DNA of 64,000 nucleotides from a virus (taxonomy: Duplodnaviria; Caudoviricetes). The notes under the pieces are model-generated. The model was given only the letters and a program-made list of their open reading frames with translations, was not told where the DNA came from and searched no databases. The position numbers were made by a program, and so were the translations under genes. The first letter of the stretch is position 1, and each line of letters opens with the position of its first letter. This document shows, in pieces, positions 1 to 64,000 of the stretch. Location of the stretch: IMG/VR virus record IMGVR_UViG_2767802758_000001, positions 1-64,000 of that record; one strand, 5' to 3'.

Positions 1-216
1 TCATGTGGCTTGCCGGAACTCCCGCAAGAATCGCTGCCGTAGCTGCTCGCCCGTGAGGTCTTTAGCGTTTTCCGGGTTGTTCATCCAATTCCACATCCGA
101 GTTGCTGGGAATTGAGCGCGAGTGACTTGCTGTTGCAGATTCTCAATTTCGCAAGCCACGCAGGTGCGACCGCGATGTACCTGGGCTTCACTGTGTTTTT
201 CACAGCTACATTTCAT
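1..216 (-). CDS. Small phage hypothetical protein near the end of the early-left operon
   Basis: 71-aa ORF co-oriented with the operon, Cys-rich N-terminus (CSC...CVAC). Confidence 0.5.
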   Translation of the reverse strand: MKCSCEKHSEAQVHRGRTCVACEIENLQQQVTRAQFPATRMWNWMNNPENAKDLTGEQLRQRFLREFRQAT

Positions 217-320
217 ATTTCTTTCCTACCTAAAGAATCAAAGAGGAAGACTGTCCACCCATTTGAGGAACAGCTCCCAGAGTGTTTTGCGTCCGGCCTC
301 CGCGGCCTCGGGTGAAATGC

Positions 321-1655
321 TCATGCTCCAGGCTCCTTTGGTACTGGAGCCTGCCGCAGCATCATGAGCAGGGCAGTCCGGTACTCACCCAAGCTCAGAT
401 ACGAGATGGCGGACGCATCGCAGGCGACGAAGGCCTCGATGTTTGCCAAGATTCTTTGTTGCTGGTCGGCTTGGCCCGCCATATCGAGTAGCGCCAGGAT
501 GTTCAGAGGGTGAGCCACAGCATCAACAAATGGTCCGAAGTGCCGATTGCATGCATCTCTTGCATCCTCGGCAGCTCGGCGTAGGCGTTTGCGCTCTTCG
601 TAGCTTAGGCTAGCCATCGACCGCCTCCTTTCGAGCAGTGCTGAATCGAGACGGCGACCAGTCGCAGTAGGTGTCTGTTTCTGTGTGGCCGAATATGGCT
701 TTGCAGCGATAAATGTGGGTGCAGTCCCCGCAGGACATGCCTGCTGGGCGAGGGCGGCGCGGGCACGTCGCCCTCCGTCAGCGTCTAGATCAGCACGCGC
801 CGCATCCCCAGCGGTGCCGAACCTACGGCAGTTACCTACCTGCTGAGCGTACCAGTCTAGAGCGTCACGGACTGAGACGGGCAACCCTCCGGAATTTCCG
901 GATGGTTCGATCATTTGCGCGGCGTCACGAAATTGATCAGCACTGCTTTCAGGTTGCTGCTGACGGTGCAAATCTGGCGTTCTGTCAACCAGTTGTCTTT
1001 GCATTTCGGTCGATTTGTCAACTTGCTGCGACTGGGTGCCCTCTGGCTTAGTGGTTCGCACCGGTGAGCCGTCCAGCCCCCAGCGTTTTAATGCATCCAG
1101 CGCATCATCGGATATGCGGTGGTAGTTTGTGCCATAGGGCTCAGCACGGCGAACCTGTCGTGCCAGATTTTTTATGAGCATAGCCATGTCCAGTTCACGG
1201 CGTGTTGGTTGCGCCTGGGCGGCAACGGGGGTGCCAGACACGACCTCATGTAGCGCGCGTATGTCGTCATTATTTGGGGCCGCGTTGAAATATACGGCTA
1301 GCGCAGACGGATTATCGTCAATGATTCCAACGCCTCTGACGCCCACCGAGAATGCAGGAGCAGGGGTTGCAACGGGGGCGGCAGGGGCTGCGTCCAGCAT
1401 TAAGCTCCACCATAACTCGGCGTCGTATTCCTCAGTCTCACCTGCCAACAGCATTTCTTTGGTTGGAGAAACCGGCACAAGTCTCCAGCCTTTAGGCACC
1501 GCCACCGGCTCCGCGCTCACAGGGGCGGCACCGGCGAAAAGAGGCACCCAAGCGCCGGATGCTTTACGCACATCCTCGATCTGGCCATTGTGTAGTGGGC
1601 CTTCGTACACACCGTCACTGCGCGGGCGATACCAGAAAAGTGGCTCTTGGCTCAT
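321..1655 (-). CDS. Mosaic phage early hypothetical protein (444 aa)
   Basis: Long ORF with Ala/Pro linkers and typical phage accessory segments (VPKGWRLVPVSPTKEML); ATGA overlap with upstream ORF. Confidence 0.7.
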   Translation of the reverse strand: MSQEPLFWYRPRSDGVYEGPLHNGQIEDVRKASGAWVPLFAGAAPVSAEPVAVPKGWRLVPVSPTKEMLLAGETEEYDAELWWSLMLDAAPAAPVATPAPAFSVGVRGVGIIDDNPSALAVYFNAAPNNDDIRALHEVVSGTPVAAQAQPTRRELDMAMLIKNLARQVRRAEPYGTNYHRISDDALDALKRWGLDGSPVRTTKPEGTQSQQVDKSTEMQRQLVDRTPDLHRQQQPESSADQFRDAAQMIEPSGNSGGLPVSVRDALDWYAQQVGNCRRFGTAGDAARADLDADGGRRARAALAQQACPAGTAPTFIAAKPYSATQKQTPTATGRRLDSALLERRRSMASLSYEERKRLRRAAEDARDACNRHFGPFVDAVAHPLNILALLDMAGQADQQQRILANIEAFVACDASAISYLSLGEYRTALLMMLRQAPVPKEPGA

Positions 1656-1813
1656 CGTTTTTTCTCCCTCAGTTGGGGGTAATTGGGATTGGGTGCGGCT
1701 TTCGAGGTCACCGGGATGAATACGCGTGTGCCGTATACCTGTGCTGCTCGGTCGAGGTTGAACGCTTCCTGTGGGGTAGAGCGAGCTTGGTTGTGTGGGT
1801 GGAGTACTGTCAT
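1652..1813 (-). CDS. Small phage hypothetical protein (53 aa)
   Basis: Start at 1813 gives ATGA overlaps on both sides. Confidence 0.5.
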   Translation of the reverse strand: MTVLHPHNQARSTPQEAFNLDRAAQVYGTRVFIPVTSKAAPNPNYPQLREKKR

Positions 1814-2091
1814 TCTGGCCTCACGTCGATTACGTACACTTCGACAGGATCGGGGCCGAAGTGCGGGTGGATGATGGTTGCGGTGGTGTAACCACGCCAA
1901 GGCCGTATCAGGCGGCGCTCGCTGTCGTCGCGTCTTGGATAGCCAAGCGTCAGGATGATGCGGTCATAGGCGTCGTGTTCATACAGGCGCTTGCGCCAGT
2001 AGTCATTGCAGAGCCGGTATTCAAACCACTTCTCGCCAGCTTTGATCTGCTCGAAGTACTCACGCTTGAGGGGTAGGACCAAGTCACTCAT
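1810..2091 (-). CDS. ASCH-domain protein
   Basis: LPLKREYFEQIKAGEKWFEYR matches the ASCH GxKxxExR motif. Confidence 0.85.
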   Translation of the reverse strand: MSDLVLPLKREYFEQIKAGEKWFEYRLCNDYWRKRLYEHDAYDRIILTLGYPRRDDSERRLIRPWRGYTTATIIHPHFGPDPVEVYVIDVRPE

Positions 2092-2300
2092 GGCTTTGCT
2101 TCCCATCCGTTCTCACCCCAGACCACGCACTTGATATCAAGCTCATGGCACAGGGATGCATATCCGTTATTGAAATGACCGTGAGTGCGCGTGAGGCGGA
2201 GCAGCTGCCGGGGCACTGGGTCATGCTTGAGGGTAAAAAATTGCCCCGGCTGAATATGCTTCAAGCGGGGCAGGGGTTTGGGTGACTCATAGCGATTCAT
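2088..2300 (-). CDS. Phage hypothetical protein (70 aa)
   Basis: ATGA-coupled to both neighbours. Confidence 0.6.
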   Translation of the reverse strand: MNRYESPKPLPRLKHIQPGQFFTLKHDPVPRQLLRLTRTHGHFNNGYASLCHELDIKCVVWGENGWEAKP

Positions 2301-3271
2301 GCGAATAACTCCATCTGCGCTGCAAGCGCTTCATACCTCTCTGTTGCGTCCGCTATGCGTTGGGCTTGCAACGGCTCATATTCGGAGTTGAGTTCGCAGC
2401 CGAGGTATTGCCGCTCGTTGAGGATGCAGACCTCGGCAACGGTGCCGCTGCCCATAAAGGGATCAATCACTGTTCCCCCAGGTGGTGCTCCGGCCAAGAT
2501 GCAGGGCTCAATCAGATCTGGAGGGAAGGTAGCAAAATGGGCCCCCTTGTACGGGCGGGTGGCCACAGTCCAAACGCTTCGTTTGTTGCGAGTGTCTATG
2601 TCCCATTCAGATTCATCACGATCCTGCCGGTGGGTTCCGACTGTTTGTCCGGGAATAGCTACGTCTCGCTTGCTTCCTTCCCGCTTGAATGAGTCGCGTG
2701 CGCTGCGCTGGCGCTCAGCCCATTTGTGTAGGCCCGTTTGTGTGCGATGTTCTATAGCGCCTTCTGCATATGCTCGTGCTCCCTTTGTTGGCCGTTTATT
2801 TCCGGCCAATCCACCGATTGCAGGTTCTTTTATGGCAGTGTGATCGTAGAAGTAACGCTCTTTTTTACTTAGTAGGAATAGGTATTCATGGGCCTTCGTG
2901 CAGCGGTCGGTAATGCTCTCTGGCATTGGGTTTGGCTTATGCCAGATGATGTCTTGACGCAGCAGCCAGCCGTCGCCCTGGAGGGCTAAAGCTACTCGCC
3001 AGGGCATCCCTAGAAGCTGCTTGCCCTTGTCGTAGCTATCTCCAAGGTTGAGCCATAGGGTGCCGTCATCGGCCAGAATGTCACGGACGCATCGGAAAAC
3101 CTCGACGAGCGCGGCGATGTATTCTTCTGGCGTTTGCTCCAGGCCGATTTGGTCTTTGTGACCGTAATCCCGCAGACCGAAGTAGGGTGGGCTTGTGACG
3201 CAGGTCTGTGCGTGGATGCCATCTGCGGCCCATCGCCGCATAGTCTCGCGGCAATCTCCAAACTCAATCAT
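2297..3271 (-). CDS. Orphan N4-C/N6-A DNA methyltransferase (beta class)
   Basis: Catalytic TSPPY motif precedes the SAM-binding DPFMGSGT motif; RBS GGAG upstream. Confidence 0.92.
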   Translation of the reverse strand: MIEFGDCRETMRRWAADGIHAQTCVTSPPYFGLRDYGHKDQIGLEQTPEEYIAALVEVFRCVRDILADDGTLWLNLGDSYDKGKQLLGMPWRVALALQGDGWLLRQDIIWHKPNPMPESITDRCTKAHEYLFLLSKKERYFYDHTAIKEPAIGGLAGNKRPTKGARAYAEGAIEHRTQTGLHKWAERQRSARDSFKREGSKRDVAIPGQTVGTHRQDRDESEWDIDTRNKRSVWTVATRPYKGAHFATFPPDLIEPCILAGAPPGGTVIDPFMGSGTVAEVCILNERQYLGCELNSEYEPLQAQRIADATERYEALAAQMELFA

Positions 3272-3290
3272 TGAGACTCCTTGGTGTTAG

Positions 3291-3327
3291 AAAAGAAAAA
3301 CCCCGGTTGAGTAAATCAAGCGGGGTT
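3291..3327 (-). terminator. Intrinsic terminator downstream of the NTase-hydrolase cassette
   Basis: CCCCG...CGGGG stem followed by a T-tract on the minus strand. Confidence 0.6.
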
Positions 3328-3493
3328 ATGGGGTGTTGCTGCAGGTGTGGTCCGTTATGGGGGGAATCCTATGTTTTAGCTCCAGAGGTTCGGCTATGAT
3401 CCTTGCGGGTATAGGAGGGGGAAATTGGTTATGGTTGGACTCGCAACCGCCTCTTTCGGCCAGGAGAGGTCAGTGGGACTGCTCGAAGCAGAC

Positions 3494-3562
3494 GCTCAAC
3501 GTTCGAGCGAAGCTGCCCGCGTAGGCGGGCGCTGTAGCAGGTCAGCTTGAGAGGGGTTAGGA
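3494..3562 (-). other. Integron attC-like recombination site
   Basis: Minus strand reads TCCTAAC-CCCT-CTCAAGC...GCTTCGC-TCGAAC-GTTGAGC, i.e. R''/L''/L'/R' boxes with a GTTRRRY core; begins 1 bp after the stop of 3564..4757. Confidence 0.7.
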
Positions 3563-3563
3563 G

Positions 3564-4757
3564 TCAAGCTTCTGGCTTGCTGGGCGGCGCATATCGCTCC
3601 ATTGCGTATCTTATAAACTCATCGTGGCTCGCGTAGCGGTTGCTATTTAGATAGGGCATCCATTGGCTGGTGACTATGTCTCTCTCAATTACATTATTGT
3701 GGTCGAAGATCTTGTTCCTTGGCTGGAGGAGTATGTCTGCCGACTTTGTGAACCCCTTCGTACCTGCTGATCCGAAGAGTGGGTCAAGGCCGGTCCACTT
3801 TGACGGGGTGTCCGGCATCCATTTCACCCACTGATCATTGGGTGCAATCTCGTTCCTTACTCGTGCGACCTTTATCCCCGCGCACTTACCCCAGTCGTAG
3901 TTTTCATGCAGGATGCTGCCAGTTAGGATCACAGTATTGAACGTCACGGGTGGCGGCTCCTCGAATCCGTCAAGATAAGCTCCGACTAGGTATGTTCCGA
4001 AAGAGTGGGCGATGACGGAAATTTGGCCAGCTCCTTGATACTGCTGACTTGTAGCGAATAGCCATTGCCTGAACTCGTCGACAGCCGCCTTTCTCTTGCT
4101 CGCATTAAACAAGATGTCGGGATTCTGAAATCCGTAGTTGTACGGCGCGACAACCCATCCTTGACTACTTGCGATCGGGACTATGTGGCCGTTCCAAGCT
4201 GCATGAGACCTAAGTCCATGCACGGTAACAAGGAGGCCTGCAGGCTGATTGAGGTCGATTAGTTGGCGATTGAAGTAGGCGCGTTTGACGACTTCATAAG
4301 TGTCTTCGTCTGGTGCATGTTGAATCTTCCACGGTTCGCCTGCGTGTAGGATATTCACCTGAACGATGCCTGGGGTCTCTCCAAAACGTCCATGAGCCAG
4401 CAAGTGAAGGAAGGCATCTAGAATTTTTGGCTCATCCTCGGAGCAAAACATGATGTCTGTTCTCTTCCCGGCTAGGACCAGTCGCTCACTCTTTGTGGGT
4501 ATATGGTCTCGAGACCGGAAGGCAATGACAATATCGATGTCGTCAGGTTCATCCTTGCTTGTGACGAACGATCCGCCCACAAATACGTACCGAGCGTTGC
4601 GCGACGCAGCGAAGTCAAGGACGTCAATGAACGCCTTGCGAAGGTGTCGCCTGATCTCGGACGATTGACAGAAGCGCTCGATGAAATCTTTTCCAGAGCA
4701 GTTGTGGATGCCGACGGGCAAGAGCCCCTGTTGAGTAAACGTTGGAATCTGTTGCAT
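3564..4757 (-). CDS. DUF6932-like (pol-beta/MNT-type) nucleotidyltransferase fused to an alpha/beta hydrolase
   Basis: N-terminal GLLPVGIH...GGSFVTSKDEPDDID (GS + DxD); C-terminal HG oxyanion motif, AHSFG nucleophile elbow, candidate ND and DH triad residues; likely start MQQIP at 4757. Confidence 0.8.
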   Translation of the reverse strand: MQQIPTFTQQGLLPVGIHNCSGKDFIERFCQSSEIRRHLRKAFIDVLDFAASRNARYVFVGGSFVTSKDEPDDIDIVIAFRSRDHIPTKSERLVLAGKRTDIMFCSEDEPKILDAFLHLLAHGRFGETPGIVQVNILHAGEPWKIQHAPDEDTYEVVKRAYFNRQLIDLNQPAGLLVTVHGLRSHAAWNGHIVPIASSQGWVVAPYNYGFQNPDILFNASKRKAAVDEFRQWLFATSQQYQGAGQISVIAHSFGTYLVGAYLDGFEEPPPVTFNTVILTGSILHENYDWGKCAGIKVARVRNEIAPNDQWVKWMPDTPSKWTGLDPLFGSAGTKGFTKSADILLQPRNKIFDHNNVIERDIVTSQWMPYLNSNRYASHDEFIRYAMERYAPPSKPEA

Positions 4758-4798
4758 AGAGTTTCGAGAGTGGAGCACTTGAGCGCGTACGTCATGAC

Positions 4799-4805
4799 GC
4801 CTAAC
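4799..4805 (-). other. Integron-cassette-type core site GTTAGGC at the 5' end of the cassette
   Basis: GTTAGGC 41 bp upstream of the ATG; 6/7 complementary to the R'' (TCCTAAC) of the downstream attC. Confidence 0.6.
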
Positions 4806-5102
4806 GTGATGTATCCCGCAAAACCTGCGGGATATTCTGGACACTGATTTATTCTGGAAGTGGCTTGCAGCTTAGGTTTGCAGTCAGTGAGCTGTTCAAT
4901 AGAACAGGTATAAAATTTCCGCTAAACCCGGCAAGCCTATACCCAGCAAACGATATCTTACCAGTAGGCCGGCACCGGACGTTTAGACAGCAAGCCAGCG
5001 GGTAGTGAATGAAGGGCAGCTTTGGGGTAGTTTTGTCCAACGGCTGCTTTGGGTCGCTTTCTGCCCGATAGATCTGGCAACTTCTGTCAGATCAAGTCTG
5101 AG

Positions 5103-6014
5103 TCAATACATATTAGCTTGCTCACGCTCACCACCTAGCGCCACCACTAGATCGCTGATCATCTTGGCCAGCTCGGAGGTCATCAAGGTCATGTCAGCAT
5201 CAAAGATTTCGTCATCGTTGACGGCCGTCACATCTTGTTTTTCAGTCAAGATATCCAGCGGGGCCACACGTTTGACGTCCAGCGCGTCGGTCAGCACAAA
5301 GCTGATGCTATCCGCCCAGGTCATGGCCAAACGGGTGCATTGCTTACCGGCTTCAACGTGCTTGCGCACTTCGTCAATGTCGGCGCTTTGCTTCACGTAG
5401 CGTACGGCTGCACCACTATCGCCGGTGGAACGCAGCTCGGTATCCTGGTCGACAGTGAAGTTCGCCAGTTGCTCTTCGTCCACCAGCCAGGAGGTCATGG
5501 CCGCACCGGGTGATTGCTCCGTATACAGGGGCTGCACGGGGAAGGGCTCTACGCTCTTAGCGAATAGGCCGAGCACCTCATCACTCTTAGCCACGGCAGC
5601 GGTATCAATGACAAACCAATGGTTTCGTGTGTCGATCCACACCATGGTGTCGCGCTGCACAGCATGGGAGCGGGGCATCAAATCAATGATGATCTGCTCT
5701 TTGATTTCCTTCATCTGCTTGCGGCCCGGCTTGTAGCCCTGTTGCTCTTCGATTTCGCGGGCCTTCTCGCGGGCGGCTTGGTTAACCAAAGCGCTGGGCA
5801 GCAGTTTCTTTTCAGCGCGTACGCAGATTAGATACTGCCCATTCACTTCATGCACCAGATCACCTCCTTCGCGCGGCGCTACCCAGCCCAGGCTGAGCGG
5901 TTCTTGGCTTCCGCATGGTGCGAATTGATGTTCGGCCAACATTTCGACCAGTGCTTGGGCTGAGACCTCAAATTGACGGTCCAGGCGGAAGATACGCAGG
6001 TTTTTAAACCACAT
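5103..6014 (-). CDS. rdgC: Recombination-associated protein RdgC
   Basis: MWFKNLRIFRL N-terminus, EKKLLP motif, 303 aa. Confidence 0.95.
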   Translation of the reverse strand: MWFKNLRIFRLDRQFEVSAQALVEMLAEHQFAPCGSQEPLSLGWVAPREGGDLVHEVNGQYLICVRAEKKLLPSALVNQAAREKAREIEEQQGYKPGRKQMKEIKEQIIIDLMPRSHAVQRDTMVWIDTRNHWFVIDTAAVAKSDEVLGLFAKSVEPFPVQPLYTEQSPGAAMTSWLVDEEQLANFTVDQDTELRSTGDSGAAVRYVKQSADIDEVRKHVEAGKQCTRLAMTWADSISFVLTDALDVKRVAPLDILTEKQDVTAVNDDEIFDADMTLMTSELAKMISDLVVALGGEREQANMY

Positions 6015-6087
6015 GGGTGTATTCCTTTCAGGATGGGCTATGCTGCTTCCACATATTTACTTACAGAGCTTGTGAGAGGAAGCGGGG

Positions 6088-6738
6088 ATGTTTAAAGAGG
6101 TTGCTTTTGAGAGGACGCTGATTGCCGCTTTTCTAGTTGGCGGGGGCGTGGGCATTGGATTTGGCTGGTTTCTGTTCCCCTTTTTATTTCCTTTGCTTGA
6201 CGCATCTGGAACTGCTGTATGGGTACAAGCCATAGCGTCAGTCGCGGCAATATATTGGGCTGGAAGGCAGGGGCGTGCTCTTTTCCAACATCAGAAGAAA
6301 GAGCGGGAAAAAGCTGCTGTGCAACTAGCGGTAGATGTTGTCCGCACTTTACATGGCCATTTAGATAAGTTGGGTAGTTCTAGATGGTGGCCGGGGGATA
6401 GGCTTAAAGCCGTGGCAACGGGGAAAAACTATTTCAAAATCGACTATTTGGACCCGGTGGAAAGGATGCTCGATCAGGTCAATCTTGAGCATCTCAGCGG
6501 TACGCGCTCGGTCGTAATTATGGTGGAGGTGCGGTCAAAAATATGGCGCATTAAAGAGTATTTGACCTGGATTATTGAGAATGTAGATGATGTTCAGCTA
6601 CGGGAGGAAAGAGGAGAAAAAATATTTGATGCCCAGGCGCGCCGCATCAAGAAGGAAGTAGCAGACATATTTACGTGTCTCAGCGAGCTAACAGTTCATA
6701 GAGAAAAATATGAGCCAGTCCCTACTATTGACTCATAG
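6088..6738 (+). CDS. Accessory membrane-anchored hypothetical protein (moron)
   Basis: 216 aa, two N-terminal hydrophobic segments, lower GC, opposite strand to the operon. Confidence 0.7.
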   Translation: MFKEVAFERTLIAAFLVGGGVGIGFGWFLFPFLFPLLDASGTAVWVQAIASVAAIYWAGRQGRALFQHQKKEREKAAVQLAVDVVRTLHGHLDKLGSSRWWPGDRLKAVATGKNYFKIDYLDPVERMLDQVNLEHLSGTRSVVIMVEVRSKIWRIKEYLTWIIENVDDVQLREERGEKIFDAQARRIKKEVADIFTCLSELTVHREKYEPVPTIDS

Positions 6739-6740
6739 AA

Positions 6741-7100
6741 TTATTGATTCCCGGTTTGGCGGTGGAGTGTTCCGTCTAACATCTGCATTTGCTCGGCGAT
6801 GATCTCGGTGGTGAAACGTTCCTGACCGTCCTGGCCTGTCCATTTACGAGTGCGCAGGCGACCTTCTACGTAGACGGGACGGCCTTTGCGAAGGTACTCA
6901 CCGGCAATTTCAGCCAGACGGTTGTAGAACACAACACGGTGCCATTCCGTTTCCTCGCGCTTTTCGCCGGAGGTACGGTCTTTCCACTGCGAAGTCGTGG
7001 CAATGGAAATATTGCAGATGGCCGAGCCTTCCGCGCTGTAGCGTACTTCTGGGTCGCGGCCGAGGTTGCCCACCAGAATGACTTTGTTGACTGAGGCCAT
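6741..7100 (-). CDS. ssb: Single-stranded DNA-binding protein, lacking the C-terminal acidic tail
   Basis: [21 protein letters not shown]...[13 protein letters not shown] fold; ends in [13 protein letters not shown] with no DDDIPF tip. Confidence 0.92.
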
Positions 7101-7736
7101 TTATGCGGCCTCCAGCAGGGCGTCCCGCAGCTCTTGTTGATACTTGGTGACCGTCCGCTCGAACTCCATCAAATCGGATTCCAGCGCATCGATCTGGTCG
7201 TCGTTGCGCTCGATGCGGATAATCTTCATTCGACCCAGGTCGTGAACCCACAAGACCAGATCCACCCACTTGCGGCCGAGCAACCACATTGAGCCATTGC
7301 ACTGGTCTACATAGGCGGCAATATCGCCGTTCACAAAGGCAGTGAACAGGGTGTCGCTGCTGACCATCGTCTTGATTTCAATGATCCCGTCATTGCCCAC
7401 CAAACCGTCTACGCTCACCCCAAATAGGCGGTCCGGCGTTGTGATGAAACCGGCCTCGTCAACGATGTGCCCTGTCTTGCGCTCATAAACGGCACGGGCG
7501 TAGGGCTCTTGCTCGGTGCCCAGGCGCATAGCACCGTTCACAAAGACTTGCATGGGCTCGCCGCCTTCGCGTTCTCGCGCCACATCCATGGCGTAGTCCA
7601 AACACTTCTTGGATGGAGCACCGCTTTTCAGGCGGTCGCGGCAGTCTTTGAATCGGCTGCCGGTGATGACGCCCTTGCGGGCCTGGAGCCATTCCGGGGT
7701 TCCTTGCTCGGCAGTGTGAATGAGTAAGCCTTCCAT
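7101..7736 (-). CDS. YqaJ/lambda-exonuclease family recombination nuclease
   Basis: QGTPEWLQARKGVITGSRF, G..QEP.AR, SVDGLV, IEIK motifs. Confidence 0.9.
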   Translation of the reverse strand: MEGLLIHTAEQGTPEWLQARKGVITGSRFKDCRDRLKSGAPSKKCLDYAMDVAREREGGEPMQVFVNGAMRLGTEQEPYARAVYERKTGHIVDEAGFITTPDRLFGVSVDGLVGNDGIIEIKTMVSSDTLFTAFVNGDIAAYVDQCNGSMWLLGRKWVDLVLWVHDLGRMKIIRIERNDDQIDALESDLMEFERTVTKYQQELRDALLEAA

Positions 7737-8500
7737 TATTGAGCCTCCGTGAGCATCTTCTTCTTGTCCGATACAGCCTTTTTGAAGGCGTTGTAATCGG
7801 CAAGGTTGTTGGTTGCGTAGATGATGTTGCCGCCTTCCTGCCAGATGGTTTCCAACCGTTCCAGCGTTTCGGCTTTGGCCACTTCGCTGACCCACTCGTC
7901 GCGCAGGTTTGCGCTGATCTTCGAGTTCGCGCCGCCTAGCCCGTCATCGTCGTCACCTTTTTCAGAAACGCCAGTGATGGCCTTGAGGGTGTGACGCTGC
8001 AGGTAAGTGACGGTGGATGCGATGGCCTGGATGTTGTTCTTACTTCCGCTTTGGTCCGCATTGGCCTCAAGGGACACAGAGTCGGTATGACCTTGGCGGT
8101 GTTTGAGAATGCAGGTCACGCGGATCAGGTCTTTTTCTTGATGGGTTTTCCAGCTCCAGGCGAAGCCATGCTTTGAAAGAGCAGGGCCAACCGCTTCGAC
8201 CACATCGGAAAGCTCTGCGTGCTTGTAGTGGGTGCGTCCGTTCTTCCCGGTGAAATCGACAGCTTTGCGCTTGATGATTTCGACAGCCTCGGACTTGAAT
8301 GCAGCCAAGGCATCGTTGAAGGCCTTTTCGGCCTCACGCTCTTCCCAGCGTTGCTGCAGGTTCATCATCTGCTCCACTTGGTCGAGCGTGGCGCCTTGTT
8401 TCATGGCGGCCATCATCATGCCCATGGGAGAGTTAGCGGGCACCTGGTCTGCCGGCGCAGCCAGTTCGCGCTGGGGTGCTTCGATTATTTCTGTGCTCAT
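7736..8500 (-). CDS. ERF-family single-strand annealing protein
   Basis: YKHAELSDVVEAVGPALSKHGF...QAIASTVTYLQRHTL; adjacent to exonuclease and SSB. Confidence 0.88.
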   Translation of the reverse strand: MSTEIIEAPQRELAAPADQVPANSPMGMMMAAMKQGATLDQVEQMMNLQQRWEEREAEKAFNDALAAFKSEAVEIIKRKAVDFTGKNGRTHYKHAELSDVVEAVGPALSKHGFAWSWKTHQEKDLIRVTCILKHRQGHTDSVSLEANADQSGSKNNIQAIASTVTYLQRHTLKAITGVSEKGDDDDGLGGANSKISANLRDEWVSEVAKAETLERLETIWQEGGNIIYATNNLADYNAFKKAVSDKKKMLTEAQ

Positions 8501-8507
8501 GGTGTCC

Positions 8508-9587
8508 TCAATATTGGATTCGGATAGCCGGAATCAGGCCCTTGGCGATCAGAATGACGGCCTGCTTAGCGCATGCGTCGGGCAAGCCGTTCTTAATGAA
8601 TGCAGCCAGGGCGGCGTTGTTAATGCTGGCCTTATGCGCTTTGTCCTCTTCGCGGCGGCGCTGCTCGGCTTCTTCGGCTGCCTTTTCGTCGGCCTGGCGC
8701 TTGATTTCGGCCTGGCGGGCAGCTTCGGCGGCATCTTTTGCGCGTTGCTCTGCGGCCAGCTTTTCAGCTTCGGCCCGGGCCTCGGCCTGTTTTTGACGTT
8801 CGATGGCTTCGGCTCGTTCTTGCTCAGCACGGTCGGCGGCTGCTTTTGCATCAGCTTCACGCTTTGCGGCAGCATCACGTTCAGCTTGGGCTTTGGCTTC
8901 CGCATCGGCTCGGGCCTTTTCAGCGGCTTGGCGGGCAATCTCCGCCTCACGGTCTTTCTGCTCCTGCTCGGCCTGCTTGCGTCGTAGCTCAGCCAGTTCT
9001 GCCTGCTCAGCTTCGTACTTCTGGCGTTCAGTCAGGGCTGCATTCAGGATTTCCAGCGCCTTGGCTTTGACCCGGTGGGCCTCGGCTTCAAACTCTTCCC
9101 AGGCCTCGCCAATCACCGCAGATTCAACTGTTGCGATGCGCTGGCGCAGGGATTCAACATCAAGCCCACCGACTTCTCGGGCTTGATCAGCCATACTGTC
9201 CAGGTCGGCACGGTGGAGTGCTACCCGGCTGGCCTCTGCTTCTTCCCAGTCCGTGAGCGGCTTGCGGACTTCATCAGCCAGTGCGTCCAGTTCGTCACGC
9301 ATGCGCTTGCGTTCAGCGTCGATCAGCTTGGGGATTTCCTTGAGTCTGTCCACCTGCTCTTTGCCTAAGCCATCCAGAGCGGCTTTGATCTTGCGCACCT
9401 TGAATGCGCGGCTGGCGATTTCCTTTCGGCCCTTGTCGGTCTTCAGGTTCGGCGCATGCCCGGTGACTTCTTGTCGGATGCGCTCGATATACGGGTCCAG
9501 ACCGTTTGGTGTTTGGTAAGTTTGCAGCGCCGTTTCTGCTGGCGGCAGTTCCGTCAGTTCTAAGACTTCGGTCATGTCATGCTCCAA
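8508..9587 (-). CDS. Coiled-coil phage hypothetical protein (359 aa)
   Basis: Ala/Glu/Lys-rich helical repeats; sits in the recombination module. Confidence 0.8.
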   Translation of the reverse strand: MEHDMTEVLELTELPPAETALQTYQTPNGLDPYIERIRQEVTGHAPNLKTDKGRKEIASRAFKVRKIKAALDGLGKEQVDRLKEIPKLIDAERKRMRDELDALADEVRKPLTDWEEAEASRVALHRADLDSMADQAREVGGLDVESLRQRIATVESAVIGEAWEEFEAEAHRVKAKALEILNAALTERQKYEAEQAELAELRRKQAEQEQKDREAEIARQAAEKARADAEAKAQAERDAAAKREADAKAAADRAEQERAEAIERQKQAEARAEAEKLAAEQRAKDAAEAARQAEIKRQADEKAAEEAEQRRREEDKAHKASINNAALAAFIKNGLPDACAKQAVILIAKGLIPAIRIQY

Positions 9588-9762
9588 TCGCTCGGGCCGC
9601 CAGAGTCGGGCCGAAAAAAAGCAGTCCGCAGACTGCTATGGCAATGATTAGGGTGAGGGGCCAGCCCCAGGGCGGGGTGCTGCTGTTTGGTGCGTAGCAT
9701 CCCTGGCCATCAAACGGGTTACGGCGGCGAGTGCGGGGGAAGCCGGGGTTTTGGTCGGTCAT
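9577..9762 (-). CDS. Small membrane protein
   Basis: C-terminal hydrophobic helix; overlaps neighbours. Confidence 0.5.
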   Translation of the reverse strand: MTDQNPGFPRTRRRNPFDGQGCYAPNSSTPPWGWPLTLIIAIAVCGLLFFGPTLAARAIGA

Positions 9763-10205
9763 GTTGGTTCTCCCGATAGGGCGGCGTCCAAATCATCACG
9801 GGCTGCTTTTCTTCGTCCGTTGAGCCTCCCGAAATCCTCGGGCATGGACTGGTACTCGTTGTTATCTGCGGCGTCTTGAGCTTGTAGGTAGTCTTTGACT
9901 GCTTCGCGCAACTGCTCAATCTCAGCCTCCTGGGCGTCGCGTTCGCCTAACAGAGTGCGGATCGTTTCAGGATCGCAAGCGGCTATATATTCCGAGTTGG
10001 CGTTATTCTGGTGGCGTTGGCTTTCCCAGCCCGCTGGCGTCTTTGGTTGCCCTTGCACAAAGGTGGTGCATATTCCGCGTCCGCCGTCAGCTTGTCGGAC
10101 AGTTCGGCTCGTGCCGCTTTCAATGTCCGCCTCCCATGGGCCAGACGTTGCTGCAACGACAGTCGCACGTAATTTCGCGTAGTTGTAGCTCATGGCTGCC
10201 TCCAA
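9759..10205 (-). CDS. Ead/Ea22-like protein
   Basis: AATSGPWE...NANSEYIAACDPETIRTLLGE pattern typical of this family. Confidence 0.7.
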   Translation of the reverse strand: MEAAMSYNYAKLRATVVAATSGPWEADIESGTSRTVRQADGGRGICTTFVQGQPKTPAGWESQRHQNNANSEYIAACDPETIRTLLGERDAQEAEIEQLREAVKDYLQAQDAADNNEYQSMPEDFGRLNGRRKAARDDLDAALSGEPT

Positions 10206-10284
10206 ATACTGATAACTGTCTCGGCTGCCAGCGCGATAAAGAAAGCGGCGCAGCTGAAAAAGCCGGAGAAAATGAAATACTTGA

Positions 10285-10644
10285 TCAACACGGCAGCGCC
10301 TCCAGTTCTTGCGCGGTCATTGCGTCGTGGCTGGCGTCGGCCCAGCTCAGGATCAGAGCGTTGATGTGGGCGTTCAGGCCGTCCGTGTAAACCGGGTCAT
10401 TGGTGAGCATGGCTTTCAGGAAAGGGCCGATTGCGCCCGACTTCTCGAAAGCAACAAGCTGGTCGCTCATTACTTCCAACAGATCGGCGCGGCTTTTGAT
10501 GTTTGGCAGGTCAGGGCGGCCCCAAGACATCAGCACCGCCTGGGACTTGCCGATCAGGCAATCCTTGATCTGTTGTGCAATAACTTCGCGGCGGCGCTCC
10601 GCCAGCTCGTGCGCGTCTATCTCACGCATAGCAAAAGCGTTCAT
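10285..10644 (-). CDS. Phage hypothetical protein (119 aa)
   Basis: Co-oriented ORF with RBS GGAG. Confidence 0.65.
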   Translation of the reverse strand: MNAFAMREIDAHELAERRREVIAQQIKDCLIGKSQAVLMSWGRPDLPNIKSRADLLEVMSDQLVAFEKSGAIGPFLKAMLTNDPVYTDGLNAHINALILSWADASHDAMTAQELEALPC

Positions 10645-10765
10645 GTTTAGCTCCGGGGATTGCGCCGCGTCCGGCGCTATTGAAAGGGGAGAGGGTTAGC
10701 TTGTGGCCACCACCTTCACGTCCGGTGCGCACCGGAGCGGTATTGGTGGAGTTCCAGAGTTCTAT

Positions 10766-10884
10766 GCCCTCTGATAGCAGCCCTTGATCGGATAAAGCAC
10801 CGTTTCATCGGACTTCACACGTATGGAGGGATTAGGGTTTGCTGCCGTCGCTAACACGGCTGCCAAGGGCTGCTATCGGAGGGC
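10766..10884. repeat. 21-bp inverted repeat (20/21 matching) enclosing 77 nt
   Basis: GCCCTCTGATAGCAGCCCTTG (10766-10786) vs CAAGGGCTGCTATCGGAGGGC (10864-10884). Confidence 0.85.
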
Positions 10885-10929
10885 CCCTGTTTAAGGGGCT
10901 GCCTGGACCTCGCTACTGCTTGCCACGAG

Positions 10930-11268
10930 TCATGCAGGCGTTGAAAACTGAATGCCCTCTGGCTTGGGAGGGTGATACAGAAACTTGATGCTGTGTCCAT
11001 GCCCCACACTTTGAGTGATTTCTTGGGGCGCATAAGCCGTTTCATCTTTTGGCTCTGCGATGCCAGCATTGACAAGTTCGCAATGCACAAGATCAAGTAA
11101 CTTGTCACGTTCCCAGCACTCGATAACCAGCTTGTCGCTAAGTGCCGCCTTGCGATTTGCAGACGCTTCCTGCTTTCGTGCTAAGTGGTAGTTTTCGCTG
11201 GCTTTATCGGCTCGTCTCTGTGCTGCATGCAGCTTTTTGACGGCCTCCAGCAGCTTGTCGTATCTCAT
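10930..11268 (-). CDS. Phage hypothetical protein (112 aa)
   Basis: Co-oriented, ATGA overlap with upstream ORF. Confidence 0.65.
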   Translation of the reverse strand: MRYDKLLEAVKKLHAAQRRADKASENYHLARKQEASANRKAALSDKLVIECWERDKLLDLVHCELVNAGIAEPKDETAYAPQEITQSVGHGHSIKFLYHPPKPEGIQFSTPA

Positions 11269-11783
11269 TTCTTGAGACGCTCCTGTTTGTCATGCTTGCC
11301 CGGAAAATCTGCGGGCCAGCGCATTGGTTTGTCCTGTTTTTCAGGCGCTGCTGTGGCTTTAGCCAACGCCGCTTGGGCAATTTCCACCGTCTGATCTGGG
11401 TCTGTGTTTCCTGCAGCGATGGTTTCTAGCGCGTCAAACATGAGGGGGCTGGCTGCGATCAGTCGGGCGTTGGCCTCGTAGTTCGGATGATCCAGTCCGG
11501 CCTCTGCAACTACTGCGTCCCAGCCCAGGTCCTCTACAAAAGTCGTTCCTAGTTGAGACTCAGCGAAGATTTGGTGTCCCCCGAAGATATCGCCATCTTC
11601 GCGGCATATCACCCAAGGCCCCGGCGTATGTTTGTGTTCCATGTCTACCTCTTGCTCGGCCAGGGCCGCCCGCGCTTCGACAAGCTCTGCCCATGCGAAG
11701 TTATTGCCCGTGGCGTCGGCATGTATTTCGACAATTGATACAAGTTCGCGCAGAGCGTCTTGCAGGCACTTGTTTTTCTGCAT
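11265..11783 (-). CDS. Phage hypothetical protein (172 aa)
   Basis: Contains HTPGPW...ANARLIAASP motif common in temperate-phage early proteins. Confidence 0.75.
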   Translation of the reverse strand: MQKNKCLQDALRELVSIVEIHADATGNNFAWAELVEARAALAEQEVDMEHKHTPGPWVICREDGDIFGGHQIFAESQLGTTFVEDLGWDAVVAEAGLDHPNYEANARLIAASPLMFDALETIAAGNTDPDQTVEIAQAALAKATAAPEKQDKPMRWPADFPGKHDKQERLKK

Positions 11784-11807
11784 GTATTTCTCCTGTTCGT
11801 CCGGCTA

Positions 11808-12110
11808 TCACCACGCCTGTCCGTGAATAATTCGGCCAATGCTGGCTGGTGTTCGCTGTATCTGGGGCGGCGGCTGGTCTGCATTCAAAATATTCAGACT
11901 TCGATCGAACTTGATGGGTTTGCCTGTTCGAGACTCGTACATACTGATCCAGGCCTCGCCGTATAGTGCAAGCTGTTCGATTTTTGACTCGATCACCACC
12001 CCTGAGTAATTTGCACCCCAAACAGGGCCATCTCGTCCCTCAAACCTGCTGTGCAGATACCATTCGCGTAGAAATTCTCTGACGCAATCCGCGCTGGGTA
12101 GGTCTGCCAT
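11808..12110 (-). CDS. Phage hypothetical protein (100 aa)
   Basis: RBS GGAG, co-oriented. Confidence 0.65.
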   Translation of the reverse strand: MADLPSADCVREFLREWYLHSRFEGRDGPVWGANYSGVVIESKIEQLALYGEAWISMYESRTGKPIKFDRSLNILNADQPPPQIQRTPASIGRIIHGQAW

Positions 12111-12119
12111 ATCTATCTC

Positions 12120-12305
12120 CTAGGCGGTTTCTGTTAGCTCGTGGGCGGCTTCCTCTGGGGTGCAGCCATCTACCCAAAGGCTATGTGCCAGACCGTCGTC
12201 CTCCTGATTGCCCGCGATCTTGGACAGCTTTGTGAGCCATTTGTCGTACTCGCGCTCTTGGCGGGAGGTTGCGCTTTCTTCACAAGCAAAATTAACCATG
12301 TTCAT
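12120..12305 (-). CDS. Phage hypothetical protein (61 aa)
   Basis: RBS GGAG, co-oriented. Confidence 0.6.
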   Translation of the reverse strand: MNMVNFACEESATSRQEREYDKWLTKLSKIAGNQEDDGLAHSLWVDGCTPEEAAHELTETA

Positions 12306-12379
12306 GTCTATCTCCTATTTATCCGTCAGTACCCTGAGTCAAGGCACTGGTGGATAAGGCCCGCCAAGGGGCCGGGTAG

Positions 12380-12604
12380 TTAAAAGGTGGTTGGTTGGGC
12401 GATACCGCGAATGGCCCACATGAAGCCCTGTTGCAGGTTGGTTTTGCCCAGGGCAACCGCACGTTGGTCCAGAGACCCATCAGCCTGCAGCTTGTCCATC
12501 CAGGCGCCGACCTTCTCGGCCAGTTCCTTGCCTTCGTTCATTGCAGCAATCTCGGACTCCGACAAATCGCGGTAGCCCTTGATGTGCTTGTGTTGGTTAT
12601 CCAT
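12380..12604 (-). CDS. acb2: Acb2/Tad1-family cyclic-oligonucleotide sponge (anti-CBASS)
   Basis: [28 protein letters not shown]...[19 protein letters not shown] closely matches the Acb2 sequence as I recall it (Y11 and K26 in register). Confidence 0.9.
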
Positions 12605-12836
12605 ATTTCCTCGCTTCAGTAAGCACCACCATTGATGCTTACCAAAGCGGCCTAATACTAGGCTGCTTTTACGCTGCGCTCCTGGCTACTCCCAGCTGAG
12701 CTGGCTCCAGGTAGCGCAACGTTCTAAATCCCCACGTCACGGGTTGTCCGTCTCACTCTTTATCAGGGGGTGTGGGGATGCGCCCTGGGCCTAGCCGTGC
12801 GTGTTCGCACCATTGGCCTATTTATCGCTTTGCTCG

Positions 12837-12849
12837 TTGTTAAAGATCA
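12837..12849 (-). promoter_or_regulatory. boxA-like antitermination element in the PL leader
   Basis: TGATCTTTAACAA on the minus strand resembles the rrn/lambdoid boxA GCTCTTTAACA. Confidence 0.55.
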
Positions 12850-12924
12850 TCCTGCTTCACCTCCGTTACTAGGCTGCCCTGAGGGCTAGGCTGTTCTGCG
12901 GTTGGTTAAGCGTTGGAATGGAGT

Positions 12925-12983
12925 GTAAGAGCGCTAACAGATATTGTCAAGCATGCTAACGCATCTATAGTAAGAATGCTTAC
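12925..12983. promoter_or_regulatory. OL: three 14-bp repressor operators over PL
   Basis: GTAAGAGCGCTAAC (12925), TCAAGCATGCTAAC (12947), GTAAGAATGCTTAC (12970); consensus GTAAG-N4-CTTAC, shared with OR. Confidence 0.8.
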
Positions 12984-13039
12984 GCTGAGATTGAAAAAAA
13001 AGCCCGCATTAGCGAGCAGGGAAGTGTGGAGCAAGGTGC

Positions 13040-13261
13040 TCAGTCGATCGGAGTGCCGCTCTCAATGCCAAGAATTACGTCAATTAATGTGCGGCGAAGG
13101 CTGGTCATGATGCGAAGCTTTGCATCGTCTTGTAGTGCTGGTGATAGCCAGGCGGCCTCCGCAGCGTCAATGACAGCACAGCTTTCTTCGAGCCTTTCTG
13201 CTGCAGCCCGCAGTAAAGCTGAAAGGTCGGCCGGCGGCTTGGTGTTCTGGTTACTCGTCAT
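13040..13261 (-). CDS. LexA-regulated small protein (candidate antirepressor)
   Basis: 73-aa helical ORF with GAGAAGAG RBS, ~100 bp downstream of a perfect SOS box. Confidence 0.55.
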   Translation of the reverse strand: MTSNQNTKPPADLSALLRAAAERLEESCAVIDAAEAAWLSPALQDDAKLRIMTSLRRTLIDVILGIESGTPID

Positions 13262-13364
13262 ATCGCAATGCTCTTCTCTTACAAGTGGGCGTTTTAGATA
13301 CGCGCTCTGATTCGTGGGAGCTACGTGGAGCGCATCAATATGGCGGGGCAGGGAGATAGTTATA

Positions 13365-13380
13365 CTGTATATCTATACAG
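13365..13380. promoter_or_regulatory. LexA (SOS) box
   Basis: CTGTATATCTATACAG = CTGT-N8-ACAG with an AT-rich core. Confidence 0.85.
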
Positions 13381-13440
13381 TATTTTGGGTCAAGGTAATG
13401 TGGCTAACTGTGAGGCCTAGATAGGCTGGGTGGGAGCCGG

Positions 13441-13602
13441 GAAAAGAAAAACCCGCCGAAGCGGGTTGTCCAGGTAACAAAAAAGCCCCGGGAGGGGCTT
13501 TGTCGTATTGGTGCAGGCCACCGAGAAAACTGCAGGCCGTGCGGATTCCTGCAGGTTGATCGGCTATAGGCCAGGCAAAGAAAAGCCGCCCTGGTGGCGG
13601 CT
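13441..13602 (-). terminator. Cluster of three intrinsic terminator hairpins
   Basis: AACCCGC-CGAA-GCGGGTT, AAGCCCC-GGGA-GGGGCTT and AGCCGCC-CTGGT-GGCGGCT, each with an A-tract on the + strand. Confidence 0.7.
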
Positions 13603-13634
13603 GTTAGAGCAAGATCAGGTTGCTTCGAGGGGTT

Positions 13635-14153
13635 TTAGTCATCAGACCAACAACCCCGTCGGACTTGAGTTTCTATAAACAGTAGCTCCATCTGATCACA
13701 CAATTTGGATGCTTTGAGCCATGCATTCAAAACCATTGGATCGTTTGCGGAGACGGGTATGCCGCTTGATGAAGAGCGAGACTCAAACTTTGGGTGGCCA
13801 GTTAATGCATCTGCAAGTTCTGAGAACTTCCCCGTAAGAGTACTGTATCTCGAGTCCATTTTCTGTAAAGCTTGGAGTCGAAACTCTAATTTATCCAGTT
13901 GCTGTTTTATTGAGATTTCTGCAATAGTGGCGTCGTTATTTGCTGTGGTGTTATCAATGGACGTAAAGTAACAAACACCGTCTTCCAATAGTTTATCAAC
14001 CTTATTTCTATATTCATCAACTAGGGCTCGGAGTTCTTTTCTGGATTCTCGTCGGTCGTTATCTCGAGATAAAAAGAACCATCCAACGATAAGAACTAAA
14101 GGGCCGAGCGTAGGAGCAACTACCTGCTTATAGATCGCTAAATTTTCAAGCAT
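13635..14153 (-). CDS. Single-TM helical protein, third gene of the kinase-STAS operon
   Basis: VVAPTLGPLVLIVGWFFLS TM segment followed by charged coiled coil; low GC; 15 bp from the STAS gene. Confidence 0.8.
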   Translation of the reverse strand: MLENLAIYKQVVAPTLGPLVLIVGWFFLSRDNDRRESRKELRALVDEYRNKVDKLLEDGVCYFTSIDNTTANNDATIAEISIKQQLDKLEFRLQALQKMDSRYSTLTGKFSELADALTGHPKFESRSSSSGIPVSANDPMVLNAWLKASKLCDQMELLFIETQVRRGCWSDD

Positions 14154-14168
14154 AGAGGTTAGATAAAA

Positions 14169-14486
14169 TTAATTATCGCTATGGGCATTTTCAATATAGC
14201 CCCAAACTCGTTCAACGTACGATTTTTTCTTTCCAATTACCGTTAGATGCTTGCGGAGTTCATTTTGTTGAAGTCCTGCGCGAACCAGCCCTCCAAAAGC
14301 TTCCTCAAGGAAAGACGAACCGAGTCCGAGAGTGCCATCGAGCACGACTGATACCCCCCCACCCTGCTTAAGGGCGGGCAGTAAAATCTCTTCGCGAAAA
14401 CGCTCTCCTGACCAGGGGCCGTCGGACCTGTAGCGCCCTGCCGCAAACGGGGAAAAATCTTTAGCTATATTAATCATTTTGCTCAT
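14169..14486 (-). CDS. STAS-like (DUF4325) protein
   Basis: IAKDFSPFAAGRY..DG..SGE.FRE...LDGTLGLGSSFLEEAFGGL; 105 aa. Confidence 0.88.
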   Translation of the reverse strand: MSKMINIAKDFSPFAAGRYRSDGPWSGERFREEILLPALKQGGGVSVVLDGTLGLGSSFLEEAFGGLVRAGLQQNELRKHLTVIGKKKSYVERVWGYIENAHSDN

Positions 14487-15579
14487 CTTTCAGCTCTCGA
14501 GCGCCGATTGTTTGTGTATCGAATGACCACTGTACTAGCGTACCCATAATGGATTGGGCATGGTCAAGAACCACTTCGATGCCTGTTCTTCCATTGTACG
14601 TGTACATGCCGCGGTCACTGAAAATTCTTAGAACACCAGAGTTGGCTGATTTGACCAGGTCCAGCATCTCATCCAATCCCTTTCCTCTGTTTCCTTTACC
14701 GGTTCTCGTCGCGCCAAGCTCCAGTGCAGCTTTGATGTATTTTGCGTCAAGATCTGAGCTGGCTCCTAACCGACTCAATATCGCGTCGATTGCGCGCTCT
14801 GACCAAGTGCCGCGCAACGGTAGCGTTCTACGAATTCCGACGCCCAAGTCACAAACTGATAGGTATAGGATACCTTCATCGCTGCATTCAGCAAACACCC
14901 ACCAGCCTTGATTATCGCATTTTATTCCATCAGGGCGAGGCTTGATGTAGGCATGATGAACTGCATTGGTGATTGCCTCTTGCATGGCGCTTAACAGGTC
15001 GTAGGTTAGCTCTTCGCCTAGGCGATCTGTTAAGCGAGTTTGAAGGGCCTGTAAGCCGGTAAGGTCAACATTAGTCCCCGCGTGGAAGGTCCACTCCCTA
15101 ACGCGGCGATGCGATATGGCCAAGCGAGGGCTTACTCCCAGCAGTTTCAACAGTCCTATATGCTGGAAGAGTTGTTCAACCACTGGATCGCTGGGCCGAT
15201 TGGCCTGGAAGTGGCACTCAGGGAACGTCTCTAGCAGCCTGTGAAGCTCTGCAACAAACAGCAGGGTTCCACAAGGATTAAGCCGTCTAATAGGGCTGAG
15301 GTCAATCGAAACTCTTTTTACTATCTTTGCTGCGCGCCTGACTTCGTTGAGAAATTTCAGCAAACGGCGTCGCCATTTCGGCACAATTAGAGTAAAAACC
15401 TGAGGCGCAGGAAGACGTATGTTTTTAATCTGCCCGAGTTTAGGTGCGTGCTGAGGAGAGGCGGCCCCCAGGAACTTTCTTCGTTCTAAGAGCAGCTGCT
15501 TCCTGGCTCTCGATCTCCGAGTCCGTGAGCGTCGAAGTTGAGCAAGCCTTGTTCGCTTTAAGGGGGATGTGTATTTCAT
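14470..15579 (-). CDS. GHKL/HATPase-fold (anti-sigma-factor-type) kinase with N-terminal STAS-like domain
   Basis: N box (EAITNAVHHAY), G1 (CDLGVGI) and G2 (RGKGL) motifs; N-terminal SIDLSPIRRLNPCGTLLF resembles STAS; overlaps the STAS gene by 17 bp. Confidence 0.85.
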   Translation of the reverse strand: MKYTSPLKRTRLAQLRRSRTRRSRARKQLLLERRKFLGAASPQHAPKLGQIKNIRLPAPQVFTLIVPKWRRRLLKFLNEVRRAAKIVKRVSIDLSPIRRLNPCGTLLFVAELHRLLETFPECHFQANRPSDPVVEQLFQHIGLLKLLGVSPRLAISHRRVREWTFHAGTNVDLTGLQALQTRLTDRLGEELTYDLLSAMQEAITNAVHHAYIKPRPDGIKCDNQGWWVFAECSDEGILYLSVCDLGVGIRRTLPLRGTWSERAIDAILSRLGASSDLDAKYIKAALELGATRTGKGNRGKGLDEMLDLVKSANSGVLRIFSDRGMYTYNGRTGIEVVLDHAQSIMGTLVQWSFDTQTIGARELKDEQND

Positions 15580-15715
15580 TTTTATCCGTTTACAGGCAGG
15601 CTAACTTTGAGATGTGGCACTACATCAAATGACCTGCATGCCTTAGGCTCGTTGTAATTTGCTAAGTCGAGTAGAAATTTTTCCAATCTTTCGCCTAATT
15701 GTTGTTGTTTGACTG

Positions 15716-15744
15716 ATAAAAAATAAGGAGCCAAACGGCTCCTT
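15716..15744 (-). terminator. Intrinsic terminator after cI
   Basis: AAGGAGCC-GTTT-GGCTCCTT followed by a T-tract on the minus strand. Confidence 0.75.
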
Positions 15745-15807
15745 GTCTCTTCCTGCTCAGTCCTTCTTACGTACAGCCTCCCTGGGCTGGGTCACGTTAC
15801 CTGTCAT

Positions 15808-16194
15808 TCACTTGCTCTCGTCTTTCTTCACGTCCAGGCCGAGCTGGGCTGCTGACAGGAGGATGGCGGTTTCAAGCTGCATACGCTCTCTGTCCGGATC
15901 TAACGCGCAAACCTTTTGATTATCGATAGAAGAGAAGGGCCAAGACTCCGCTGATACGCGGTCCTTAGCTTTCTCCGGGCCAACCCCTTTGGCTATCCAT
16001 AGCGCGCTGTAGCCCGTCTCCCGCTCAAGATTAAGGGCAACTTCCACATCGCCAATAGTGTGGATGATTTTGCTTCCTTTCCCAGCCCACTGAGAAACGG
16101 CGGAACGACTCACCCCAGCCGCCTTGGCCATCTGGGTGTCATTCCAGGCCATTACAGCCTTCAATTTTTCGATTCTGTCTTTTAGTTCGCTCAT
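15808..16194 (-). CDS. CI-type repressor without an S24 autoprotease domain
   Basis: HTH (TQMAKAAGVSRSAVSQW) and LWIAKGVG; only 128 aa; divergent from cro. Confidence 0.85.
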   Translation of the reverse strand: MSELKDRIEKLKAVMAWNDTQMAKAAGVSRSAVSQWAGKGSKIIHTIGDVEVALNLERETGYSALWIAKGVGPEKAKDRVSAESWPFSSIDNQKVCALDPDRERMQLETAILLSAAQLGLDVKKDESK

Positions 16195-16196
16195 AT

Positions 16197-16260
16197 GTAA
16201 GCGCAATTACACTCTATTTTAAGAAAAGCGTGCTTGCAATGATTGCGTAAGCACGCTAAC
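16197..16260. promoter_or_regulatory. OR: three 14-bp operators between cI and cro
   Basis: GTAAGCGCAATTAC (16197), AAAAGCGTGCTTGC (16224), GTAAGCACGCTAAC (16247). Confidence 0.8.
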
Positions 16261-16268
16261 ATTTGCGC

Positions 16269-16475
16269 ATGAAGAAACAACATGCCATCCAGCTACTAGG
16301 CGGCTCTGTGAGTTCCGCCGCTTCTGCTATCGGGATCATGCCTCAGGCAGTTACCCAATGGCCGGAAGACCTGCCTCCGCGAATCGCAGATCGAGTAATC
16401 GCGGCAGTTGCCCGACAGAACCCAAAGCATTGGCCTACTGCCTGGAAGGCGATAAAGGAGAGCGCAAATGTGTGA
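16269..16475 (+). CDS. Cro-like HTH protein
   Basis: MKKQHAIQLLGGSVSSAASAIGIMPQAVTQWPE. Confidence 0.88.
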   Translation: MKKQHAIQLLGGSVSSAASAIGIMPQAVTQWPEDLPPRIADRVIAAVARQNPKHWPTAWKAIKESANV

Positions 16476-16491
16476 TCCAGAAAAGCGGGAG

Positions 16492-16992
16492 CTATCCGAA
16501 AGCTCCGCGGGTTCTTCGCTGTGGTTTCGGGGGAAGAAATCGGTAAAGGGCTTTGCATGCACGACAACTGCCCAGGCCCTTATCGCCGCCTCCGAACTGG
16601 AGTATCGATTTCACCGATCCGTTATCCATACAGTGGGGGCAAAGGTGGTGCATAGGCTCTCCGTTCTGGCACGACTCCTTAAGGCGAAGGGTGAAAACTC
16701 CCGGGTATTCCTCGACCAGTTCATAGCGCCCACGCTCAGCAATACGCTTTTCAAGCTCTCGAACTCTGTCGGTCAGGTCGTCATTGCTTCTCAACAAAGA
16801 TCGCTCGCGCTCGGTGGACTCAAGGCTCTTGTTCTGCATGGCGATTACCTCTGCGCCGAGATGCATGAGCTGAATTTGAAGTTCATTGGTGGCCGCCGAG
16901 ACCTTTGCTTCATCCAGCGTTTCCACAGCAGTTTTGTACGCGGATGCACTTTGGGTCACGGCGGAAAAGATACCCATTAAATCCATGGCCAA
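16492..16992 (-). CDS. Coiled-coil + Zn-ribbon accessory protein
   Basis: CPHC...CRAC; reverse-oriented insert in the PR operon. Confidence 0.75.
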   Translation of the reverse strand: MAMDLMGIFSAVTQSASAYKTAVETLDEAKVSAATNELQIQLMHLGAEVIAMQNKSLESTERERSLLRSNDDLTDRVRELEKRIAERGRYELVEEYPGVFTLRLKESCQNGEPMHHLCPHCMDNGSVKSILQFGGGDKGLGSCRACKALYRFLPPKPQRRTRGAFG

Positions 16993-17051
16993 TTCCTTTC
17001 AAAAAGTTTAGTTACTCGCATTTCTAAGCATAGCTGATTGGAGTTGGCCAC

Positions 17052-17216
17052 TTAATGCAGCTCATGAGCAGGGCATGCAGGCTCGCTTAGGTCTTGCATG
17101 TCGCGCTCATCACACAGACGCACAAACAGTTGCATGACGGTTTGCTGCGTTGGTTCTTCAAAGGTACGCCGGGCGATGTCTTCAGCCTGGGTCAAGATTT
17201 TCTCGGTTTCGGTCAT
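17052..17216 (-). CDS. Small hypothetical protein (54 aa)
   Basis: Strong GGAG RBS before the ATG at 17216. Confidence 0.55.
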   Translation of the reverse strand: MTETEKILTQAEDIARRTFEEPTQQTVMQLFVRLCDERDMQDLSEPACPAHELH

Positions 17217-17299
17217 TAAAACTCCTTGTTCAGTTTCACCAGTTTGATCGAACCCACTTTCAATAGCATTCAACTCTTTTTGCATAGGACTGACTCCCA

Positions 17300-17611
17300 A
17301 TGAATGCCACCACAGCAGCACGGGTGGACAACCGCCCACAACGTCCAAGCATGGACCGCGCTTTCCGCCAGGCGCTGACAGATCCGTCCGTGAAGGCGAA
17401 AGCTAAAGAATGCCTGGGCTGGGATGAAAGTCAGGTCAGTCGGTTTTTGTCAGGTCAGATGGGCCTAACAATCGACAAGATCGACCAAGCCATTGAGGTT
17501 TTGGGCATGGTTGTGACAACTCCGTCCTATATCGATTTTCTGGCTTATGGAGCGCGTATCGGTGCGAATTGCCACTGTGTGCGCCAAGGGCTGGGGGAGT
17601 GCGGCAGATAG
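17300..17611 (+). CDS. CII-like HTH regulator
   Basis: KAKECLGWDESQVSRFLSG HTH; cII position after cro. Confidence 0.65.
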   Translation: MNATTAARVDNRPQRPSMDRAFRQALTDPSVKAKAKECLGWDESQVSRFLSGQMGLTIDKIDQAIEVLGMVVTTPSYIDFLAYGARIGANCHCVRQGLGECGR

Positions 17612-17613
17612 CC

Positions 17614-18024
17614 ATGAGTAAACAGACCTTCAATCTTGTGAGCCCGCAGGTGCGCCGCAATGCGGCCCATGCCATTGCGCACGCGCCTGACAACTATCGC
17701 GTGGAGATTCGTCCCCGTACTCGGTCGTTGGATCAAAACGCAATGATGTGGTCGATCCTGGCCGATCTGTCCAAGCAGGTTGATTGGATGGTCAATGGCG
17801 TGGCCACCAAGCTAGAAGCCGAAGAATGGAAGGATGTTCTATCGGCCAGCCTGAGCCAAGAGACGCGCATGTCCCAGGGTATCCGGGGCGGGATCGTGAT
17901 GCTGGGCCAGCGCACCAGCAAGATGACGGTGCGCCAGATGTCCGAGCTAATCGAGTTGGCCCTGTCATTCGGTACTGAGAAGGGCGTTCGCTGGTCGCCT
18001 ACGTCCTTGGGGAGCGGGTCATGA
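17614..18024 (+). CDS. ninB: NinB-family recombination protein
   Basis: RSLDQNAMMW...EEWKD...RTSKMTVRQMSELIE. Confidence 0.88.
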   Translation: MSKQTFNLVSPQVRRNAAHAIAHAPDNYRVEIRPRTRSLDQNAMMWSILADLSKQVDWMVNGVATKLEAEEWKDVLSASLSQETRMSQGIRGGIVMLGQRTSKMTVRQMSELIELALSFGTEKGVRWSPTSLGSGS

Positions 18025-18152
18025 AGTACTGGCAAATGTGGCTGATCATTTTTTATGTGTGCATCGCACAACTGGCTAGTGACGATGGCTTGATAGGGAT
18101 GGCCGTAGGTGCATTCCTGGCGGCTGTCGGTTTTGGGGTGGCACGACGATGA
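18021..18152 (+). CDS. Small membrane protein (43 aa, below the ORF-track cutoff)
   Basis: MKYWQMWLIIFYVCIAQ...; ATGA overlaps on both sides. Confidence 0.55.
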   Translation: MKYWQMWLIIFYVCIAQLASDDGLIGMAVGAFLAAVGFGVARR

Positions 18153-18604
18153 GAGCGTTCAACAGCACATTCAAAGCCCCGGCAAAGCCGATGCAGCGTA
18201 GCGCGTGGAAGCCAGCCAAGCCCAAGGCGATTAAGTCACGGGGCATGGAGGGCGCGGCAACCACGGCAGACCAGAAGCGATTCCACAGCATGATGGCCTC
18301 GCTCGGTTGCATCGCCTGCCATCTGGATAAGCGCTATCAGCCAGTCGTGAGCATCCACCATATCGATGGCCGCACCAAGCCGGATGCGCATTGGCTCGTT
18401 CTGCCTCTGTGCGCGGGCCACCACCAGGACGGAACAGGTGCGCCTGGACTGGTTGCCATCCATCCCTGGAAAAACAAGTTTGAGTCGATTTACAGCCCAC
18501 AGCGCAATTTGCTGCGCCTGTGCATACAAACACTGCTGGACCGTGGCGCCGTTGTTCCTGATGGCGCGCTGAGGGCGGCAAACATACTACAGGGGGACGC
18601 ATGA
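18149..18604 (+). CDS. Ref-family (P1 Ref/HNH-like) nuclease
   Basis: GCIAC...HHIDGR...LPLCAGHHQ Zn/HNH-like motifs. Confidence 0.8.
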   Translation: MRAFNSTFKAPAKPMQRSAWKPAKPKAIKSRGMEGAATTADQKRFHSMMASLGCIACHLDKRYQPVVSIHHIDGRTKPDAHWLVLPLCAGHHQDGTGAPGLVAIHPWKNKFESIYSPQRNLLRLCIQTLLDRGAVVPDGALRAANILQGDA

Positions 18605-19464
18605 AGCCCTTAGACACTATCAGGGCCATAGGCAGGCCAATCGCATACCACGCGGCTCTAGCCCGCCATGTCGGCGGTGTGGCTACGGCCATCTTCCTTG
18701 GCCAGCTGATGTACTGGGACGAGCGATCTACGGACGAGCGCGGCGTCCATAAGGAGTCAAAGCAGTGGGAAGATGAGACGGGCCTTTCCTATCGGGAGCA
18801 GGCTACGGCACGCAAGAAGCTACGCGATTTGGGGCTGCTTATTGAGACTCCTGAGCGTCTCAATCACCGCATCTACTACAAGCTGGATCGTGAGGCATTT
18901 AACGCATGGATTGAGTCTGTTTCCAAGGACTCGGAACCTGAAAATGGCGAATTGCGGAATGCGCATTTCCCGAACGACGAAAACGCAATTGGGGAACAAC
19001 ACATTCCGCATTTGGGGGATGACGCAAAACGCATTTCGTTAATAGAGAAGACTACTACAGAGATTACTACAGAGATTACAGAAACAAATATGTCCGGTTC
19101 TGCCGAACCGAACCGCCGTGTTCTGCCATCTGAAAAATTCCAGGAGTTCTGGCAGGCCTATCCAAGCACTGGGCGCAAGGTTGCCAAGGCGAAGTGCGCT
19201 CAGATCTGGAAAGCCCGAAAGCTGGACGAGGTTGCCGACGATATCTTGAGCCATCTGCTGGCCATCAAGACCACACCGCAATGGCTGGGAGGCTATGAGC
19301 CTGCGCCGTTGACGTACCTGAACCAACGCCGCTGGGAGGACGGTGTGCCAGTTAGCGCCCATGTCGCTTCCCGTTCGTCTGGTGGCTCGCTGTTTGAGCA
19401 AAACATGGCAGCCGCTGCGCATGCCAAGGCAATGATTTTTGGAGGTGGCAATGCAACAGGCTGA
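18601..19464 (+). CDS. Replication initiator (O-like)
   Basis: AIFLGQLMYW...ETGLSYREQATARKKL wHTH; internal CGCA(T/A)TT repeats at ~18960-19040 (candidate iterons). Confidence 0.8.
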   Translation: MKPLDTIRAIGRPIAYHAALARHVGGVATAIFLGQLMYWDERSTDERGVHKESKQWEDETGLSYREQATARKKLRDLGLLIETPERLNHRIYYKLDREAFNAWIESVSKDSEPENGELRNAHFPNDENAIGEQHIPHLGDDAKRISLIEKTTTEITTEITETNMSGSAEPNRRVLPSEKFQEFWQAYPSTGRKVAKAKCAQIWKARKLDEVADDILSHLLAIKTTPQWLGGYEPAPLTYLNQRRWEDGVPVSAHVASRSSGGSLFEQNMAAAAHAKAMIFGGGNATG

Positions 19465-20107
19465 TTTTGAGCAGTTCTCCCAAATGCTGAATGCGGCTGC
19501 GGACCTTTACGGGAAAACTATGTCCGGCATGGCGATTTCGTTGTGGTGGAATGCCCTGAGTCAGTATGACCTGAGTGCCGTGCGTGACGGCCTCAGTCGA
19601 CACATGCAGAGTCCCGACTCAGGCCAGTTTATGCCTAAGCCAGCTGATGTGATTCGGATGATCGGAGGCACCACGCAGGACGGCGCGCTGCAGGCCTGGG
19701 CGAAGGTAAATACGGCAGTGCGCAGTGTTGGCACTTACCAGACGGTGGCCTTTGATGATCCGATTATTCACGCCGTTGTGACGGATATGGGCGGGTGGGT
19801 AGCCTTGGGCACCAAGACCGAGCATGAGTGGCCGTTTGTTGCCAAGGAGTTCGAGAACCGCTATCGCGGCTATCGGAATCGTGGTGGGGCCGATGAATAC
19901 CCACGCACGTTGATTGGAATTGCCGAAGCGCAGAACTCTCAGAACGGGCTCCGATCGCAGCCGCCTGTACTGATTGGTGATGCTGCCCGTGCAAAACAGG
20001 TGCTTCTGGGTGGTTCCGATAGTCCTCGCATTGGGTTTCAGCAGCTTGGTGAGCAGGAGTTGGGCGCTGTGATGATTGACGCTGAGCCTCGGAGGCTGCA
20101 GGCATGA
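19451..20107 (+). CDS. DUF6475-like replication accessory (helicase-loader position)
   Basis: FMPKPADVIR, AW..V..AVR.VG.Y..VAFDDP motifs; follows the O-like gene. Confidence 0.75.
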   Translation: MQQADFEQFSQMLNAAADLYGKTMSGMAISLWWNALSQYDLSAVRDGLSRHMQSPDSGQFMPKPADVIRMIGGTTQDGALQAWAKVNTAVRSVGTYQTVAFDDPIIHAVVTDMGGWVALGTKTEHEWPFVAKEFENRYRGYRNRGGADEYPRTLIGIAEAQNSQNGLRSQPPVLIGDAARAKQVLLGGSDSPRIGFQQLGEQELGAVMIDAEPRRLQA

Positions 20108-20439
20108 AGCGCAAGTACGGAAACCGCAAGACGATAATCGACGGCATTCAGTTTCCCAGCAAGCTGGAAGCCGCCCGCTACCAGCAACTGAAACTGCTGG
20201 AACGGGCAGGGCAGATCACCGACCTGGAGCTGCAGCCCCGTTTCGAGCTGATCCCCAAGCAGCGCCGAGATGATGGAAAGCCGGAAAGAGCGTGTGAGTA
20301 CGTGGCCGACTTCCAGTATACGGACACCGCCACTGGCCGGCTCGTGATTGAAGATGCAAAAGGCGTTCGCACTGATACTTACGTTATCAAGCGGAAATTG
20401 TTGCTCCAGGTCCACGGGATAACAGTACGGGAGGTTTGA
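20104..20439 (+). CDS. DUF1064-family PD-(D/E)xK nuclease
   Basis: KYGNRKT.IDGIQFPSKLEA.RY...YVADF.Y...IEDAKG. Confidence 0.88.
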   Translation: MKRKYGNRKTIIDGIQFPSKLEAARYQQLKLLERAGQITDLELQPRFELIPKQRRDDGKPERACEYVADFQYTDTATGRLVIEDAKGVRTDTYVIKRKLLLQVHGITVREV

Positions 20440-20440
20440 T

Positions 20441-20611
20441 ATGCCATACCCAAGCTGGATGTACCAAGACCCATCGAAGCATGTGGATTTTGTGCGCCGA
20501 AAGCGGCAAGAGCACCAGGAGCGGCAGCCCGAGGCAAAACGTGAACGGGCGCGGGAAGGGCTGAAAGCATTATTCGGGGAGGGCAGCCATGCAAAAACTG
20601 AGCGGCGATGA
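20441..20611 (+). CDS. Small basic hypothetical protein (56 aa)
   Basis: MPYPSWMYQDPSKHV... with GGAGG RBS; translated by hand. Confidence 0.55.
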   Translation: MPYPSWMYQDPSKHVDFVRRKRQEHQERQPEAKRERAREGLKALFGEGSHAKTERR

Positions 20612-20948
20612 CTTGCTTTGGAATTGGGCCCGCTGGTGCTGGTCAGGCGAGACGGTCGGGAATATGGAGCGGTATGTGCCCTGGGAGGATGATTGCCGTC
20701 CGATCAACCAAGACCACGCCCAGGCTGTGGACGCTCTGTACCAACTCTTGCCTCGTTATCAGGCCATGGTGGTGCAGGCTGAGTACACCCGGAAGAACTC
20801 GCACTTTGGCAACCTGTCGGCATCAGAGCGCCTGGTGGTGGCTCGCCGGTGGATTCGCCAGATCACCGGAGCCATATTGCGGGACGAAGATTACAAGCGG
20901 CACCTGGAGGGATTCAGGGCCAAGGTAGAAAAGGAGGTGTTGCAATGA
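20589..20948 (+). CDS. Putative late-gene regulator (Q-like)
   Basis: LLWNWARW motif; Q position; paralogue at 53272..53652. Confidence 0.55.
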   Translation: MQKLSGDDLLWNWARWCWSGETVGNMERYVPWEDDCRPINQDHAQAVDALYQLLPRYQAMVVQAEYTRKNSHFGNLSASERLVVARRWIRQITGAILRDEDYKRHLEGFRAKVEKEVLQ

Positions 20949-21253
20949 AGTATGCGTCGGAGGTGATTGATTTGCTGGCGGCGTATCCGAATCGGGCCTT
21001 CAAGATGATTCAGATCGTGCGTCACGTGGCTGACGGCCATCCAGAAAGCCCCAAGGAATGGGAGCGTGTTCGCAAAGGGGTGCGCCGTGTCCTGGACAGC
21101 TTGGAAGAGAGCGGGCAGGTCAGTTCAAACCGGATCGGGGCAGCGAATGGTGGCTCCGCCCTCTACCAGTGGAAACCGGGACATGAACTTCTGGCAAACC
21201 GGGACAGAAACCGGGACAATATCAGCAAGCACAACTGTGCCTGTAGGTTTTGA
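20945..21253 (+). CDS. wHTH-like hypothetical protein
   Basis: MKYASEVIDLLAAYP...; paralogue at 53649..53897. Confidence 0.65.
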   Translation: MKYASEVIDLLAAYPNRAFKMIQIVRHVADGHPESPKEWERVRKGVRRVLDSLEESGQVSSNRIGAANGGSALYQWKPGHELLANRDRNRDNISKHNCACRF

Positions 21254-21258
21254 ACAGC

Positions 21259-21288
21259 CCCGCCCATCGAAAGATCGGCGGGTTTTTT
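21259..21288 (+). terminator. Intrinsic terminator before the late genes
   Basis: CCGCC...GGCGG stem followed by TTTTTT. Confidence 0.7.
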
Positions 21289-21353
21289 AGGGTAGTTGGT
21301 CCAACTGACTGGCATCGGGCATACTGGGACTTCTCTTTAACCAGGAGCCTGAT

Positions 21354-21545
21354 ATGACAAGAAAGTTTGTGAGTATTGTTCCGCACCAAATGCCAGACGA
21401 CCTTGGAACGGTGCTTTATGCGGTAGCAGATGATGGAACTGCTTGGAGGGCCAAGCAGTATCCACGAGGAAGTTTACCGGATGAGCCTTGGGTCCAGATA
21501 CCGGGCCTGCCTGAGGATGACGGGCTCTCCGGAACGTATATATAG
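21354..21545 (+). CDS. Small accessory protein (63 aa)
   Basis: AGGAG RBS; flanked by terminator hairpins. Confidence 0.6.
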   Translation: MTRKFVSIVPHQMPDDLGTVLYAVADDGTAWRAKQYPRGSLPDEPWVQIPGLPEDDGLSGTYI

Positions 21546-21590
21546 TCTGTCTGCTAGTTATGTCTCCGCCTCCGGGCGGTTTTTTTATGG

Positions 21591-22226
21591 ATGAAAGAAA
21601 TGGCCCTGCCAGCGAGACCATGCCAGCCTGCTGATTTGGTTGGTGAGGAGGCACAGCTATTTCTTACGCTTCGGCCCGCGCCAGAGATCGGCGAATGGGT
21701 GCAGCGAAATATTCTGGCCGATGATGGGCCTATCCATAACCCCGACCACTCCCACCTGATTGAGGCTGATCTGTGCTTCCTGTGGGCATCAACAGCTTTC
21801 ACAAAGCAAGGGCGTACGGTCTTGGGCCAATGCGAGCAAGTGATGTTCCGCGCCGGGGGCTGGCAGAAAGCCCGTCAAGAGCAACAGATGCGTGAATGGT
21901 TCGGCTACGTGCCGCAGTTCATCATCACTCTAGCGGCCGATTACTGCTCTCAGTGCAGCGACGTCGAGTTCTGCGCACTGGTCGAGCATGAGTTGATGCA
22001 CATCGGCCAGCAGATGGATGAGTTCGGCTCACCCAAGTTCGATAAAGAAGGATTCCCCAAGCTCTGCATGGTCGGTCACGACGTGGAAGAGTTCATCGGG
22101 GTGGTCCAGCGCTACGGCTCATCTCAAGATGTGCAACGGCTGATTGATGCAGCCAAGGCGGGCCCATCAGTGGCAAGAGCCAACATCGCACATGCATGCG
22201 GCACCTGTTTAAAGGTCGCTGCCTAA
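21591..22226 (+). CDS. Putative phage metallopeptidase
   Basis: HELMH (HExxH) motif, HDVEEF, C-terminal CGTC. Confidence 0.85.
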   Translation: MKEMALPARPCQPADLVGEEAQLFLTLRPAPEIGEWVQRNILADDGPIHNPDHSHLIEADLCFLWASTAFTKQGRTVLGQCEQVMFRAGGWQKARQEQQMREWFGYVPQFIITLAADYCSQCSDVEFCALVEHELMHIGQQMDEFGSPKFDKEGFPKLCMVGHDVEEFIGVVQRYGSSQDVQRLIDAAKAGPSVARANIAHACGTCLKVAA

Positions 22227-22256
22227 CATAGACACAAGCTAGACGGATTTCACATT

Positions 22257-22730
22257 ATGGCAAAGCTCAGTGAGGCCGCGCAGCGCTTCATTGTGCAAGC
22301 GCTTGCGTGCTACGACACGCCTACTCAAGTTGCAGAGGCGGTCAAGGAAGAATTTGGTATCGACGTTCCGCGCAACCAGGTGGGGCAGTATGACCCGACG
22401 AAGGTATCTGGCCGCCAGTTGTCGAAGAAGTGGAGCGACCTGTTCCACGACACGCGAGCGCAGTTTCGTAAGGAAGTGGCAGAGATCCCGATTGCTGATC
22501 AGGCTTTCCGCCTGCGCCAGCTTCACCGTATGGCGAACGAGGCGATGCGCCGTAAGAACATTGTCCTGGCCGCATCCCTAATGGAGCAAGCTGCCAAGGA
22601 AATGGGCGGCATGTTCACCAATAAGCGGGAGCTGAGCGGCCCAGGCGGGAAGCCCATGGAACATAGAACGGTGGTGGTCGATGAAAAATCAGTCGCTGCC
22701 GCCGTCTCAGCACTTGAAGATGAGTACTGA
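22257..22730 (+). CDS. terS: Terminase small subunit (DUF2280-like)
   Basis: FIVQALACYDTP.QVAEAVKEEFG...YDPTK; directly upstream of TerL. Confidence 0.85.
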   Translation: MAKLSEAAQRFIVQALACYDTPTQVAEAVKEEFGIDVPRNQVGQYDPTKVSGRQLSKKWSDLFHDTRAQFRKEVAEIPIADQAFRLRQLHRMANEAMRRKNIVLAASLMEQAAKEMGGMFTNKRELSGPGGKPMEHRTVVVDEKSVAAAVSALEDEY

Positions 22731-24207
22731 TGTTGATCCTGATGTCCTGCGCCAAGTAGCAAAGGTCCGCTGTCAGGACGAGGGGCTTTTCTTTGCCCGA
22801 TACTTCTTTAAGCAGCGCACTGGTGGAAAGATGATCGTGGCCCCGCACCACAAGGTGATCCAGCAAACGCTTGATCGTGTGGTGGCTGGTGAGATTACAC
22901 GCCTGATCATCAATGTCCCCCCTGGGTACACCAAGACTGAGCTGGCCACGATCAATATGATCGGGCGCGGCCTGGCGCTGAACAATCGCGCCCGGTTCAT
23001 GCACCTGTCGTACTCGCACAATCTGGCGCTGCTGAACTCAAGTACGGTGCGGGGCATTGTTAAGTCTCAGGCTTATCAAAGCATGTGGCCCATGGTGCTG
23101 CGCGACGATGCGGACAGCAAGGGTATGTGGTGGACCGAGCATGGTGGTGGTGTGTATGCGTCGTCCGCTGCTGGTCAGGTCACTGGCTTTCGCGCTGGGC
23201 ATATGGAGCCAGGCTGGCAAGGGGCGCTGATCATTGACGATCCGGTCAAGCCTGATGATGCATACAGCGATACGGTGCGCGGCGGCATTAACGACCGATT
23301 CAATGAAACGATTAAATCCCGGCTGGCGATTGAAACCACGCCGATGATCGTGATCATGCAGCGGATTCACTACCAGGACCTGAGCGGCTATTTGCTGCGT
23401 GGCGGGTCCGGGGAAAAGTGGCACCACCTGAATCTGCCGGTGATCATTGACAACAGCCTGCCTTATCCGGAAGAGAACACGCACGGCATCCCGATTGACC
23501 ATGGCCTTCCTGATGGGTGGCTCTGGCCTTTCAAGCACAACGAATCACACCGGACTGCGCTGTTTTCTCACCGGCGAACTGCAGAGGCGCAGTATATGCA
23601 GCGCCCACGGCGATTCAATGCCGAGGGGGCGCTGTGGACTGAGGCGCTGATTACAGCCGCTCATGCTTTGCAGATCAGGCATGAGCTCGTACGCACGGTG
23701 GTGGCGGTTGACCCGGCCACGACTGCAAGCGACGAAAGCGACGAGACCGGCATTGTGGTGGCCAGCTCCTACGGATCAGGCGACAACCGCCAGTATTCGG
23801 TAGATGGTGACTACAGCGGCAAGTACAGCCCGAACGGCTGGGCGCAGAAGGCCATCGGTGCATACGAGCAGCACAATGCCGACGCTATCGTCATCGAGAC
23901 GAACCAGGGCGGCGATATGGCTGAGTCCACGCTGCGCAATGCTGGATTCAAGGGCCGCATCGTGCGTGTCCATGCCAGCAAAGGCAAGTTCGCCCGAGCT
24001 GAGCCTATCTCAGCACTCTACGAGCAGGGCCGGGTGGCGCATAAAGGCGCTCTGTACCTACTCGAAAACCAACTTATGGAATATGTGCCAGCAACGGCCA
24101 AGAAATCGCCCGACCGGCTCGATGCCATGGTCTGGGCGCTGACTGAGCTGGGCGGCACACAAGCCGTGGGCCTGATGATTCCAAAGCGCCTACTTCAAGG
24201 CAGATAA
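22720..24207 (+). CDS. terL: Terminase large subunit
   Basis: Walker A-like PPGYTKT, Walker B IIDDP, nuclease VAVDPA and C-terminal PDRLDA. Confidence 0.95.
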   Translation: MSTDVDPDVLRQVAKVRCQDEGLFFARYFFKQRTGGKMIVAPHHKVIQQTLDRVVAGEITRLIINVPPGYTKTELATINMIGRGLALNNRARFMHLSYSHNLALLNSSTVRGIVKSQAYQSMWPMVLRDDADSKGMWWTEHGGGVYASSAAGQVTGFRAGHMEPGWQGALIIDDPVKPDDAYSDTVRGGINDRFNETIKSRLAIETTPMIVIMQRIHYQDLSGYLLRGGSGEKWHHLNLPVIIDNSLPYPEENTHGIPIDHGLPDGWLWPFKHNESHRTALFSHRRTAEAQYMQRPRRFNAEGALWTEALITAAHALQIRHELVRTVVAVDPATTASDESDETGIVVASSYGSGDNRQYSVDGDYSGKYSPNGWAQKAIGAYEQHNADAIVIETNQGGDMAESTLRNAGFKGRIVRVHASKGKFARAEPISALYEQGRVAHKGALYLLENQLMEYVPATAKKSPDRLDAMVWALTELGGTQAVGLMIPKRLLQGR

Positions 24208-24432
24208 ATGGCAATTTTCAATGTTTCAGCGCGAGACGGCAGCGTTTCGCTGGTTATCCGTGCGCGCTGCATGTCCTGTGCGCGGCAATTGGCGGCTGAT
24301 CGGTCGCCTGTGCATGAAAAGCGCTTGTGGCGCGATCCTGATCTTTCCAGCGTCGAGCTGGTCGGCCATCCGGAGCGCCTGGGCTATTTCAGCGAAGGCA
24401 TGAACGGGATACTTAAGCGGATTACGACATGA
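24208..24432 (+). CDS. Hypothetical protein (74 aa)
   Basis: Fills the TerL-portal gap exactly, ATGA overlap. Confidence 0.6.
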   Translation: MAIFNVSARDGSVSLVIRARCMSCARQLAADRSPVHEKRLWRDPDLSSVELVGHPERLGYFSEGMNGILKRITT

Positions 24433-25799
24433 CGGCAAGCAATCTACAACTGGCGGTGAATCATGCCATGCATGACGCCGCGTTGGCGCGTGCCCGTATG
24501 AATCTGCTTAATCCCTTAGGCATGGGGCTGGACGATAAGCGGGCTGCTGCCTGGTGCGAGTACGGCTTTAAGCAAAACCTGGACTTTCACGACTTTTATA
24601 AGCTGTATCGCCGCAACGGGCTGGCCAGTGGTGCCGTAGAGAAGTTGGCCGGGACTTGTTGGAAAACAAACCCTTGGGTAATTGAGGGTGACGAAGAGGA
24701 TGAGTCGCGCAAAGAGACGGACTGGGAAAAGAAAACAACGCGAGTTCTGACGGCCCGGTTGTGGCGTCGTTTTCGTGAAGCCGATGCCAGACGCCTAGTT
24801 GGCCGTTACTCCGGTCTTGTTTTGCGAGTCAAGGACAGCGGCAAATGGCATGAGCCAGTCAAGGGCGGCTCCAAGGCCCTTGTCGATGTGGTGCCGGTGT
24901 GGGCTGCAACGCTACGGGTATCAGAGTGGGATACCGATCTGTCATCAGAGAATTACGGCAAGCCCAAGTTCTGGAGCTATGTAGAGCAGAGCACAAACGG
25001 GCAGCCTGGGCGAAACATCAAGATTCACCCTGACCGCGTGTTCATCTTGGGCGATTACGCAGGTGACGCCATCGGTTTTCTTGAGCCCGTCTATAACAAC
25101 TTTGTGTCGCTGGAAAAGGTGGAGGGCGGCTCGGGTGAGTCGTTCTTAAAGAATGCAGCCCGCCAGCTCAACATCAATTTCGATAAAGAGATCGGCTTCG
25201 ACAATCTCGCCTCGATGTACGGCGTATCCGTCGATCAGCTGCAAGAGCGATTCAACGAAGCTGCGAAAGAGGTCAACCGTGGCAATGACGTACTCCTGAC
25301 CACGCAGGGGGCAGCGGTCACACCATTGGTCTCAGCAGTTCCAGACCCCGGGCCAACCTACAACATCAACCTGCAGACCATTTCTGCTGGCCTGGACATT
25401 CCAAGCCGTGTTCTGGTGGGTAATCAGCAAGGTGAGAGGGCCAGCAGCGAGGACTTGAAATTTTTCTACTCACGCTGCCAGTCGCGCCGCATGGATCTGT
25501 CTTTTGAGATCGAGGATTTGGTTGACCACTTGGTGCGCATTGGCGTGCTTGATGCCACGGGCGAAAAGACGGTGATGTGGGATGACCTCACGGAGCAGAC
25601 CTTTGCCGAGCGGCTGGATAACGCCGCCAAAATGAGCACGATCAACCAGACCGCTTTGGCGACGGGTGAGGAAGTGTTCAGCAACGACGAGATACGGGTT
25701 GCTGGTGGCTTTGACCCTAAAGACAGCGAGCCGTTAGATGAAGGCGACGATAAGGACGAGGATGACGGCGAAACCGAAACCCGCGATCCTTCCCCGTGA
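24429..25799 (+). CDS. Portal protein (DUF1073-like)
   Basis: 456 aa, position after TerL; YRRNGLA.GAVEK; GSGESF.KNAAR. Confidence 0.88.
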   Translation: MTASNLQLAVNHAMHDAALARARMNLLNPLGMGLDDKRAAAWCEYGFKQNLDFHDFYKLYRRNGLASGAVEKLAGTCWKTNPWVIEGDEEDESRKETDWEKKTTRVLTARLWRRFREADARRLVGRYSGLVLRVKDSGKWHEPVKGGSKALVDVVPVWAATLRVSEWDTDLSSENYGKPKFWSYVEQSTNGQPGRNIKIHPDRVFILGDYAGDAIGFLEPVYNNFVSLEKVEGGSGESFLKNAARQLNINFDKEIGFDNLASMYGVSVDQLQERFNEAAKEVNRGNDVLLTTQGAAVTPLVSAVPDPGPTYNINLQTISAGLDIPSRVLVGNQQGERASSEDLKFFYSRCQSRRMDLSFEIEDLVDHLVRIGVLDATGEKTVMWDDLTEQTFAERLDNAAKMSTINQTALATGEEVFSNDEIRVAGGFDPKDSEPLDEGDDKDEDDGETETRDPSP

Positions 25800-26691
25800 T
25801 CTGCGCGACCCGACTGGCGTAGATATGCTGGAACGACGCGCAATGCGTGACTTCAATGTGCGCATCAAGAAGGTAGCCCAGGCTTACCGTGCAGCGCTAG
25901 ACGAGATACCTGTAGAGCCAGTGGTTAACCGGCGCTACCAGTTCCGACTCGACACGTATTTGCTGCGCACCTTGCTGGCCAGGCTGGATGCCATCGTTGC
26001 TGAGATCCTACTGGAAGGGGGCGATGAGAATATCTGGCTCTTTGACCGGTACGTGGAAGTAGCCGCTACACGCGGCACGGCCCAGGTGTTTGCCAATCTG
26101 TCTCAGCAGTCCGCAGCGTACAGGGGCGGGCGCATCTCATTGCAGGAGATTTTGCGCAGTGAGCCACATCGCCGCCGCATGGCTTTACTCAGCGCTCGGG
26201 TAGCGGAAGAAATGAAGGGCGTTGTCGGCGATGTGAAGTCGAACATGACTCGGGTGTTGACTGAGGGGATAGGGCGCGGCCTGAATCCCCGAGAGGTAGC
26301 GAAGAACCTGACCACCCAGGCCGGTATCGAGACACGGCGGGCGCATCGGGTTGCACGCACTGAAATCACCACAGCGCTCAGGCGTGCCAAGTGGGACGAG
26401 GCCAGCGATGCCGAGCAGGACTACGGCCTGCAGACCAAAGAGCTGCATCTGTCTGCCCTGAGCCCCACAACGCGAGCCACCCATGCTGCCCGGCACGGAA
26501 AGCTATTCACGCGGGACCAGGTGCAGGACTGGTGGGCAGAGCCAGGGCAAGCAATTAACTGCAAGTGCACGACGGTGAGCGTGATGGTCGATGACGATGG
26601 CCAGCCTGTGGTGCCGTCAATCATCCAGCGTGCGAAGCAAGCAAAAACCAATATGGAGAAACGAGGCTATGCCTGGTCAGACACAGAATAG
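25738..26691 (+). CDS. Head morphogenesis protein (SPP1 gp7/Mu F-like)
   Basis: RVARTEI...TRATHAARHG...INCKC. Confidence 0.88.
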   Translation: MKATIRTRMTAKPKPAILPRDLRDPTGVDMLERRAMRDFNVRIKKVAQAYRAALDEIPVEPVVNRRYQFRLDTYLLRTLLARLDAIVAEILLEGGDENIWLFDRYVEVAATRGTAQVFANLSQQSAAYRGGRISLQEILRSEPHRRRMALLSARVAEEMKGVVGDVKSNMTRVLTEGIGRGLNPREVAKNLTTQAGIETRRAHRVARTEITTALRRAKWDEASDAEQDYGLQTKELHLSALSPTTRATHAARHGKLFTRDQVQDWWAEPGQAINCKCTTVSVMVDDDGQPVVPSIIQRAKQAKTNMEKRGYAWSDTE

Positions 26692-28063
26692 CGGGACCAG
26701 CCGTAAACGAAAGTTCGTTTTGGCTGTTAATAGCGGGCTTGTGGCTGTTGCGGCTGCTAGCGGCGTCAAGGCTGTGCCTATTCAGGTCAATGTCACGACG
26801 CAAGTAAATAGCCAGCAGATTCGCAAGGTGATCCATAACGGGCGCGAGCACTGGGTTCTGCCCAGCTACACGCTGCCTGCCAACGTGGTTATGAACGGCG
26901 GCTTGTACCCGGCCAGTGAGATTGATGCCCACTATCAGGGCCTGGAAGGAACGCTGGCACCGTTGGGCCATCCTCAGGTAGATGGTCAGTTCGTGTCGGC
27001 GTTCAGCCCCGAGGGCATCAACGTGGGCCATGTGGGCGCGTTCAACCGCAATGTGAAGAAATCCGGCAACCGTGTCTATCTTGAGAAGTGGGTGGACGTA
27101 GAGGTTGCGCAGCGCACCGAGGAAGGCCGAGCTTTGCTTGAGCGCGTGGAAGCCCTGGAGCGCGGCGATGATGTGCCGCCAATCCACACCAGCGTGGCAG
27201 TGTTTCTTGATCGCCTGGAAGCGAACGAAGAGCAGAAAGCGGCCGGCGCGGAGTGGGTTGCCAAGATCAAGAGCATGGACCACGACGCCATCCTCATGGA
27301 TGAGGTGGGGGCGGCTACGCCAGAGCAGGGCGTTGGCCTCATGGTCAATGCTGACCAGGCCAAGCCCTTGCAGGCCAATTCTGGCGCGTTGGTGGGCGAG
27401 TCCTTCCGGGAGCGCGAGCAACGTCTGGACCGAGCAGCCAAAGAGCGCTTCGCTCAAGGCGCTGATGAATATGCCTGGGTGGCCGACTTCACGGACAGCC
27501 AAGCCATCATCGTGCGAAACGGCGGAGCCGCTGAGGTTTACGGATACAAGACCGAGGCCGGGAAGATCGTCTTTGACGACACCGGCGCGGCTGTCGTGCG
27601 CCAAGAGTCCTGGGTGGCAGTGGTTGCCAACAGCATCAAGAAAGGCGCACAGAAGATTTTTACCCCGCAGGCCCGGCCTGCAGTCAACAACAAGGAGGGC
27701 GAAATGCCTCTGACTCCCGAAGAAAAGGCCGAGCTGACCAGCGATATCAGTAAAGCCGTAACTGCCAATATTGGCCAAGCCGTGGCCGACGCCATCAAGC
27801 CGGTCTCCGATGCCGTGACGGCACTGCAGGCCAATCATCAAGCGTTGTCCGACACGCTGACCGCAAACGCCAAGGCCGAAGAAGCCGACAAGCGTAAGGC
27901 CGTGGCTGCCGTGCATGGCGATATTGTGGCCAATGCGCTGTCCGGTGAGGCCCTGGATGCCATGCACAAGTCCCTGGGCACCGCTGCACCGCTGGGTGCC
28001 GGTCATATCGAAACCAACGGCAACGCACTGACCGCTGATGTCACTGCGCTGCCCAAGGAGTAA
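26669..28063 (+). CDS. Prohead protease/scaffold (start may be GTG 26774)
   Basis: NGGLYP..EI...LGHP...DHDAIL; Ala-rich scaffold-like C-terminus; precedes decoration and capsid genes. Confidence 0.75.
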   Translation: MPGQTQNSGTSRKRKFVLAVNSGLVAVAAASGVKAVPIQVNVTTQVNSQQIRKVIHNGREHWVLPSYTLPANVVMNGGLYPASEIDAHYQGLEGTLAPLGHPQVDGQFVSAFSPEGINVGHVGAFNRNVKKSGNRVYLEKWVDVEVAQRTEEGRALLERVEALERGDDVPPIHTSVAVFLDRLEANEEQKAAGAEWVAKIKSMDHDAILMDEVGAATPEQGVGLMVNADQAKPLQANSGALVGESFREREQRLDRAAKERFAQGADEYAWVADFTDSQAIIVRNGGAAEVYGYKTEAGKIVFDDTGAAVVRQESWVAVVANSIKKGAQKIFTPQARPAVNNKEGEMPLTPEEKAELTSDISKAVTANIGQAVADAIKPVSDAVTALQANHQALSDTLTANAKAEEADKRKAVAAVHGDIVANALSGEALDAMHKSLGTAAPLGAGHIETNGNALTADVTALPKE

Positions 28064-28066
28064 GAC

Positions 28067-28510
28067 ATGAGCCGATACCGCCGTGTGAATATCGATGGCA
28101 AGTCCATCACTGAAACCCGTGTGGCCGCCGCTGCGCTGCTGCCTGGCACGTTCGCCGTCATTGACGCCAATGACAAGTTCGCCCAGGCCGCTGCTGCGGT
28201 CGGTCGCGTTTACGTCGTCAACTGCGCCTATCACCAAGGTCTGAGCATCCGCGATGCGGTCCCAGCTGGTGATTCCGCCGTCGGCGATTACGTCGAAGAA
28301 GGACGTGAGCTGGCCGTCCTGTGTCCTGCTGGTGCGTACAAAAAGGATTCGCCCATCAAGATCGGTGCGAATGGACAAGGCGCTTTGGCTACCGACGACA
28401 CCGACACTGTGATTGGCTACAGCCAAGACGAGGTGACGCTGACCGCCGCTGACTTCATCCGCGTGCGCATGCGTGTCGGCACTGTGGCTGCTGCGACCAC
28501 TGAGCCCTAA
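28067..28510 (+). CDS. Head decoration protein
   Basis: 147 aa between scaffold and capsid genes. Confidence 0.65.
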   Translation: MSRYRRVNIDGKSITETRVAAAALLPGTFAVIDANDKFAQAAAAVGRVYVVNCAYHQGLSIRDAVPAGDSAVGDYVEEGRELAVLCPAGAYKKDSPIKIGANGQGALATDDTDTVIGYSQDEVTLTAADFIRVRMRVGTVAAATTEP

Positions 28511-28522
28511 CAGGAGAAACAC

Positions 28523-29614
28523 ATGTTTTTTACCCAATCGGCTATTGCCGCGCACCCTCGATTGATGGGGCACCTCCAGGCGTTGCAAGCCAATCGCAAC
28601 ATCTGGAACAACCAGGATGCGGCCTTGCTGGCAGCAAACCGTGCCGTGATGACGCCGGAAATGCTGCAGGCCAACGCGCTTGCAGGTCTGGGCCGCGAGT
28701 TCTGGCAGGAGGTCGATCGCCAGATCGTGCAGTACCGCGATCAAGAAACTGGCATGGAGATCGTCAATGACCTACTGGCCGTGCAGACGGTGCTGGATAT
28801 TGGTAAGACGGTGAAGTCGTACAACATCGCTGGCGATATCGCTGACGATGTGTCGATCAGCATTGACGGCCAGGCGCCGTACTCGTTCGATCACACCGAA
28901 TACGACAACGACGGCGACCCGGTGCCAATCTTCACGGCAGGTTACGGCGTGAACTGGCGCCATGATGCTGGCCTGCGTACCGTTGGCATCGACCTAGTGC
29001 TGGATTCCCAAGCCGCCAAATTGCGTAAGTTCTACAAGAGCATTGTCAGCTATGTGCTGAGCGGCTCCGAGCGAATCCGCGTTGACGGCAAGCCCGGTCA
29101 GGGCCTGAAGAACCACCGCAACACCATCAAGCTGAACCTGGGCAGCGGTGCCGGTGGCGCGAATATCGACCTGACTACGGCTACGCCGCAGCAGATCATC
29201 GAGTTCTTCACCAAGGGCGCATTTGCTCAAGCAGCGCGCAACAACAAGGTCGAGGCCTACGATGTGTTGTGGGTATCGCCCGAGATCTGGGGCAACCTGT
29301 CTCAGCCGTACCTGATTCAGCTGGGTACTGGTGGCGGTACTGTTGCTGGCTCCGTGCTGGATGCAGTCAAGAGCTTCATCCCAGCTCGGTCTATCCGCCA
29401 GACGTTTGCTCTGAAAGGCAACGAGCTCATTGCTTACCAGCGCCGCCAAGATGTGGTTTCCCCTCTGGTCGGCATGGCAGTTGGCACAGTGCCGCTGCTG
29501 CGTCTGCGCCCGCAGGACAACCACAACTTCCAGATCATGTCGGCCATGGGCTTGCAGATCAAGCGTGACGGCGACGGCAAGTCCGGCGTGCTGTACGGCG
29601 CAGACCTGAGCTAA
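28523..29614 (+). CDS. Major capsid protein
   Basis: 363 aa, high-expression codon usage, position, strong RBS. Confidence 0.85.
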   Translation: MFFTQSAIAAHPRLMGHLQALQANRNIWNNQDAALLAANRAVMTPEMLQANALAGLGREFWQEVDRQIVQYRDQETGMEIVNDLLAVQTVLDIGKTVKSYNIAGDIADDVSISIDGQAPYSFDHTEYDNDGDPVPIFTAGYGVNWRHDAGLRTVGIDLVLDSQAAKLRKFYKSIVSYVLSGSERIRVDGKPGQGLKNHRNTIKLNLGSGAGGANIDLTTATPQQIIEFFTKGAFAQAARNNKVEAYDVLWVSPEIWGNLSQPYLIQLGTGGGTVAGSVLDAVKSFIPARSIRQTFALKGNELIAYQRRQDVVSPLVGMAVGTVPLLRLRPQDNHNFQIMSAMGLQIKRDGDGKSGVLYGADLS

Positions 29615-29624
29615 GGAGGCTGGA

Positions 29625-29993
29625 ATGGCGAAATATCAAGTCGTTCGTGCTTGGCACGGGGTAGCCGTTGGCCAGGTAGTGGAGATGGAGAAAGTGCATC
29701 CATCTCTCAAGGCCAACGTCATCCCGTTGACTCAAGCTGCTCCTGTCTCCGACGAGGCCGGTGATCTACTGAAACAGGCCAAGGCGGAAATTGATGCGAT
29801 GCGCGAACGCGCCCAAGCCGAGCTGGCGCAACGCGTGGAAGAAGCCAAGCAGGAGACTCAGGCCGAGGCGGACCGCATTATCAGTGAAGCAACAGCCGAA
29901 GCTGAGCGTATCAAGCAAGACGCACAGCAGAAGGCCGGGGAGCTGACGCCAGCAACGCCAGATGCGGGCAGTAAGCAGACGAAAGCCAAGTAA
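29625..29993 (+). CDS. Head-associated hypothetical protein
   Basis: MAKYQVVRAWHGV...HPSLKANV followed by an Ala/Glu coil. Confidence 0.7.
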   Translation: MAKYQVVRAWHGVAVGQVVEMEKVHPSLKANVIPLTQAAPVSDEAGDLLKQAKAEIDAMRERAQAELAQRVEEAKQETQAEADRIISEATAEAERIKQDAQQKAGELTPATPDAGSKQTKAK

Positions 29994-30112
29994 CCGCCAT
30001 CCAGGCGGTTTTTATTGCCCGCTGGCTTTTTTGCTGGCGGGCAGTTAGTTAGAGTGCGCAGCCAATAAGGGGTAGTATGCATTTTCAATACTAAACCTTA
30101 GGGGAGGTCCAC

Positions 30113-30604
30113 ATGAGTGCAGTAGAAAATCAAAAAACGGCTGTTTTGAGTGGCTGCAATTTATATCGTTACGAACTTATTCGAGGCGATCTATCAGATC
30201 CTCTAGTTTTTATCATGCTTAACCCAAGCACAGCAGATGCTGATGTAGACGACGATACTATCGAGTCATGTTTGCGTTTCGTTAAGGCGAATGGCAAGAC
30301 GGGTCTAGTCGTTTATAACTTGTACGCGCTTCGCAGTACGAGCCCTAAGGGCTTGTGGACCAGCGAAGACCCTGTCGGTGTGGAGAATGATAAACATCTT
30401 AGCGAGGCTGCTAAGAATTATAAAAATATCGTTTGCGCTTGGGGCGTTAATGCACGAGATGATAGGGTCCAAGAAGTGGTGAGTCTTCTGAAGTCTAATG
30501 GTGCAAATTTACTTTGCATTGGGAAAAATAAGCATGGATCGCCCATGCATCCTCTTTACAAGAAAGCAAAGCCGCTGGAAATGGCATGGGATGTAGATTC
30601 GTAA
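30113..30604 (+). CDS. DUF1643-family protein (moron)
   Basis: YRYEL...FIMLNPSTADA..DDDT...NLYA...AWG...HPLY; low GC; flanking terminators. Confidence 0.88.
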   Translation: MSAVENQKTAVLSGCNLYRYELIRGDLSDPLVFIMLNPSTADADVDDDTIESCLRFVKANGKTGLVVYNLYALRSTSPKGLWTSEDPVGVENDKHLSEAAKNYKNIVCAWGVNARDDRVQEVVSLLKSNGANLLCIGKNKHGSPMHPLYKKAKPLEMAWDVDS

Positions 30605-30651
30605 ATAAGAAACTATGAAACAAACAGAACCGCCGATAGGCGGTTTTTTTA

Positions 30652-31065
30652 ATGAGGCATCCAATGCTGAGCGAAGATCAGGCTAGGCAATACCTAAAAA
30701 CACAGGGCGTCAACAATGTGCCTGATTTCATCTTGGCCGCCTGGATTGAACTGGTAAACAGCGTTCAAGGGTGCCTGGACGAGCATTACACGCCAGCGGT
30801 AGCGCTGCTGATCCAGTCCTATCTGTTGGCCCTCATGGCTTACGGGCAGGGTGATAAGTACATCAGCAGCCAAACTGCACCGAGCGGTGCGTCCCGCTCC
30901 TTCCGATACCAAGGTTTTGCCGATCGGTGGCGCGGGATGCTTGGGTTACTGCGTGGCCTGGACAAGCATGGGTGCGCCACAGGACTGATTCCTCCTGACC
31001 CGACAGTCCAGGCCCATGGCGGCTTGTGGATCGCCAAAGGGAATTGCTATTCCGGGGGGCGCTAA
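30652..31065 (+). CDS. Head-tail adaptor
   Basis: Position; YISSQTAPSGASRSF. Confidence 0.75.
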   Translation: MRHPMLSEDQARQYLKTQGVNNVPDFILAAWIELVNSVQGCLDEHYTPAVALLIQSYLLALMAYGQGDKYISSQTAPSGASRSFRYQGFADRWRGMLGLLRGLDKHGCATGLIPPDPTVQAHGGLWIAKGNCYSGGR

Positions 31066-31382
31066 TGAGCGAAACAGCCAATTGGAGCTACACCAACACC
31101 GCCACTGTCAAGCCATATGTAGGAATGGATGACTGGGGTGGAAGCGTTTTTGGCGAACCGTTCGAGATCGCCTGCACCTGGGCGGCCAAATCGGAACAAA
31201 TGCGTGATTCGTTGGGCGCGGAGTTTGTTACGCGCAATCAGATTTACACCGAGGATCACCGACCCCGTTACTTGGATCTGATCTTGCTCAATGGCTCAAC
31301 TGACTGGCAGGAAATCCGGGCCGTGACCGGCTGGGATATGTCCTTCTTCGATGAAGAGCCTGACTTTCTACTGGTGACCTGA
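31065..31382 (+). CDS. Head closure protein
   Basis: Position; MSETANWSYT.TAT. Confidence 0.7.
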   Translation: MSETANWSYTNTATVKPYVGMDDWGGSVFGEPFEIACTWAAKSEQMRDSLGAEFVTRNQIYTEDHRPRYLDLILLNGSTDWQEIRAVTGWDMSFFDEEPDFLLVT

Positions 31383-31801
31383 TGGCGGTCCGAGGAATCA
31401 AGCAGGTTAAGAACAACATGCGCAAGCTCCAGGCCGAGATCCAAGGGCGCAGGACAGAGGCTGCCGTGTACGCGGTCCTGTCCCAAGGGGGCGCGGCTGC
31501 CGCCACGATGACGCCGGTGGATACCAGCACGTTGATCAACAGTCATTTCGTGGAAATCAAAGCTGACGGCGACAAGGTGACAGGCCGAAACGGCTACAGC
31601 GCCGAGTATGCCGCTGCTGTTCATTCTGCGCCTGGTGTGCTCAAAGGCCAAGACCGGCCCGACCGAGAAGGGAAAAGCCAGGGCCAGTACTGGGACCCGA
31701 ATGGCGAACCTCACTTCTTGACGGCGGGCTTCGACCAGATCGCCGCAGACGTGCCGCGCATTTTAAGGAACGCATACCGTGCTTTTGATCGACGTTCGTA
31801 A
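31382..31801 (+). CDS. HK97 gp10-like tail completion protein
   Basis: TPVDTSTLINS...YSAEYAAAVH. Confidence 0.75.
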   Translation: MAVRGIKQVKNNMRKLQAEIQGRRTEAAVYAVLSQGGAAAATMTPVDTSTLINSHFVEIKADGDKVTGRNGYSAEYAAAVHSAPGVLKGQDRPDREGKSQGQYWDPNGEPHFLTAGFDQIAADVPRILRNAYRAFDRRS

Positions 31802-32153
31802 CTGGGTGGTAGCGGCTCTGCCGGCAGATTACTTGGCGATGTTCTCCTGGGTGGAGTCATCCAGGCCCGAGGATGCCGCCAGCCGCTACTGCATCGTCCA
31901 GCAAACAGGCGGAGCTGGGCCCGTCGTTGAAACCCGCTATCCACGCTTTCGTGTGGTGGTCCTGGGTAAGCGCAATGAGCGTAGCGATGCCCAGAAGATC
32001 ATGGAAGACATCGATGCACTGCTTCAGACGGCTATGGGCGATGCCGTGCCATGCGGTGCCGCCAGTATCCGAGCAATTACCGAGCCAGTCGGCCCGGGGT
32101 TCACCACAGAAAACCGGGCTTGGGCTCAGGTTGATTTTGAGATCATTATTTAG
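31779..32153 (+). CDS. Tail terminator
   Basis: Position immediately before the major tail gene. Confidence 0.7.
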   Translation: MLLIDVRNWVVAALPADYLAMFSWVESSRPEDAASRYCIVQQTGGAGPVVETRYPRFRVVVLGKRNERSDAQKIMEDIDALLQTAMGDAVPCGAASIRAITEPVGPGFTTENRAWAQVDFEIII

Positions 32154-32162
32154 GAGGGCCAG

Positions 32163-32906
32163 ATGGCTACCTGCAAGAATCAGAAATTTGTCGGCCGCAC
32201 GGCTATTTTGGAATATGCCATTGGTTGTGGCGACCAGATGCCCGCAGCGGCAGACTGGAAGCGCCTGGGTGCCATGCGCGCCAAAGAGCTGACTATCGAA
32301 TGGGAAACCACCGATGCGACGGCGGATGACTCCATTGGCGCGCTGCGCGAGAACCTGGCCACGTTCCAGACTTTGAGCGTATCTGGCGACGGTGTACTGA
32401 AAGTGTCTGGCACTGGCGCTGCTGCGTTGATCGCGCTGACCAAGCACGTCATCAAGCCAGAGGCGACTGGCGGCGAGCCAGTGGCTTGGATTCGTCTGAC
32501 GTTCCCTGATCTGACGTTTACCTTCTTTGCCATCGTGACGAATATGTCACGCTCTGCACCATACGACGATGTGGCTACTTACTCGTTTGAAGCCAGCGCT
32601 ACCGCCAGTGACTTTGGCTTGATCGCAGAAGATACGCCAGATCCTGATGCTCCAGCCGTGGACACGGTGGCAGTTACTCCGGCTACCGCCAGTATTGCCG
32701 AAGGCGCTACTCGTCAGTTGGCCGCTGCGATCACGCCCACCGGCGCGGCCCAAGGTGTAATTTGGTCGTCCTCGGATACTGAGACAGCAACCGTCTCCCA
32801 GGCAGGACTGGTCACTGCCGTTGCAGCCGGTACCGCCACTATCACAGCAACCAGCACGGCAGACTCGGCTAAGAAGGGAGAGTGCGCCGTTACGGTGACC
32901 GCATGA
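32163..32906 (+). CDS. Major tail tube protein with C-terminal Ig-like (Big_2) domain
   Basis: VTP.TASIAEG.T.QL...WSSSD...ATVSQ.GLVTAVA.GTATIT. Confidence 0.9.
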   Translation: MATCKNQKFVGRTAILEYAIGCGDQMPAAADWKRLGAMRAKELTIEWETTDATADDSIGALRENLATFQTLSVSGDGVLKVSGTGAAALIALTKHVIKPEATGGEPVAWIRLTFPDLTFTFFAIVTNMSRSAPYDDVATYSFEASATASDFGLIAEDTPDPDAPAVDTVAVTPATASIAEGATRQLAAAITPTGAAQGVIWSSSDTETATVSQAGLVTAVAAGTATITATSTADSAKKGECAVTVTA

Positions 32907-33499
32907 TGATCCTTACGGATGTCGGTGAGGTCGGCGTCCACGTAGGCGAGCGGGTGCATATCCTGCGCCCGTCGCTCTACGCGATGTCACAACTCGGTGA
33001 GCCACGGGAGATTGTGGAGTTGTTTGCCGCAGTGATGGGCGAGGCCCCAAGTTTGGTGGATGCGCTGGCAGTCGTACTGGCCTGCTCGGATGAGGATTTG
33101 TCCGATCTCTTTGGCTGCGTGTTGGCCGAAGGCGAAAAACTGACTTACGAGCCAGGGCATGTCGAGGCAGAGGCCGTTGTGTTGCTTGCCCGCTGCCTGC
33201 TTAAGCATGGCATTACCGGATCGTTGCCCGAATTGCCCCGGCCAGCAGACCAGGAGCCGGAGTACGTGCAGGAGTTCGACGCCCGTGCTCATGTGTCCAT
33301 GGCAATGGCGCATCTTGGGGTTTCTGAACGGGACGCCTGGCAGATGACCATGACCGGCCTAGTAGGGGCGCTGCGCGCCAAGTTCCCACCATCGCAGAAT
33401 GATTCGCCTGGTGCAAAAGCTCCTAGCAAGGCCGAAATGGAAGAGGCGCTGGCTTGGCATGATCGTGTGTTACTTAGGCAGAGCAGTAGGCATAACTAG
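32903..33499 (+). CDS. Tail assembly chaperone (DUF6246-like)
   Basis: Between tube and tape-measure genes; LRPSL.AM..LG.P.EIV. Confidence 0.7.
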   Translation: MMILTDVGEVGVHVGERVHILRPSLYAMSQLGEPREIVELFAAVMGEAPSLVDALAVVLACSDEDLSDLFGCVLAEGEKLTYEPGHVEAEAVVLLARCLLKHGITGSLPELPRPADQEPEYVQEFDARAHVSMAMAHLGVSERDAWQMTMTGLVGALRAKFPPSQNDSPGAKAPSKAEMEEALAWHDRVLLRQSSRHN

Positions 33500-33542
33500 C
33501 TTGTGTCAGGCACAATCATCGACGCCACAGGAGACAGGTCAA

Positions 33543-34142
33543 ATGAAAGATAAAGAATATTTTGATTGGGTTGAAAATGCCGCTGTTGAAAACTTCAAGG
33601 CTAAACACCATTCCGCAGATATCTTGGCCAAAGAAGCGGCGTTAACTTTGACTGTGCTATTGGCCGCCATGGGTGCTGGGACGGCATATGCAATCAAAGC
33701 GATTACGGGGGAATCGCCCGGTTCAATAGAGTATGGGGCTGTGGGGTTTATTGTTTATCTGATGGCGCTATCTTTCTGGCTGGTAGTAGGTTGTATGAAA
33801 ATGCAGCCAATTTATCCGGTATTTAATGAGCCCAAAAACCTACTGAATGACGCATATGACTTTAGTGCTATTCGTAGGTTTGAGCTGGAAAATATGCAGA
33901 TGGGAATCGATGAGGCCAATGCCCGCAACGGGAAAGTTGCCGCCAGACTAAATCGTATACGCCTGGCGGCAATTGCGAGTCCCCTTATTTTTTTACTGGC
34001 GGCTGCGGTGCACTTGGTGGCCGTACAGGAGTCGGAGCCCGGTCTTTCGTCGGTGTCTGAGTATTCGGCGCCGGGGATCGGTAGCCCGGAGTTGGACGAG
34101 GTATGGGGTTGTCTGCCATTGATGCGTTCCTTTGAGTGTTAA
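33543..34142 (+). CDS. Multi-TM accessory protein (Pycsar-effector-like topology)
   Basis: Three hydrophobic helices with an N..K..R motif before the last; low GC. Confidence 0.65.
   Translation: MKDKEYFDWVENAAVENFKAKHHSADILAKEAALTLTVLLAAMGAGTAYAIKAITGESPGSIEYGAVGFIVYLMALSFWLVVGCMKMQPIYPVFNEPKNLLNDAYDFSAIRRFELENMQMGIDEANARNGKVAARLNRIRLAAIASPLIFLLAAAVHLVAVQESEPGLSSVSEYSAPGIGSPELDEVWGCLPLMRSFEC
33985..34119 (-). CDS. Pro-rich 44-aa peptide
   Basis: MADNPIPRPTPGYRSPAPN...PPVKK with AAGGA RBS; antisense to the 3' end of 33543..34142. Confidence 0.5.
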   Translation of the reverse strand: MADNPIPRPTPGYRSPAPNTQTPTKDRAPTPVRPPSAPQPPVKK

Positions 34143-34366
34143 TTAGAGAGTATCGAGGGCAAGTATTTATGCTGAGAACATGAATAATGTTGGCTGCCCA
34201 TTTGTCTGGCATGTATCTACCTATATTTTTAGATAGTATTGCTTTGTAACATGATCTCGAAAAGTATTGGCCTGGTCGGATTCTCGCTATCAAGGCTTAG
34301 CTCCGCCTAGCGTGGGCTTGCTACGTTGGGTAATATCTTCTTATTCATTTAGATTGGAGAGGGGAG

Positions 34367-34891
34367 ATGAAAGTACTAGCAGGAGCCCTATTGCTATCGG
34401 CCACATTTCTTGCTGGCTGTGCCACGACATCAGGTTTAGAGCCTACAGTAAGTAAGAGCGGTTTTGATGGCGCCACTGTTGTGAACATCGTTCCACATGG
34501 GAACACGTGCGCGGAGCACTGTACTCAGATCGGAGCGCAATGGAATTCTCAATCGCCGACTAAGGCCATTCTGACCATTGGCGTGCTGGGTTATACCGGT
34601 TTCAGAAACATTGAAAAGGTTGAGCTGCGGATAGGCAAGGATGTTCGTGTTCTTGAGCCCAATCCAGGCCTCACGCGCCACGTGAAAGAGCAGTACATGA
34701 CTTTCTACGAGTCAAAAAAAGACTACACCGTCAATCTCGACTTGGTTCGCAACATCATTGCTTCTAATGATGTTTGGCTGCGAATTAGCACCAATGATGG
34801 CGTGATAGAAGATGCCATTGTTTCTGGGGCGCAAGATAGTAAGGGTTTTAATGCCTTGAAGCGTTTTATCGCTGAGGTCGATTCTCACTAA
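34367..34891 (+). CDS. Lipoprotein moron
   Basis: Signal peptide with LAGC lipobox; GGAG RBS; downstream terminator. Confidence 0.85.
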   Translation: MKVLAGALLLSATFLAGCATTSGLEPTVSKSGFDGATVVNIVPHGNTCAEHCTQIGAQWNSQSPTKAILTIGVLGYTGFRNIEKVELRIGKDVRVLEPNPGLTRHVKEQYMTFYESKKDYTVNLDLVRNIIASNDVWLRISTNDGVIEDAIVSGAQDSKGFNALKRFIAEVDSH

Positions 34892-34945
34892 TCAACTGTA
34901 TGTTTTATATACCCGCTTCGGCGGGTTTTTTTATGGGCGAAAGAA

Positions 34946-37891
34946 ATGGCTGAGAGTGTCGGGGCAATCTACTATACGGTCGAGGCAGAAACGGCCAAGC
35001 TGATTAGTGATCTGGAAAACGCTAATAAGCGCCTCGAAATGCTTGAATCAGGCTTCAACAAAACAGATGCGTCCGCAAGAAAAGCGGATATGCAGCTAAC
35101 CAAGACCGCCGCAGCCGTGAGAAACCTTGGAAACGAAGGGGCGGGGGCGGAGAGAAAGATTGGTGGCTTGGTGAAGATGTTGGGCGGCCTCATCGCTGTG
35201 CAGAGCATTGGCGGAATCATCAGCCTAGCAGAAGGCTACAACGAGATGGCCGAACGCATTCGGATGGCTACTGGCAGCGTCGAGGAATATGAGATGGCCC
35301 AGGCTCGGCTGCTGGCTGGCGCAAACCGAACCTACCGAAGCCTGGAAGAAGCGCAGGAATTGTTTATCAGAACTGCAGACTCCTTGCGCGAAATGGGCTA
35401 TAGCACAGAGCAGTCTCTCGATGTTACTGATAGCTTGAGCTTGGCCTTTGTTAAGAGCGCAACCAGCGCTGATCGCGCCAAGATAGCAATGGGGGCGTTC
35501 TCACGGTCCTTGTCAAAGGGGCGGGTTGATTCTGATGCCTGGGAGATGATGCTTATCAGTATTCCTACGTTGGCTGACGACATGAGCGCCGCCCTAGGAA
35601 AGTCGGCGCAAGAAGTGCGAAAACTGGGAGCTGAAGGCAAGTTGACAACCAAGGAGCTTACGGAAGGGTTGCTGGGCTCATTGGAGAAAAATGGCGAAGC
35701 GGCCGATAACATGGCCACCACCGTGGCCGATGCGTTTACCAATCTGCGCAATTCCCTTGCCGTCTATGTGGGCGAGGCTAACCGGGCCAGCGGCTCGACA
35801 CAGCTTATATCCAGCGCAATCGTTTCCCTAGGCGAAAACATCGACCTGGTGGTCAAGTCGCTCATGCTGCTGGGCGCGGGTGCATTGGCTAAATACATTG
35901 CATCCCAAGGCTTGGCCACCATAGCCAGCCTTAAACAGGCATTGGCAGCACGACAAGAGGCCGCCACGGCATTGCAAGCCGCCCAGGCACGGAATGCGGC
36001 TGCCGTTGCGGCACTGGCCCACGCACGCGCTAATATTGGACTCACGACAAGCACCACAGCACTTGCGGCAGCAGAGAAAGCGGCTACAGTAGCGGCCGCT
36101 GGCTTGGCCACAGCGCAACGGGCGGCCAGTGCCGCTAGCGTCGGTATGTTGGGTATCTTGGGCGGCCCGGCTGGAGTTATTGCAATAGCGGCCAGTGTGG
36201 CCGCTGGCTTTCTTTTGATGGGCGATAACGCGGACAAGGCGGTCAAAGATATTGACGAATTGACTGGATCGCTTGATGGTCTTCATCAAAAACAGCTTGA
36301 ACTGAGAAAGCTTGACCTAGAAGAAGCCATAAGGAAAAACGGGGAGGCGCTTGAAGAAACGTCAGTGAGTGTTAATGCTCTGCGCAAGGATTACGAGGAT
36401 CTGCACGCACAGCTTGGGCGTGGCGTTTCTGACGATGATCTGAAGAACCTCACGCACACCATTACCGAGCAGGAGGTGGAGTTAACTAAGCTGGCCGACA
36501 AGCATTCACGACTTGAAACGGCGCTACTCAACGTGAATTCAGCGCTGCAGCAGGCCGCGGCCTCACAGCGAAGCCTGAATCAAGCGATGGATGACAGCCC
36601 CACGGACGACTATTTAAAGCGCTTGGTGGACCGAAAACACGCCCTTATTGATGGGAACAGCGCCACCAAGCAGGCAGAGCGTTATATCAAAACCCTGAAC
36701 AACGTCACGCCGGAGCGAATAGAGCAGATCCGAAAGGAAGCAGCGGAAATTGACCGGCTTGCGGCAGCACAGCGAAAAAGCACCCAAAGCCGTGGGGCTG
36801 GTAAAAAGGCCGAAACAGAGGCTGAGCGCTCTTACAAGCAAAACTCTGAAAGCTTGCGCAAGATGGCTGAATCTTTCGCGCTGGCCCACTTAGAGGGGGA
36901 GCAACTCGCCGTAGTCCAGGCGCGACTATCTTTAAATGACTATGCCACTCCTGAGCAGATCGAGAGTGCTGAAAAACTAGCGGTAGCGTTGCATAAGGTC
37001 AACGAGGCTCAAAAACTTAAAACCAAAGTTGGTGATGATCCTCAAGCTTATATTCGTGGGACTGATGACCCGTTGTCAGGTGGAGCATTTGATGACCAAG
37101 TGGCGCGCTATGACGCTGAGGCCATTAAAGAACAGGAACGGCATGAGGCTTCACTTAGTCGGCTACGGGAGGCAATGGAAGCGCAGAAGCTCACGCTGAC
37201 AGAGTACTACTCACAGTTTGAGGGCCTGACCGAAACTCACAACGCCCGTATGGGGCAGATAGATGCTGCTCGGCAATCGACGATGCTCAGTACTTACGGC
37301 TCTGCCTTCGACAGCATAGCTAGCTTGATTCGAAATTCCCAGGGTGAGCAGTCGGGAGCGTATAAGGCTATGTTCGCTGTGACGAAAGCATTTGCAATTG
37401 CTGATGCTGGGCTGAAGCTCAATATGGCGATTATGCAAGCTATGGCGGACCCCACCGCTTTGACGCCTATGCAGAAACTTGCAAATTACGCTGCGATTGC
37501 GTCGGCGGGTGCTGGGCTGCTGTCCAGTTTGTCATCCGCGTCGTTTGGCGGTCGCCAATACGGGGGTCCCGCACAGCCAGGCAAGATGTACCGCATCAAC
37601 GAAAACGGGGCGCCAGAGGTGTTCAATGCGGCTAACGGTCAACAGTTCATGATGGCCAATAGCCGTGGGCAGGTGGTGAGCAATAAGGATGCGACTGGCG
37701 GTGTTGGCGGGCTTTCTGTGCAGATCCATAACTACGGCGGCGCTCAGATCGAGCAGCGCATGACTAAAGACGAGTTCATTATCGAAATTGATAAGCGCGT
37801 GCCTGGAATTATGGCGGCCGAAGCCAAGAACAGTAACAGCCAGTTCCGGAAAAGCATGGGGCAATACACAGACGTGAGGCCAAGACGATGA
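34946..37891 (+). CDS. Tape measure protein
   Basis: 981 aa, Ala-rich helical, tape_meas domain (ADGY/EGYNEM.ERIR..T), C-terminal GGRQYGG. Confidence 0.93.
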   Translation: MAESVGAIYYTVEAETAKLISDLENANKRLEMLESGFNKTDASARKADMQLTKTAAAVRNLGNEGAGAERKIGGLVKMLGGLIAVQSIGGIISLAEGYNEMAERIRMATGSVEEYEMAQARLLAGANRTYRSLEEAQELFIRTADSLREMGYSTEQSLDVTDSLSLAFVKSATSADRAKIAMGAFSRSLSKGRVDSDAWEMMLISIPTLADDMSAALGKSAQEVRKLGAEGKLTTKELTEGLLGSLEKNGEAADNMATTVADAFTNLRNSLAVYVGEANRASGSTQLISSAIVSLGENIDLVVKSLMLLGAGALAKYIASQGLATIASLKQALAARQEAATALQAAQARNAAAVAALAHARANIGLTTSTTALAAAEKAATVAAAGLATAQRAASAASVGMLGILGGPAGVIAIAASVAAGFLLMGDNADKAVKDIDELTGSLDGLHQKQLELRKLDLEEAIRKNGEALEETSVSVNALRKDYEDLHAQLGRGVSDDDLKNLTHTITEQEVELTKLADKHSRLETALLNVNSALQQAAASQRSLNQAMDDSPTDDYLKRLVDRKHALIDGNSATKQAERYIKTLNNVTPERIEQIRKEAAEIDRLAAAQRKSTQSRGAGKKAETEAERSYKQNSESLRKMAESFALAHLEGEQLAVVQARLSLNDYATPEQIESAEKLAVALHKVNEAQKLKTKVGDDPQAYIRGTDDPLSGGAFDDQVARYDAEAIKEQERHEASLSRLREAMEAQKLTLTEYYSQFEGLTETHNARMGQIDAARQSTMLSTYGSAFDSIASLIRNSQGEQSGAYKAMFAVTKAFAIADAGLKLNMAIMQAMADPTALTPMQKLANYAAIASAGAGLLSSLSSASFGGRQYGGPAQPGKMYRINENGAPEVFNAANGQQFMMANSRGQVVSNKDATGGVGGLSVQIHNYGGAQIEQRMTKDEFIIEIDKRVPGIMAAEAKNSNSQFRKSMGQYTDVRPRR

Positions 37892-38385
37892 ATGATGAGT
37901 GCCTGCTACGGTTTCCGTTTTCGCCTTTGCAGGCGAGCTTGGCTGCTAAGTTTGGGTCCGGGGTTATATCGACTTCGGTTCCGGGCGGGCCAAGCCTTAT
38001 GCGGCTGGATACGACGGGGAATGTTCACACGGTTAGTGCTTCGTGGAACCTGCGCCCGGCTGACTACGACATGTTTATGGGATATGTGCGCAACTGGGAG
38101 CGGTCCGGAGGTGATCCGTTTCTGATCTCGCTACGCCTAGAGGGTTCAGAGTCTCAGGAGTACAGGGCCACTTTCATACCAGGATCGTTTTCCCGCCCGA
38201 CACGAAGCGCCGGAGTGTTCACCGTGGAGGCCCAGATGGAGGTCCTGCCAAACTTCGTCTCCCCATGCAAAGACGAATGGGCCGCCAGAGCAATGATGGA
38301 TGCGGTCTTTGGCGATGATGTCTGCGAGGCCATCGATATTCTGGACAAAGTGGTTAATGAGGATCTGGTCTATGTCAGAGCATGA
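37888..38385 (+). CDS. Distal tail protein
   Basis: Immediately after the tape measure gene; GGPSLMRLD. Confidence 0.7.
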   Translation: MNDECLLRFPFSPLQASLAAKFGSGVISTSVPGGPSLMRLDTTGNVHTVSASWNLRPADYDMFMGYVRNWERSGGDPFLISLRLEGSESQEYRATFIPGSFSRPTRSAGVFTVEAQMEVLPNFVSPCKDEWAARAMMDAVFGDDVCEAIDILDKVVNEDLVYVRA

Positions 38386-38878
38386 TTTTTTCTTTAAGGC
38401 GCGAAGATCGGTATCGCGCATCGAAGGCCTGGAGATAAGCCATCCGTCTTTCTCCAGGTCTTTTTTTTGGGTCCGCAACCCAAACCCCTGGATGAAGCGC
38501 CAGGCGCTGGGCCATGGGGGCGGGGTGGTGCAGGAATATGAGTATCTGCCGATGCGCCTGCAGCCCAAGGACACGCGAGGGGATCTGGACTTTGGTATGC
38601 GGGTGGATTTGGGCGACTTGGGCGAGATCATTCCAGGTGAGCTGCAGCGGGTGATTGACGATGGGACGAGCCATATCAAGCCGACGGTAATTTACCGGGC
38701 CTGGCGCTCTGACAAGCTCAGCGAGCCGATGATCGGGCCGATTGTGTTGCAAGCGGACGAGATCTCGCGCACGCGTGACGGATCGTCGTTTGAAGCGGTT
38801 GCTCCGTATCTGAACTTGACTCGTACCGGTGAGGCGTACACGGTGGATCGGTTCTCGATGTTGCGAGGCTTTCTGTGA
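38372..38878 (+). CDS. Tail tip protein (DUF1833-like)
   Basis: LEISHPSFS...YLPM...VIYRAWRSD.LSEP. Confidence 0.75.
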   Translation: MSEHDFFFKARRSVSRIEGLEISHPSFSRSFFWVRNPNPWMKRQALGHGGGVVQEYEYLPMRLQPKDTRGDLDFGMRVDLGDLGEIIPGELQRVIDDGTSHIKPTVIYRAWRSDKLSEPMIGPIVLQADEISRTRDGSSFEAVAPYLNLTRTGEAYTVDRFSMLRGFL

Positions 38879-39213
38879 GTATCGATGCGCTGCTGGACCA
38901 GGTCTATGACCGAAAAACCAATAACTGCCTGCACTTTGCCGCTTCGGCCTGGCAGCACCTAACGGGCGACAGCCGTCTGCATAGCATCCGGGAAACCAAT
39001 GTTCTGGGCGTGAAGTCGGTAATGCGGCAGTTCAAGAAGGTGGCCGGGCCCACAGTAGCGCCATCCGTGGTGCTGATGGAGTCGGCCAGCGGGGATGTGC
39101 ACATTGGTGTTTGTATGCGCCGGCGTTTGCTGCACCTATGCGAACGCGGCGCTGAGTTTATGCCGTTCGAGTGCTACGCCGGGGTCTACCATGGGATGAG
39201 GTTTTATCAATGA
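38875..39213 (+). CDS. NlpC/P60-like tail tip assembly protein
   Basis: YDRKTNNCLHFA...HIGV...LHL. Confidence 0.75.
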   Translation: MSIDALLDQVYDRKTNNCLHFAASAWQHLTGDSRLHSIRETNVLGVKSVMRQFKKVAGPTVAPSVVLMESASGDVHIGVCMRRRLLHLCERGAEFMPFECYAGVYHGMRFYQ

Positions 39214-42098
39214 TTGTCGTAAATATCGTTCGCAACGTGCTGGAGCCTGAGAGCATCACGCGCCATGAGACTGACGATCTGATTGCTCTGTTGCGCGCGG
39301 AGTTCGGTGATCATGCGCCGGAGGGGGCGCGTCTCTATCACGAGCATGTCTCTGAGTACACCGATGTTACGCCGACCAGCAAAGAAGCCGAGGATGCGCT
39401 GCGTGATATGCCAGGGCCGTTCTACCTGGTGCTGGAGCCACAAGGCCCAGAAGTCTGGATTCCACTGGCGATTGCGGCGGTTGTGTCTGTCGCCAGCATG
39501 CTGCTGTTCAGACCACAAATTCCGAATACAGCCCAGCGAAATATCGCATCGGAGTCGCCCAATAACGGGCTATCAGCTCGGGCGAACCGAGAACGGGTCA
39601 ATGGCCGCATTCCGGATATCTACGGGACGGTACGTAGCACGCCTGATTTGCTGGCTGTTCCGTACTCGGTTTTCGAGAACCACGTTGAGAAAGAAATCGC
39701 GTACATGTGCGTTGGCAGGGGCCAGTTTGAGATCCACGATGTGCGTGACGACACGACGCCGGCTGATGAGATTGCGGGAATGTCTGTCGAAGTCTACGGG
39801 CCCAACACTTCGCCTAATGGTGGGGTGCCACAGCTTCGTATTGGAAACGCCATCAACACGCCGGTGCTGGCGGTCAAGCGATCGAATAGCGTGAACGGTC
39901 AGGTGTTACAGCCGCCCAACTCGTCCAGGCTGGTGTTCTCGCCCATGGTATTTGAGTCGCCCAATATCGTGCGTAGTACCAATCCAGATGTGGATTTCAC
40001 GGAACTGTTTTTGACAGGCGACGTTATTGAGGTGACGAGGGCCGCTGTGACGGCAGGCGTATATCAGTATGTCGCTCCATTGGACTCAGTGGGGGCTGCG
40101 AGCGAAGGGTTTATGGAGGACTCGGTTGGCTACCTTACGCTTGAAGGTGATCAGTCCGAGAATTGGGAGGTCGGGCAAACAGTCACAATCACCAACGGTA
40201 CATTTCATTGGATAGCGGTTACTGGCGGTGACGGCGGATACTTAGTAGACAAGTCTGCCAATATTAACGGCACATACGATATTTCAGGCGTCAGTATTGT
40301 CAGCAATATGGGTGTGACTTCTACCGTTCTTAGTCTTGATATCTCTCAGAACTACTCGGCATGGCCGGGAGCGATTGGGACCGTTCACACCTATCCTACG
40401 GGTAATCCGACGTTGACACGACCATCAGGGGAGGTGCTTTACGACCTGTCTGGTACGTACACAATCAACACCCTGACCAACAATGAGCTGTCGTTGTCAG
40501 ACCCAGCTTCTGTCAATGCGGATTGGAATGTACTGGAGAGCGAGTACGGTGGTATATCACCGGAATTGATTGTGACCGTTCAGGCTCAGAAAGAGCGGTG
40601 GGTGGGCTGGATGACGGTAGAGTCAGCAACCCCGATCAGTCGTGCCGTGTGCAACATTATTGCCCTCAATGGCCTGTATGCGGACAACGGGCAACAGCAG
40701 TATCGCCGGGATGTGGCTGTGCGGCTGGAGGCGGTGCCGCTTGATGCGGCGGGCAATCCAACTGCCAGCGCCAGGGTGTTTGACGGCGTTGTTCAGGGCT
40801 CGGCTACATCCCGCTCCACTCGGGCGGCCACGCTTAATGTTGATCTTGGGATGGAGTCGCTCAAGTGGCAGTTCCGCATGATTCGGACAAGTGACTCGGA
40901 TACCAACTTCGAGGGGCAGGTGATTAACGAGGTGAAGTGGCGGGATCTCTATGCGGCTTCGCCGGTCAATCAACCGCATTTTGGCGATGTGACCACTGTT
41001 TTGGCGTCTACATTTGCCACCGATGGGGCGCTGGCTGTTAAAGAGCGCAAGCTGAACCTGCTGGTAACGCGGCAGATCCCACTGAGAGAGGGGGCTGGCT
41101 TTACGTCTACGCTTCACTCAACACGCAATGCCGCTGACATCCTTTGCGCAATTGCCCTGGACCCCAGAATTGGCAACAGAAGCATGGCCGAGATTGATGT
41201 GGAGGGGATCTATGCCACAGCCGCTGAGATTGTCGATTACTTCGGCATTCCGGATGCGGCCGAGTTTTGCTACACGTTCGATAAGTCGGAAATGTCGTTT
41301 GAAGAGACGTTTCAGGCCGTGGCTAATGCGATCTTTTGCCAAGCGTACCGACAGGGAAGCCAGCTACGGCTGTTCTTTGAGCGTGAGACTGACGACAGCT
41401 CACTTCTGTTCAACCATCGGAATACGCTGCCGGGGTCTGAATCCCGGACGTTCTCATTTGGTCCGGCAGAAGGCTATGACGGCGTGGAGTACGAATACGT
41501 GTCGCCGGATGATGATGCGGTGGTGACGATCTATCTTCCAGACCAAAGCGCGGTTAAGCCGCAGAAAATCGAGTCTGTCGGGGTGCGTAGCCATCGGCAA
41601 GGTGGTCTGCATGCCTGGCGGGCCTGGAACAAGATTCAGCACCAGCACACCACCATGGAGCGGGATTGCCTGAGCGAAGCCAGCATGCTGGTGCTTGGCC
41701 AGCGTATTCTTTGCTCGGACACGACCAAGGCCGGAGAGCAGGGCGGTTATGTGACCGCTGTGGATGGTTTGGCCGTTCGACTGTCTCAGCCGATGGACTG
41801 GAGCCAGCCTGGGCCGCATGTGATGTTCATCCAAAACTCGGATGGTCAGACAGAAGGCATTCCTATCAGTTCGGCTGATGAGGATTTTTGGGCTTTGCTT
41901 AGCAGGCCGCCAAGGGTGCCGATTGTGACCAGCAGCGCACAGCCAACTGGCTACATCATTGGCAGCGGTACAGAGCAGCGCCAGGCAGTTCCTTTTATCG
42001 TCACGGCAAAGAATCCGATTGATGGCTTTAACGTTCGTTTAAGCGCTGTGAACTACGACCGCCGGTATTACGCCAAAGACGGCATGTATCGACAGTAG
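39210..42098 (+). CDS. Central tail tip / host-specificity protein (J-like)
   Basis: ~962 aa; RIPDIYGTVRSTPDL; ends AVNYDRRYY. Confidence 0.9.
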   Translation: MIVVNIVRNVLEPESITRHETDDLIALLRAEFGDHAPEGARLYHEHVSEYTDVTPTSKEAEDALRDMPGPFYLVLEPQGPEVWIPLAIAAVVSVASMLLFRPQIPNTAQRNIASESPNNGLSARANRERVNGRIPDIYGTVRSTPDLLAVPYSVFENHVEKEIAYMCVGRGQFEIHDVRDDTTPADEIAGMSVEVYGPNTSPNGGVPQLRIGNAINTPVLAVKRSNSVNGQVLQPPNSSRLVFSPMVFESPNIVRSTNPDVDFTELFLTGDVIEVTRAAVTAGVYQYVAPLDSVGAASEGFMEDSVGYLTLEGDQSENWEVGQTVTITNGTFHWIAVTGGDGGYLVDKSANINGTYDISGVSIVSNMGVTSTVLSLDISQNYSAWPGAIGTVHTYPTGNPTLTRPSGEVLYDLSGTYTINTLTNNELSLSDPASVNADWNVLESEYGGISPELIVTVQAQKERWVGWMTVESATPISRAVCNIIALNGLYADNGQQQYRRDVAVRLEAVPLDAAGNPTASARVFDGVVQGSATSRSTRAATLNVDLGMESLKWQFRMIRTSDSDTNFEGQVINEVKWRDLYAASPVNQPHFGDVTTVLASTFATDGALAVKERKLNLLVTRQIPLREGAGFTSTLHSTRNAADILCAIALDPRIGNRSMAEIDVEGIYATAAEIVDYFGIPDAAEFCYTFDKSEMSFEETFQAVANAIFCQAYRQGSQLRLFFERETDDSSLLFNHRNTLPGSESRTFSFGPAEGYDGVEYEYVSPDDDAVVTIYLPDQSAVKPQKIESVGVRSHRQGGLHAWRAWNKIQHQHTTMERDCLSEASMLVLGQRILCSDTTKAGEQGGYVTAVDGLAVRLSQPMDWSQPGPHVMFIQNSDGQTEGIPISSADEDFWALLSRPPRVPIVTSSAQPTGYIIGSGTEQRQAVPFIVTAKNPIDGFNVRLSAVNYDRRYYAKDGMYRQ

Positions 42099-42159
42099 CA
42101 ACTAGAGTACTAACACCACCTAACCCGCCTCACGGCGGGTTTTTTTATGGGTAAACGAG

Positions 42160-44085
42160 ATGGCAGAAAAATGCTTTCCGACACTGCAGGAACTGCGAGG
42201 CTTCGGCGTTGATGGTGATATTTGGCGGAAATTCATCAATGGGGAGATTGATGAGGTCAACCTGAACCGGAACGGGGTTGATGTTGAGACTCTGCTGACC
42301 TGGAAAGAGCGGGTCATGGAGATGGCGCAGCAGGCTGCCAATCTGCAGACGTACTTAACAAAATCGGATGCGAATGCTGCTCAGCCCCAGCCTAAAGGCA
42401 CTACAGCTCAAGTCACAAACGACCCAGATCCAGCCAATAACGGCTACTGGGTATCAGATGGGTCACAGTGGGTCTGGTCTGGAGTGCAGTCAGCAAGCAG
42501 ATCATCTGTAGACGAGATCGAGCGCAACACTTCGGTTCGTGACTCGCAGATGTACATCAATATCGCTTCGGCATCAAAGTCTGCATCAGGTTATTACGCT
42601 AATTTAGGTCAACAACGCATCATCGCTAACGCATCTACTGCGATGACTATGATTCCTGTGGTTCCTGGGCATCGATACCGGGTTCGTGCTGTATCTGTTA
42701 ATGGCGAGGTGGGAAATAAAGCAACGCTCGTGGGATTGGTTTTGGCTGATAGCCAAATCTACCCTCGTGGCGCAATTGCTGGTACAGATTGGTTAGAGGG
42801 TGATGGGGTAGACGATTATTATGTGGATATCCCTGATATTAGCCAAGCACGGTTTTTGGCACTAAATACCCAAGTCGCGGGCAGGGACTACACAGGCAGG
42901 GTCGAGGTATACGATATATCACATGACGTCATCGACGCTGGTAGCGCATCAGTAAAATTTCTGGGCGCAGCTGGTGTTAGCGACTTCAGGTCTGATCCCG
43001 TGAACTATGCTGAGGCCGGAATCTTCCTGGGTGGAAAATATGTCAGCCTTAGCTCATCTTCTCCAAACTATGGAAAATTGCTTACTGCGGCCGGAACAGG
43101 GGCGGTTATGTTCCCTGTTACTCCAGGTGAGTCATATCAAGTTACAGCGTCCTCATTCCCGTCAAATTTGTTCGCTATTGCATTTAAGCCGAACGCTAAT
43201 GCCCGCTCTGCAGATACGGTCAGAAGTCCCGGTATATACACCGGGTCAGGTGCGTCCAGGCAGTTTACTGTTCCCGATGATGAGTCTATTCGTTTTGCTA
43301 TTGTCAATGCTGTAAACGATGTGGAATCCTGGGATATTCGGCCAGGTTTAGTGATTGAGTCAATTACCGATTCCGTGTCTTTTTTTGGTGGGAAAAAATT
43401 GGCGGACGCCGTCTACGCGCAAGAAAGCGTCTTGACGTTTCCGGCGCGGGCGCGGGGGAAACTGTGGGTGGCAGTCGGGGACAGTATTACGGAAAAAAAC
43501 TTTCGGACAAATAAAAACTATCACGATTACATCGCTGAGGCGTTCAGCGGCTTAGTAGTCGAAAACCGGGGCATCAGCGGTAGCGGGTTCTATGATCGTT
43601 ACTCTGTAGCGGATGTAATTACGTCAACGCCTGATCTGATCACGGTGTTTCTGGGAACCAACGATTGGGGCGGTGTGCGCGAGGCATCGTCTATGCCTCT
43701 CGGTGTGTTTGGCGATGTAGGAACCGAAACAGTAGCCGGGTGTATCAATCAACTGCTGACATCGTTGGTCGCGAAATTCCCTGGGGTACCTATTGGAGTG
43801 GCGACGCCACTACCAAGGCTCACTAGCTGGGGCGATCCTGGAGCGGTGAACTCGCGTGGGTACACGCTGCACCAGCTTTCAATGCTCATCATCAGGTATG
43901 CGCGGCACCTGTCATTGCCTGTCATTGACCTGTATTCGACGTCTGGCCTGCCTGTTTATGACCCGGCAGGCAACGCCCTATTTTTTACAGCGCCTGGGCA
44001 GACAGAGCCTGACGGGCTGCATCCAAACGATGCGGGTCATCGAGTGATTGCAAGGAAATTTGCGGCTCTATTGTCAGATATGTAA
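42160..44085 (+). CDS. Tail spike/fibre with C-terminal SGNH/GDSL esterase
   Basis: GDSITE (block I), GISGS, LGTND, DGLHPN; N-terminal virion-attachment segment (NNGYWVSDG..W). Confidence 0.88.
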   Translation: MAEKCFPTLQELRGFGVDGDIWRKFINGEIDEVNLNRNGVDVETLLTWKERVMEMAQQAANLQTYLTKSDANAAQPQPKGTTAQVTNDPDPANNGYWVSDGSQWVWSGVQSASRSSVDEIERNTSVRDSQMYINIASASKSASGYYANLGQQRIIANASTAMTMIPVVPGHRYRVRAVSVNGEVGNKATLVGLVLADSQIYPRGAIAGTDWLEGDGVDDYYVDIPDISQARFLALNTQVAGRDYTGRVEVYDISHDVIDAGSASVKFLGAAGVSDFRSDPVNYAEAGIFLGGKYVSLSSSSPNYGKLLTAAGTGAVMFPVTPGESYQVTASSFPSNLFAIAFKPNANARSADTVRSPGIYTGSGASRQFTVPDDESIRFAIVNAVNDVESWDIRPGLVIESITDSVSFFGGKKLADAVYAQESVLTFPARARGKLWVAVGDSITEKNFRTNKNYHDYIAEAFSGLVVENRGISGSGFYDRYSVADVITSTPDLITVFLGTNDWGGVREASSMPLGVFGDVGTETVAGCINQLLTSLVAKFPGVPIGVATPLPRLTSWGDPGAVNSRGYTLHQLSMLIIRYARHLSLPVIDLYSTSGLPVYDPAGNALFFTAPGQTEPDGLHPNDAGHRVIARKFAALLSDM

Positions 44086-44193
44086 CGCTGTAAAAAAATG
44101 ATGCCCGGTTAAGCCGGCTTTTTTTACGTCTGCTGCTTTGGCGGCGCTTCACGGGAGACAGCCATGCCGACCGTAAACAAGGGGAAGAAATCA

Positions 44194-44418
44194 ATGTTGC
44201 ACAATGACGCCGCTCATTTGCCCATAAGCACTGGCTCGGCACTGCTTATTTATGGATGGACGATGCAGGATTTTGTGCTGACGCTCTGGGCAGCCTATGT
44301 AGTGATTTTGATTGTGACTAAGCTGCCCGATTTCTTGCGTGCGGCAGCCCGTTTGGTTGGTGGCCTGCAGCGTGCCTGGGGGAATTTCAAGGAGTGGAAG
44401 CGTGGATCTAAAAACTAA
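44194..44418 (+). CDS. Holin
   Basis: Hydrophobic helices with basic C-tail; precedes the lysozyme gene. Confidence 0.7.
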   Translation: MLHNDAAHLPISTGSALLIYGWTMQDFVLTLWAAYVVILIVTKLPDFLRAAARLVGGLQRAWGNFKEWKRGSKN

Positions 44419-44860
44419 GGTCGGTACTGGGATAGTTGCGGCTGCGATTGGTCTGGTTGCCGCTTGGGAAGGCCGTTCACTGGTTGCCTATGTGGACCCG
44501 GTGGGCATCCCGACTATTTGCGACGGCTATACCCATGGCGTGAAACTGGGTGATGTGGCCACGCCTGAGCGGTGCGATGCCTTGACTGAGCAGGAGGTGC
44601 GCAGGGCGCTGGCGGTTGTGGATGGCTCGACGCCTGGCCAACTGCCCGACGGCGTACGCGTGGCGCTGGCCAGCTTCGTCTACAACGTGGGGCCTGGCGC
44701 TTACGGTGGGTCCACGCTGTTGCGCAAGCTGCGGGCTGGCGATCTGACTGGGGCCTGCAACCAACTCCCGCGCTGGGTGTATGCCGGTGGCAAGAAGCTG
44801 CGTGGCCTGGAGTTACGCCGAGAGGCCGAGAGAAAGATATGTCTATCCGGTCTGCAATAA
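44402..44860 (+). CDS. GH24 lysozyme, SAR-type endolysin
   Basis: Gly/Ala-rich N-terminal SAR helix; E-x8-D-x5-T triad (EGRSLVAYVDPVGIPT). Confidence 0.93.
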   Translation: MDLKTKVGTGIVAAAIGLVAAWEGRSLVAYVDPVGIPTICDGYTHGVKLGDVATPERCDALTEQEVRRALAVVDGSTPGQLPDGVRVALASFVYNVGPGAYGGSTLLRKLRAGDLTGACNQLPRWVYAGGKKLRGLELRREAERKICLSGLQ

Positions 44861-45321
44861 CGGGGGCTGCTGTACTGGCAGCCCTTTTTCTTGGCCTGCA
44901 GATGTACGGTGCTTCCCAGCACAAGAAGGGCTATGACAAAGCCCAGGCCGAATACATGATCGCTGTTGCGCATGCAGAGGGCAGGGCACGGCAGATCGAA
45001 CACGAGTTAACCGAAGAAATGGAGGCCAGGGACCGTGACACCCAGGAAAAACTTGCACAGATTGCTACTGCTGAGCGCCGCGCTGCTGATGAGCGGGTGC
45101 GCCAGTCAGCCCAAGAATACGCAGCCCGCTATCGTCGGGATACCGAGATTGCCAGCGCTGCCGCAGAGCGCCAAGCAGCCGACACCGCCATCCGAATGTT
45201 TGCCGAGCTGCTTGGCGGGCTTGATGAGGCTGCGGAAGCCTATGCTGCAGAGGCTGACCGCCGCAGAGTAGCTGGCTTGGCGTGTGAGTCAGTGTACTCA
45301 AATGCCCTTACGGTAAAATAG
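44839..45321 (+). CDS. i-spanin (Rz-like)
   Basis: N-terminal TM plus periplasmic coiled coil. Confidence 0.85.
   Translation: MSIRSAITGAAVLAALFLGLQMYGASQHKKGYDKAQAEYMIAVAHAEGRARQIEHELTEEMEARDRDTQEKLAQIATAERRAADERVRQSAQEYAARYRRDTEIASAAAERQAADTAIRMFAELLGGLDEAAEAYAAEADRRRVAGLACESVYSNALTVK
45035..45271 (+). CDS. o-spanin (Rz1-like) lipoprotein embedded in Rz
   Basis: LLMSGC lipobox, Pro-rich, nested in a different frame. Confidence 0.85.
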   Translation: MTPRKNLHRLLLLSAALLMSGCASQPKNTQPAIVGIPRLPALPQSAKQPTPPSECLPSCLAGLMRLRKPMLQRLTAAE

Positions 45322-45346
45322 AGGAGAGCTAGAAGGGGATAAAAAG

Positions 45347-45967
45347 CTAGCTTTTGGTTATGGGAGAGGTAGATTTCTTATGTCTATTTCGCAGGACAGT
45401 TAAATCAGAATATATATTTTTTAATTTTTGGGCCTGCTCCTCACCGTCTATCATAGGTGGCATATCCACGTATTTTCGAAGTTGTGTTAATAGCTTAGTG
45501 GCCTCCAGACCTAGTTTGGTATATGCATATCTTCTCGCTAGAAAATATTTTTTATGATCTGGTGGGTCATAAAATCCCTCGAAATCACCATCCAAGTATG
45601 CTTCGATCTTACCCTTTGCTTGAGCTAGCATCATAATATTGAACATCAAATTTTTTGGAATAGATTGCCATTCAACCTCAAAACCTAGAGGATTGAATTC
45701 TGGCGGGGCTATTGTTGTCTGATGGTGGCCATTGCTGCCTGCTGGTCTGCCGCGCTCTGTTCCATCGTCATAGGCAATGTCCAAGCAGCGCCCGATAAAA
45801 ATATCAAGCTGAGGGGCGACAATGAGCGCTAAGTATGTTGCCTTTTCTTTCCGGCTAACGAGCTTGGTCAGCCAAGCCTGCATCACTCCAATTACGCTAC
45901 CGATAGCCACCCCTAAAATACCGGCTACGCCTGTAATGATCGCTGTAACATTTTGGTCATTTATCAT
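45347..45967 (-). CDS. Accessory single-TM protein (206 aa)
   Basis: AIITGVAGILGVAIGSVIGV TM segment; low GC. Confidence 0.8.
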   Translation of the reverse strand: MINDQNVTAIITGVAGILGVAIGSVIGVMQAWLTKLVSRKEKATYLALIVAPQLDIFIGRCLDIAYDDGTERGRPAGSNGHHQTTIAPPEFNPLGFEVEWQSIPKNLMFNIMMLAQAKGKIEAYLDGDFEGFYDPPDHKKYFLARRYAYTKLGLEATKLLTQLRKYVDMPPMIDGEEQAQKLKNIYSDLTVLRNRHKKSTSPITKS

Positions 45968-46161
45968 AAGTTTATAAAACCATTTGCTTTCAGTTCATGA
46001 TGGTCAGCGTCACTTATCCATGGTTGTATTTCCAGCATGATTTCCAGTGGCGCTCTGATGCTGAGATAGAGGCGACGCCGATTCGAGTACTGCGGTATGT
46101 TGAAACGGAGGCCGAGACCTGGGGACGGCTGTGTCGAATTGAGCGCTGATCCTTTAATCAC
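45964..46161 (-). CDS. Small hypothetical protein (65 aa)
   Basis: Abuts 46162 and overlaps 45967 by ATGA; GTG start. Confidence 0.35.
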   Translation of the reverse strand: MIKGSALNSTQPSPGLGLRFNIPQYSNRRRLYLSIRAPLEIMLEIQPWISDADHHELKANGFINL

Positions 46162-46596
46162 TTATCCAATATTGAATGTCGGTGGTCGATTGTTTTTGCT
46201 CACATAGTCCCAAATTAAAGCCCGTTCAACAAACTTGATGTACGCGTGATTCTGATGGGCGTTATCCAAGTTGACGGGCAGAATGGACACCCATAGATTT
46301 TTGGCTTCGAGGATTGAGGGAAATGACTTGCGAAAACTGACCCCGCCTGAGTGACCGAGGCGGTCGCTCGTACATGACCGCTCAAAGGACGACAGTCTTT
46401 TGAGTAAAGTTTGTCTTGTGGTCTCTCCAATGTAAATTAGCGAGTCTTGGTTTTCCCTGTAGAGCGCGGGTTGATCTTCACTGAGTGCCAACAGGTAAAC
46501 CCCAGGAGTTCTAATCCCTTGCATGGCTCGTCGTTCGTGCAGCAGAACCCAGCCGGAAAACTGACTCTTAATTTCGTCAATGGGAATATGGGGCAT
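46162..46596 (-). CDS. GIY-YIG-like nuclease
   Basis: PGVYLL...LIYIGET...L.KRL...ERALI. Confidence 0.8.
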   Translation of the reverse strand: MPHIPIDEIKSQFSGWVLLHERRAMQGIRTPGVYLLALSEDQPALYRENQDSLIYIGETTRQTLLKRLSSFERSCTSDRLGHSGGVSFRKSFPSILEAKNLWVSILPVNLDNAHQNHAYIKFVERALIWDYVSKNNRPPTFNIG

Positions 46597-46618
46597 GCGT
46601 AGGTCAGCCGCTTGATTG

Positions 46619-47290
46619 TTAAATTGAAGTTGGGTGATCGGTATTTGGTGCTTGATATTTCACATTGCTCATCTGCCGCGTCACAGGGTGCCACAGGAAA
46701 GCGGTCTCAGGCCGCGCAGTGCTCAACAATTCCAGCGCCGATTCGACGTTGGTGTCTGGCGAAGTCCATTCGCGAGCAGCATCAAATGACAGAACAACAG
46801 GTCTGCGGTCGTGAATATCCACCATGCCGCCCGCGCTGGCATCGGTCACAATAGCAAATCCGTGCTCAACATTATCGTCTTTACCTGGCTGCCAGGCCGT
46901 GATCGCGGCCATGAAGAGAGGGGCACCATCTTTACCATGGATGAACCAGGGCTGCTTATCGCCAGTTTCACCTGTCCACTCAAACCACCCATCAGCCGGT
47001 ACAAGCACACGTTTGCCGAGTAGAGCCCGCCACATGGGGGACTTCTTCAAGATTGTGTCCAGGCGGGCGTTGATGACTGGTGGCCGCTTATACCATTCAG
47101 GCTTGTAGCCCCAGAACAAGCGGTCGATTTGATCGCTGCCATCACCAAGCTGGTGGAGGACGATGGGGCGTGTACCAGGCGGCACGTTGTACTTAAGCCC
47201 ATCTGTCAGCTTGCCAAGGTCATGCGGGTTCCAGTTCATTGACTCTATATAGTCCACTGGTTCGCGGGCCTGTCTAATTCGTCCACACAT
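46619..47290 (-). CDS. SOS response-associated peptidase (SRAP/YedK/HMCES family)
   Basis: N-terminal MCGR catalytic Cys, YNVPPG, INAR.DT, ADGWFEW, HDRRP. Confidence 0.95.
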   Translation of the reverse strand: MCGRIRQAREPVDYIESMNWNPHDLGKLTDGLKYNVPPGTRPIVLHQLGDGSDQIDRLFWGYKPEWYKRPPVINARLDTILKKSPMWRALLGKRVLVPADGWFEWTGETGDKQPWFIHGKDGAPLFMAAITAWQPGKDDNVEHGFAIVTDASAGGMVDIHDRRPVVLSFDAAREWTSPDTNVESALELLSTARPETAFLWHPVTRQMSNVKYQAPNTDHPTSI

Positions 47291-47301
47291 GCATGTCTCC
47301 A

Positions 47302-47634
47302 TCAAGGTTTGGTTGCTGGATCTTGCTTGTAGCGCTTTAAGTAGTATGCCATGTCGCCGTCCCGGCCTTGGGTGCGATGAGGGAAGTTGAGCCGGTCTCG
47401 ATGTTCCGATGCACGCATGTACCCCTGAACGGCATTCTCCATTTTGAGTGCTTCAAAGAGCGGGTTTAGCCGGTGCCTGTTCTCGCCCAATCCATTCAAA
47501 GGCATGGTGCCAAGGATAGAGTAGGTAAGTACGGCCAGCTCGCGTAGGCGTTTTACCTCGCGCAACAGGTTCATCACGTCCTGATTGCGCCGGTTGCCTT
47601 CTTGGATGGCTTTCAGTTCGCGGTAGGTAAGCAT
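47302..47634 (-). CDS. LexA-regulated hypothetical protein (110 aa)
   Basis: SOS box 9 bp upstream of the start; sits directly upstream of SRAP. Confidence 0.75.
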   Translation of the reverse strand: MLTYRELKAIQEGNRRNQDVMNLLREVKRLRELAVLTYSILGTMPLNGLGENRHRLNPLFEALKMENAVQGYMRASEHRDRLNFPHRTQGRDGDMAYYLKRYKQDPATKP

Positions 47635-47643
47635 GGCAAATTA

Positions 47644-47659
47644 CTGTATAAAAAAACAG
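47644..47659. promoter_or_regulatory. LexA (SOS) box
   Basis: CTGTATAAAAAAACAG inside the extended palindrome AAATTACTGT...ACAGTAATTT. Confidence 0.85.
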
Positions 47660-47705
47660 TAATTTAGCACTTAACCGCTTGACAAGTGTTACAGCCCATA
47701 GACGC

Positions 47706-47730
47706 AAAAAAGCCCGCTCTATGGCGGGCC
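47706..47730 (-). terminator. Intrinsic terminator after the integrase
   Basis: GCCCGC stem followed by a T-tract on the minus strand. Confidence 0.7.
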
Positions 47731-47734
47731 TTCT

Positions 47735-48718
47735 TCAATCCAGTTTTGCTGCGATGTCTGTTGGTGATTGGCGATAGTAGATCATCAGGCTGCGCGGGTC
47801 GCGGTGGCCGACCATGCGAGCCAACTCTAAAATGTCGAGCTTCTTTGAAAGTCTAGTAATAGCGGTAGCCCTTGCGTCATGGAAGGTCGGGCCAGAAATG
47901 CCGGCCAAATCACGCCCGGAACGATAATAGACATCAAGTAGGGCTGATGTCAGATCAAACACTTTTTCGTCGTGCACACCCTCCATTGCTTTGAGCAATT
48001 CGATTGCTCGACGCGATAAAGGCACATACCGATCGTCACTGTTTTTGGTGCTGGCCAGATAGGCGGTGCGCTTCTCATAGCTGATGCAGTTCCAGGTCAA
48101 GCTGATAATCTCACCTGCGCGCATTGCTGTTTCGAGCGATAGCAAAAGTGCCACTGCAGCTTGCTGCCGTCGACTGGCTGGTCTGCCACCGGAATACCCG
48201 AGCGCATCGACAATTCGTTCTACTTCTCCTTCCTCGAAAATCACCGTGCGCGGTTTGCTTGCTGCTGGCTTGGTCACCTCTGGCCAAGGGTCATGATCAA
48301 CATAGCCCCATTCGCCCTTTTTTGCTTGCTTCCAAATGGCACGCAGCGATCCGATCTCACGCAGAACTGAGGCTGGTTTCACTGACTCTAGACGCCGGTC
48401 CCGCCAGGCAGCAAGGTCCGGTGCGCCGATGTCTTGCATAATGAGCTTTGCAATGTCGTCGCGTTGAATGGCTTTCAGCCTGAGTATTTCCTTGTCTCCA
48501 CTGGCCTTGGTGGGGCTCACTTGAGTGATGTATCTTTCCAACACATCGTGCAATGTCCAGCGGATAACCTTGCCGGCTCGCATGGCTGTAATTTCGGCCT
48601 CACGCTTGGATGCCCATTCTTGGGCTTCTCTTTTGGTGGGGAAGGTCGCGCTTTCTCTGAGCCCTTTTTTAACGATCTCAGCGCGCCACCCGTTGCCGCT
48701 CTTTCTAAACGAAGCCAT
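47735..48718 (-). CDS. int: Tyrosine integrase
   Basis: Catalytic R (TAMRAGE), K (TKN), HxxR (FHDAR), H (GHRD), Y (LMIYY). Confidence 0.96.
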   Translation of the reverse strand: MASFRKSGNGWRAEIVKKGLRESATFPTKREAQEWASKREAEITAMRAGKVIRWTLHDVLERYITQVSPTKASGDKEILRLKAIQRDDIAKLIMQDIGAPDLAAWRDRRLESVKPASVLREIGSLRAIWKQAKKGEWGYVDHDPWPEVTKPAASKPRTVIFEEGEVERIVDALGYSGGRPASRRQQAAVALLLSLETAMRAGEIISLTWNCISYEKRTAYLASTKNSDDRYVPLSRRAIELLKAMEGVHDEKVFDLTSALLDVYYRSGRDLAGISGPTFHDARATAITRLSKKLDILELARMVGHRDPRSLMIYYRQSPTDIAAKLD

Positions 48719-48848
48719 TTGCGTAATCCCCTGCGTAATATTTGCGTAGAGAGATTAACAAATTTGCGTAAACTTGTTTGCTTTGGTTTGTTTTGGAGTG
48801 CCTGCAGGCACCGCTTACGCCCTATGATTGTTTGCGTATGTTTGCGTA
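48718..48848. repeat. TTTGCGTA direct repeats, likely integrase arm-type sites
   Basis: Copies at 48718, 48741, 48763, 48831 and 48841, plus CTGCGTA at 48731, all between int and the tRNA. Confidence 0.7.
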
Positions 48849-48874
48849 AGCTGGTGCATGCAGTGAGTATGAGG

Positions 48875-48953
<79 letters not shown>

Positions 48954-49118
48954 AACAAGTCCGCAATTATTACATAAAGTCCGTGTTTATGCCTAGCGAA
49001 GCTGCGCGCAACGCAAGAGATGGGGGCGTCTGGGAAGCCAACCGTATTTGCTCGCGATTGGTAGCACCTTGTTGTTTATCCTTGGAGGACAATGGGTGCG
49101 TCTGAAATCCAGAGAATA

Positions 49119-49277
49119 ATGATGAAAACACTGTTTTTAGCCCTGACCCTGACATCCATTCTTTCTGCCTGTGCTGTTCATACCCCCAGAGGTTCTGTCA
49201 TTGTGGATCCAGATGGGCACGGCGGATATGGTCAGCGCCACTGTCCACCCGGCCAGGCGAAAAAAGGCAATTGCTAA
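49119..49277 (+). CDS. Small lipoprotein with CPPGQAKKG motif
   Basis: LSAC lipobox. Confidence 0.8.
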   Translation: MMKTLFLALTLTSILSACAVHTPRGSVIVDPDGHGGYGQRHCPPGQAKKGNC

Positions 49278-49299
49278 GCAAGCACTTCAGTCGGCATTT

Positions 49300-49620
49300 T
49301 TATTTGCGTTGATAGCGCTTGCTACCTGTGCTGGTTTCGCAATAGCGGCCCCCACGCGGGCCCGTGCAATAGGTGCCACTGGCACATGTGCAAGCGCTGT
49401 TTGACAGCAGCGTTTGTGGAGCCGATGGCGAACTTCGTCCTGTTGTACCGATGTACGCGGGGCAAGATCGTTTACTGCCGCTGGCAGAACCATCACGGCA
49501 TACAAAAACCTCCCCCTCGCAATGGGAGATACCGCCTTTTTTGCCTGAACAGGGGGTATTTCGTGCCTGTGTATCGAGAGGTAGCAGTGCCATGATCAGG
49601 CACAGGAACAAGCATTTCAT
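49300..49620 (-). CDS. Secreted Cys-rich protein (YdcA-like N-terminus, CTGPRGGRYC C-terminus)
   Basis: Signal peptide; PCSGKKGGISHC...FVC.DGS.S.SK. Confidence 0.8.
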   Translation of the reverse strand: MKCLFLCLIMALLPLDTQARNTPCSGKKGGISHCEGEVFVCRDGSASGSKRSCPAYIGTTGRSSPSAPQTLLSNSACTCASGTYCTGPRGGRYCETSTGSKRYQRK

Positions 49621-49739
49621 TTTTGTCTCACGCGCCAGGGACGAGCTTGAACCCCCGATGGTTTTGCCATAGAAAGAGCGTTGAAAATACATTTCTTTTT
49701 GTGCTCTGCTGTAATAGCTATTTTATTTTGGATGATGTC

Positions 49740-50006
49740 ATGCGAATCGTAATGCTTTTCCCCGCTTTATTATTAGCCGCTTGTCAAACGATGGCGCCCA
49801 CCGAGGCAGTTGGCAGCCAAGCATGGTTGGAACAGGTGGATCGCCAATTGGCTGTTTCAGATGGCCAAGGCCATGGTCCTGATTATGGCTCGCAGGAGTG
49901 GTGCAACGTGGTCCATTTTCGTTTGTACGGGAAAGCTTCTGTAGAGCCCGTACCTTGCGACCAGGCCTGGATGGAGAAGGTCAATCAGGAAATGAAAAAG
50001 CGTTAG
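49740..50006 (+). CDS. Small lipoprotein
   Basis: LAAC lipobox; GHGPDYGSQEW. Confidence 0.75.
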   Translation: MRIVMLFPALLLAACQTMAPTEAVGSQAWLEQVDRQLAVSDGQGHGPDYGSQEWCNVVHFRLYGKASVEPVPCDQAWMEKVNQEMKKR

Positions 50007-50042
50007 GCCGCGCCACGCCGGGTAGGCCGCGCAGTCAGTGGC

Positions 50043-50741
50043 TTATGACCGGCGATAGTATTTCCGGTGTTCCACCATGGTGCCGATAATTTCAATGGCA
50101 TGCTGGTCGCTGCGAATGGACGGGTAGTCTTCGTTCAGCGGCACCAGTTCAAAGATTTCTTGCCCGCCTTCATCAATGCACAGGAGGCGGTATTTCTTGA
50201 AAGTGGCTTCTTCTTCACTATTTTTGGCGACGACATAATCACCGGGGCGGGGCGTGAGCTCGCAATCAACAATAATTCGGTCGCCTTCCTTGAAGTCCGG
50301 CAACATGGAGTCGCCCTTGATCTGCAGAGCAAAAGAGCGCTCGGACAGGCACAGATCTGTCAGCAGATACTCTACCTCTTCAAACGTGAAGTTCTGGCCC
50401 GGGTCTCGAAAGACACCTGCCTGCACATAGTTGAGCAGGGGAATGCGCCGCTCGCCCATCATGGCGTTTTGCACGTTGGAGTCAAAATCACGCTTGGCAC
50501 CATAGCCATAGCCTTGTTGATCCAGGCTATGTGCTTCCAGACCCACTTCTTTTTCTATGGCGCGCGCCACTCGTTCGCCAATGCTGCGCCCGCCGTTGTA
50601 GGTGGATGACAGGTACTGGGCCAACTGCGCCCGTGTGCGCCCAATAGAGCGCGCAAAGTCAGCCGCGTTGCCGTGAGCGCGGTCTTCAATTAGGCGTTGC
50701 AGGTTTCTGCGGCGAATCGAGTAAATATCCATATTCAACAT
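50043..50741 (-). CDS. CI/LexA-type repressor with S24 autoprotease domain
   Basis: HTH; VQAG cleavage-site region; GDSM catalytic Ser; TFKKY Lys. Confidence 0.93.
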   Translation of the reverse strand: MLNMDIYSIRRRNLQRLIEDRAHGNAADFARSIGRTRAQLAQYLSSTYNGGRSIGERVARAIEKEVGLEAHSLDQQGYGYGAKRDFDSNVQNAMMGERRIPLLNYVQAGVFRDPGQNFTFEEVEYLLTDLCLSERSFALQIKGDSMLPDFKEGDRIIVDCELTPRPGDYVVAKNSEEEATFKKYRLLCIDEGGQEIFELVPLNEDYPSIRSDQHAIEIIGTMVEHRKYYRRS

Positions 50742-50756
50742 TAAAACAAGAAAAAA

Positions 50757-50772
50757 CTAAACATTGGTTTAG
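50757..50772. promoter_or_regulatory. Palindromic operator between cI and cro of element 2
   Basis: CTAAAC-ATTG-GTTTAG in an AT-rich divergent promoter region. Confidence 0.55.
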
Positions 50773-50814
50773 ATATTTCTTTTCTTTACGTTTAGAACTA
50801 TCTATACTCAACAC

Positions 50815-51006
50815 ATGAACGCTAAACACATCATCGAAGAAATGGGCGGTCGCCGAGCCGTACTGCGTATCACAGGCTTGAGCAAAGGCCGCATATCTCA
50901 ATGGGAGAAGGCCGGTGTCATTCCTCGCGTTTGGCAACTGGTGTTCCATCACATGAACCCGGTGGTGCCTGCCCCAGCACCCAAAGAAAGTTCTAGAAAT
51001 ATCTAA
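50815..51006 (+). CDS. Cro-like protein
   Basis: IIEEMGGRRAVLRITGLSKGRISQWEKAGVIP. Confidence 0.88.
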   Translation: MNAKHIIEEMGGRRAVLRITGLSKGRISQWEKAGVIPRVWQLVFHHMNPVVPAPAPKESSRNI

Positions 51007-51442
51007 GCATTCAAGATGGGGTTGGCTTGTAAGCCGAACCTGACAGATCGGCTGTGTCATGGGGTGACACAGTTCTTGTGCCCTTGGGGCATTGCCTATT
51101 AATCGGATGTTCTTGGCCTGTTGGGGTCAGGGGTCCTGCTGCGCGCCACATGTTTGCAAACAGATCTCAGGCGTGTGGCATTTCATTCCGGGATGCCATG
51201 AAAAAACATATTGAAAGCCACTGGCCGCAGGCGATGGGGTCGCCGCCCAAGCAGCTTGTGTCAGAACCAATCGCTGTACAGCCTTTGCCGTTGCTCAGGC
51301 AGGTCGTGCCGAAGGGCCAAGCCCTTGTCCGACTGGTTTATCGCCCGGGTATGCCGTCTTGTCACCCAGCCCGACAGAAACTGGGAGTGCAGCCTGTGTG
51401 GGCTTGGGCACAGCAGAACGTAAAACAGGATGGAGCGTGCCG

Positions 51443-52240
51443 ATGAGCAATATGCCGTGGTTTCGTGCCTACACCGAGATGGTGGATGACGAGAAGTTGC
51501 GTCTACTGGCTTTTGAGGACAGATGGCACTACGTCGCCTTGCTGTGTCTGAAGGGGCAGGGCGTGCTCGACAGTGGGGACACCCTGATGCTGCGCAAGGT
51601 GGCCGTCAAGCTGGGTCTGGACCTGCGCACCTTGGATGATGTCGTGCGTCGTTTAAGCGAAGTGGGCTTGATCGACCCAGAGACTTTGCAGCCCTTGGCG
51701 TGGGACAAGCGTCAGATGAAATCTGACAGCAGCGCAGAGCGCGTGGCGCGCTTTCGGGCCAGAAAAAAGCAGGAACAAGACGGTAAGGAGGGCAGTAGCG
51801 CGCCCGTAACGTTACCGAAACGGCCAAGTAACGCGCTAGATAAAGAGACAGATAAAGAAGGAGAGACAGATACAGAAAAAGATAAAGAAAAAACAAATGC
51901 GCGGCGCAAGGCTCCGGCGCTGGAGTTCTCTGCCTGGCCTGCTGAGCCCAGTGCAGAAGTGGTCGCGGATTATCTGCGCCATCGTCGCGAGATCAAAGCT
52001 CCCTTGACGCAAACCGCCTTGAATCGCCTGGGCGCCGAGGCCCACCGGGCGTTGGAGATGGGTTACAGCGTCGATGACTTTCTGGCCGAGTGCATGTTGC
52101 GTGGCTGGCGTGGGGGCAAGGCTAGTTGGCTGGAAGGGCGTAATGAGTCCCGTGCAGGGCAAGCATCGGGTTTTGACCCCCTGGCCTATGTGAACCGTCA
52201 TCGGCAACGCGAGGAGATAGACGATGTCATCGATGTCTGA
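51443..52240 (+). CDS. Phage replication initiator (replisome-organizer type)
   Basis: MPWFRAYTEMVDDEKL...SAERVARFRARK...DKE repeats. Confidence 0.85.
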   Translation: MSNMPWFRAYTEMVDDEKLRLLAFEDRWHYVALLCLKGQGVLDSGDTLMLRKVAVKLGLDLRTLDDVVRRLSEVGLIDPETLQPLAWDKRQMKSDSSAERVARFRARKKQEQDGKEGSSAPVTLPKRPSNALDKETDKEGETDTEKDKEKTNARRKAPALEFSAWPAEPSAEVVADYLRHRREIKAPLTQTALNRLGAEAHRALEMGYSVDDFLAECMLRGWRGGKASWLEGRNESRAGQASGFDPLAYVNRHRQREEIDDVIDV

Positions 52241-52931
52241 TTTTTCTAACCCCTGGCTGCTGCGTCACACCAAGCTGGAAGGCATCAGCCTGATGGACCA
52301 TTTGTACAACCGGCTCAATGGCATTTATCCCAACAAATTCCGCTCCAACTTCCGCGACAAGCAAGCCATTGAAGACTGGAAGCAAGCCTGGGCCGAGGCC
52401 TTTGATGAAGAGGGCGTCTCGCCCACGGATGTGGCACTGGGCATCAAGAATTGTCGCCGCATGTTCGATTGGCCACCCAGCTTGCCGGAGTTCTTGCGGG
52501 CCTGCCGTCCTCAACTGGAACCAGAGACTGCCTTTTTTCAGGCCGTGCGTGGCATGCAGGCACGGGTGCGAGGAGAAATGGGCGAGTGGTCGCACCCGGC
52601 GATCTATTACGCGGCAATCAGTATCGGGCAGTTTGATTTGCTGAATCAGGCTTACACGCAGCTGGAGCAGCGTTGGCACAAAGTTCTGGGCGATCAACTG
52701 GCCAAAGGGCAATGGCCAGAAATCCCGCCGCCCCGATTGGCTTTGTCTTCACCACAAGACAGAGAGCAAGGCCGTCGGGAAGGACAGCGACGCGTACGCG
52801 ATCTGGCCCAGGTTATTTCAGGCGACAACAACAAGGACCCGCGAGTCTGGGCGAACCGGATCTTGGCGCACCCCCAAGAGCGTTCTCTGGCGGTGCTGAA
52901 AATGGCTAAAGCCGCCTTGGGCAAGGAGTGA
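52224..52931 (+). CDS. Replication protein P-like (helicase loader)
   Basis: WKQAWAEAF...WPPSLPEFLRAC...WSHPAIYYAA. Confidence 0.75.
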   Translation: MSSMSDFSNPWLLRHTKLEGISLMDHLYNRLNGIYPNKFRSNFRDKQAIEDWKQAWAEAFDEEGVSPTDVALGIKNCRRMFDWPPSLPEFLRACRPQLEPETAFFQAVRGMQARVRGEMGEWSHPAIYYAAISIGQFDLLNQAYTQLEQRWHKVLGDQLAKGQWPEIPPPRLALSSPQDREQGRREGQRRVRDLAQVISGDNNKDPRVWANRILAHPQERSLAVLKMAKAALGKE

Positions 52932-52934
52932 GTT

Positions 52935-53258
52935 ATGGATCTGACAACACCGCTTCATCAAAAAGTGCGTAGGCCTATCACCGGAACACCGGCCCATCGC
53001 TACAAGGAGCTACGGGTTTTGCAGCAGCGCGGACAGATCAGGCAATTGGTACAGCAACCATCCTGGAGCCTGGTGCCCCGGTTTTTCAGCCACCTGATGC
53101 CTGCCAGCAGGATTTGCTACATCGCGGACTTTGCCTACACGGATAGCAGGAGCGGCCGTCGCATTGTGGAGGTAGGCCGCCATACACACAGTCTGTTTCA
53201 AGGTATCAAACGTGTCTTGCTGACCTGGATGCACGGCATCACCGTCCAGCGTGCCTGA
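52935..53258 (+). CDS. Degenerate DUF1064-like nuclease
   Basis: Aligns by eye to 20104..20439 (RYKEL..LQ..GQI..L..QP, YIADF.Y) but EDAKG is replaced by EVGRH. Confidence 0.65.
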   Translation: MDLTTPLHQKVRRPITGTPAHRYKELRVLQQRGQIRQLVQQPSWSLVPRFFSHLMPASRICYIADFAYTDSRSGRRIVEVGRHTHSLFQGIKRVLLTWMHGITVQRA

Positions 53259-53271
53259 AGGAGGAGTACAC

Positions 53272-53652
53272 ATGACAATCAAAGCAGAAAACAAACAGGG
53301 CCTAAGCGGCGATGATCTGCTCTGGAACTGGGCCCGCTGGTGCTGGTCCGGGCAGACAGTGGGCAATATGGAGCGCTACGTTCCCTGGCAAGAGGACTTT
53401 CGGCCCATACACCAGGACCATGCTCTGGCGGTGGATGCCTTGTACCAGCGCCTGCCGCACTATCAAGCCATGGTCATACAGGCCGAGTACCCACGCAAGA
53501 ATGCCCAGTACGGCCATCTGACCGCCAGCGAACGTCAGGCCACAGCCCGTTTGTGGATCAAAAAGGTGACTGGTGCGGTCCTTCGGGATGAAGACTACCG
53601 CCGCCATTTGATGGATTTCAGAATCACAGTCGAGAAGGAGATTTTGCGGTGA
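53272..53652 (+). CDS. Putative late-gene regulator (Q-like), paralogue of 20589..20948
   Basis: LSGDDLLWNWARWCWSG.TVGNMERYVPW shared almost verbatim. Confidence 0.7.
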   Translation: MTIKAENKQGLSGDDLLWNWARWCWSGQTVGNMERYVPWQEDFRPIHQDHALAVDALYQRLPHYQAMVIQAEYPRKNAQYGHLTASERQATARLWIKKVTGAVLRDEDYRRHLMDFRITVEKEILR

Positions 53653-53897
53653 AGTATGCAGCCGAAGTCATAGACCTGTTAGCGGCCTATCCGGGACGAG
53701 AGTTCCGCATGATTCAGATTGTGCGGCATGTCAGCAAAGGCATGGATCTGTCCACTGCACAACGCAACGCCATGCGCGAAGGCGTCAAGCGCGTGCTGGT
53801 GCAACTGCAGGATTCAGGCCAGGTGGACAAGATCAAAGAGGGCGAAACCTCTGCCTTTTACGCGTGGCGTTGCAGTCTGCAACATGGCCCGCTATGA
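53649..53897 (+). CDS. wHTH-like protein, paralogue of 20945..21253
   Basis: MKYA.EVIDLLAAYP.R.F.MIQIVRHV. Confidence 0.7.
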   Translation: MKYAAEVIDLLAAYPGREFRMIQIVRHVSKGMDLSTAQRNAMREGVKRVLVQLQDSGQVDKIKEGETSAFYAWRCSLQHGPL

Positions 53898-54067
53898 ATC
53901 TGCAAGCACAATTGCAATAATGGGCGTGCAAAGTTGCGTCCAATGCAAACGAAACAACCCCGAGCAAGAAATTGCGGCGGGGTTTTTTTATGCCTGGTCA
54001 CAGCAACCTATAGTCGTCGATTCGCCATCGGGAAGATGGCCAGGACCGTTCAGGAGAACTACACAAG

Positions 54068-54487
54068 ATGAACTTTGAACAGATCAGTAACGCCATTATT
54101 GATCGAATGGCGGCATTGACCGGGATTGCTCAGGAGTGCATCGAGTACCCCAATGCTCACGCGGCCTTTATCCCGCCGGATACGGGTGTCTGGTGCCGTT
54201 TGCTGATCAAGAATACCGACTCGGAAATGTCGGGCATGGGTGCGAAACCCTACACCCGCAAATCCGGCGAGATTCTGATCGAGTGCTTTGATCGTTTGGG
54301 TCAGGGGCGTCAGGAACTGGATCGCCTGAGCGATGCCCTGGATGAACACTTTTCCTTTTGGTCTGAGGGGGCGTTGGAATGCCTGGGCCTAAGCCATGTC
54401 GATGTAGCGGCGGATGACCCGCAAAAACGGCCACAACGAGAAGAGTTCTACCAGATCAACCTGACCGTCCCGTTCCGGGCTGGTTAA
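54068..54487 (+). CDS. Tail terminator-like protein
   Basis: IEYPN..F.PP..G.WCRL...YQINL.VPF; directly before the tube gene. Confidence 0.8.
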   Translation: MNFEQISNAIIDRMAALTGIAQECIEYPNAHAAFIPPDTGVWCRLLIKNTDSEMSGMGAKPYTRKSGEILIECFDRLGQGRQELDRLSDALDEHFSFWSEGALECLGLSHVDVAADDPQKRPQREEFYQINLTVPFRAG

Positions 54488-54555
54488 TTTTTTACCTGTT
54501 TTTTGTGCCGACCTCGCGTCGGTTTTTTTTTGCCTGCATACAGGAGAGATGCATT

Positions 54556-55479
54556 ATGAGTTCTGGCGCTAAAGTTACTAGCTACCTGGTTAAAGAAACC
54601 GTTCCCGGTGTGACTCCCGGTTCGGGCTGGCAGACGCTGCGCGTCACCGGCAACACACTGACTCCTACCCTGAACAAAGAGGAGTCCGAAGAAATCACCG
54701 ATTCGCGCATTGGTCAGGGTTCGATCGTGACCAGTATTGATATTGGTGGTGACATCACGGGCGAACTGTCCTACGGCACTTTTGACGAGCTGCTGGCGGC
54801 CGCCTTCTACGGCGAGTGGAAAGAAAACAAGCTGAGCGTGGGCGAGACCCGCAGCACCTTCAGCGTGGCCAAAGCCTATCGTGACGTGGATGTCTACGCT
54901 CTGTTCAAGGGTGCACATGTCAGCACCTTTGCTCTGGAAGTGCTCGAGGAAGGCAAAGCCACCGTGACCTTCACGATGTCTTGCCTGGATTACGAAGACA
55001 AGGAAACTCCCTTTGCCACCGATCCGGCTGAACCCAGCCAAACCCCTTTCATGTCCTCGATCAGCGTGGGCGATGTGAAGGCCAATGGTGTGTCTCTGGC
55101 TGGCCAGGCTTGCGTGTCGGGCCTGACCCTGAACATTGACAACCAACTGCAGACCCAACGCTGCTTTGGTGCCGAGCGTTTGGGCCCCGGCGCCCTGATC
55201 GAGACCGCAGCCGCCATCACCGGCACGGTGACTCTGGCTTGGTCTCAGAAGGCGTGGGAGCTGTGGAAGAATCAGTTCAAACGCACCCCGATCGCCATTT
55301 CCTTCCCGATCACCGACACCCTGGGCAACAAATACGAGATCGATCTGCCCGCCATTGAAGTTGATGGTGATCTGCCTAACGGTGCCAAGGGCGACATTCT
55401 GAAAGTGGAGCTGAACTTCACCGTGGCCAAGCAAACCCCCGTGCTGACTCGTAGCCCAGTTGCTGCGCCTGCACCTTAA
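54556..55479 (+). CDS. Tail tube protein
   Basis: 307 aa, AGGAG RBS, high-expression codons; followed by chaperones and tape measure. Confidence 0.88.
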   Translation: MSSGAKVTSYLVKETVPGVTPGSGWQTLRVTGNTLTPTLNKEESEEITDSRIGQGSIVTSIDIGGDITGELSYGTFDELLAAAFYGEWKENKLSVGETRSTFSVAKAYRDVDVYALFKGAHVSTFALEVLEEGKATVTFTMSCLDYEDKETPFATDPAEPSQTPFMSSISVGDVKANGVSLAGQACVSGLTLNIDNQLQTQRCFGAERLGPGALIETAAAITGTVTLAWSQKAWELWKNQFKRTPIAISFPITDTLGNKYEIDLPAIEVDGDLPNGAKGDILKVELNFTVAKQTPVLTRSPVAAPAP

Positions 55480-55490
55480 GGAGCGATGGC

Positions 55491-55964
55491 ATGGCTTTGA
55501 AGATTAATCGCCTGGAATCGGTTCTGAGTCAGGAGCGGTGGGAGGATTACACCGATGACGTGTCCTTCAAACTGACCCGACTGGATACCGAGGCCTATCA
55601 AATTGCTCTGGAGCGAGTGCGACGTTTGATTGCCCGTGAAGATGCGGGCCAATCCCTGAGTTCCATTCAGGTGTCCGAGAGTGATGTCCGTGAGCATGAC
55701 ATTCAATGTCAATTGCTGGGTCGTTACATTATTCGGGATTGGAAAGGTCAGATTCAGGACGAGACCGGTCGTCAGGTTCCTTATTCGCCAGAGAATGCGG
55801 CGGCTTTGCTGTCTGGCGATAGCGATCTTTTTACCTGGGTTCTGTTGCACGCGGCTCAGTTGGCTAAAGAGGCTCAAGAGGAGGTCAAGGAAACAGTGGA
55901 AAAGTCCTCGCCCGGTTCCAGTGGGAAAAAGAGTGGGCCGGGCCAAGCCAAAAGCGCAAGCTGA
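55491..55964 (+). CDS. Tail assembly chaperone (G-like)
   Basis: Position; DWKG...PYSPENAA.LL. Confidence 0.82.
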   Translation: MALKINRLESVLSQERWEDYTDDVSFKLTRLDTEAYQIALERVRRLIAREDAGQSLSSIQVSESDVREHDIQCQLLGRYIIRDWKGQIQDETGRQVPYSPENAAALLSGDSDLFTWVLLHAAQLAKEAQEEVKETVEKSSPGSSGKKSGPGQAKSAS

Positions 55965-56215
55965 TCTATGCGGAGCTGGGGACAGCCGTGCCGCCAGAGG
56001 CTCCCTCTGATCCGATTACTGACCACATCATCATGACTTATCACGCGGCCAGCCGTTGTCGATCTGTCGTGATGGGGATGAGTGGTGTCTTTCCCTTGCC
56101 ATTGAGTACGGCCGATATTTCGGCCGTGGTCGGTGCTTACGGGACACCCTTGTCTCGTGCCGAGCTGGATGCTGCGGTATTGGCGATTGATGGCATGGAG
56201 CGTCAGAAGTCCTAA
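55898..56215 (+). CDS. Frameshifted chaperone extension (T-like), -1 slip at GTG GAA AAG (55896-55904)
   Basis: The -1 frame is open from the slippery site and reads GKVLARFQWEKEWAG..KRKLIYAELG..PPE into ORF 55988..56215. Confidence 0.65.
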   Translation, partial: GKVLARFQWEKEWAGPSQKRKLIYAELGTAVPPEAPSDPITDHIIMTYHAASRCRSVVMGMSGVFPLPLSTADISAVVGAYGTPLSRAELDAAVLAIDGMERQKS

Positions 56216-56406
56216 GTTTGGCTTGTTATCTGGGCAGTCGAGCGGCTTGTGTAAGGCTGCTCGACTGCCCGATGTTCTGTTCAGGCGATGAGGAGAACAA
56301 GAACGAGTGATTGCTTCACATAGTTAGTGTTGATGGCCCCGCCTGGGTTGGCGGGGCCTTTTTGTAGGCGAGAGATGCAGCGCAGACAAGCCTATTTTCT
56401 ATAGTC

Positions 56407-58236
56407 ATGGAACCCAAAAATATGAAACAGCAGATCGCGGATCTGGAAAAGGCAATGAAGGCGCTTGATAAAGCGGGCCTGCGTCTTTCAGTGACGACTG
56501 TCAAAGCTGGCAACGCACTTGCTGATGCAGGGAACCAGTTTGCCCTGGCTGGGAAAAAGGCCAAAGCCAGTGCGCAAGCTATTGATCAGTTTATTCAGGC
56601 TTTGGATAAGGCCCTGCCCAAACGCCCTGTGGCGTCTCAGCCACCCATTGTGGTGGTGAATACAGTTGCCCCCCCTGTAGCAGCTCTTAGCCGACCTGTG
56701 AATGCACCCTCTACGGCTCCTGCTCCTGCTCCAGCCAGCACAGCGCCCAAGAAGGCTTCTTCTGGCAGCTCCAGCAAGAGTGATGAGGACAAAGGATGGA
56801 ATGCAGGTCGTAAGGCGGCGATTGCCAAATACATCGAGGCAGCCTCTGATATGGCGACTCCGATGGAAAGCATTATGACCAATGCCTTTAGCAATCTGGA
56901 AAAAGGCCTGTTTGACTTCGTCAAGACAGGCAAATTCAACTGGAATGCCTTACTGGTTGGTGTAGCGGATGAGGCGCTGCGCATGTTGATCAAGGCCGGT
57001 ATTGGAGCCGTGCTGGAGACGATCAGCGGGCCGAAGAAAAAAGAAGATGATGCTGCCGCCAAAGCCACCAAAGCAGTTAGGGATAAAGCGGAGCAGATAC
57101 CTGCTGCAGCAGCGCAGGACTGTGTGCCTTGTTGCTGCACCGGTGGCAATCCTCTTGCTCCGATGCCGGATCCAGGTACGAATTTGTATGGCTTGCGTTT
57201 ACCTGGCCTGACCCGGTTTGCGAATCCGAATGAAGACATAAATGCCCCCATGTTCGGCACCCGCTTGCCGGGCTATGGCAGCTATCCAGCCATGCCAGGA
57301 ACCCCGACTCCCGGGTTTGGTACGTATTCCAATATGTTTGGTTCGCGCCTGCCCGGGTTTGGGGCAGAACCTTTCTCTTTGGATGGGCATGTGCCTGGTT
57401 TTGGGGGGATGGGTGGCCCCGGTCCGACCTACGGCGGAAGTGGCTCATTCTTTGGACCACAGCCGGGGGCTTTACTTGGAGGTGGTGGGTCTTCGGATGC
57501 TGCGGGTACCTCTTTCTTTACCGATGAGCTGCGCAAGTTTTCGGAGACGGCAATTGATGTGTCCGCGCTGACGCAGCAAGTGTTTGAGACCGCTTTTGAG
57601 AATATTGAACAAACCCTGTTCAATTTTGTGAAAACAGGTGAGCTGGATCTACGTGGCCTGTTTGTCGGGATTAGCGATGAGGTCTTGAAGATGTTGATCA
57701 AGATCGGTGTACGAATGGCGGTCAATGCGATGTTGGGTGAAACCATAGGTGCAACAACTACCGCGACCAGCACCGCTCAAGCCGCCACTATTGCGGGGGC
57801 TTGGAGTGCGCCAGCCAGTTTGGTTTCTTTGGCTACTCAAGGTGCTAATGCTGTCCCGGCATCTTTAGGAATAGCAAATACGTTTGCTTTGACGAATCTT
57901 ATGGGTGTTGCTCATAAAGGTATCGATCGTGTGCCGTATGAGGGAACCTGGTTGCTGGATAAAGGTGAGCGTGTGTTGAGCGCCCGTCAGAACTCGGATC
58001 TGACGGATTACCTGCAGGACGCCGGTAGTGACTCAGGACAGGCTGGGGCCCAAGGATTCCAGATTAATGTGGCAGTCAATATGTCGCAAGGCGATGGCCA
58101 GACGCAGGTGGATGGCGACGATATGCAGGGCCGGCAGTTGGGGACGCTGATTGCTGCTCAAGTGCAGCAGACTTTGTCGCGTGAAATGCGACAAGGCGGC
58201 TTGTTATGGAATCAACGCAATGGATATTCACGATGA
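56407..58236 (+). CDS. Short, atypical tape measure protein (609 aa)
   Basis: Lambda-type TMP C-terminal motifs (LFDFVKTGK; AHKGID.VP.EGTWLLDKGERV; RQGGLL). Confidence 0.82.
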   Translation: MEPKNMKQQIADLEKAMKALDKAGLRLSVTTVKAGNALADAGNQFALAGKKAKASAQAIDQFIQALDKALPKRPVASQPPIVVVNTVAPPVAALSRPVNAPSTAPAPAPASTAPKKASSGSSSKSDEDKGWNAGRKAAIAKYIEAASDMATPMESIMTNAFSNLEKGLFDFVKTGKFNWNALLVGVADEALRMLIKAGIGAVLETISGPKKKEDDAAAKATKAVRDKAEQIPAAAAQDCVPCCCTGGNPLAPMPDPGTNLYGLRLPGLTRFANPNEDINAPMFGTRLPGYGSYPAMPGTPTPGFGTYSNMFGSRLPGFGAEPFSLDGHVPGFGGMGGPGPTYGGSGSFFGPQPGALLGGGGSSDAAGTSFFTDELRKFSETAIDVSALTQQVFETAFENIEQTLFNFVKTGELDLRGLFVGISDEVLKMLIKIGVRMAVNAMLGETIGATTTATSTAQAATIAGAWSAPASLVSLATQGANAVPASLGIANTFALTNLMGVAHKGIDRVPYEGTWLLDKGERVLSARQNSDLTDYLQDAGSDSGQAGAQGFQINVAVNMSQGDGQTQVDGDDMQGRQLGTLIAAQVQQTLSREMRQGGLLWNQRNGYSR

Positions 58237-58574
58237 TGGAAACATTTACTTGGCTGCCTGAGCAAAAGGCAATTTCTGAGGAGGTTCAGTACCGTGTGCT
58301 CTCCGCTCGTTTTGGCGACGGCTATGAGCAAAGCGCAGGTGCTGGTCTGAACCCGCGACGGTCTGGCTGGTCTTTGATGTTTGTTGGTACCGAGGAGAAG
58401 ATGAAGCCTATTCAGGAGTTCCTGGACCGCCATGGTGAGGGGCGCGCTTTTCTTTGGACTCCACCAGGTTGGAGTGAGGCTATGGTGGCGCAGTGTCGCG
58501 GTTATACCAAAAATCATAGAGGTGGCCCTGTTTGGCAACTGTCACTCAGTTTTGAACAAGGATTTCGACCATGA
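58233..58574 (+). CDS. Minor tail protein M
   Basis: FGDGYEQ..GLN...FLDRH..G.AFLWTPP. Confidence 0.92.
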   Translation: MMETFTWLPEQKAISEEVQYRVLSARFGDGYEQSAGAGLNPRRSGWSLMFVGTEEKMKPIQEFLDRHGEGRAFLWTPPGWSEAMVAQCRGYTKNHRGGPVWQLSLSFEQGFRP

Positions 58575-59314
58575 GCATAACGGCAGATATTCAAAAACTG
58601 GAACCAGGTGCCATTGTTGAAGTGTTTGAGCTGGATGCGGAGGAAATCGGTGCTGGTACCTTACGTTTTCATGGCTATCCGCAAGAAACTCCGGTTTGGT
58701 GGCAGGGAGAGCGCTACGAGCCCTGGGCCATTCAAGCCAGCGGTTTTCAACGTACGGGAGAGGGGCGTCAGCCAACGCCCAGTATTCAGGTAGGCAATAT
58801 TGGTGTGGATGAGAATGGTAAGAAAATCCCGGGTGTGATTTCTGCTATGTGTCGCTTGTATGGTGACTTGGTCGGTACACGATTTATCCGCCACCGTACC
58901 CTGGTCAAGTATCTGGATGCGGCCAACTTCCCTGAAGGTAACCCGACCGCAGACCCGACCCAGGCGTTCCCGCTGGAGGTCTGGTTGATTGAGCAGCGTG
59001 TTGCCAGCAATGCTCAGTTTGTGGAGTTTGAGCTATCCAGTCCTTTGGACTTTCAGGGGCAGCAATTGCCAGGGCGCCAAATCATGACGTATTGCTCCTG
59101 GACGCGTGTGGGCGGGTACCGTGGCCCGTATTGTGGCTATACCGGTTCGGCCATGTTCGACAAGAATGATCAACCCGTACAGGATCCGGCCCTGGATCGT
59201 TGCCCCGGTTTTGTACGCAGTTGCCAGTTGCGCTGGGCCAGTGTCCAGAATTGTCGGCCAGAGCAAGCCGAGATCTCTTTTGGTGGTGAACCCGCTGCTG
59301 ACCGAGTGCGATAA
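58571..59314 (+). CDS. Minor tail protein L
   Basis: FELD...LRFH...Y.PW.IQA.GF; C-terminal Cys cluster (C..CGY..C..C). Confidence 0.93.
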   Translation: MSITADIQKLEPGAIVEVFELDAEEIGAGTLRFHGYPQETPVWWQGERYEPWAIQASGFQRTGEGRQPTPSIQVGNIGVDENGKKIPGVISAMCRLYGDLVGTRFIRHRTLVKYLDAANFPEGNPTADPTQAFPLEVWLIEQRVASNAQFVEFELSSPLDFQGQQLPGRQIMTYCSWTRVGGYRGPYCGYTGSAMFDKNDQPVQDPALDRCPGFVRSCQLRWASVQNCRPEQAEISFGGEPAADRVR

Positions 59315-59489
59315 GGATGAGCTTGGCCCGTCGTACTTGTCCTCTGTTAAGCAATAGTTGGCTGCTGGAGGGTGGGTACTGCGGGCTGACCTTCAACTGA
59401 TAGACGAGCCAGGTTGTGGTGTTCGGGGTTTTTTGATTTTAGTAAAGCGTTGGACGACCGCCATGGGCGGTTTTTTTTATGGGTGTCGT

Positions 59490-60272
59490 ATGAATAAAAA
59501 AACCATAGAAGCGATTAATGCGCACGCCTTGGCCGAGTATCCACGCGAAGCAGTGGGCTTTGTGGTGGCCAAGGGGCGCAAGGAAATGTATGTGCCAGGA
59601 GTGAATGTGGCCGCTGAGCCTGAAGACTACTTCGCCACCCGTCCGCAAGACTGGGTACAGGCCCAGGAGCAGGGTGAGTTGATTGCCTTTGTGCATTCGC
59701 ATCCGAACATGCCCGCGGTGCCCAGTCAGGCTGATCGGGTGGCATGCGAGGCAATGGCCGAGCACGTCAAACCTCTGGAGTGGCTGATTGTGTCGGTGAT
59801 GCCTGGCGATGATGGTCCCCAGATTGAGGGCATGGAGTCTTTTTGTCCCGAGGGTTATCAGGCTCCCTTGATCGGCCGTCAGTTCTATCACGGTGTGCTC
59901 GATTGCTACACCTTGGTACAGGATTTTTATCACCGGGAAAGGGCAATCGCTCTGCCAGACTTTGAGCGTGAGGATGGCTGGTGGGAGGGTGGGGACGAGT
60001 TGTATTTGGATAACTTTGCAAAAGCGGGTTTTGTTGAGATCGAAGACGGCCCTAAAACTGGCGATGTGATCTTGATGCAGCTGCGTAGTGAGCGGGTCAA
60101 CCATGCAGGGATTTATCTCGGGGCTGAGCCCTTGGCAGAAGCTTCTTATCTGCATCCGGTACCCGATGCCATGTTGCACCATGCCTACGGCTACTTGTCA
60201 GAGCGCGTGCCTTACGGCGGTTATTGGGCGCAGATTACCCGCAAGATTATTCGACATAAGGAGTTGTTGTGA
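59490..60272 (+). CDS. Tail assembly protein K (JAB/MPN + NlpC/P60)
   Basis: YPREAVG, VHSHP...PS.AD, G..DCY, HAGIY, MLHH. Confidence 0.93.
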   Translation: MNKKTIEAINAHALAEYPREAVGFVVAKGRKEMYVPGVNVAAEPEDYFATRPQDWVQAQEQGELIAFVHSHPNMPAVPSQADRVACEAMAEHVKPLEWLIVSVMPGDDGPQIEGMESFCPEGYQAPLIGRQFYHGVLDCYTLVQDFYHRERAIALPDFEREDGWWEGGDELYLDNFAKAGFVEIEDGPKTGDVILMQLRSERVNHAGIYLGAEPLAEASYLHPVPDAMLHHAYGYLSERVPYGGYWAQITRKIIRHKELL

Positions 60273-60874
60273 TGATGGCAGCATCAATGGATCAAGAACT
60301 GCGAACCATACGGCTGTATGGCAAGCTTGGCAGCCGTTTTGGACGGGTGCATCGTTTGGCCGTCAATTCCCTGGCCGAGGCCGTAAGGGCCTTGTGTGTG
60401 CTGTTGCCAGGATTTGAGCAGGAGTTGATGACTTCTTGTGAGCGGGGGGTCTCGTACGCCTGCTTTCTTTCCAAGATGAACATCAATGAAGAAGCGCTTC
60501 ATGCCCCGGTGGGCCAGGATGAAATACGGATTGCCCCTGTCATGCAAGGCGCCAAGCGAGGGGGGCTATTTCAAACTATTTTGGGTGTAGGACTTTTTGT
60601 AGCAGGGTTTCTGATGCCAGCAAGCTGGGCAGTTTTGGGCAAGGGCTTGATGATTGCTGGCGCGGGGCTGGCCCTGGGAGGAGTGTTCCAAATGATTTCT
60701 CCTATGCAGCAAGGTCTGGGTATAGAAGACCGCCCAGAGAATAAGCCTTCCTACAACTTTAATGGACCAGTCAATACAACGGCTCAAGGTAATCCTATTC
60801 CGCTCGGTTATGGACGAAAGTTTGTTGGTAGCGCTGTCGTGTCTGCCGGGATTTACTCAGAGGATCAGATGTGA
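60269..60874 (+). CDS. Tail assembly protein I
   Basis: IRLYGKLG.RFGR.HRLAV...SYNFNGPVNTTAQG.PIP..YG. Confidence 0.93.
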   Translation: MMMAASMDQELRTIRLYGKLGSRFGRVHRLAVNSLAEAVRALCVLLPGFEQELMTSCERGVSYACFLSKMNINEEALHAPVGQDEIRIAPVMQGAKRGGLFQTILGVGLFVAGFLMPASWAVLGKGLMIAGAGLALGGVFQMISPMQQGLGIEDRPENKPSYNFNGPVNTTAQGNPIPLGYGRKFVGSAVVSAGIYSEDQM

Positions 60875-63800
60875 TGCGACTTCCTGATTACAACATTGCG
60901 GCGCCTGAGGGCGCCGTTCCTGTTTCGGGTGGCTACAGCGTTAAAGGCCACAAGGGTGGTAAAGGAGGGGGAGGCTCCACACGAACACCGGTTGAAGATG
61001 CCGATAACCTGCATAGCATTGCTTATGCCTCTATTGTTGACCTGATCAGTGCGGGCCCAATTCATGGTTTTGCGCATGAAAATAGCCCGCTACGTTCTGT
61101 ATACCTGGATAACACGCCGATTCAAAATGAGGATGGCAGCTTGAATTTCCAGGATGTTCAAATGGAGTTTCGAGCTGGGACGCAAGACCAAAGCTATATA
61201 CCTGGTTTTCCAGCCGCTGAGTCTGCTACGGCTGTGAATGTGGAGTTGCGTTCTGATCAGCCGTTTACACGCGCCATCCAGAATATTCATATTTCTGGTT
61301 TACGAGTGGGATTGTCGGTGCGTGGTCTCAAACAGCAATCCAAGAAAACAGGCGATATCACAGGGTATCGAGTTGAATATGTGATTGAGCTGTCTACAGA
61401 CAATTCGGCTTTTGTTGAAGTGTTGCGGGCATCCTTTGATGGCAAGACTACTCAACAGTACTCGCGCAGCCATCGTATTGATTTACCCCGTGCAACGACA
61501 GGCTGGTCAGTCCGTGTGCGTCGGCTGACCTCTAATGCCAGTAACTCGACCATTAGCGATACGACTTATATAGACTCGATTACCGAGGTGACTGATGCCA
61601 AGCTTCGTCGCCCCATGTCAGCATGCATAGGTCTACGAGTTAATGCCAAGCAGTTTCAAAGTATTCCGTCTCGTGCATTTGATCTGTATCTGCGTGTTGT
61701 CCGTGTTCCTAGCAACTACGATGCCTGGACTCATACCTATAGTGGTAGCTGGGATGGTACGTTCAAAATGTCCTGGACGGACAATCCTGCCTGGGTTTTT
61801 TATGACCTGGCGACTAATGCATGCGACGGTTTAGGGCGCTTGTTGCCAGCCTCCTGGTTGGATAAATGGGCCTTGTATCAGATTGCTCAGTATTGTGATG
61901 AGCAAGTTCCCGATGGTAAAGGAGGTACTGAACCACGCTTCTCTTGCAACGTGTATTTGCAGGATAAGGCTGAGGCTTGGAGAGTGTTGCAGGATCTGGC
62001 CTCTGTTTTTCGAGGCATTGCCTATTATGCTCAGGGAACTGTGTTGGCCGTGGCTGACATGCCGCGCGATTCCGTATACACCTACTCCAATGCCAATGTT
62101 GTGGATGGCATCTTTAATTATGCAGGGTCCAGTCTCGCAACCCGTTATACCGTTGCCCTTGTGTCCTGGAATGATGAAACGGACATGGGCAGAGCCAAGG
62201 TTGAAGTGCTTGAAGACCCTGACGGCATTGCACGTTACGGTGTTCGACAACTGGAGCTGACTGCTTTTGGGTGTACCTCCCAGGGGCAGGCACAGCGCAT
62301 GGGGCGAAGTGCCTTGTTTACCTCCCGGATGGAAACTGAAACGGTTACTTTCGGCGTTGGTTTGTCAGGGACACTCGCACAGCCTGGGCAAATTATTGAG
62401 ATTGCGGATGCTCATTTGGCTGGGCGTCGTATTGGTGGTTTGGTACGGTCTGCCACAAAATCGGAAGTCGTGCTGGATGCCACAGTGAAGGTTGCTGCTG
62501 GAGATCGTCTGACTGTTGTGTTGCCAGATGGTGTGTCGCAGTCACGTCCCATTGTGATTTCCTCGCAAGAGGCTACTGAAACCCAAACTGTCCAAGTTGA
62601 CCCGCCCTTTAGTCTGGAGCCAGAACCAGAAGCGGCATGGGCTATTAGTGCAGCCGATCTGTCGACCCAGAAGTATCGGGTTATCAGTGTTGCCGAAGAC
62701 GGTGATCTTAAGTACACCATCCATGCTGTCCAGTATGTGGATGGAAAACATGCCGCGATCGACTATGAAACTCGTGTGGAAACTGCACCGGTTAGCGTTG
62801 TTCCGCCGCCTGTTCAGAGCATTCCGGGCAATGTTTCAATCACTTCGTATCATGTTATTGATCAGGGTCAGGCCCGACATAATGCGGTGATTTCCTGGGA
62901 CGCTGTTCCTAATGCTGTTGCCTATGAAGTGCAGTGGCGTCGGGATAATTCCGAGTGGGTTGTTGTACCGCGTACAGGTTCCACCAGTGTTGAAATCCCT
63001 GGTATCTATGCAGGTGCGTATCGTGCGCGTGTACGTGCAATTAACGTCCTGGATGTGTCCAGCCTGTGGGGCAATTCAGATCTGATAGAGCTGTCTGGCA
63101 AGCTGTTGGCGCCTTTGCCTGTAACAGATCTGAGGACTGGCTCCATTCCTTGGGGTATACAAGTTAAATGGAGTTTTCCGGCCGATCCGAACATCATTGA
63201 GCGCACCGAGATCAGGTATAGCTCGACACAAAGCTTTGTAGATTCGCTGAGCGCCGGTGGTTTTGCGTATCCGACAGACTCATTCGAGCAAACAGGTTTG
63301 GCGGTGACGGCGCAGCATTTCTTTTGGGCACGCCTGATCGACAAAAACGGTACTCAAGGACCGTGGTTCCCGGCAGAGTCAGAGCCTGGTATCCGGGGTG
63401 TGCCTTCTGTATTAGCCAGTGACTATAACGAGTTGATCACCCCGTCCATAGTTGAGGGCGGCCTGGGCGAGCTGCTGATGGGCGACATCCGCGATATCCC
63501 CAAAATCCGCGATTCCGTGGGAGATCTGACTCTTGAGCTCGGTGAACTGAATCAACGGGTTGATGAGGTCAATGGCCAAGTACAAGAGCTGCTTCTTGCT
63601 GATAAATGGGATTCGAAAAAAGCCTATGCAGCAGGTTCAGTTGTCTTTGCCAATGACAAGATGTACCGCGCTAAAAAGGCTGTACCGGCAGGCAAGAAGA
63701 TAACGGATGCGGCGTATTGGGTGTTGATCGGAGACTTCGCCTCGATCACTGATGGTCTTGCTGCTCTGGCGGTCCAGTCGCAGGAGACGATCAGCCGGGT

Positions 63801-64000
63801 GGAGAGTGCAGAAGGCCGGATCCAGGTTAATGCTCAGCAGATCAATACGGTTGCAGGCCAGGTGGACGATCCGGCAACGGGCCTTGGTGCATTGGGTTCC
63901 TCCGTGCAATCCATGCGTACCCAGGTCCAGCAGTTGGAGGGCGGCCTGCGCTCCTTGTCTGACTCCACCACGGCGCTATCTAGCAAGGTCGATGGTCTGG
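60874..64000 (+). CDS. Host-specificity protein J (partial, runs off the window; absent from the ORF track)
   Basis: Hand translation MRLPDYN...KGGKGGGG.TRTPVE..DNLHS; later W..NPAW.FYD, DKWALY.IAQYCD, fibronectin-like repeats. Confidence 0.9.
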   Translation, partial: MRLPDYNIAAPEGAVPVSGGYSVKGHKGGKGGGGSTRTPVEDADNLHSIAYASIVDLISAGPIHGFAHENSPLRSVYLDNTPIQNEDGSLNFQDVQMEFRAGTQDQSYIPGFPAAESATAVNVELRSDQPFTRAIQNIHISGLRVGLSVRGLKQQSKKTGDITGYRVEYVIELSTDNSAFVEVLRASFDGKTTQQYSRSHRIDLPRATTGWSVRVRRLTSNASNSTISDTTYIDSITEVTDAKLRRPMSACIGLRVNAKQFQSIPSRAFDLYLRVVRVPSNYDAWTHTYSGSWDGTFKMSWTDNPAWVFYDLATNACDGLGRLLPASWLDKWALYQIAQYCDEQVPDGKGGTEPRFSCNVYLQDKAEAWRVLQDLASVFRGIAYYAQGTVLAVADMPRDSVYTYSNANVVDGIFNYAGSSLATRYTVALVSWNDETDMGRAKVEVLEDPDGIARYGVRQLELTAFGCTSQGQAQRMGRSALFTSRMETETVTFGVGLSGTLAQPGQIIEIADAHLAGRRIGGLVRSATKSEVVLDATVKVAAGDRLTVVLPDGVSQSRPIVISSQEATETQTVQVDPPFSLEPEPEAAWAISAADLSTQKYRVISVAEDGDLKYTIHAVQYVDGKHAAIDYETRVETAPVSVVPPPVQSIPGNVSITSYHVIDQGQARHNAVISWDAVPNAVAYEVQWRRDNSEWVVVPRTGSTSVEIPGIYAGAYRARVRAINVLDVSSLWGNSDLIELSGKLLAPLPVTDLRTGSIPWGIQVKWSFPADPNIIERTEIRYSSTQSFVDSLSAGGFAYPTDSFEQTGLAVTAQHFFWARLIDKNGTQGPWFPAESEPGIRGVPSVLASDYNELITPSIVEGGLGELLMGDIRDIPKIRDSVGDLTLELGELNQRVDEVNGQVQELLLADKWDSKKAYAAGSVVFANDKMYRAKKAVPAGKKITDAAYWVLIGDFASITDGLAALAVQSQETISRVESAEGRIQVNAQQINTVAGQVDDPATGLGALGSSVQSMRTQVQQLEGGLRSLSDSTTALSSKVDGL

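What the first reader, a model, noticed from the sequence alone, without database searches (positions are those of the whole stretch)
3494..4805. The NTase-hydrolase gene looks like an integron cassette captured by a prophage that has no integron integrase
Seen in the sequence: GTTAGGC sits 41 bp before the ATG, and a 69-bp attC-like palindrome (TCCTAAC...CTCAAGC...GCTTCGC-TCGAAC-GTTGAGC) starts 1 bp after the stop. R'' matches the 5' core at 6/7 positions, as expected for a cassette that was once circular. The only tyrosine recombinase in the prophage is its own Int. Established: cassettes are promoterless ORF+attC units, integron arrays carry anti-phage genes, and IntI can insert cassettes at non-canonical sites. 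Inference: integron-to-phage gene flow delivered a defence gene into the early-left operon.
Basis: partly seen in the sequence, partly recalled or inferred. Interest (0 to 1): 0.75.

Follow-up and report, generated by a model that had tools for sequence, protein, structure and literature searches.

The report
Integron cassette stranded in a prophage
An accessory gene of an Alcaligenes-type prophage, a nucleotidyltransferase fused to a lipase-like hydrolase and possibly an anti-phage gene, still carries the recombination site of an integron gene cassette, so this phage took a gene from the integron cassette pool although it has no integron integrase.

Summary
The gene (minus strand, 4757-3564) is followed after 1 nt by a 69-nt element (3562-3494). 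That element is the only match in the whole 64-kb window to covariance models I built from real attC sites. The model from 20 integrase-anchored sites gives 14.7 bits, E 0.26. The model from 106 sites gives 21.4 bits, E 0.0024. In 2.06 Mb of control DNA the only scores of 17 bits or more lie just downstream of rdgC in three other prophages, two of them close sisters.

Homologues of the gene are bona fide cassettes. One lies in Oceanisphaera sediminis, whose genome has IntI, and about ten lie on metagenome contigs. One homologue (L267, 62% identity) shares the 15 nt around the 5' core and the sequence across and 11 nt beyond the attC end. The window therefore holds a fragment of a cassette array, not a cleanly inserted single cassette.

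The 72-kb provirus has no integron integrase. Sister prophages L004 and L005 carry different attC cassettes in the same slot, joined to the phage exactly at the canonical G|TT crossover.

This is a SALIN-type isolated cassette in a prophage: a new member of a known kind. The defence role of the protein is inferred, not shown.

The parts
5103..6014 (-). rdgC, the last conserved gene of the prophage recombination module (ERF, YqaJ exonuclease, SSB, RdgC) before the variable slot
   Evidence: Pfam RdgC E 1e-110. 86-95% identical proteins are named from Alcaligenes genomes. The gene is conserved in 23 sister proviruses.
5027..5102 (-). Flank after rdgC shared only with sister prophages L004, L005 and L015. 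Homology to all three stops at the same nucleotide (after 5027).
   Evidence: Sequence comparison.
4806..5026 (-). 221-nt segment found in no sister prophage, lying upstream of the 5' core. It holds a CTGT-N8-ACAG palindrome (4892-4907) and a 9-bp hairpin (4811-4836) that abuts the core. It is probably the relic of the preceding array element or a leader.
   Evidence: No blastn match in sister loci. No attC-model hit. No significant similarity to the L267 leader or to 20 intI-attI platforms.
4799..4813 (-). 5' cassette boundary: core GTTAGGC (4805-4799) plus the 8 nt upstream. The 15-mer is identical in the metagenome homologue L267 at the same distance from its ATG.
   Evidence: The core is complementary to R'' at 6 of 7 positions (inverted repeat I21).
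3564..4757 (-). Cassette ORF of 397 aa: an N-terminal DUF6932 (Pol-beta-type nucleotidyltransferase motif G61-G62-S63, D73, D75, D101) fused to a C-terminal minimal alpha/beta hydrolase (A250-H251-S252-F253-G254, D308, H353).
   Evidence: Pfam PF22014 71.2 bits against a cut-off of 27. These residues are invariant in 26 homologues. AlphaFold model pLDDT 81.7. Residues 171-373 match lipase 6nkc at Z 15.6. 246 homologues.
3494..3562 (-). attC site of 69 nt. R'' is at 3562-3556. The L-box pairs 3548-3543 with 3515-3510. There is a bulged A on the top strand (T on the bottom strand) at 3542. R' is at 3500-3494.
   Evidence: R2 21.4 bits, E 0.0024, full model, the only hit in the window. R1 14.7 bits. 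Constrained bottom-strand fold. Both ends resemble attC sites of arrays L076 and L082 and of L267.
3476..3493 (-). 18 nt beyond the R' crossover. Its first 11 nt match what follows the attC in L267, so it is a relic of the next array element. It forms a small hairpin.
   Evidence: Homology with sister prophages resumes at 3474.
3330..3474 (.). Conserved non-coding element shared by at least 12 sister prophages. In most of them it precedes cargo genes on the opposite strand, so it is a candidate promoter/leader or small RNA.
   Evidence: No Rfam match.
3290..3327 (-). Intrinsic-terminator-like hairpin with a T run. In the empty-site prophages L016 and L022 it follows rdgC within 24 nt.
   Evidence: (inverted repeat I13).
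2297..3271 (-). N6/N4 DNA methyltransferase in a second variable slot. It has no attC of its own here.
   Evidence: Pfam E 8e-48. It is absent from sister prophages. No attC hit in 2000-6200 with filters off. Homologues lie between attC sites in L076 and L082.

Best explanation
The gene at 4757-3564 together with the 69-nt element at 3562-3494 is an integron gene cassette (one ORF plus its attC site). It originated in a cassette array and now sits as an isolated cassette (a SALIN) in the accessory slot after rdgC of an Alcaligenes-type lambdoid prophage that has no integron integrase.

Shown:
- The attC is recognised by models trained only on real arrays.
- The gene family recurs as cassettes in real arrays.
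- The sequence at both cassette ends matches an array copy (L267).
- The slot is empty or differently filled in sister prophages.
- Two sisters (L004, L005) carry other attC cassettes there, joined to the phage flank exactly at the G|TT crossover.

Inferred:
- The window's block (about 5026-3475) was cut out of an array together with relics of both neighbouring elements. It was joined to the phage by recombination that did not use the cassette's own crossover points. The slot itself had been visited by integron integrase supplied in trans.
- The gene runs in the same direction as the early-left operon, so it would be read from PL and perhaps from a promoter in the 221-nt leader.
- The product is predicted to be catalytically competent in both halves (nucleotidyltransferase and Ser-Asp-His lipase-like hydrolase). 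I take it as a single-chain anti-phage or abortive-infection candidate. This last step is the weakest, at about 0.35.
For: Covariance models:
- R1 (20 sites next to IntI genes in 12 genomes) finds only this element in the window: 14.7 bits, E 0.26. It also recovers 106 sites in the correct orientation in arrays.
- The modelled structure is supported by covariation: 90.9% of cells paired against 73% in shuffles, and 296 double changes.
- R2 gives 21.4 bits, E 0.0024 for 64 kb and E 0.00016 for 4.2 kb with filters off. The next hit scores 4.4 bits.
- In 2.06 Mb of controls the only hits of 17 bits or more lie downstream of rdgC in L004 (34.5), L062 (31.8) and L005 (17.7).

Homologues as cassettes:
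- L157 in Oceanisphaera sediminis has attC sites on both sides of the homologue, and that genome has IntI at 422 bits against a cut-off of 265.
- Metagenome loci L267, L274, L275, L288, L294 and L301 have an attC within 13 nt before to 14 nt after the stop on the same strand.
- L267 shares the 15-mer at the 5' core and 27 nt across and beyond R'.

Context:
- Empty site in L016 and L022; varied cargo elsewhere.
- L004 and L005 become homologous exactly at the TT of R'.
- No IntI in the window or provirus.

Protein. Defence-type context:
- On Klebsiella plasmids the homologue sits beside a UvrD-helicase/ATPase pair and a DUF262 gene.
- The L005 cassette is PADLOC candidate PDC-S21.
Against: - The attC scores below most real sites (28-61 bits with R1). 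R1 alone is borderline, and the model E-values are rough.
- Four of the 16 modelled pairs are non-standard, and one of the two usual extrahelical bases cannot be placed.
- The canonical L-box register costs about 6 kcal/mol relative to the free fold.
- IntegronFinder's own model could not be run.
- Only about 10 of 64 homologue loci show attC sites. The closest homologue with flanks (L266, 74% identity) shows none.
- The 221-nt upstream segment has no recognisable origin.
- No excision joint is seen in metagenome contigs.
- No experiment links this protein family to defence, and the PADLOC match covers only 73 residues.
Confidence: 0.8

Rival explanations
1. Clean IntI-mediated insertion: a single circular cassette was inserted by an integron integrase acting in trans at a secondary (attG-type) site of the prophage. 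The DNA outside 4805 and 3500 would then be phage target DNA.
For: Integrase-catalysed insertion outside att sites and isolated cassettes (SALINs) are documented (bioRxiv 10.1101/2022.09.11.507474). Sister prophages L004 and L005 show junctions exactly at the G|TT crossover in this slot. The 5' core and R'' are complementary at 6 of 7 positions, as expected for a once-circular cassette.
Against: The 8 nt before the 5' core and the 11 nt after R' are the same as in the array copy L267, so they travelled with the cassette. 221 nt upstream and 18 nt downstream are absent from every sister prophage.
Confidence: 0.12
2. Chance resemblance: the 69-nt element is just the gene's own terminator or hairpin cluster, and the two 7-mers are coincidental.
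For: The unconstrained fold gives separate small hairpins with z only -2.3. Motif pairs are common. The simple motif-plus-fold filter fires about 8 times per Mb of strand. IntegronFinder's authors discard single attC hits as possible false positives (PMC4889954).
Against: It is the only model hit in 64 kb, on the right strand, 1 nt after the stop. Controls give no unrelated hit above 15.3 bits in 2.06 Mb. There is end-to-end sequence similarity to attC sites of real arrays and to the L267 cassette. There is no T run for a terminator.
Confidence: 0.04
3. Reverse direction: the phage copy is ancestral, and cassettes of this family were generated from a phage-borne gene.
For: How cassettes are created is unknown (PMC4889954). 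The family is also found outside integrons, on plasmids and chromosomes.
Against: The window copy already carries relics of the array neighbours on both sides. The gene is absent from all 23 sister prophages and from 50,697 phage records. Its G+C is about 51-52%, against 55-60% for the flanking prophage DNA.
Confidence: 0.04

Closest known systems
[quoted passage not shown]
   Same: One ORF followed by one attC, with no intI and no second attC nearby. It is expressed from foreign promoters. It is thought to come from the integron cassette pool.
   Different: It lies inside a prophage early operon. Its edges carry relics of array neighbours rather than an attG target with the 5'-GWT-3' junction. 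Its attC scores low.
Integron components in phage genomes (3 complete integrons and 17 CALINs); Qi et al. 2023, PMC9892861
   Same: attC-bearing cassettes carried by temperate phages. DNA methyltransferases are frequent in such arrays, as in L076 and L082 here.
   Different: Those cases have two or more attC sites or an intI gene. Here there is a single cassette per prophage, but different cassettes in the same slot of sister prophages. The host genus (Alcaligenes) and this cargo family are not among the cases I read there.
Anti-phage cassettes of sedentary and mobile integrons (bioRxiv 10.1101/2024.07.02.601686 and 10.1101/2024.07.02.601719)
   Same: Compact single-gene candidate defence functions carried as cassettes. 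Homologues of such systems are also found in prophages.
   Different: The DUF6932-hydrolase fusion is not mentioned in either paper nor anywhere in the library. Its defence activity is untested.
Lambdoid prophage morons and accessory hot spots
   Same: A variable slot at a fixed place in the early-left operon, bounded by conserved sequence and a terminator. Sister phages carry unrelated cargo, including a flavohaemoglobin in L014.
   Different: Here at least three fillings carry attC sites, which points to the integron cassette pool as a donor.

Membership tests
Integron gene cassette / attC site | Inverse core RYYYAAC and core GTTRRRY 50-150 nt apart, with AAC and GTT conserved | tested here: met
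   R' fits exactly. R'' has T instead of a purine at position 1. AAC and GTT are present, and the span is 69 nt. In 106 real sites the outermost R-box pair is unpaired in 29.
Integron gene cassette / attC site | Significant score against a covariance model of attC sites (R box, spacer, L box) | tested here: met
   Own models: R1 14.7 bits, E 0.26; R2 21.4 bits, E 0.0024. It is the only hit in the window, and empirical controls are clean. IntegronFinder's own model was not available.
Integron gene cassette / attC site | Bottom strand folds into one imperfect hairpin with an unpaired central spacer and extrahelical bases | tested here: inconclusive
   An R-box-closed hairpin at -13.2 kcal/mol against a free fold of -14.2. 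The canonical L-box register gives -8.4. A bulged T at 3542 on the bottom strand is present. The second extrahelical base cannot be placed.
Integron gene cassette / attC site | attC directly 3' of a single ORF on the same strand, with a core site shortly upstream of the ORF | tested here: met
   The gap after the stop is 1 nt, against -13 to +14 nt in the array homologues. The core is 41 nt before the ATG, against 38 nt in L267 and 19 nt in L157.
Integron gene cassette / attC site | Homologous genes present as cassettes in arrays | tested here: met
   L157, in a genome with IntI. L267, L274, L275, L288, L294, L301, L281/L282 and L284/L285.
Integron gene cassette / attC site | Recombined by an integron integrase | not testable with these tools
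   This needs an attC x attI conjugation or excision assay.
Complete integron or CALIN | intI gene nearby (integron), or two or more attC sites within 4 kb (CALIN) | tested here: not met
   No TIGR02249 match in the provirus. No IntI by tblastn. A single attC in 64 kb.
attG-type IntI insertion (Loot et al.) | Cassette ends joined to target DNA exactly at the crossover | tested here: not met
   The DNA outside both crossovers matches the array copy L267, not the phage.
DUF6932 / Pol-beta-type nucleotidyltransferase | Pfam PF22014 above the gathering score; G-S and D-x-D motifs | tested here: met
   71.2 bits against a cut-off of 27. G61, G62, S63, D73, D75 and D101 are invariant. The fold of this domain was not searched on its own.
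Alpha/beta hydrolase, lipase-like | Alpha/beta-hydrolase fold with a nucleophile elbow and a Ser-Asp-His triad | tested here: met
   Z 15.6, rmsd 2.7 over 166 residues to 6nkc. Foldseek matches to LipA and cutinases. S252, D308 and H353 are invariant. Pfam Hydrolase_4 is below its cut-off (23.1 against 27).
PADLOC candidate PDC-M63 | Match to PDC-M63A and presence of the system's partner gene or genes | tested here: inconclusive
   E 1.5e-8 over residues 11-83 only. No conserved partner gene was seen in the contexts read.

The most novel reading that the evidence does not exclude
The slot after rdgC in this Alcaligenes prophage lineage works as an integrase-less docking site for integron cassettes. 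An integron integrase supplied in trans by the host or a plasmid swaps cassettes there. L004 and L005 carry different attC cassettes joined at the same G|TT crossover, and the window carries a third cassette. Temperate phages would thus sample the integron pool of compact defence genes and carry them between cells.
Probability: 0.3. Interest if true: 0.8.

Novelty: new member of a known kind. Interest (0 to 1): 0.6.

Why it matters
Integron arrays have recently been recognised as large stores of compact anti-phage genes, and prophage accessory slots are another such store. This locus is sequence-level evidence that the two pools exchange genes. A prophage gene still wears its attC site and relics of its array neighbours. 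Sister prophages hold other attC cassettes at the same crossover point, one of them the PADLOC defence candidate PDC-S21.

It also flags the widespread but unstudied DUF6932 + lipase-like hydrolase fusion as a recurrent cassette. The fusion has 246 homologues across Proteobacteria, Firmicutes and Bacteroidota, and no paper in the library mentions DUF6932. It is worth testing for phage defence.

Practically, it shows that single weak attC sites, which standard pipelines discard, can be validated by comparison with homologues and sister elements.

Tried and rejected
- Nucleotide and protein searches of 50,697 phage records with the region or the protein gave no match.
The contexts of the Vibrio homologues and of the closest ones (77-64% identity) could not be read.
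- The unconstrained fold first suggested 'not an attC'. I dropped that reading after constrained folds and positive controls.
- The strict motif heuristic missed most real sites (17 in 20 arrays) and was replaced by covariance models.
- Rfam gave nothing relevant. The promoter and terminator scans gave nothing in 3200-6200.
- I looked for an integron platform relic in 4806-5026. There is no similarity to 20 intI-attI regions and no IntI fragment (best E 0.47).
- The 221-nt segment against the L267 leader scored at the shuffle level.
- A scan of viral contigs for the slot's flank found only L004, L005 and L015 again.
- The L062 hit (31.8 bits) has a non-canonical R' and lies between ORFs of the other strand, so I do not count it as a cassette.
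- The PDB sequence search with the family profile found nothing. NCBIfam found nothing.
- The fold of the N-terminal domain was not tested on its own.
- Sequencing runs: no RNA holder is listed. Contigs of four runs show the same arrangement and other slot variants but no excision joint. Contigs cannot show rare events.
- The 216-aa plus-strand ORF at 6088-6738 is not related to the 216-aa cargo of L015 or L007.
- The literature search on Alcaligenes integrons was not informative.

Full report
**Anatomy**

The finding concerns a minus-strand gene with ATG at 4757 and stop at 3566-3564 (397 aa).
- The 7-mer GTTAGGC lies at 4805-4799, 41 nt before the ATG.
- TCCTAAC lies at 3562-3556, 1 nt after the stop.
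- GTTGAGC lies at 3500-3494.

The neighbours, all on the minus strand, are ERF, a YqaJ exonuclease, SSB, RdgC (5103-6014), the gene in question, and an N6/N4 methyltransferase (2297-3271). The window is an IMG/VR provirus of 72.4 kb. RdgC proteins 86-95% identical are named from Alcaligenes genomes, so the host is very probably an Alcaligenes.

**First impression, later revised**

The free fold of the 69 nt gives several small hairpins. The bare motif pair occurs ten times in the window. Sister prophages show that the foreign block is wider than the proposed cassette. At that point the attC idea looked weak.

**What changed the reading**

1. A homologue in Oceanisphaera sediminis (L157, 54% identity) sits between textbook attC sites. 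One ends in the same 7-mer core 19 nt before its ATG. The other starts on its stop codon. That genome has an integron integrase at 422 bits against a cut-off of 265.

2. I collected real attC sites from DNA next to IntI genes in other genomes. They share with the window element the order R box, spacer, L box with a bulged A in a GAC triplet, loop, L', spacer, R'.

3. With only AAC/GTT forced to pair, the window's bottom strand folds into one hairpin at -13.2 kcal/mol, against -14.2 for the free fold.

**Covariance-model test**

- Model R1 was built from 20 sites of 12 integrase-anchored arrays plus L157. MAFFT aligned both ends well and I supplied the structure.
- R1 finds exactly one hit with E <= 10 in the 64-kb window: 3562-3494 on the minus strand, full length, 14.7 bits, E 0.26.
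- R1 recovers held-out arrays at 23-42 bits. It finds 106 sites in 23 array-bearing loci searched, each on the expected strand.
- The structure is supported by covariation: 90.9% of cells paired against 73% in shuffles.
- Model R2, built from those 106 sites, scores the window element at 21.4 bits, E 0.0024. It is again the only hit. With filters off over 2000-6200 the next best hit is 4.4 bits, and the opposite strand scores 3 bits.
- In 2.06 Mb of control loci the only hits of 17 bits or more are L004 (34.5), L062 (31.8) and L005 (17.7). All three lie just downstream of rdgC in other prophages, two of which (L004, L005) are close sisters. Unrelated noise tops out at 15.3 bits.
- The model E-values are rough because of the shortened calibration. 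The empirical control is the stronger argument.

**Homologues**

The family is large and widely spread: 246 proteins in Proteobacteria, Firmicutes, Bacteroidota and Chlorobi.
- Of 42 metagenome loci with full or near-full copies, R2 finds an attC on the same strand directly after the gene in L267, L274, L275, L288, L294 and L301. It finds one directly before the gene in L281/L282 and L284/L285.
- Most genome, plasmid and viral copies have none.
- On Klebsiella plasmids the gene sits beside a UvrD-helicase/ATPase pair, a DUF262 gene and IS elements. This is a defence-island-like setting.

**The L267 comparison**

L267 is 62% identical in protein. It shares with the window the 15-mer TACATCACGTTAGGC, which ends 38 nt before its ATG (41 nt in the window). 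It also shares 27 nt running from the last spacer through R' and 11 nt beyond, with 3 mismatches.

In L267 the DNA after each attC begins a repeated ORF-less element. So the window retains the last bases of the element upstream of the cassette and the first bases of the element downstream. The prophage therefore holds a piece of an array, not a cassette inserted cleanly at its own crossover points.

**The slot**

- In L016 and L022 rdgC is followed within 24 nt by the terminator hairpin that lies at 3327-3290 in the window. This is the empty site.
- Other sisters carry 0.2-2 kb of unrelated cargo, mostly on the opposite strand. One carries a flavohaemoglobin.
- The window shares the 76-nt flank after rdgC with L004, L005 and L015 only. 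All four diverge at the same nucleotide.
- In L004 a 224-aa ORF ends inside the R'' of a 60-nt aadA-like attC, and a core complementary to it at 6 of 7 positions lies about 20 nt before the ORF.
- In L005 a DUF4917 protein, PADLOC candidate PDC-S21 at E 2e-102, is followed by a 116-nt attC.
- The two attC sites are unrelated, yet homology between L004 and L005 starts exactly at the TT of R'. This is the canonical integrase crossover (established knowledge of attC recombination).
- This is the signature of integrase-mediated exchange in this slot. The cassettes there point the opposite way from the window's.

**Integrase**

The window and the whole provirus lack an integron integrase. A generic phage-type tyrosine recombinase lies at 47735-48718.

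**Protein**

- Residues 5-135 match DUF6932. G61-G62-S63, D73, D75 and D101 are invariant, which is the Pol-beta nucleotidyltransferase signature.
- Residues 171-373 are a minimal lipase-like alpha/beta hydrolase, with Z 15.6 to 6nkc. The AHSFG elbow, D308 and H353 are invariant.
- PADLOC gives only a short match to candidate PDC-M63A.
- A defence or abortive-infection role is inferred from context alone.

**Comparison with what is known**

- Isolated cassettes (SALINs) and integrase-driven insertion outside att sites are described (bioRxiv 10.1101/2022.09.11.507474).
- Integrons and CALINs in phage genomes are described (PMC9892861).
- Integron cassettes as defence stores are described (bioRxiv 10.1101/2024.07.02.601686).
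- IntegronFinder's authors discard single attC hits (PMC4889954). That explains why such a site would be missed.

This locus is a new member of that kind. Two points go beyond it. First, the cargo family is unstudied. Second, sister prophages hold different cassettes at one crossover.

**Verdict**

The defence function is open.

Noticed in passing
L082:1-9957 and L076:1-2100 (IMG/VR contigs found through the methylase of window 2297-3271): Both hold attC arrays: at least 17 sites in 10 kb of L082 and 4 in L076, all on one strand. The methylase homologues (57-61% identity) lie between attC sites on the opposite strand, as reverse-oriented cassettes. So both adjacent window genes have relatives in cassette arrays.
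   Followed up: partly
window 4892-4907: A perfect CTGT-N8-ACAG palindrome (the LexA-box pattern) lies 87 nt upstream of the cassette's 5' core, in the segment of unknown origin. Five of 20 intI-attI regions I read carry such a box 46-118 nt from intI. No other similarity was found.
   Followed up: partly
window 3330-3474 and 3290-3327: A conserved non-coding element of about 145 nt plus a terminator hairpin is shared by at least 12 sister prophages. In most of them the slot's cargo is transcribed away from it on the other strand, so it may hold a promoter/leader or encode a small RNA. It has no Rfam match.
   Followed up: partly
L004:8072-9094 (the place of the window's methylase): The second variable slot holds an MrcB_N + HNH protein (type IV restriction-like) in L004, a methyltransferase in the window and other genes elsewhere. 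There are therefore two adjacent hot spots for defence-type cargo.
   Followed up: partly
L014:7471-8703: One sister prophage carries a flavohaemoglobin (globin + FAD + NAD domains) in the rdgC slot. This is unusual cargo for a phage.
   Followed up: no
L267:2789-2968 and 4261-4440: A 59-nt stretch, 95% identical between the two copies, follows each attC of this metagenome array. It looks like a repeated ORF-less cassette flanking the DUF6932 cassette.
   Followed up: partly
L062:7500-7559: An attC-model hit of 31.8 bits lies about 600 nt after rdgC in a distant prophage. It has GAT in place of GTT in R' and lies between ORFs of the other strand. It may be a relic site or a look-alike terminator.
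   Followed up: partly
window 5012-5026 and 5039-5053: A 15-nt direct repeat (13 of 15 identical) brackets the point where homology to L004, L005 and L015 ends. It may be a trace of the recombination that joined the block to the phage.
   Followed up: no
window 3432-3551, plus strand: A 39-codon ORF with a strong AGGAGG site starts in the conserved element and runs antisense through the attC. Its ATG is not conserved in L004, L005 or L015, so it is probably not a gene.
   Followed up: partly

What the first reader, a model, noticed from the sequence alone, without database searches (positions are those of the whole stretch)
13635..15579. GHKL kinase - STAS - membrane protein operon in the lambda rexAB slot: candidate phosphorylation-gated anti-phage system
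Seen in the sequence: three tightly coupled low-GC genes lie between cI and PL, cut off from cI by a terminator and ended by three hairpins. Gene 1 has intact GHKL ATP-binding boxes (E..N, DxGxG, GxGL) plus an N-terminal STAS-like domain. Gene 2 is a stand-alone STAS (DUF4325) with GSSFLEE. Gene 3 is a single-TM coiled-coil protein. Established: RsbW/SpoIIAB-type GHKL kinases phosphorylate a Ser in STAS partners in partner-switching circuits, and lambda keeps its exclusion system rexAB in this slot. Inference: the kinase and STAS act as a switch that holds a membrane effector inactive until a superinfecting phage trips it. No sigma factor, phosphatase or receiver domain is encoded, so this is not an ordinary two-component or stress module. 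I do not recognise it as a named defence system.
Basis: partly seen in the sequence, partly recalled or inferred. Interest (0 to 1): 0.88.

Follow-up and report, generated by a model that had tools for sequence, protein, structure and literature searches.

The report
Kinase-STAS switch with membrane effector
A prophage carries, just after its repressor gene, a conserved three-gene cassette (serine kinase, small STAS partner, membrane-anchored helical protein) that is an untested membrane-effector cousin of the VapKSC anti-phage switch published in 2026, in a slot where sister prophages carry other defence genes.

Summary
Three tightly packed minus-strand genes (14470-15579, 14169-14486, 13635-14153) lie between the terminator of a cI-like repressor gene and three terminator-like hairpins, and their G+C is lower than the flanks.

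- **Gene 1** folds with high confidence as an arginine-rich helix, a STAS domain and a SpoIIAB-type GHKL kinase. All ATP-binding boxes are invariant.
- **Gene 2** is a DUF4325 STAS protein with an invariant GSSFLEEAFGG motif.
- **Gene 3** is an N-out/C-in single-pass membrane protein with a cytoplasmic four-helix bundle. It belongs to no described family.

The trio keeps this order in nearly all of about 190 loci I examined, on prophages, plasmids and islands.

The closest known system is VapKSC/CapKS (Chambers et al., EMBO J 2026). Gene 1 is a remote homologue of a VapK-like kinase and gene 2 shares VapS's Pfam family. The PIN toxin, however, is replaced by the membrane protein.

Sister prophages with the same flanks carry other defence-type cargo in this slot: PDC-S42, BstA-like and PD-Lambda-2-like genes.

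It is not a named system in PADLOC v2 or in the literature I could search. This scan has flagged the same cassette type on other DNA about 150 times, with the same reading. Function, trigger and effector action remain untested. I classify it as a new variant of a known kind.

The parts
14470..15579 (-). g1: kinase of 369 aa. Arg-rich N-terminal helix (about residues 6-36, K+R 16 in the first 50), STAS-like domain (about 50-150), SpoIIAB/RsbW-type GHKL serine-kinase domain (about 158-360).
   Evidence: ORF. phrog_3364 E 2.7e-48. Pfam HATPase_c_2 below threshold, E 1e-4. Invariant N, G1 and G2 boxes in 40 homologues. AF2 model pLDDT 89, pTM 0.82. VIA: SpoIIAB 1l0o_A Z 12.4, rmsd 2.9, 136 of 141 aligned on residues 158-360; STAS domains Z 7.7-8.3 on residues 50-150. 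hhalign to a Pseudomonas VapK-like protein: Prob 94.7, E 6e-8. N-terminal net charge has a median of +13 in 40 homologues.
14169..14486 (-). g2: stand-alone STAS-like protein of 105 aa (DUF4325). The predicted phospho-acceptor is Ser57 (or Ser58) in the invariant G-x-G-S-S-F-L-E-E-A-F-G-G motif.
   Evidence: Pfam DUF4325 E 1.3e-12. More than 1570 relatives at 53-87% identity. Invariant columns listed. S57 aligns with the Ser of a VapS-like protein that sits next to a PIN gene. Weak match of the same motif to a canonical STAS, 3t6o.
13635..14153 (-). g3: membrane-anchored protein of 172 aa. One N-terminal TM segment (residues 11-29, N-out/C-in) continues into a cytoplasmic four-helix bundle. 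Conserved G-W in the TM, a juxtamembrane R-E-x-R-K-E-x-R motif and a T-G-x-x-F-E-S motif. This is the presumed effector.
   Evidence: No Pfam, NCBIfam, PHROG or PADLOC family. Homologous across distant cassettes. 1751 clusters at E<=1e-3, the top 150 all stand-alone at 131-246 aa. AF2 pLDDT 92. Only generic helical-bundle matches, best Z 12.8. K+R flanking the TM: 0.4 on the N side against 5.2 on the C side, with C greater than N in 40 of 40.
15725..15744 (-). Terminator-like hairpin after the cI-like gene. It belongs to the conserved backbone and marks the left edge of the cargo slot.
   Evidence: The surrounding stretch, about 15717-15799, is 92-100% identical in five sister prophages that carry different cargo.
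13450..13602 (-). Three terminator-like hairpins that end the cassette (13602-13584, 13501-13482, 13467-13450).
15808..16206 (-). cI-like HTH repressor of 132 aa without an S24 peptidase domain (context: the gene upstream of the slot). A Cro-like gene lies divergently at 16263-16475 (+).
   Evidence: Phage_CI_repr E 1e-3 and P22_Cro E 4e-7 for the divergent gene. PHROG transcriptional repressor families.
13364..13393 (-). Leftward promoter-like site with a LexA-type box (CTGT-N8-ACAG at 13365-13380). It lies in the conserved right flank of the cargo slot.
   Evidence: The stretch about 13251-13429 is conserved in sister prophages.

Best explanation
The three genes form a self-contained, horizontally mobile conflict module of the CapKS/VapKSC type, carried here as prophage cargo in the slot after the repressor gene.

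Shown here by computation:
- g1 is a STAS-GHKL serine kinase with an intact ATP site and an extra arginine-rich helix.
- g2 is a small STAS protein with an invariant Ser-Ser at the canonical phospho-acceptor position.
- g3 is a single-pass inner-membrane protein whose helical bundle faces the cytoplasm.
- The three travel together in fixed order on prophages, plasmids and islands.

Inferred by analogy with VapKSC: in the resting lysogen g2 binds the cytoplasmic bundle of g3 and keeps it inactive. A cue produced during infection activates g1. That cue may be single-stranded nucleic acid, as for CapK/VapK, perhaps read with help from the arginine-rich helix. Active g1 phosphorylates g2 on Ser57, g2 lets go, and g3 acts on the membrane (oligomerisation, depolarisation or leakage). 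This stops growth before the invader completes its cycle, a RexAB-like abortive outcome reached by unrelated proteins.
For: Architecture:
- g1 model pLDDT 89. The kinase domain matches SpoIIAB at Z 12.4, followed by RsbW, UsfX and SiaB. The N-terminal domain matches STAS at Z about 8.
- Catalytic E201/N205 and the G boxes are invariant in 40 homologues.
- g2 is DUF4325 with invariant GSSFLEEAFGG.

Homology to the characterised system:
- Two Pseudomonas loci found here have a kinase, a 116-aa DUF4325 protein and a PIN gene, which is the VapKSC layout.
- The g1 profile aligns to that kinase over 240 columns spanning both domains: Prob 94.7%, E 6e-8.
- g2 S57 aligns with that VapS-like protein's Ser.
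- In VapKSC, VapS is the antitoxin, S48E abolishes binding, and kinase, Ser and toxin mutants all lose phage protection (PMC13373217).

Fixed trio:
- 78 of 80 genome loci have g1 directly upstream of g2. 62 of 80 have an HMM-detectable g3 directly downstream, and most of the rest show the same architecture.
- 71 of 80 viral loci and 17 of 26 Pseudomonas DUF4325 loci hold the full cassette.
- Two natural g1-g2 fusions argue that these two proteins act together.

Topology: the g3 bundle is cytoplasmic, so it can be reached by g1 and g2.

Location:
- The cassette follows a cI-type repressor gene here, in a Kerstersia prophage, in Marinobacter phage AS1, in a Pasteurella phage-plasmid and in Francisella phage KIRK.
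- 13 of 62 upstream neighbours in viral contigs carry Peptidase_S24.
- Sister prophages with the same flanks carry PDC-S42 (E 7e-92), BstA-like, PD-Lambda-2_B-like and DUF3800/PDC-M04A-like genes in the slot.

Acquisition: the low G+C marks recently acquired cargo.
Against: - No experiment exists for this clade. Toxicity of g3, g2-g3 binding, phosphorylation and phage protection are all untested.
- g3 has no similarity to any known toxin or pore-former. Its bundle resembles sensor-type four-helix bundles only at a level that is unspecific for helical proteins, so it could be a sensor or an anchor rather than an effector.
- No g2-g3 fusions were found.
- Similarity of g2 to the VapS-like protein is weak (hhalign E 5e-4, probability 31%).
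- If g1 responded to DNA-damage ssDNA as CapK does, a prophage-borne copy would fire during the prophage's own SOS induction. The flanking promoter here has a LexA box. So the trigger may well differ.
- Immediate neighbours across 80 chromosomal loci are heterogeneous, with only a modest share of defence or mobile-element genes among the nearest ORFs.
- A terminator separates the cassette from cI, and no clear sigma-70 promoter was found upstream of g1. Expression in the lysogen is therefore unproven.
Confidence: 0.55

Rival explanations
1. Same parts, different wiring: a classical partner switch. The kinase g1 itself sequesters g3, as SpoIIAB sequesters sigma F, and unphosphorylated g2 displaces it. 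Alternatively, phosphorylated g2 is the activator of g3.
For: The best structural matches of g1 are anti-sigma kinases that bind both a target and a STAS antagonist. g2 is far more conserved than g1 or g3, with mean column identity 55% against 32% and 24%, as expected for a hub that contacts two partners.
Against: In the only characterised relative, the STAS protein rather than the kinase binds the toxin (PMC13373217). No phosphatase is encoded to reset a switch.
Confidence: 0.15
2. A stress-responsive toxin-antitoxin or addiction module that stabilises the mobile element or responds to general DNA damage, with no dedicated anti-phage role.
For: The cassette also sits on small plasmids beside RelE/ParE and MNT/HepT pairs. 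Chambers et al. stress that VapKSC responds to a global stress signal. Chromosomal neighbourhoods are heterogeneous.
Against: The slot in sister prophages holds defence-type cargo. The cassette recurs after prophage repressor genes. VapKSC does protect against a phage.
Confidence: 0.15
3. Non-lethal superinfection exclusion: g3 acts at the inner membrane to block entry of incoming phage DNA, and g1/g2 only tune its activity.
For: g3 is a small inner-membrane protein encoded by a prophage next to its immunity gene, the position and size class typical of Sie-type proteins (general knowledge of P22 SieA, T4 Imm and HK97 gp15).
Against: The trio is equally common outside prophages. A kinase switch is an unusual accessory for a constitutive entry block. 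There is no similarity to known Sie proteins.
Confidence: 0.08
4. A regulator of the prophage's own life cycle, such as lysis timing or the lysogeny decision, rather than a conflict system.
For: It lies adjacent to the cI/cro switch and to a LexA-box promoter.
Against: The cassette is cargo. It is absent from sister prophages with 98% identical cI, has foreign G+C, and occurs unchanged on plasmids and chromosomal islands in many phyla.
Confidence: 0.04

Closest known systems
VapKSC (VapK STAS-GHKL kinase, VapS DUF4325-type STAS antitoxin, VapC PIN toxin); Chambers et al., EMBO J 2026, PMC13373217
   Same: It is a three-gene operon in the same order. The kinase has the same STAS + GHKL architecture and is detectably homologous (hhalign Prob 94.7%, E 6e-8). 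The second gene is a roughly 105-116 aa DUF4325 STAS protein with a conserved Ser at the same aligned position. Both are mobile and often sit near defence genes.
   Different: The third gene is a single-pass membrane protein with a cytoplasmic helical bundle and is unrelated to the PIN nuclease. g1 has an extra arginine-rich helix of about 48 residues at the N-terminus. g2 lacks an obvious counterpart of the VapS C-terminal inhibitory helix; I did not examine this in detail. In the Pseudomonas sample this clade outnumbers VapKSC (17 against 2 of 26 DUF4325 loci). No experiments exist for it.
CapK-CapS (HTH-STAS-GHKL kinase and STAS-wHTH repressor controlling CBASS, Bub and other immune operons); same paper
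   Same: A kinase-STAS pair in which an ssDNA-activated kinase phosphorylates a conserved STAS serine.
   Different: g2 has no wHTH DNA-binding domain, being 105 aa and STAS only. g1 has no HTH. No downstream immune operon follows; a single membrane protein and then terminators do.
SpoIIAB-SpoIIAA and RsbW-RsbV partner-switching modules
   Same: These are the best structural matches for the g1 kinase domain (Z 12.4 and 9.6), and STAS matches cover g1 residues 50-150. The chemistry is presumably the same: Ser phosphorylation of a STAS protein.
   Different: The cargo encodes no sigma factor and no PP2C phosphatase. The kinase carries its own STAS domain. The context is a mobile element rather than a sporulation or stress regulon.
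Lambda RexAB
   Same: The position immediately downstream of the prophage repressor gene is the same. A membrane protein is the presumed executor of an abortive outcome.
   Different: There is no sequence or family relationship (no hits). Here a terminator separates the cassette from cI. The system has three components and a kinase switch.

Membership tests
VapKSC | Kinase with N-terminal STAS and C-terminal GHKL domain, homologous to VapK | tested here: met
   Fold matches. Profile alignment to a Pseudomonas kinase from a kinase-DUF4325-PIN operon: Prob 94.7%, E 6e-8, 240 columns. The Escherichia VapK sequence itself was not compared.
VapKSC | Small STAS protein (DUF4325 type) with a conserved Ser/Thr phospho-acceptor | tested here: met
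   DUF4325 E 1.3e-12. S57 and S58 invariant in 22 sequences. S57 aligns with the Ser of the VapS-like protein.
VapKSC | Third gene is a VapC-like PIN nuclease toxin | tested here: not met
   g3 has no PIN match, no profile similarity to the VapC-like protein (E 0.83), and is predicted all-helical with a TM segment.
VapKSC | The STAS protein binds and inhibits the toxin, and phosphorylation releases it | not testable with these tools
No natural g2-g3 fusions were found.
VapKSC | Protects against phage; kinase activated by ssDNA | not testable with these tools
   Bench work is required.
CapK-CapS | CapS carries a C-terminal wHTH and represses a downstream immune operon; CapK carries an N-terminal HTH | tested here: not met
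   g2 is 105 aa with only the STAS domain. g1 has a single basic helix and no HTH. Terminators follow g3.
SpoIIAB/RsbW partner switching | Kinase fold of the anti-sigma serine kinases | tested here: met
   1l0o_A Z 12.4, rmsd 2.9, 136 of 141 aligned; 6m36_A Z 9.6.
SpoIIAB/RsbW partner switching | Cognate sigma factor and PP2C phosphatase in the module | tested here: not met
   The cargo span, about 13430-15716, holds only the three genes.
Lambda RexAB | Homology to RexA/RexB | tested here: not met
   No Pfam, PHROG or PADLOC match to Rex proteins for any of the three. Only the position is analogous.
Any named system in PADLOC-DB v2.0.0 (2023) | Significant HMM match | tested here: not met
   The best hits are E 0.01-0.05 and partial. 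Newer catalogues such as the current DefenseFinder could not be queried.

The most novel reading that the evidence does not exclude
This membrane-effector clade, rather than the published PIN version, is the main natural form of the kinase-STAS switch. It outnumbers VapKSC 17 to 2 among the Pseudomonas DUF4325 loci sampled, and g3 alone has about 1750 clusters at 50% identity. It would also use a trigger other than DNA-damage ssDNA, for example phage nucleic acid read by the conserved arginine-rich helix of the kinase. That would let a prophage carry it without sabotaging its own SOS induction. g3 would then be a new class of phosphorylation-released membrane-disrupting effector.
Probability: 0.3. 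Interest if true: 0.72.

Novelty: new variant of a known kind. Interest (0 to 1): 0.6.

Why it matters
If confirmed, the 2026 kinase-STAS paradigm (CapKS regulating transcription, VapKSC releasing a nuclease) would extend to a third output: a membrane effector.

The family is large and phylogenetically wide. More than 537 species genomes carry a g2 relative, at least 200 IMG/VR contigs do, and g3 alone forms 1751 clusters at 50% identity.

It would also add a well-defined occupant to the cargo hotspot after the prophage repressor gene, which in lambda holds rexAB. It poses a testable question: how does a prophage tolerate a possibly DNA-damage-sensing suicide switch during its own induction?

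The parts are small and the predicted key residues are clear (N205, S57/S58, the g3 TM segment and the R-E-x-R-K-E motif). The decisive experiments are therefore simple.

Tried and rejected
- **Phage records:** DNA-level search of the region found nothing.
- **PDB sequence searches:** for all three proteins and for the g2 profile, only sub-threshold hits came back. The VapS/CapS entries 9Z7O and 9Z71-73 were not recovered. They may be absent from the copy or too distant, so this says nothing either way.
- **g3 word-index search:** found only one relative. The exhaustive profile search showed this was a sensitivity limit.
- **g3 fold searches:** PDB VIA-wide and the ESM Atlas gave only generic four-helix-bundle matches, best Z 12.8, below the level that is meaningful for helical bundles. 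One unnamed Atlas cluster scored TM 0.77. No function can be read from this.
- **Nitrosomonadaceae sample:** gave no clean VapKSC locus, only a kinase-DUF4325 pair cut by an IS and HTH-GHKL-DUF4325 fusions. VapKSC-type loci were then found in Pseudomonas.
- **Neighbourhood enrichment:** the nearest flanking ORFs gave only low counts per family. I do not claim defence-island enrichment for chromosomal copies.
- **Promoter upstream of g1:** no sigma-70-like site was found in the 145-bp spacer.
- **ssDNA-contacting aromatic:** I did not map the CapK W68 / VapK F54 residue onto g1, because the Escherichia VapK sequence had no usable reference here.
Full report
**1. What is there**

On the minus strand of the window lie three ORFs:
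- g1, 14470-15579, 369 aa.
- g2, 14169-14486, 105 aa, overlapping g1 by 17 nt.
- g3, 13635-14153, 172 aa, starting 15 nt after g2.

Upstream is a 132-aa cI-like HTH repressor (15808-16206, minus). A Cro-like gene lies divergently at 16263-16475. G+C drops to 0.39-0.50 over the cassette, against 0.54-0.59 around it.

A terminator-like hairpin (15744-15725) lies between cI and g1. Three more (13602-13584, 13501-13482, 13467-13450) follow g3. Next comes a leftward promoter-like site (13393-13364) whose -10 region overlaps a CTGT-N8-ACAG palindrome of LexA-box type. One correction applies: the soluble part of g3 is predicted as a four-helix bundle, not a coiled coil.

**2. The three proteins**

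*g1.* The Pfam match is below threshold (HATPase_c_2, E 1e-4), but g1 is a clear member of phrog_3364 (E 2.7e-48).

An alignment of 40 homologues shows invariant E201, N205, D244, G246, R298-G-K-G-L302 and G346-T347. These are the Bergerat-fold N, G1, G2 and G3 boxes. The alignment also shows a conserved MKK start, so the 369-aa reading is the real one. A database gene call of 297 aa is truncated.

The AlphaFold2 model (pLDDT 89, pTM 0.82) has three parts:
- A long basic helix, residues 6-36.
- A domain at 50-150 that matches STAS domains: YchM Z 8.3, TM1442 Z 8.2, SpoIIAA Z 7.7.
- A domain at 158-360 whose best match is the anti-sigma serine kinase SpoIIAB (Z 12.4, rmsd 2.9, 136 of 141 residues), followed by RsbW, UsfX and SiaB.

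The N-terminal segment has a net charge with a median of +13 in the 40 homologues.

*g2.* It is a DUF4325 STAS-like protein (E 1.3e-12) with more than 1570 close relatives. The motif G-x-G-S57-S58-F-L-E-E-A-F-G-G is invariant.

*g3.* It matches no family in Pfam, NCBIfam, PHROGs or PADLOC. It has one hydrophobic segment, residues 11-29.

In all 40 aligned homologues the basic residues lie on the C-terminal side of this segment (mean 5.2 against 0.4). The short N-terminus should therefore be outside and the rest cytoplasmic.

The model (pLDDT 92) shows the TM helix running into a four-helix bundle. Fold searches return only generic bundles. Conserved features are G-W in the TM, a juxtamembrane R-E-x-R-K-E-x-R motif and a T-G-x-x-F-E-S motif.

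**3. The trio is a fixed, mobile unit**

Homologues of g1 are followed by a DUF4325 gene and a g3-like gene in these places:
- Kerstersia, where the cassette again sits right after an S24 repressor.
- Achromobacter, beside an integrase.
- Chitinibacter.
- A metagenomic island with MmeI-type restriction genes and resolvases.
- Marinobacter phage AS1, after a cI-like gene.
- A Helicobacter prophage.

A scan of species-representative genomes with the g2 alignment gave at least 537 confirmed hits. Among the best 80 loci:
- 78 have g1 directly upstream.
- 62 have an HMM-detectable g3 directly downstream.
- Most of the remainder have an ORF of the same size and architecture there.

In IMG/VR, 200 contigs were confirmed, and 71 of the best 80 loci hold the whole trio. 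The g3 profile finds 1751 clusters at 50% identity, and the top 150 are all stand-alone proteins.

Plasmid copies occur in Acinetobacter, Leptospira and others, beside classical toxin-antitoxin pairs. Two natural g1-g2 fusions exist, but no g2-g3 fusion does.

**4. Closest known system**

A literature search led to Chambers et al., EMBO J 2026 (PMC13373217). That paper describes two systems:
- *CapK/CapS.* CapK (HTH-STAS-GHKL) is activated by ssDNA and phosphorylates a conserved serine of CapS (STAS-wHTH), which de-represses immune operons.
- *VapKSC.* The related VapKSC has a STAS-GHKL kinase, a small STAS antitoxin and a VapC PIN toxin. It protects E. coli against phage Bas42, and kinase, serine and toxin mutants all lose protection.

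An older PIN survey had already noted a VapC group 'transcriptionally coupled to DUF4325' (PMC5499597).

I recovered two VapKSC-type loci in Pseudomonas: a kinase of 330/339 aa, a DUF4325 protein of 116 aa and a PIN protein. I compared them with the window's proteins:
- The g1 profile aligns to that kinase over 240 columns covering both domains (Prob 94.7%, E 6e-8).
- The g2 profile aligns weakly to the VapS-like protein (E 5e-4), with S57 opposite its serine.
- g3 is unrelated to the PIN protein.

The paper never mentions a membrane partner. PADLOC v2 has no model for any of the three genes. In the Pseudomonas sample, 17 of 26 DUF4325 loci are the membrane-type trio and 2 are VapKSC.

**5. 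The slot**

Five IMG/VR prophages share the window's cI or its 3' end. They also share the conserved stretch containing the cI terminator (window about 15717-15799) and, where the locus reaches that far, the LexA-box promoter region (about 13251-13429). Between these flanks they carry different, low-G+C cargo:
- An HSDR_N-domain protein plus a DUF3800 protein that hits PDC-M04A.
- A PDC-S42 protein (E 7e-92) plus a KilA-N/BstA-like protein.
- A PD-Lambda-2_B-like protein (E 4.5e-45).
- A P63C protein plus a BstA-like protein.
- An unknown 350-aa protein.

In this phage lineage the position is therefore a hotspot for defence-type cargo.

More widely, the trio follows a repressor gene in Kerstersia, Marinobacter phage AS1, a Pasteurella phage-plasmid and Francisella phage KIRK. 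In addition, 13 of 62 upstream neighbours in viral contigs have an S24 peptidase domain.

**6. How it most likely works**

Shown by computation: an intact serine-kinase fold with its own STAS domain, a STAS partner with an invariant serine pair, a cytoplasm-facing membrane-anchored bundle, strict co-inheritance, and cargo status in a defence hotspot.

Inferred from VapKSC: g2 holds g3 inactive, an infection cue activates g1, g1 phosphorylates g2 Ser57, and released g3 damages or depolarises the membrane.

Weak points:
- Nothing shows that g3 is toxic or binds g2.
- The trigger is unknown.
- A DNA-damage trigger would clash with the prophage's own SOS-linked induction.
- Expression in the lysogen is unverified, because a terminator precedes the cassette and no clear promoter was found.

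I put 0.55 on the overall reading that this is a kinase-STAS-gated membrane-effector conflict module. I put less on the exact wiring.

**7. Novelty and verdict**

This is a new variant of a known kind, not a categorically new system. I found no published description or name for it in the sources I could search.

This scan has met the same cassette type before on other DNA: 153 notes in at least 131 genomes. The follow-up agents reached the same reading. I reached mine independently from the literature search, before seeing those notes. The VapK/VapS homology comparisons also preceded; the slot test came after it.

Interest is moderate to high for phage-defence specialists and lower for others.

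Noticed in passing
window 12380-12604 (-): A 74-aa ORF in the leftward early operon matches the Acb2/Tad1 hairpin domain (PF24729, E 1.9e-18). This is the family of phage sponges for CBASS and Thoeris signalling nucleotides, so the prophage appears to carry a counter-defence gene about 1 kb from the defence-type cargo slot.
   Followed up: no
window 13365-13380 and 47644-47659: LexA-box-type palindromes (CTGT-N8-ACAG) occur 5 times in the window against 0.87 expected. The one at 13365-13380 overlaps the -10 of a leftward promoter-like site just downstream of the cassette. The cI-like repressor (132 aa) has no S24 cleavage domain. Induction may therefore run through a LexA-controlled antirepressor; the first ORF downstream is 13040-13261, 73 aa, with no family match.
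   Followed up: partly
L132-L136 (IMG/VR sister prophages), about 5240-10350 in each locus: The same slot after cI holds other cargo: PDC-S42 (E 7e-92), KilA-N/BstA-like proteins, a PD-Lambda-2_B-like HTH-M78 protein, DUF3800/PDC-M04A, an HSDR_N-domain protein, a P63C-domain protein, and unknown proteins of 160, 197 and 350 aa that could be further candidates.
   Followed up: partly
window 14470-15579 (-): The public gene call for g1 (P0001, 297 aa) starts 72 codons too late. Homologues conserve the MKK start and the arginine-rich helix.
   Followed up: yes
L094:1465-2475 (-), L113, L120, L105: DUF4325 appears in other architectures: a fused wHTH-GHKL-DUF4325 protein of 336 aa next to a Fic gene (Nitrosomonadaceae), kinase + DUF4325 pairs with no third gene on the same strand (Pseudomonas), and a lone DUF4325 gene beside an ImmA/IrrE peptidase on a Vibrio vulnificus replicon. 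The STAS-kinase module seems to be reused with several outputs.
   Followed up: partly
L042:3882-5306 (+), L125:1441-2379 (-): Natural single-chain fusions of the kinase and the DUF4325 protein (474 aa and 312 aa). The 474-aa one is still followed by a g3-type gene. These are useful constructs for structure prediction of the kinase-substrate pose.
   Followed up: no
L001:8239-8767 (Kerstersia prophage): Directly after the homologous cassette in the Kerstersia prophage lies a BrnT/BrnA toxin-antitoxin pair, so that slot holds stacked cargo.
   Followed up: no
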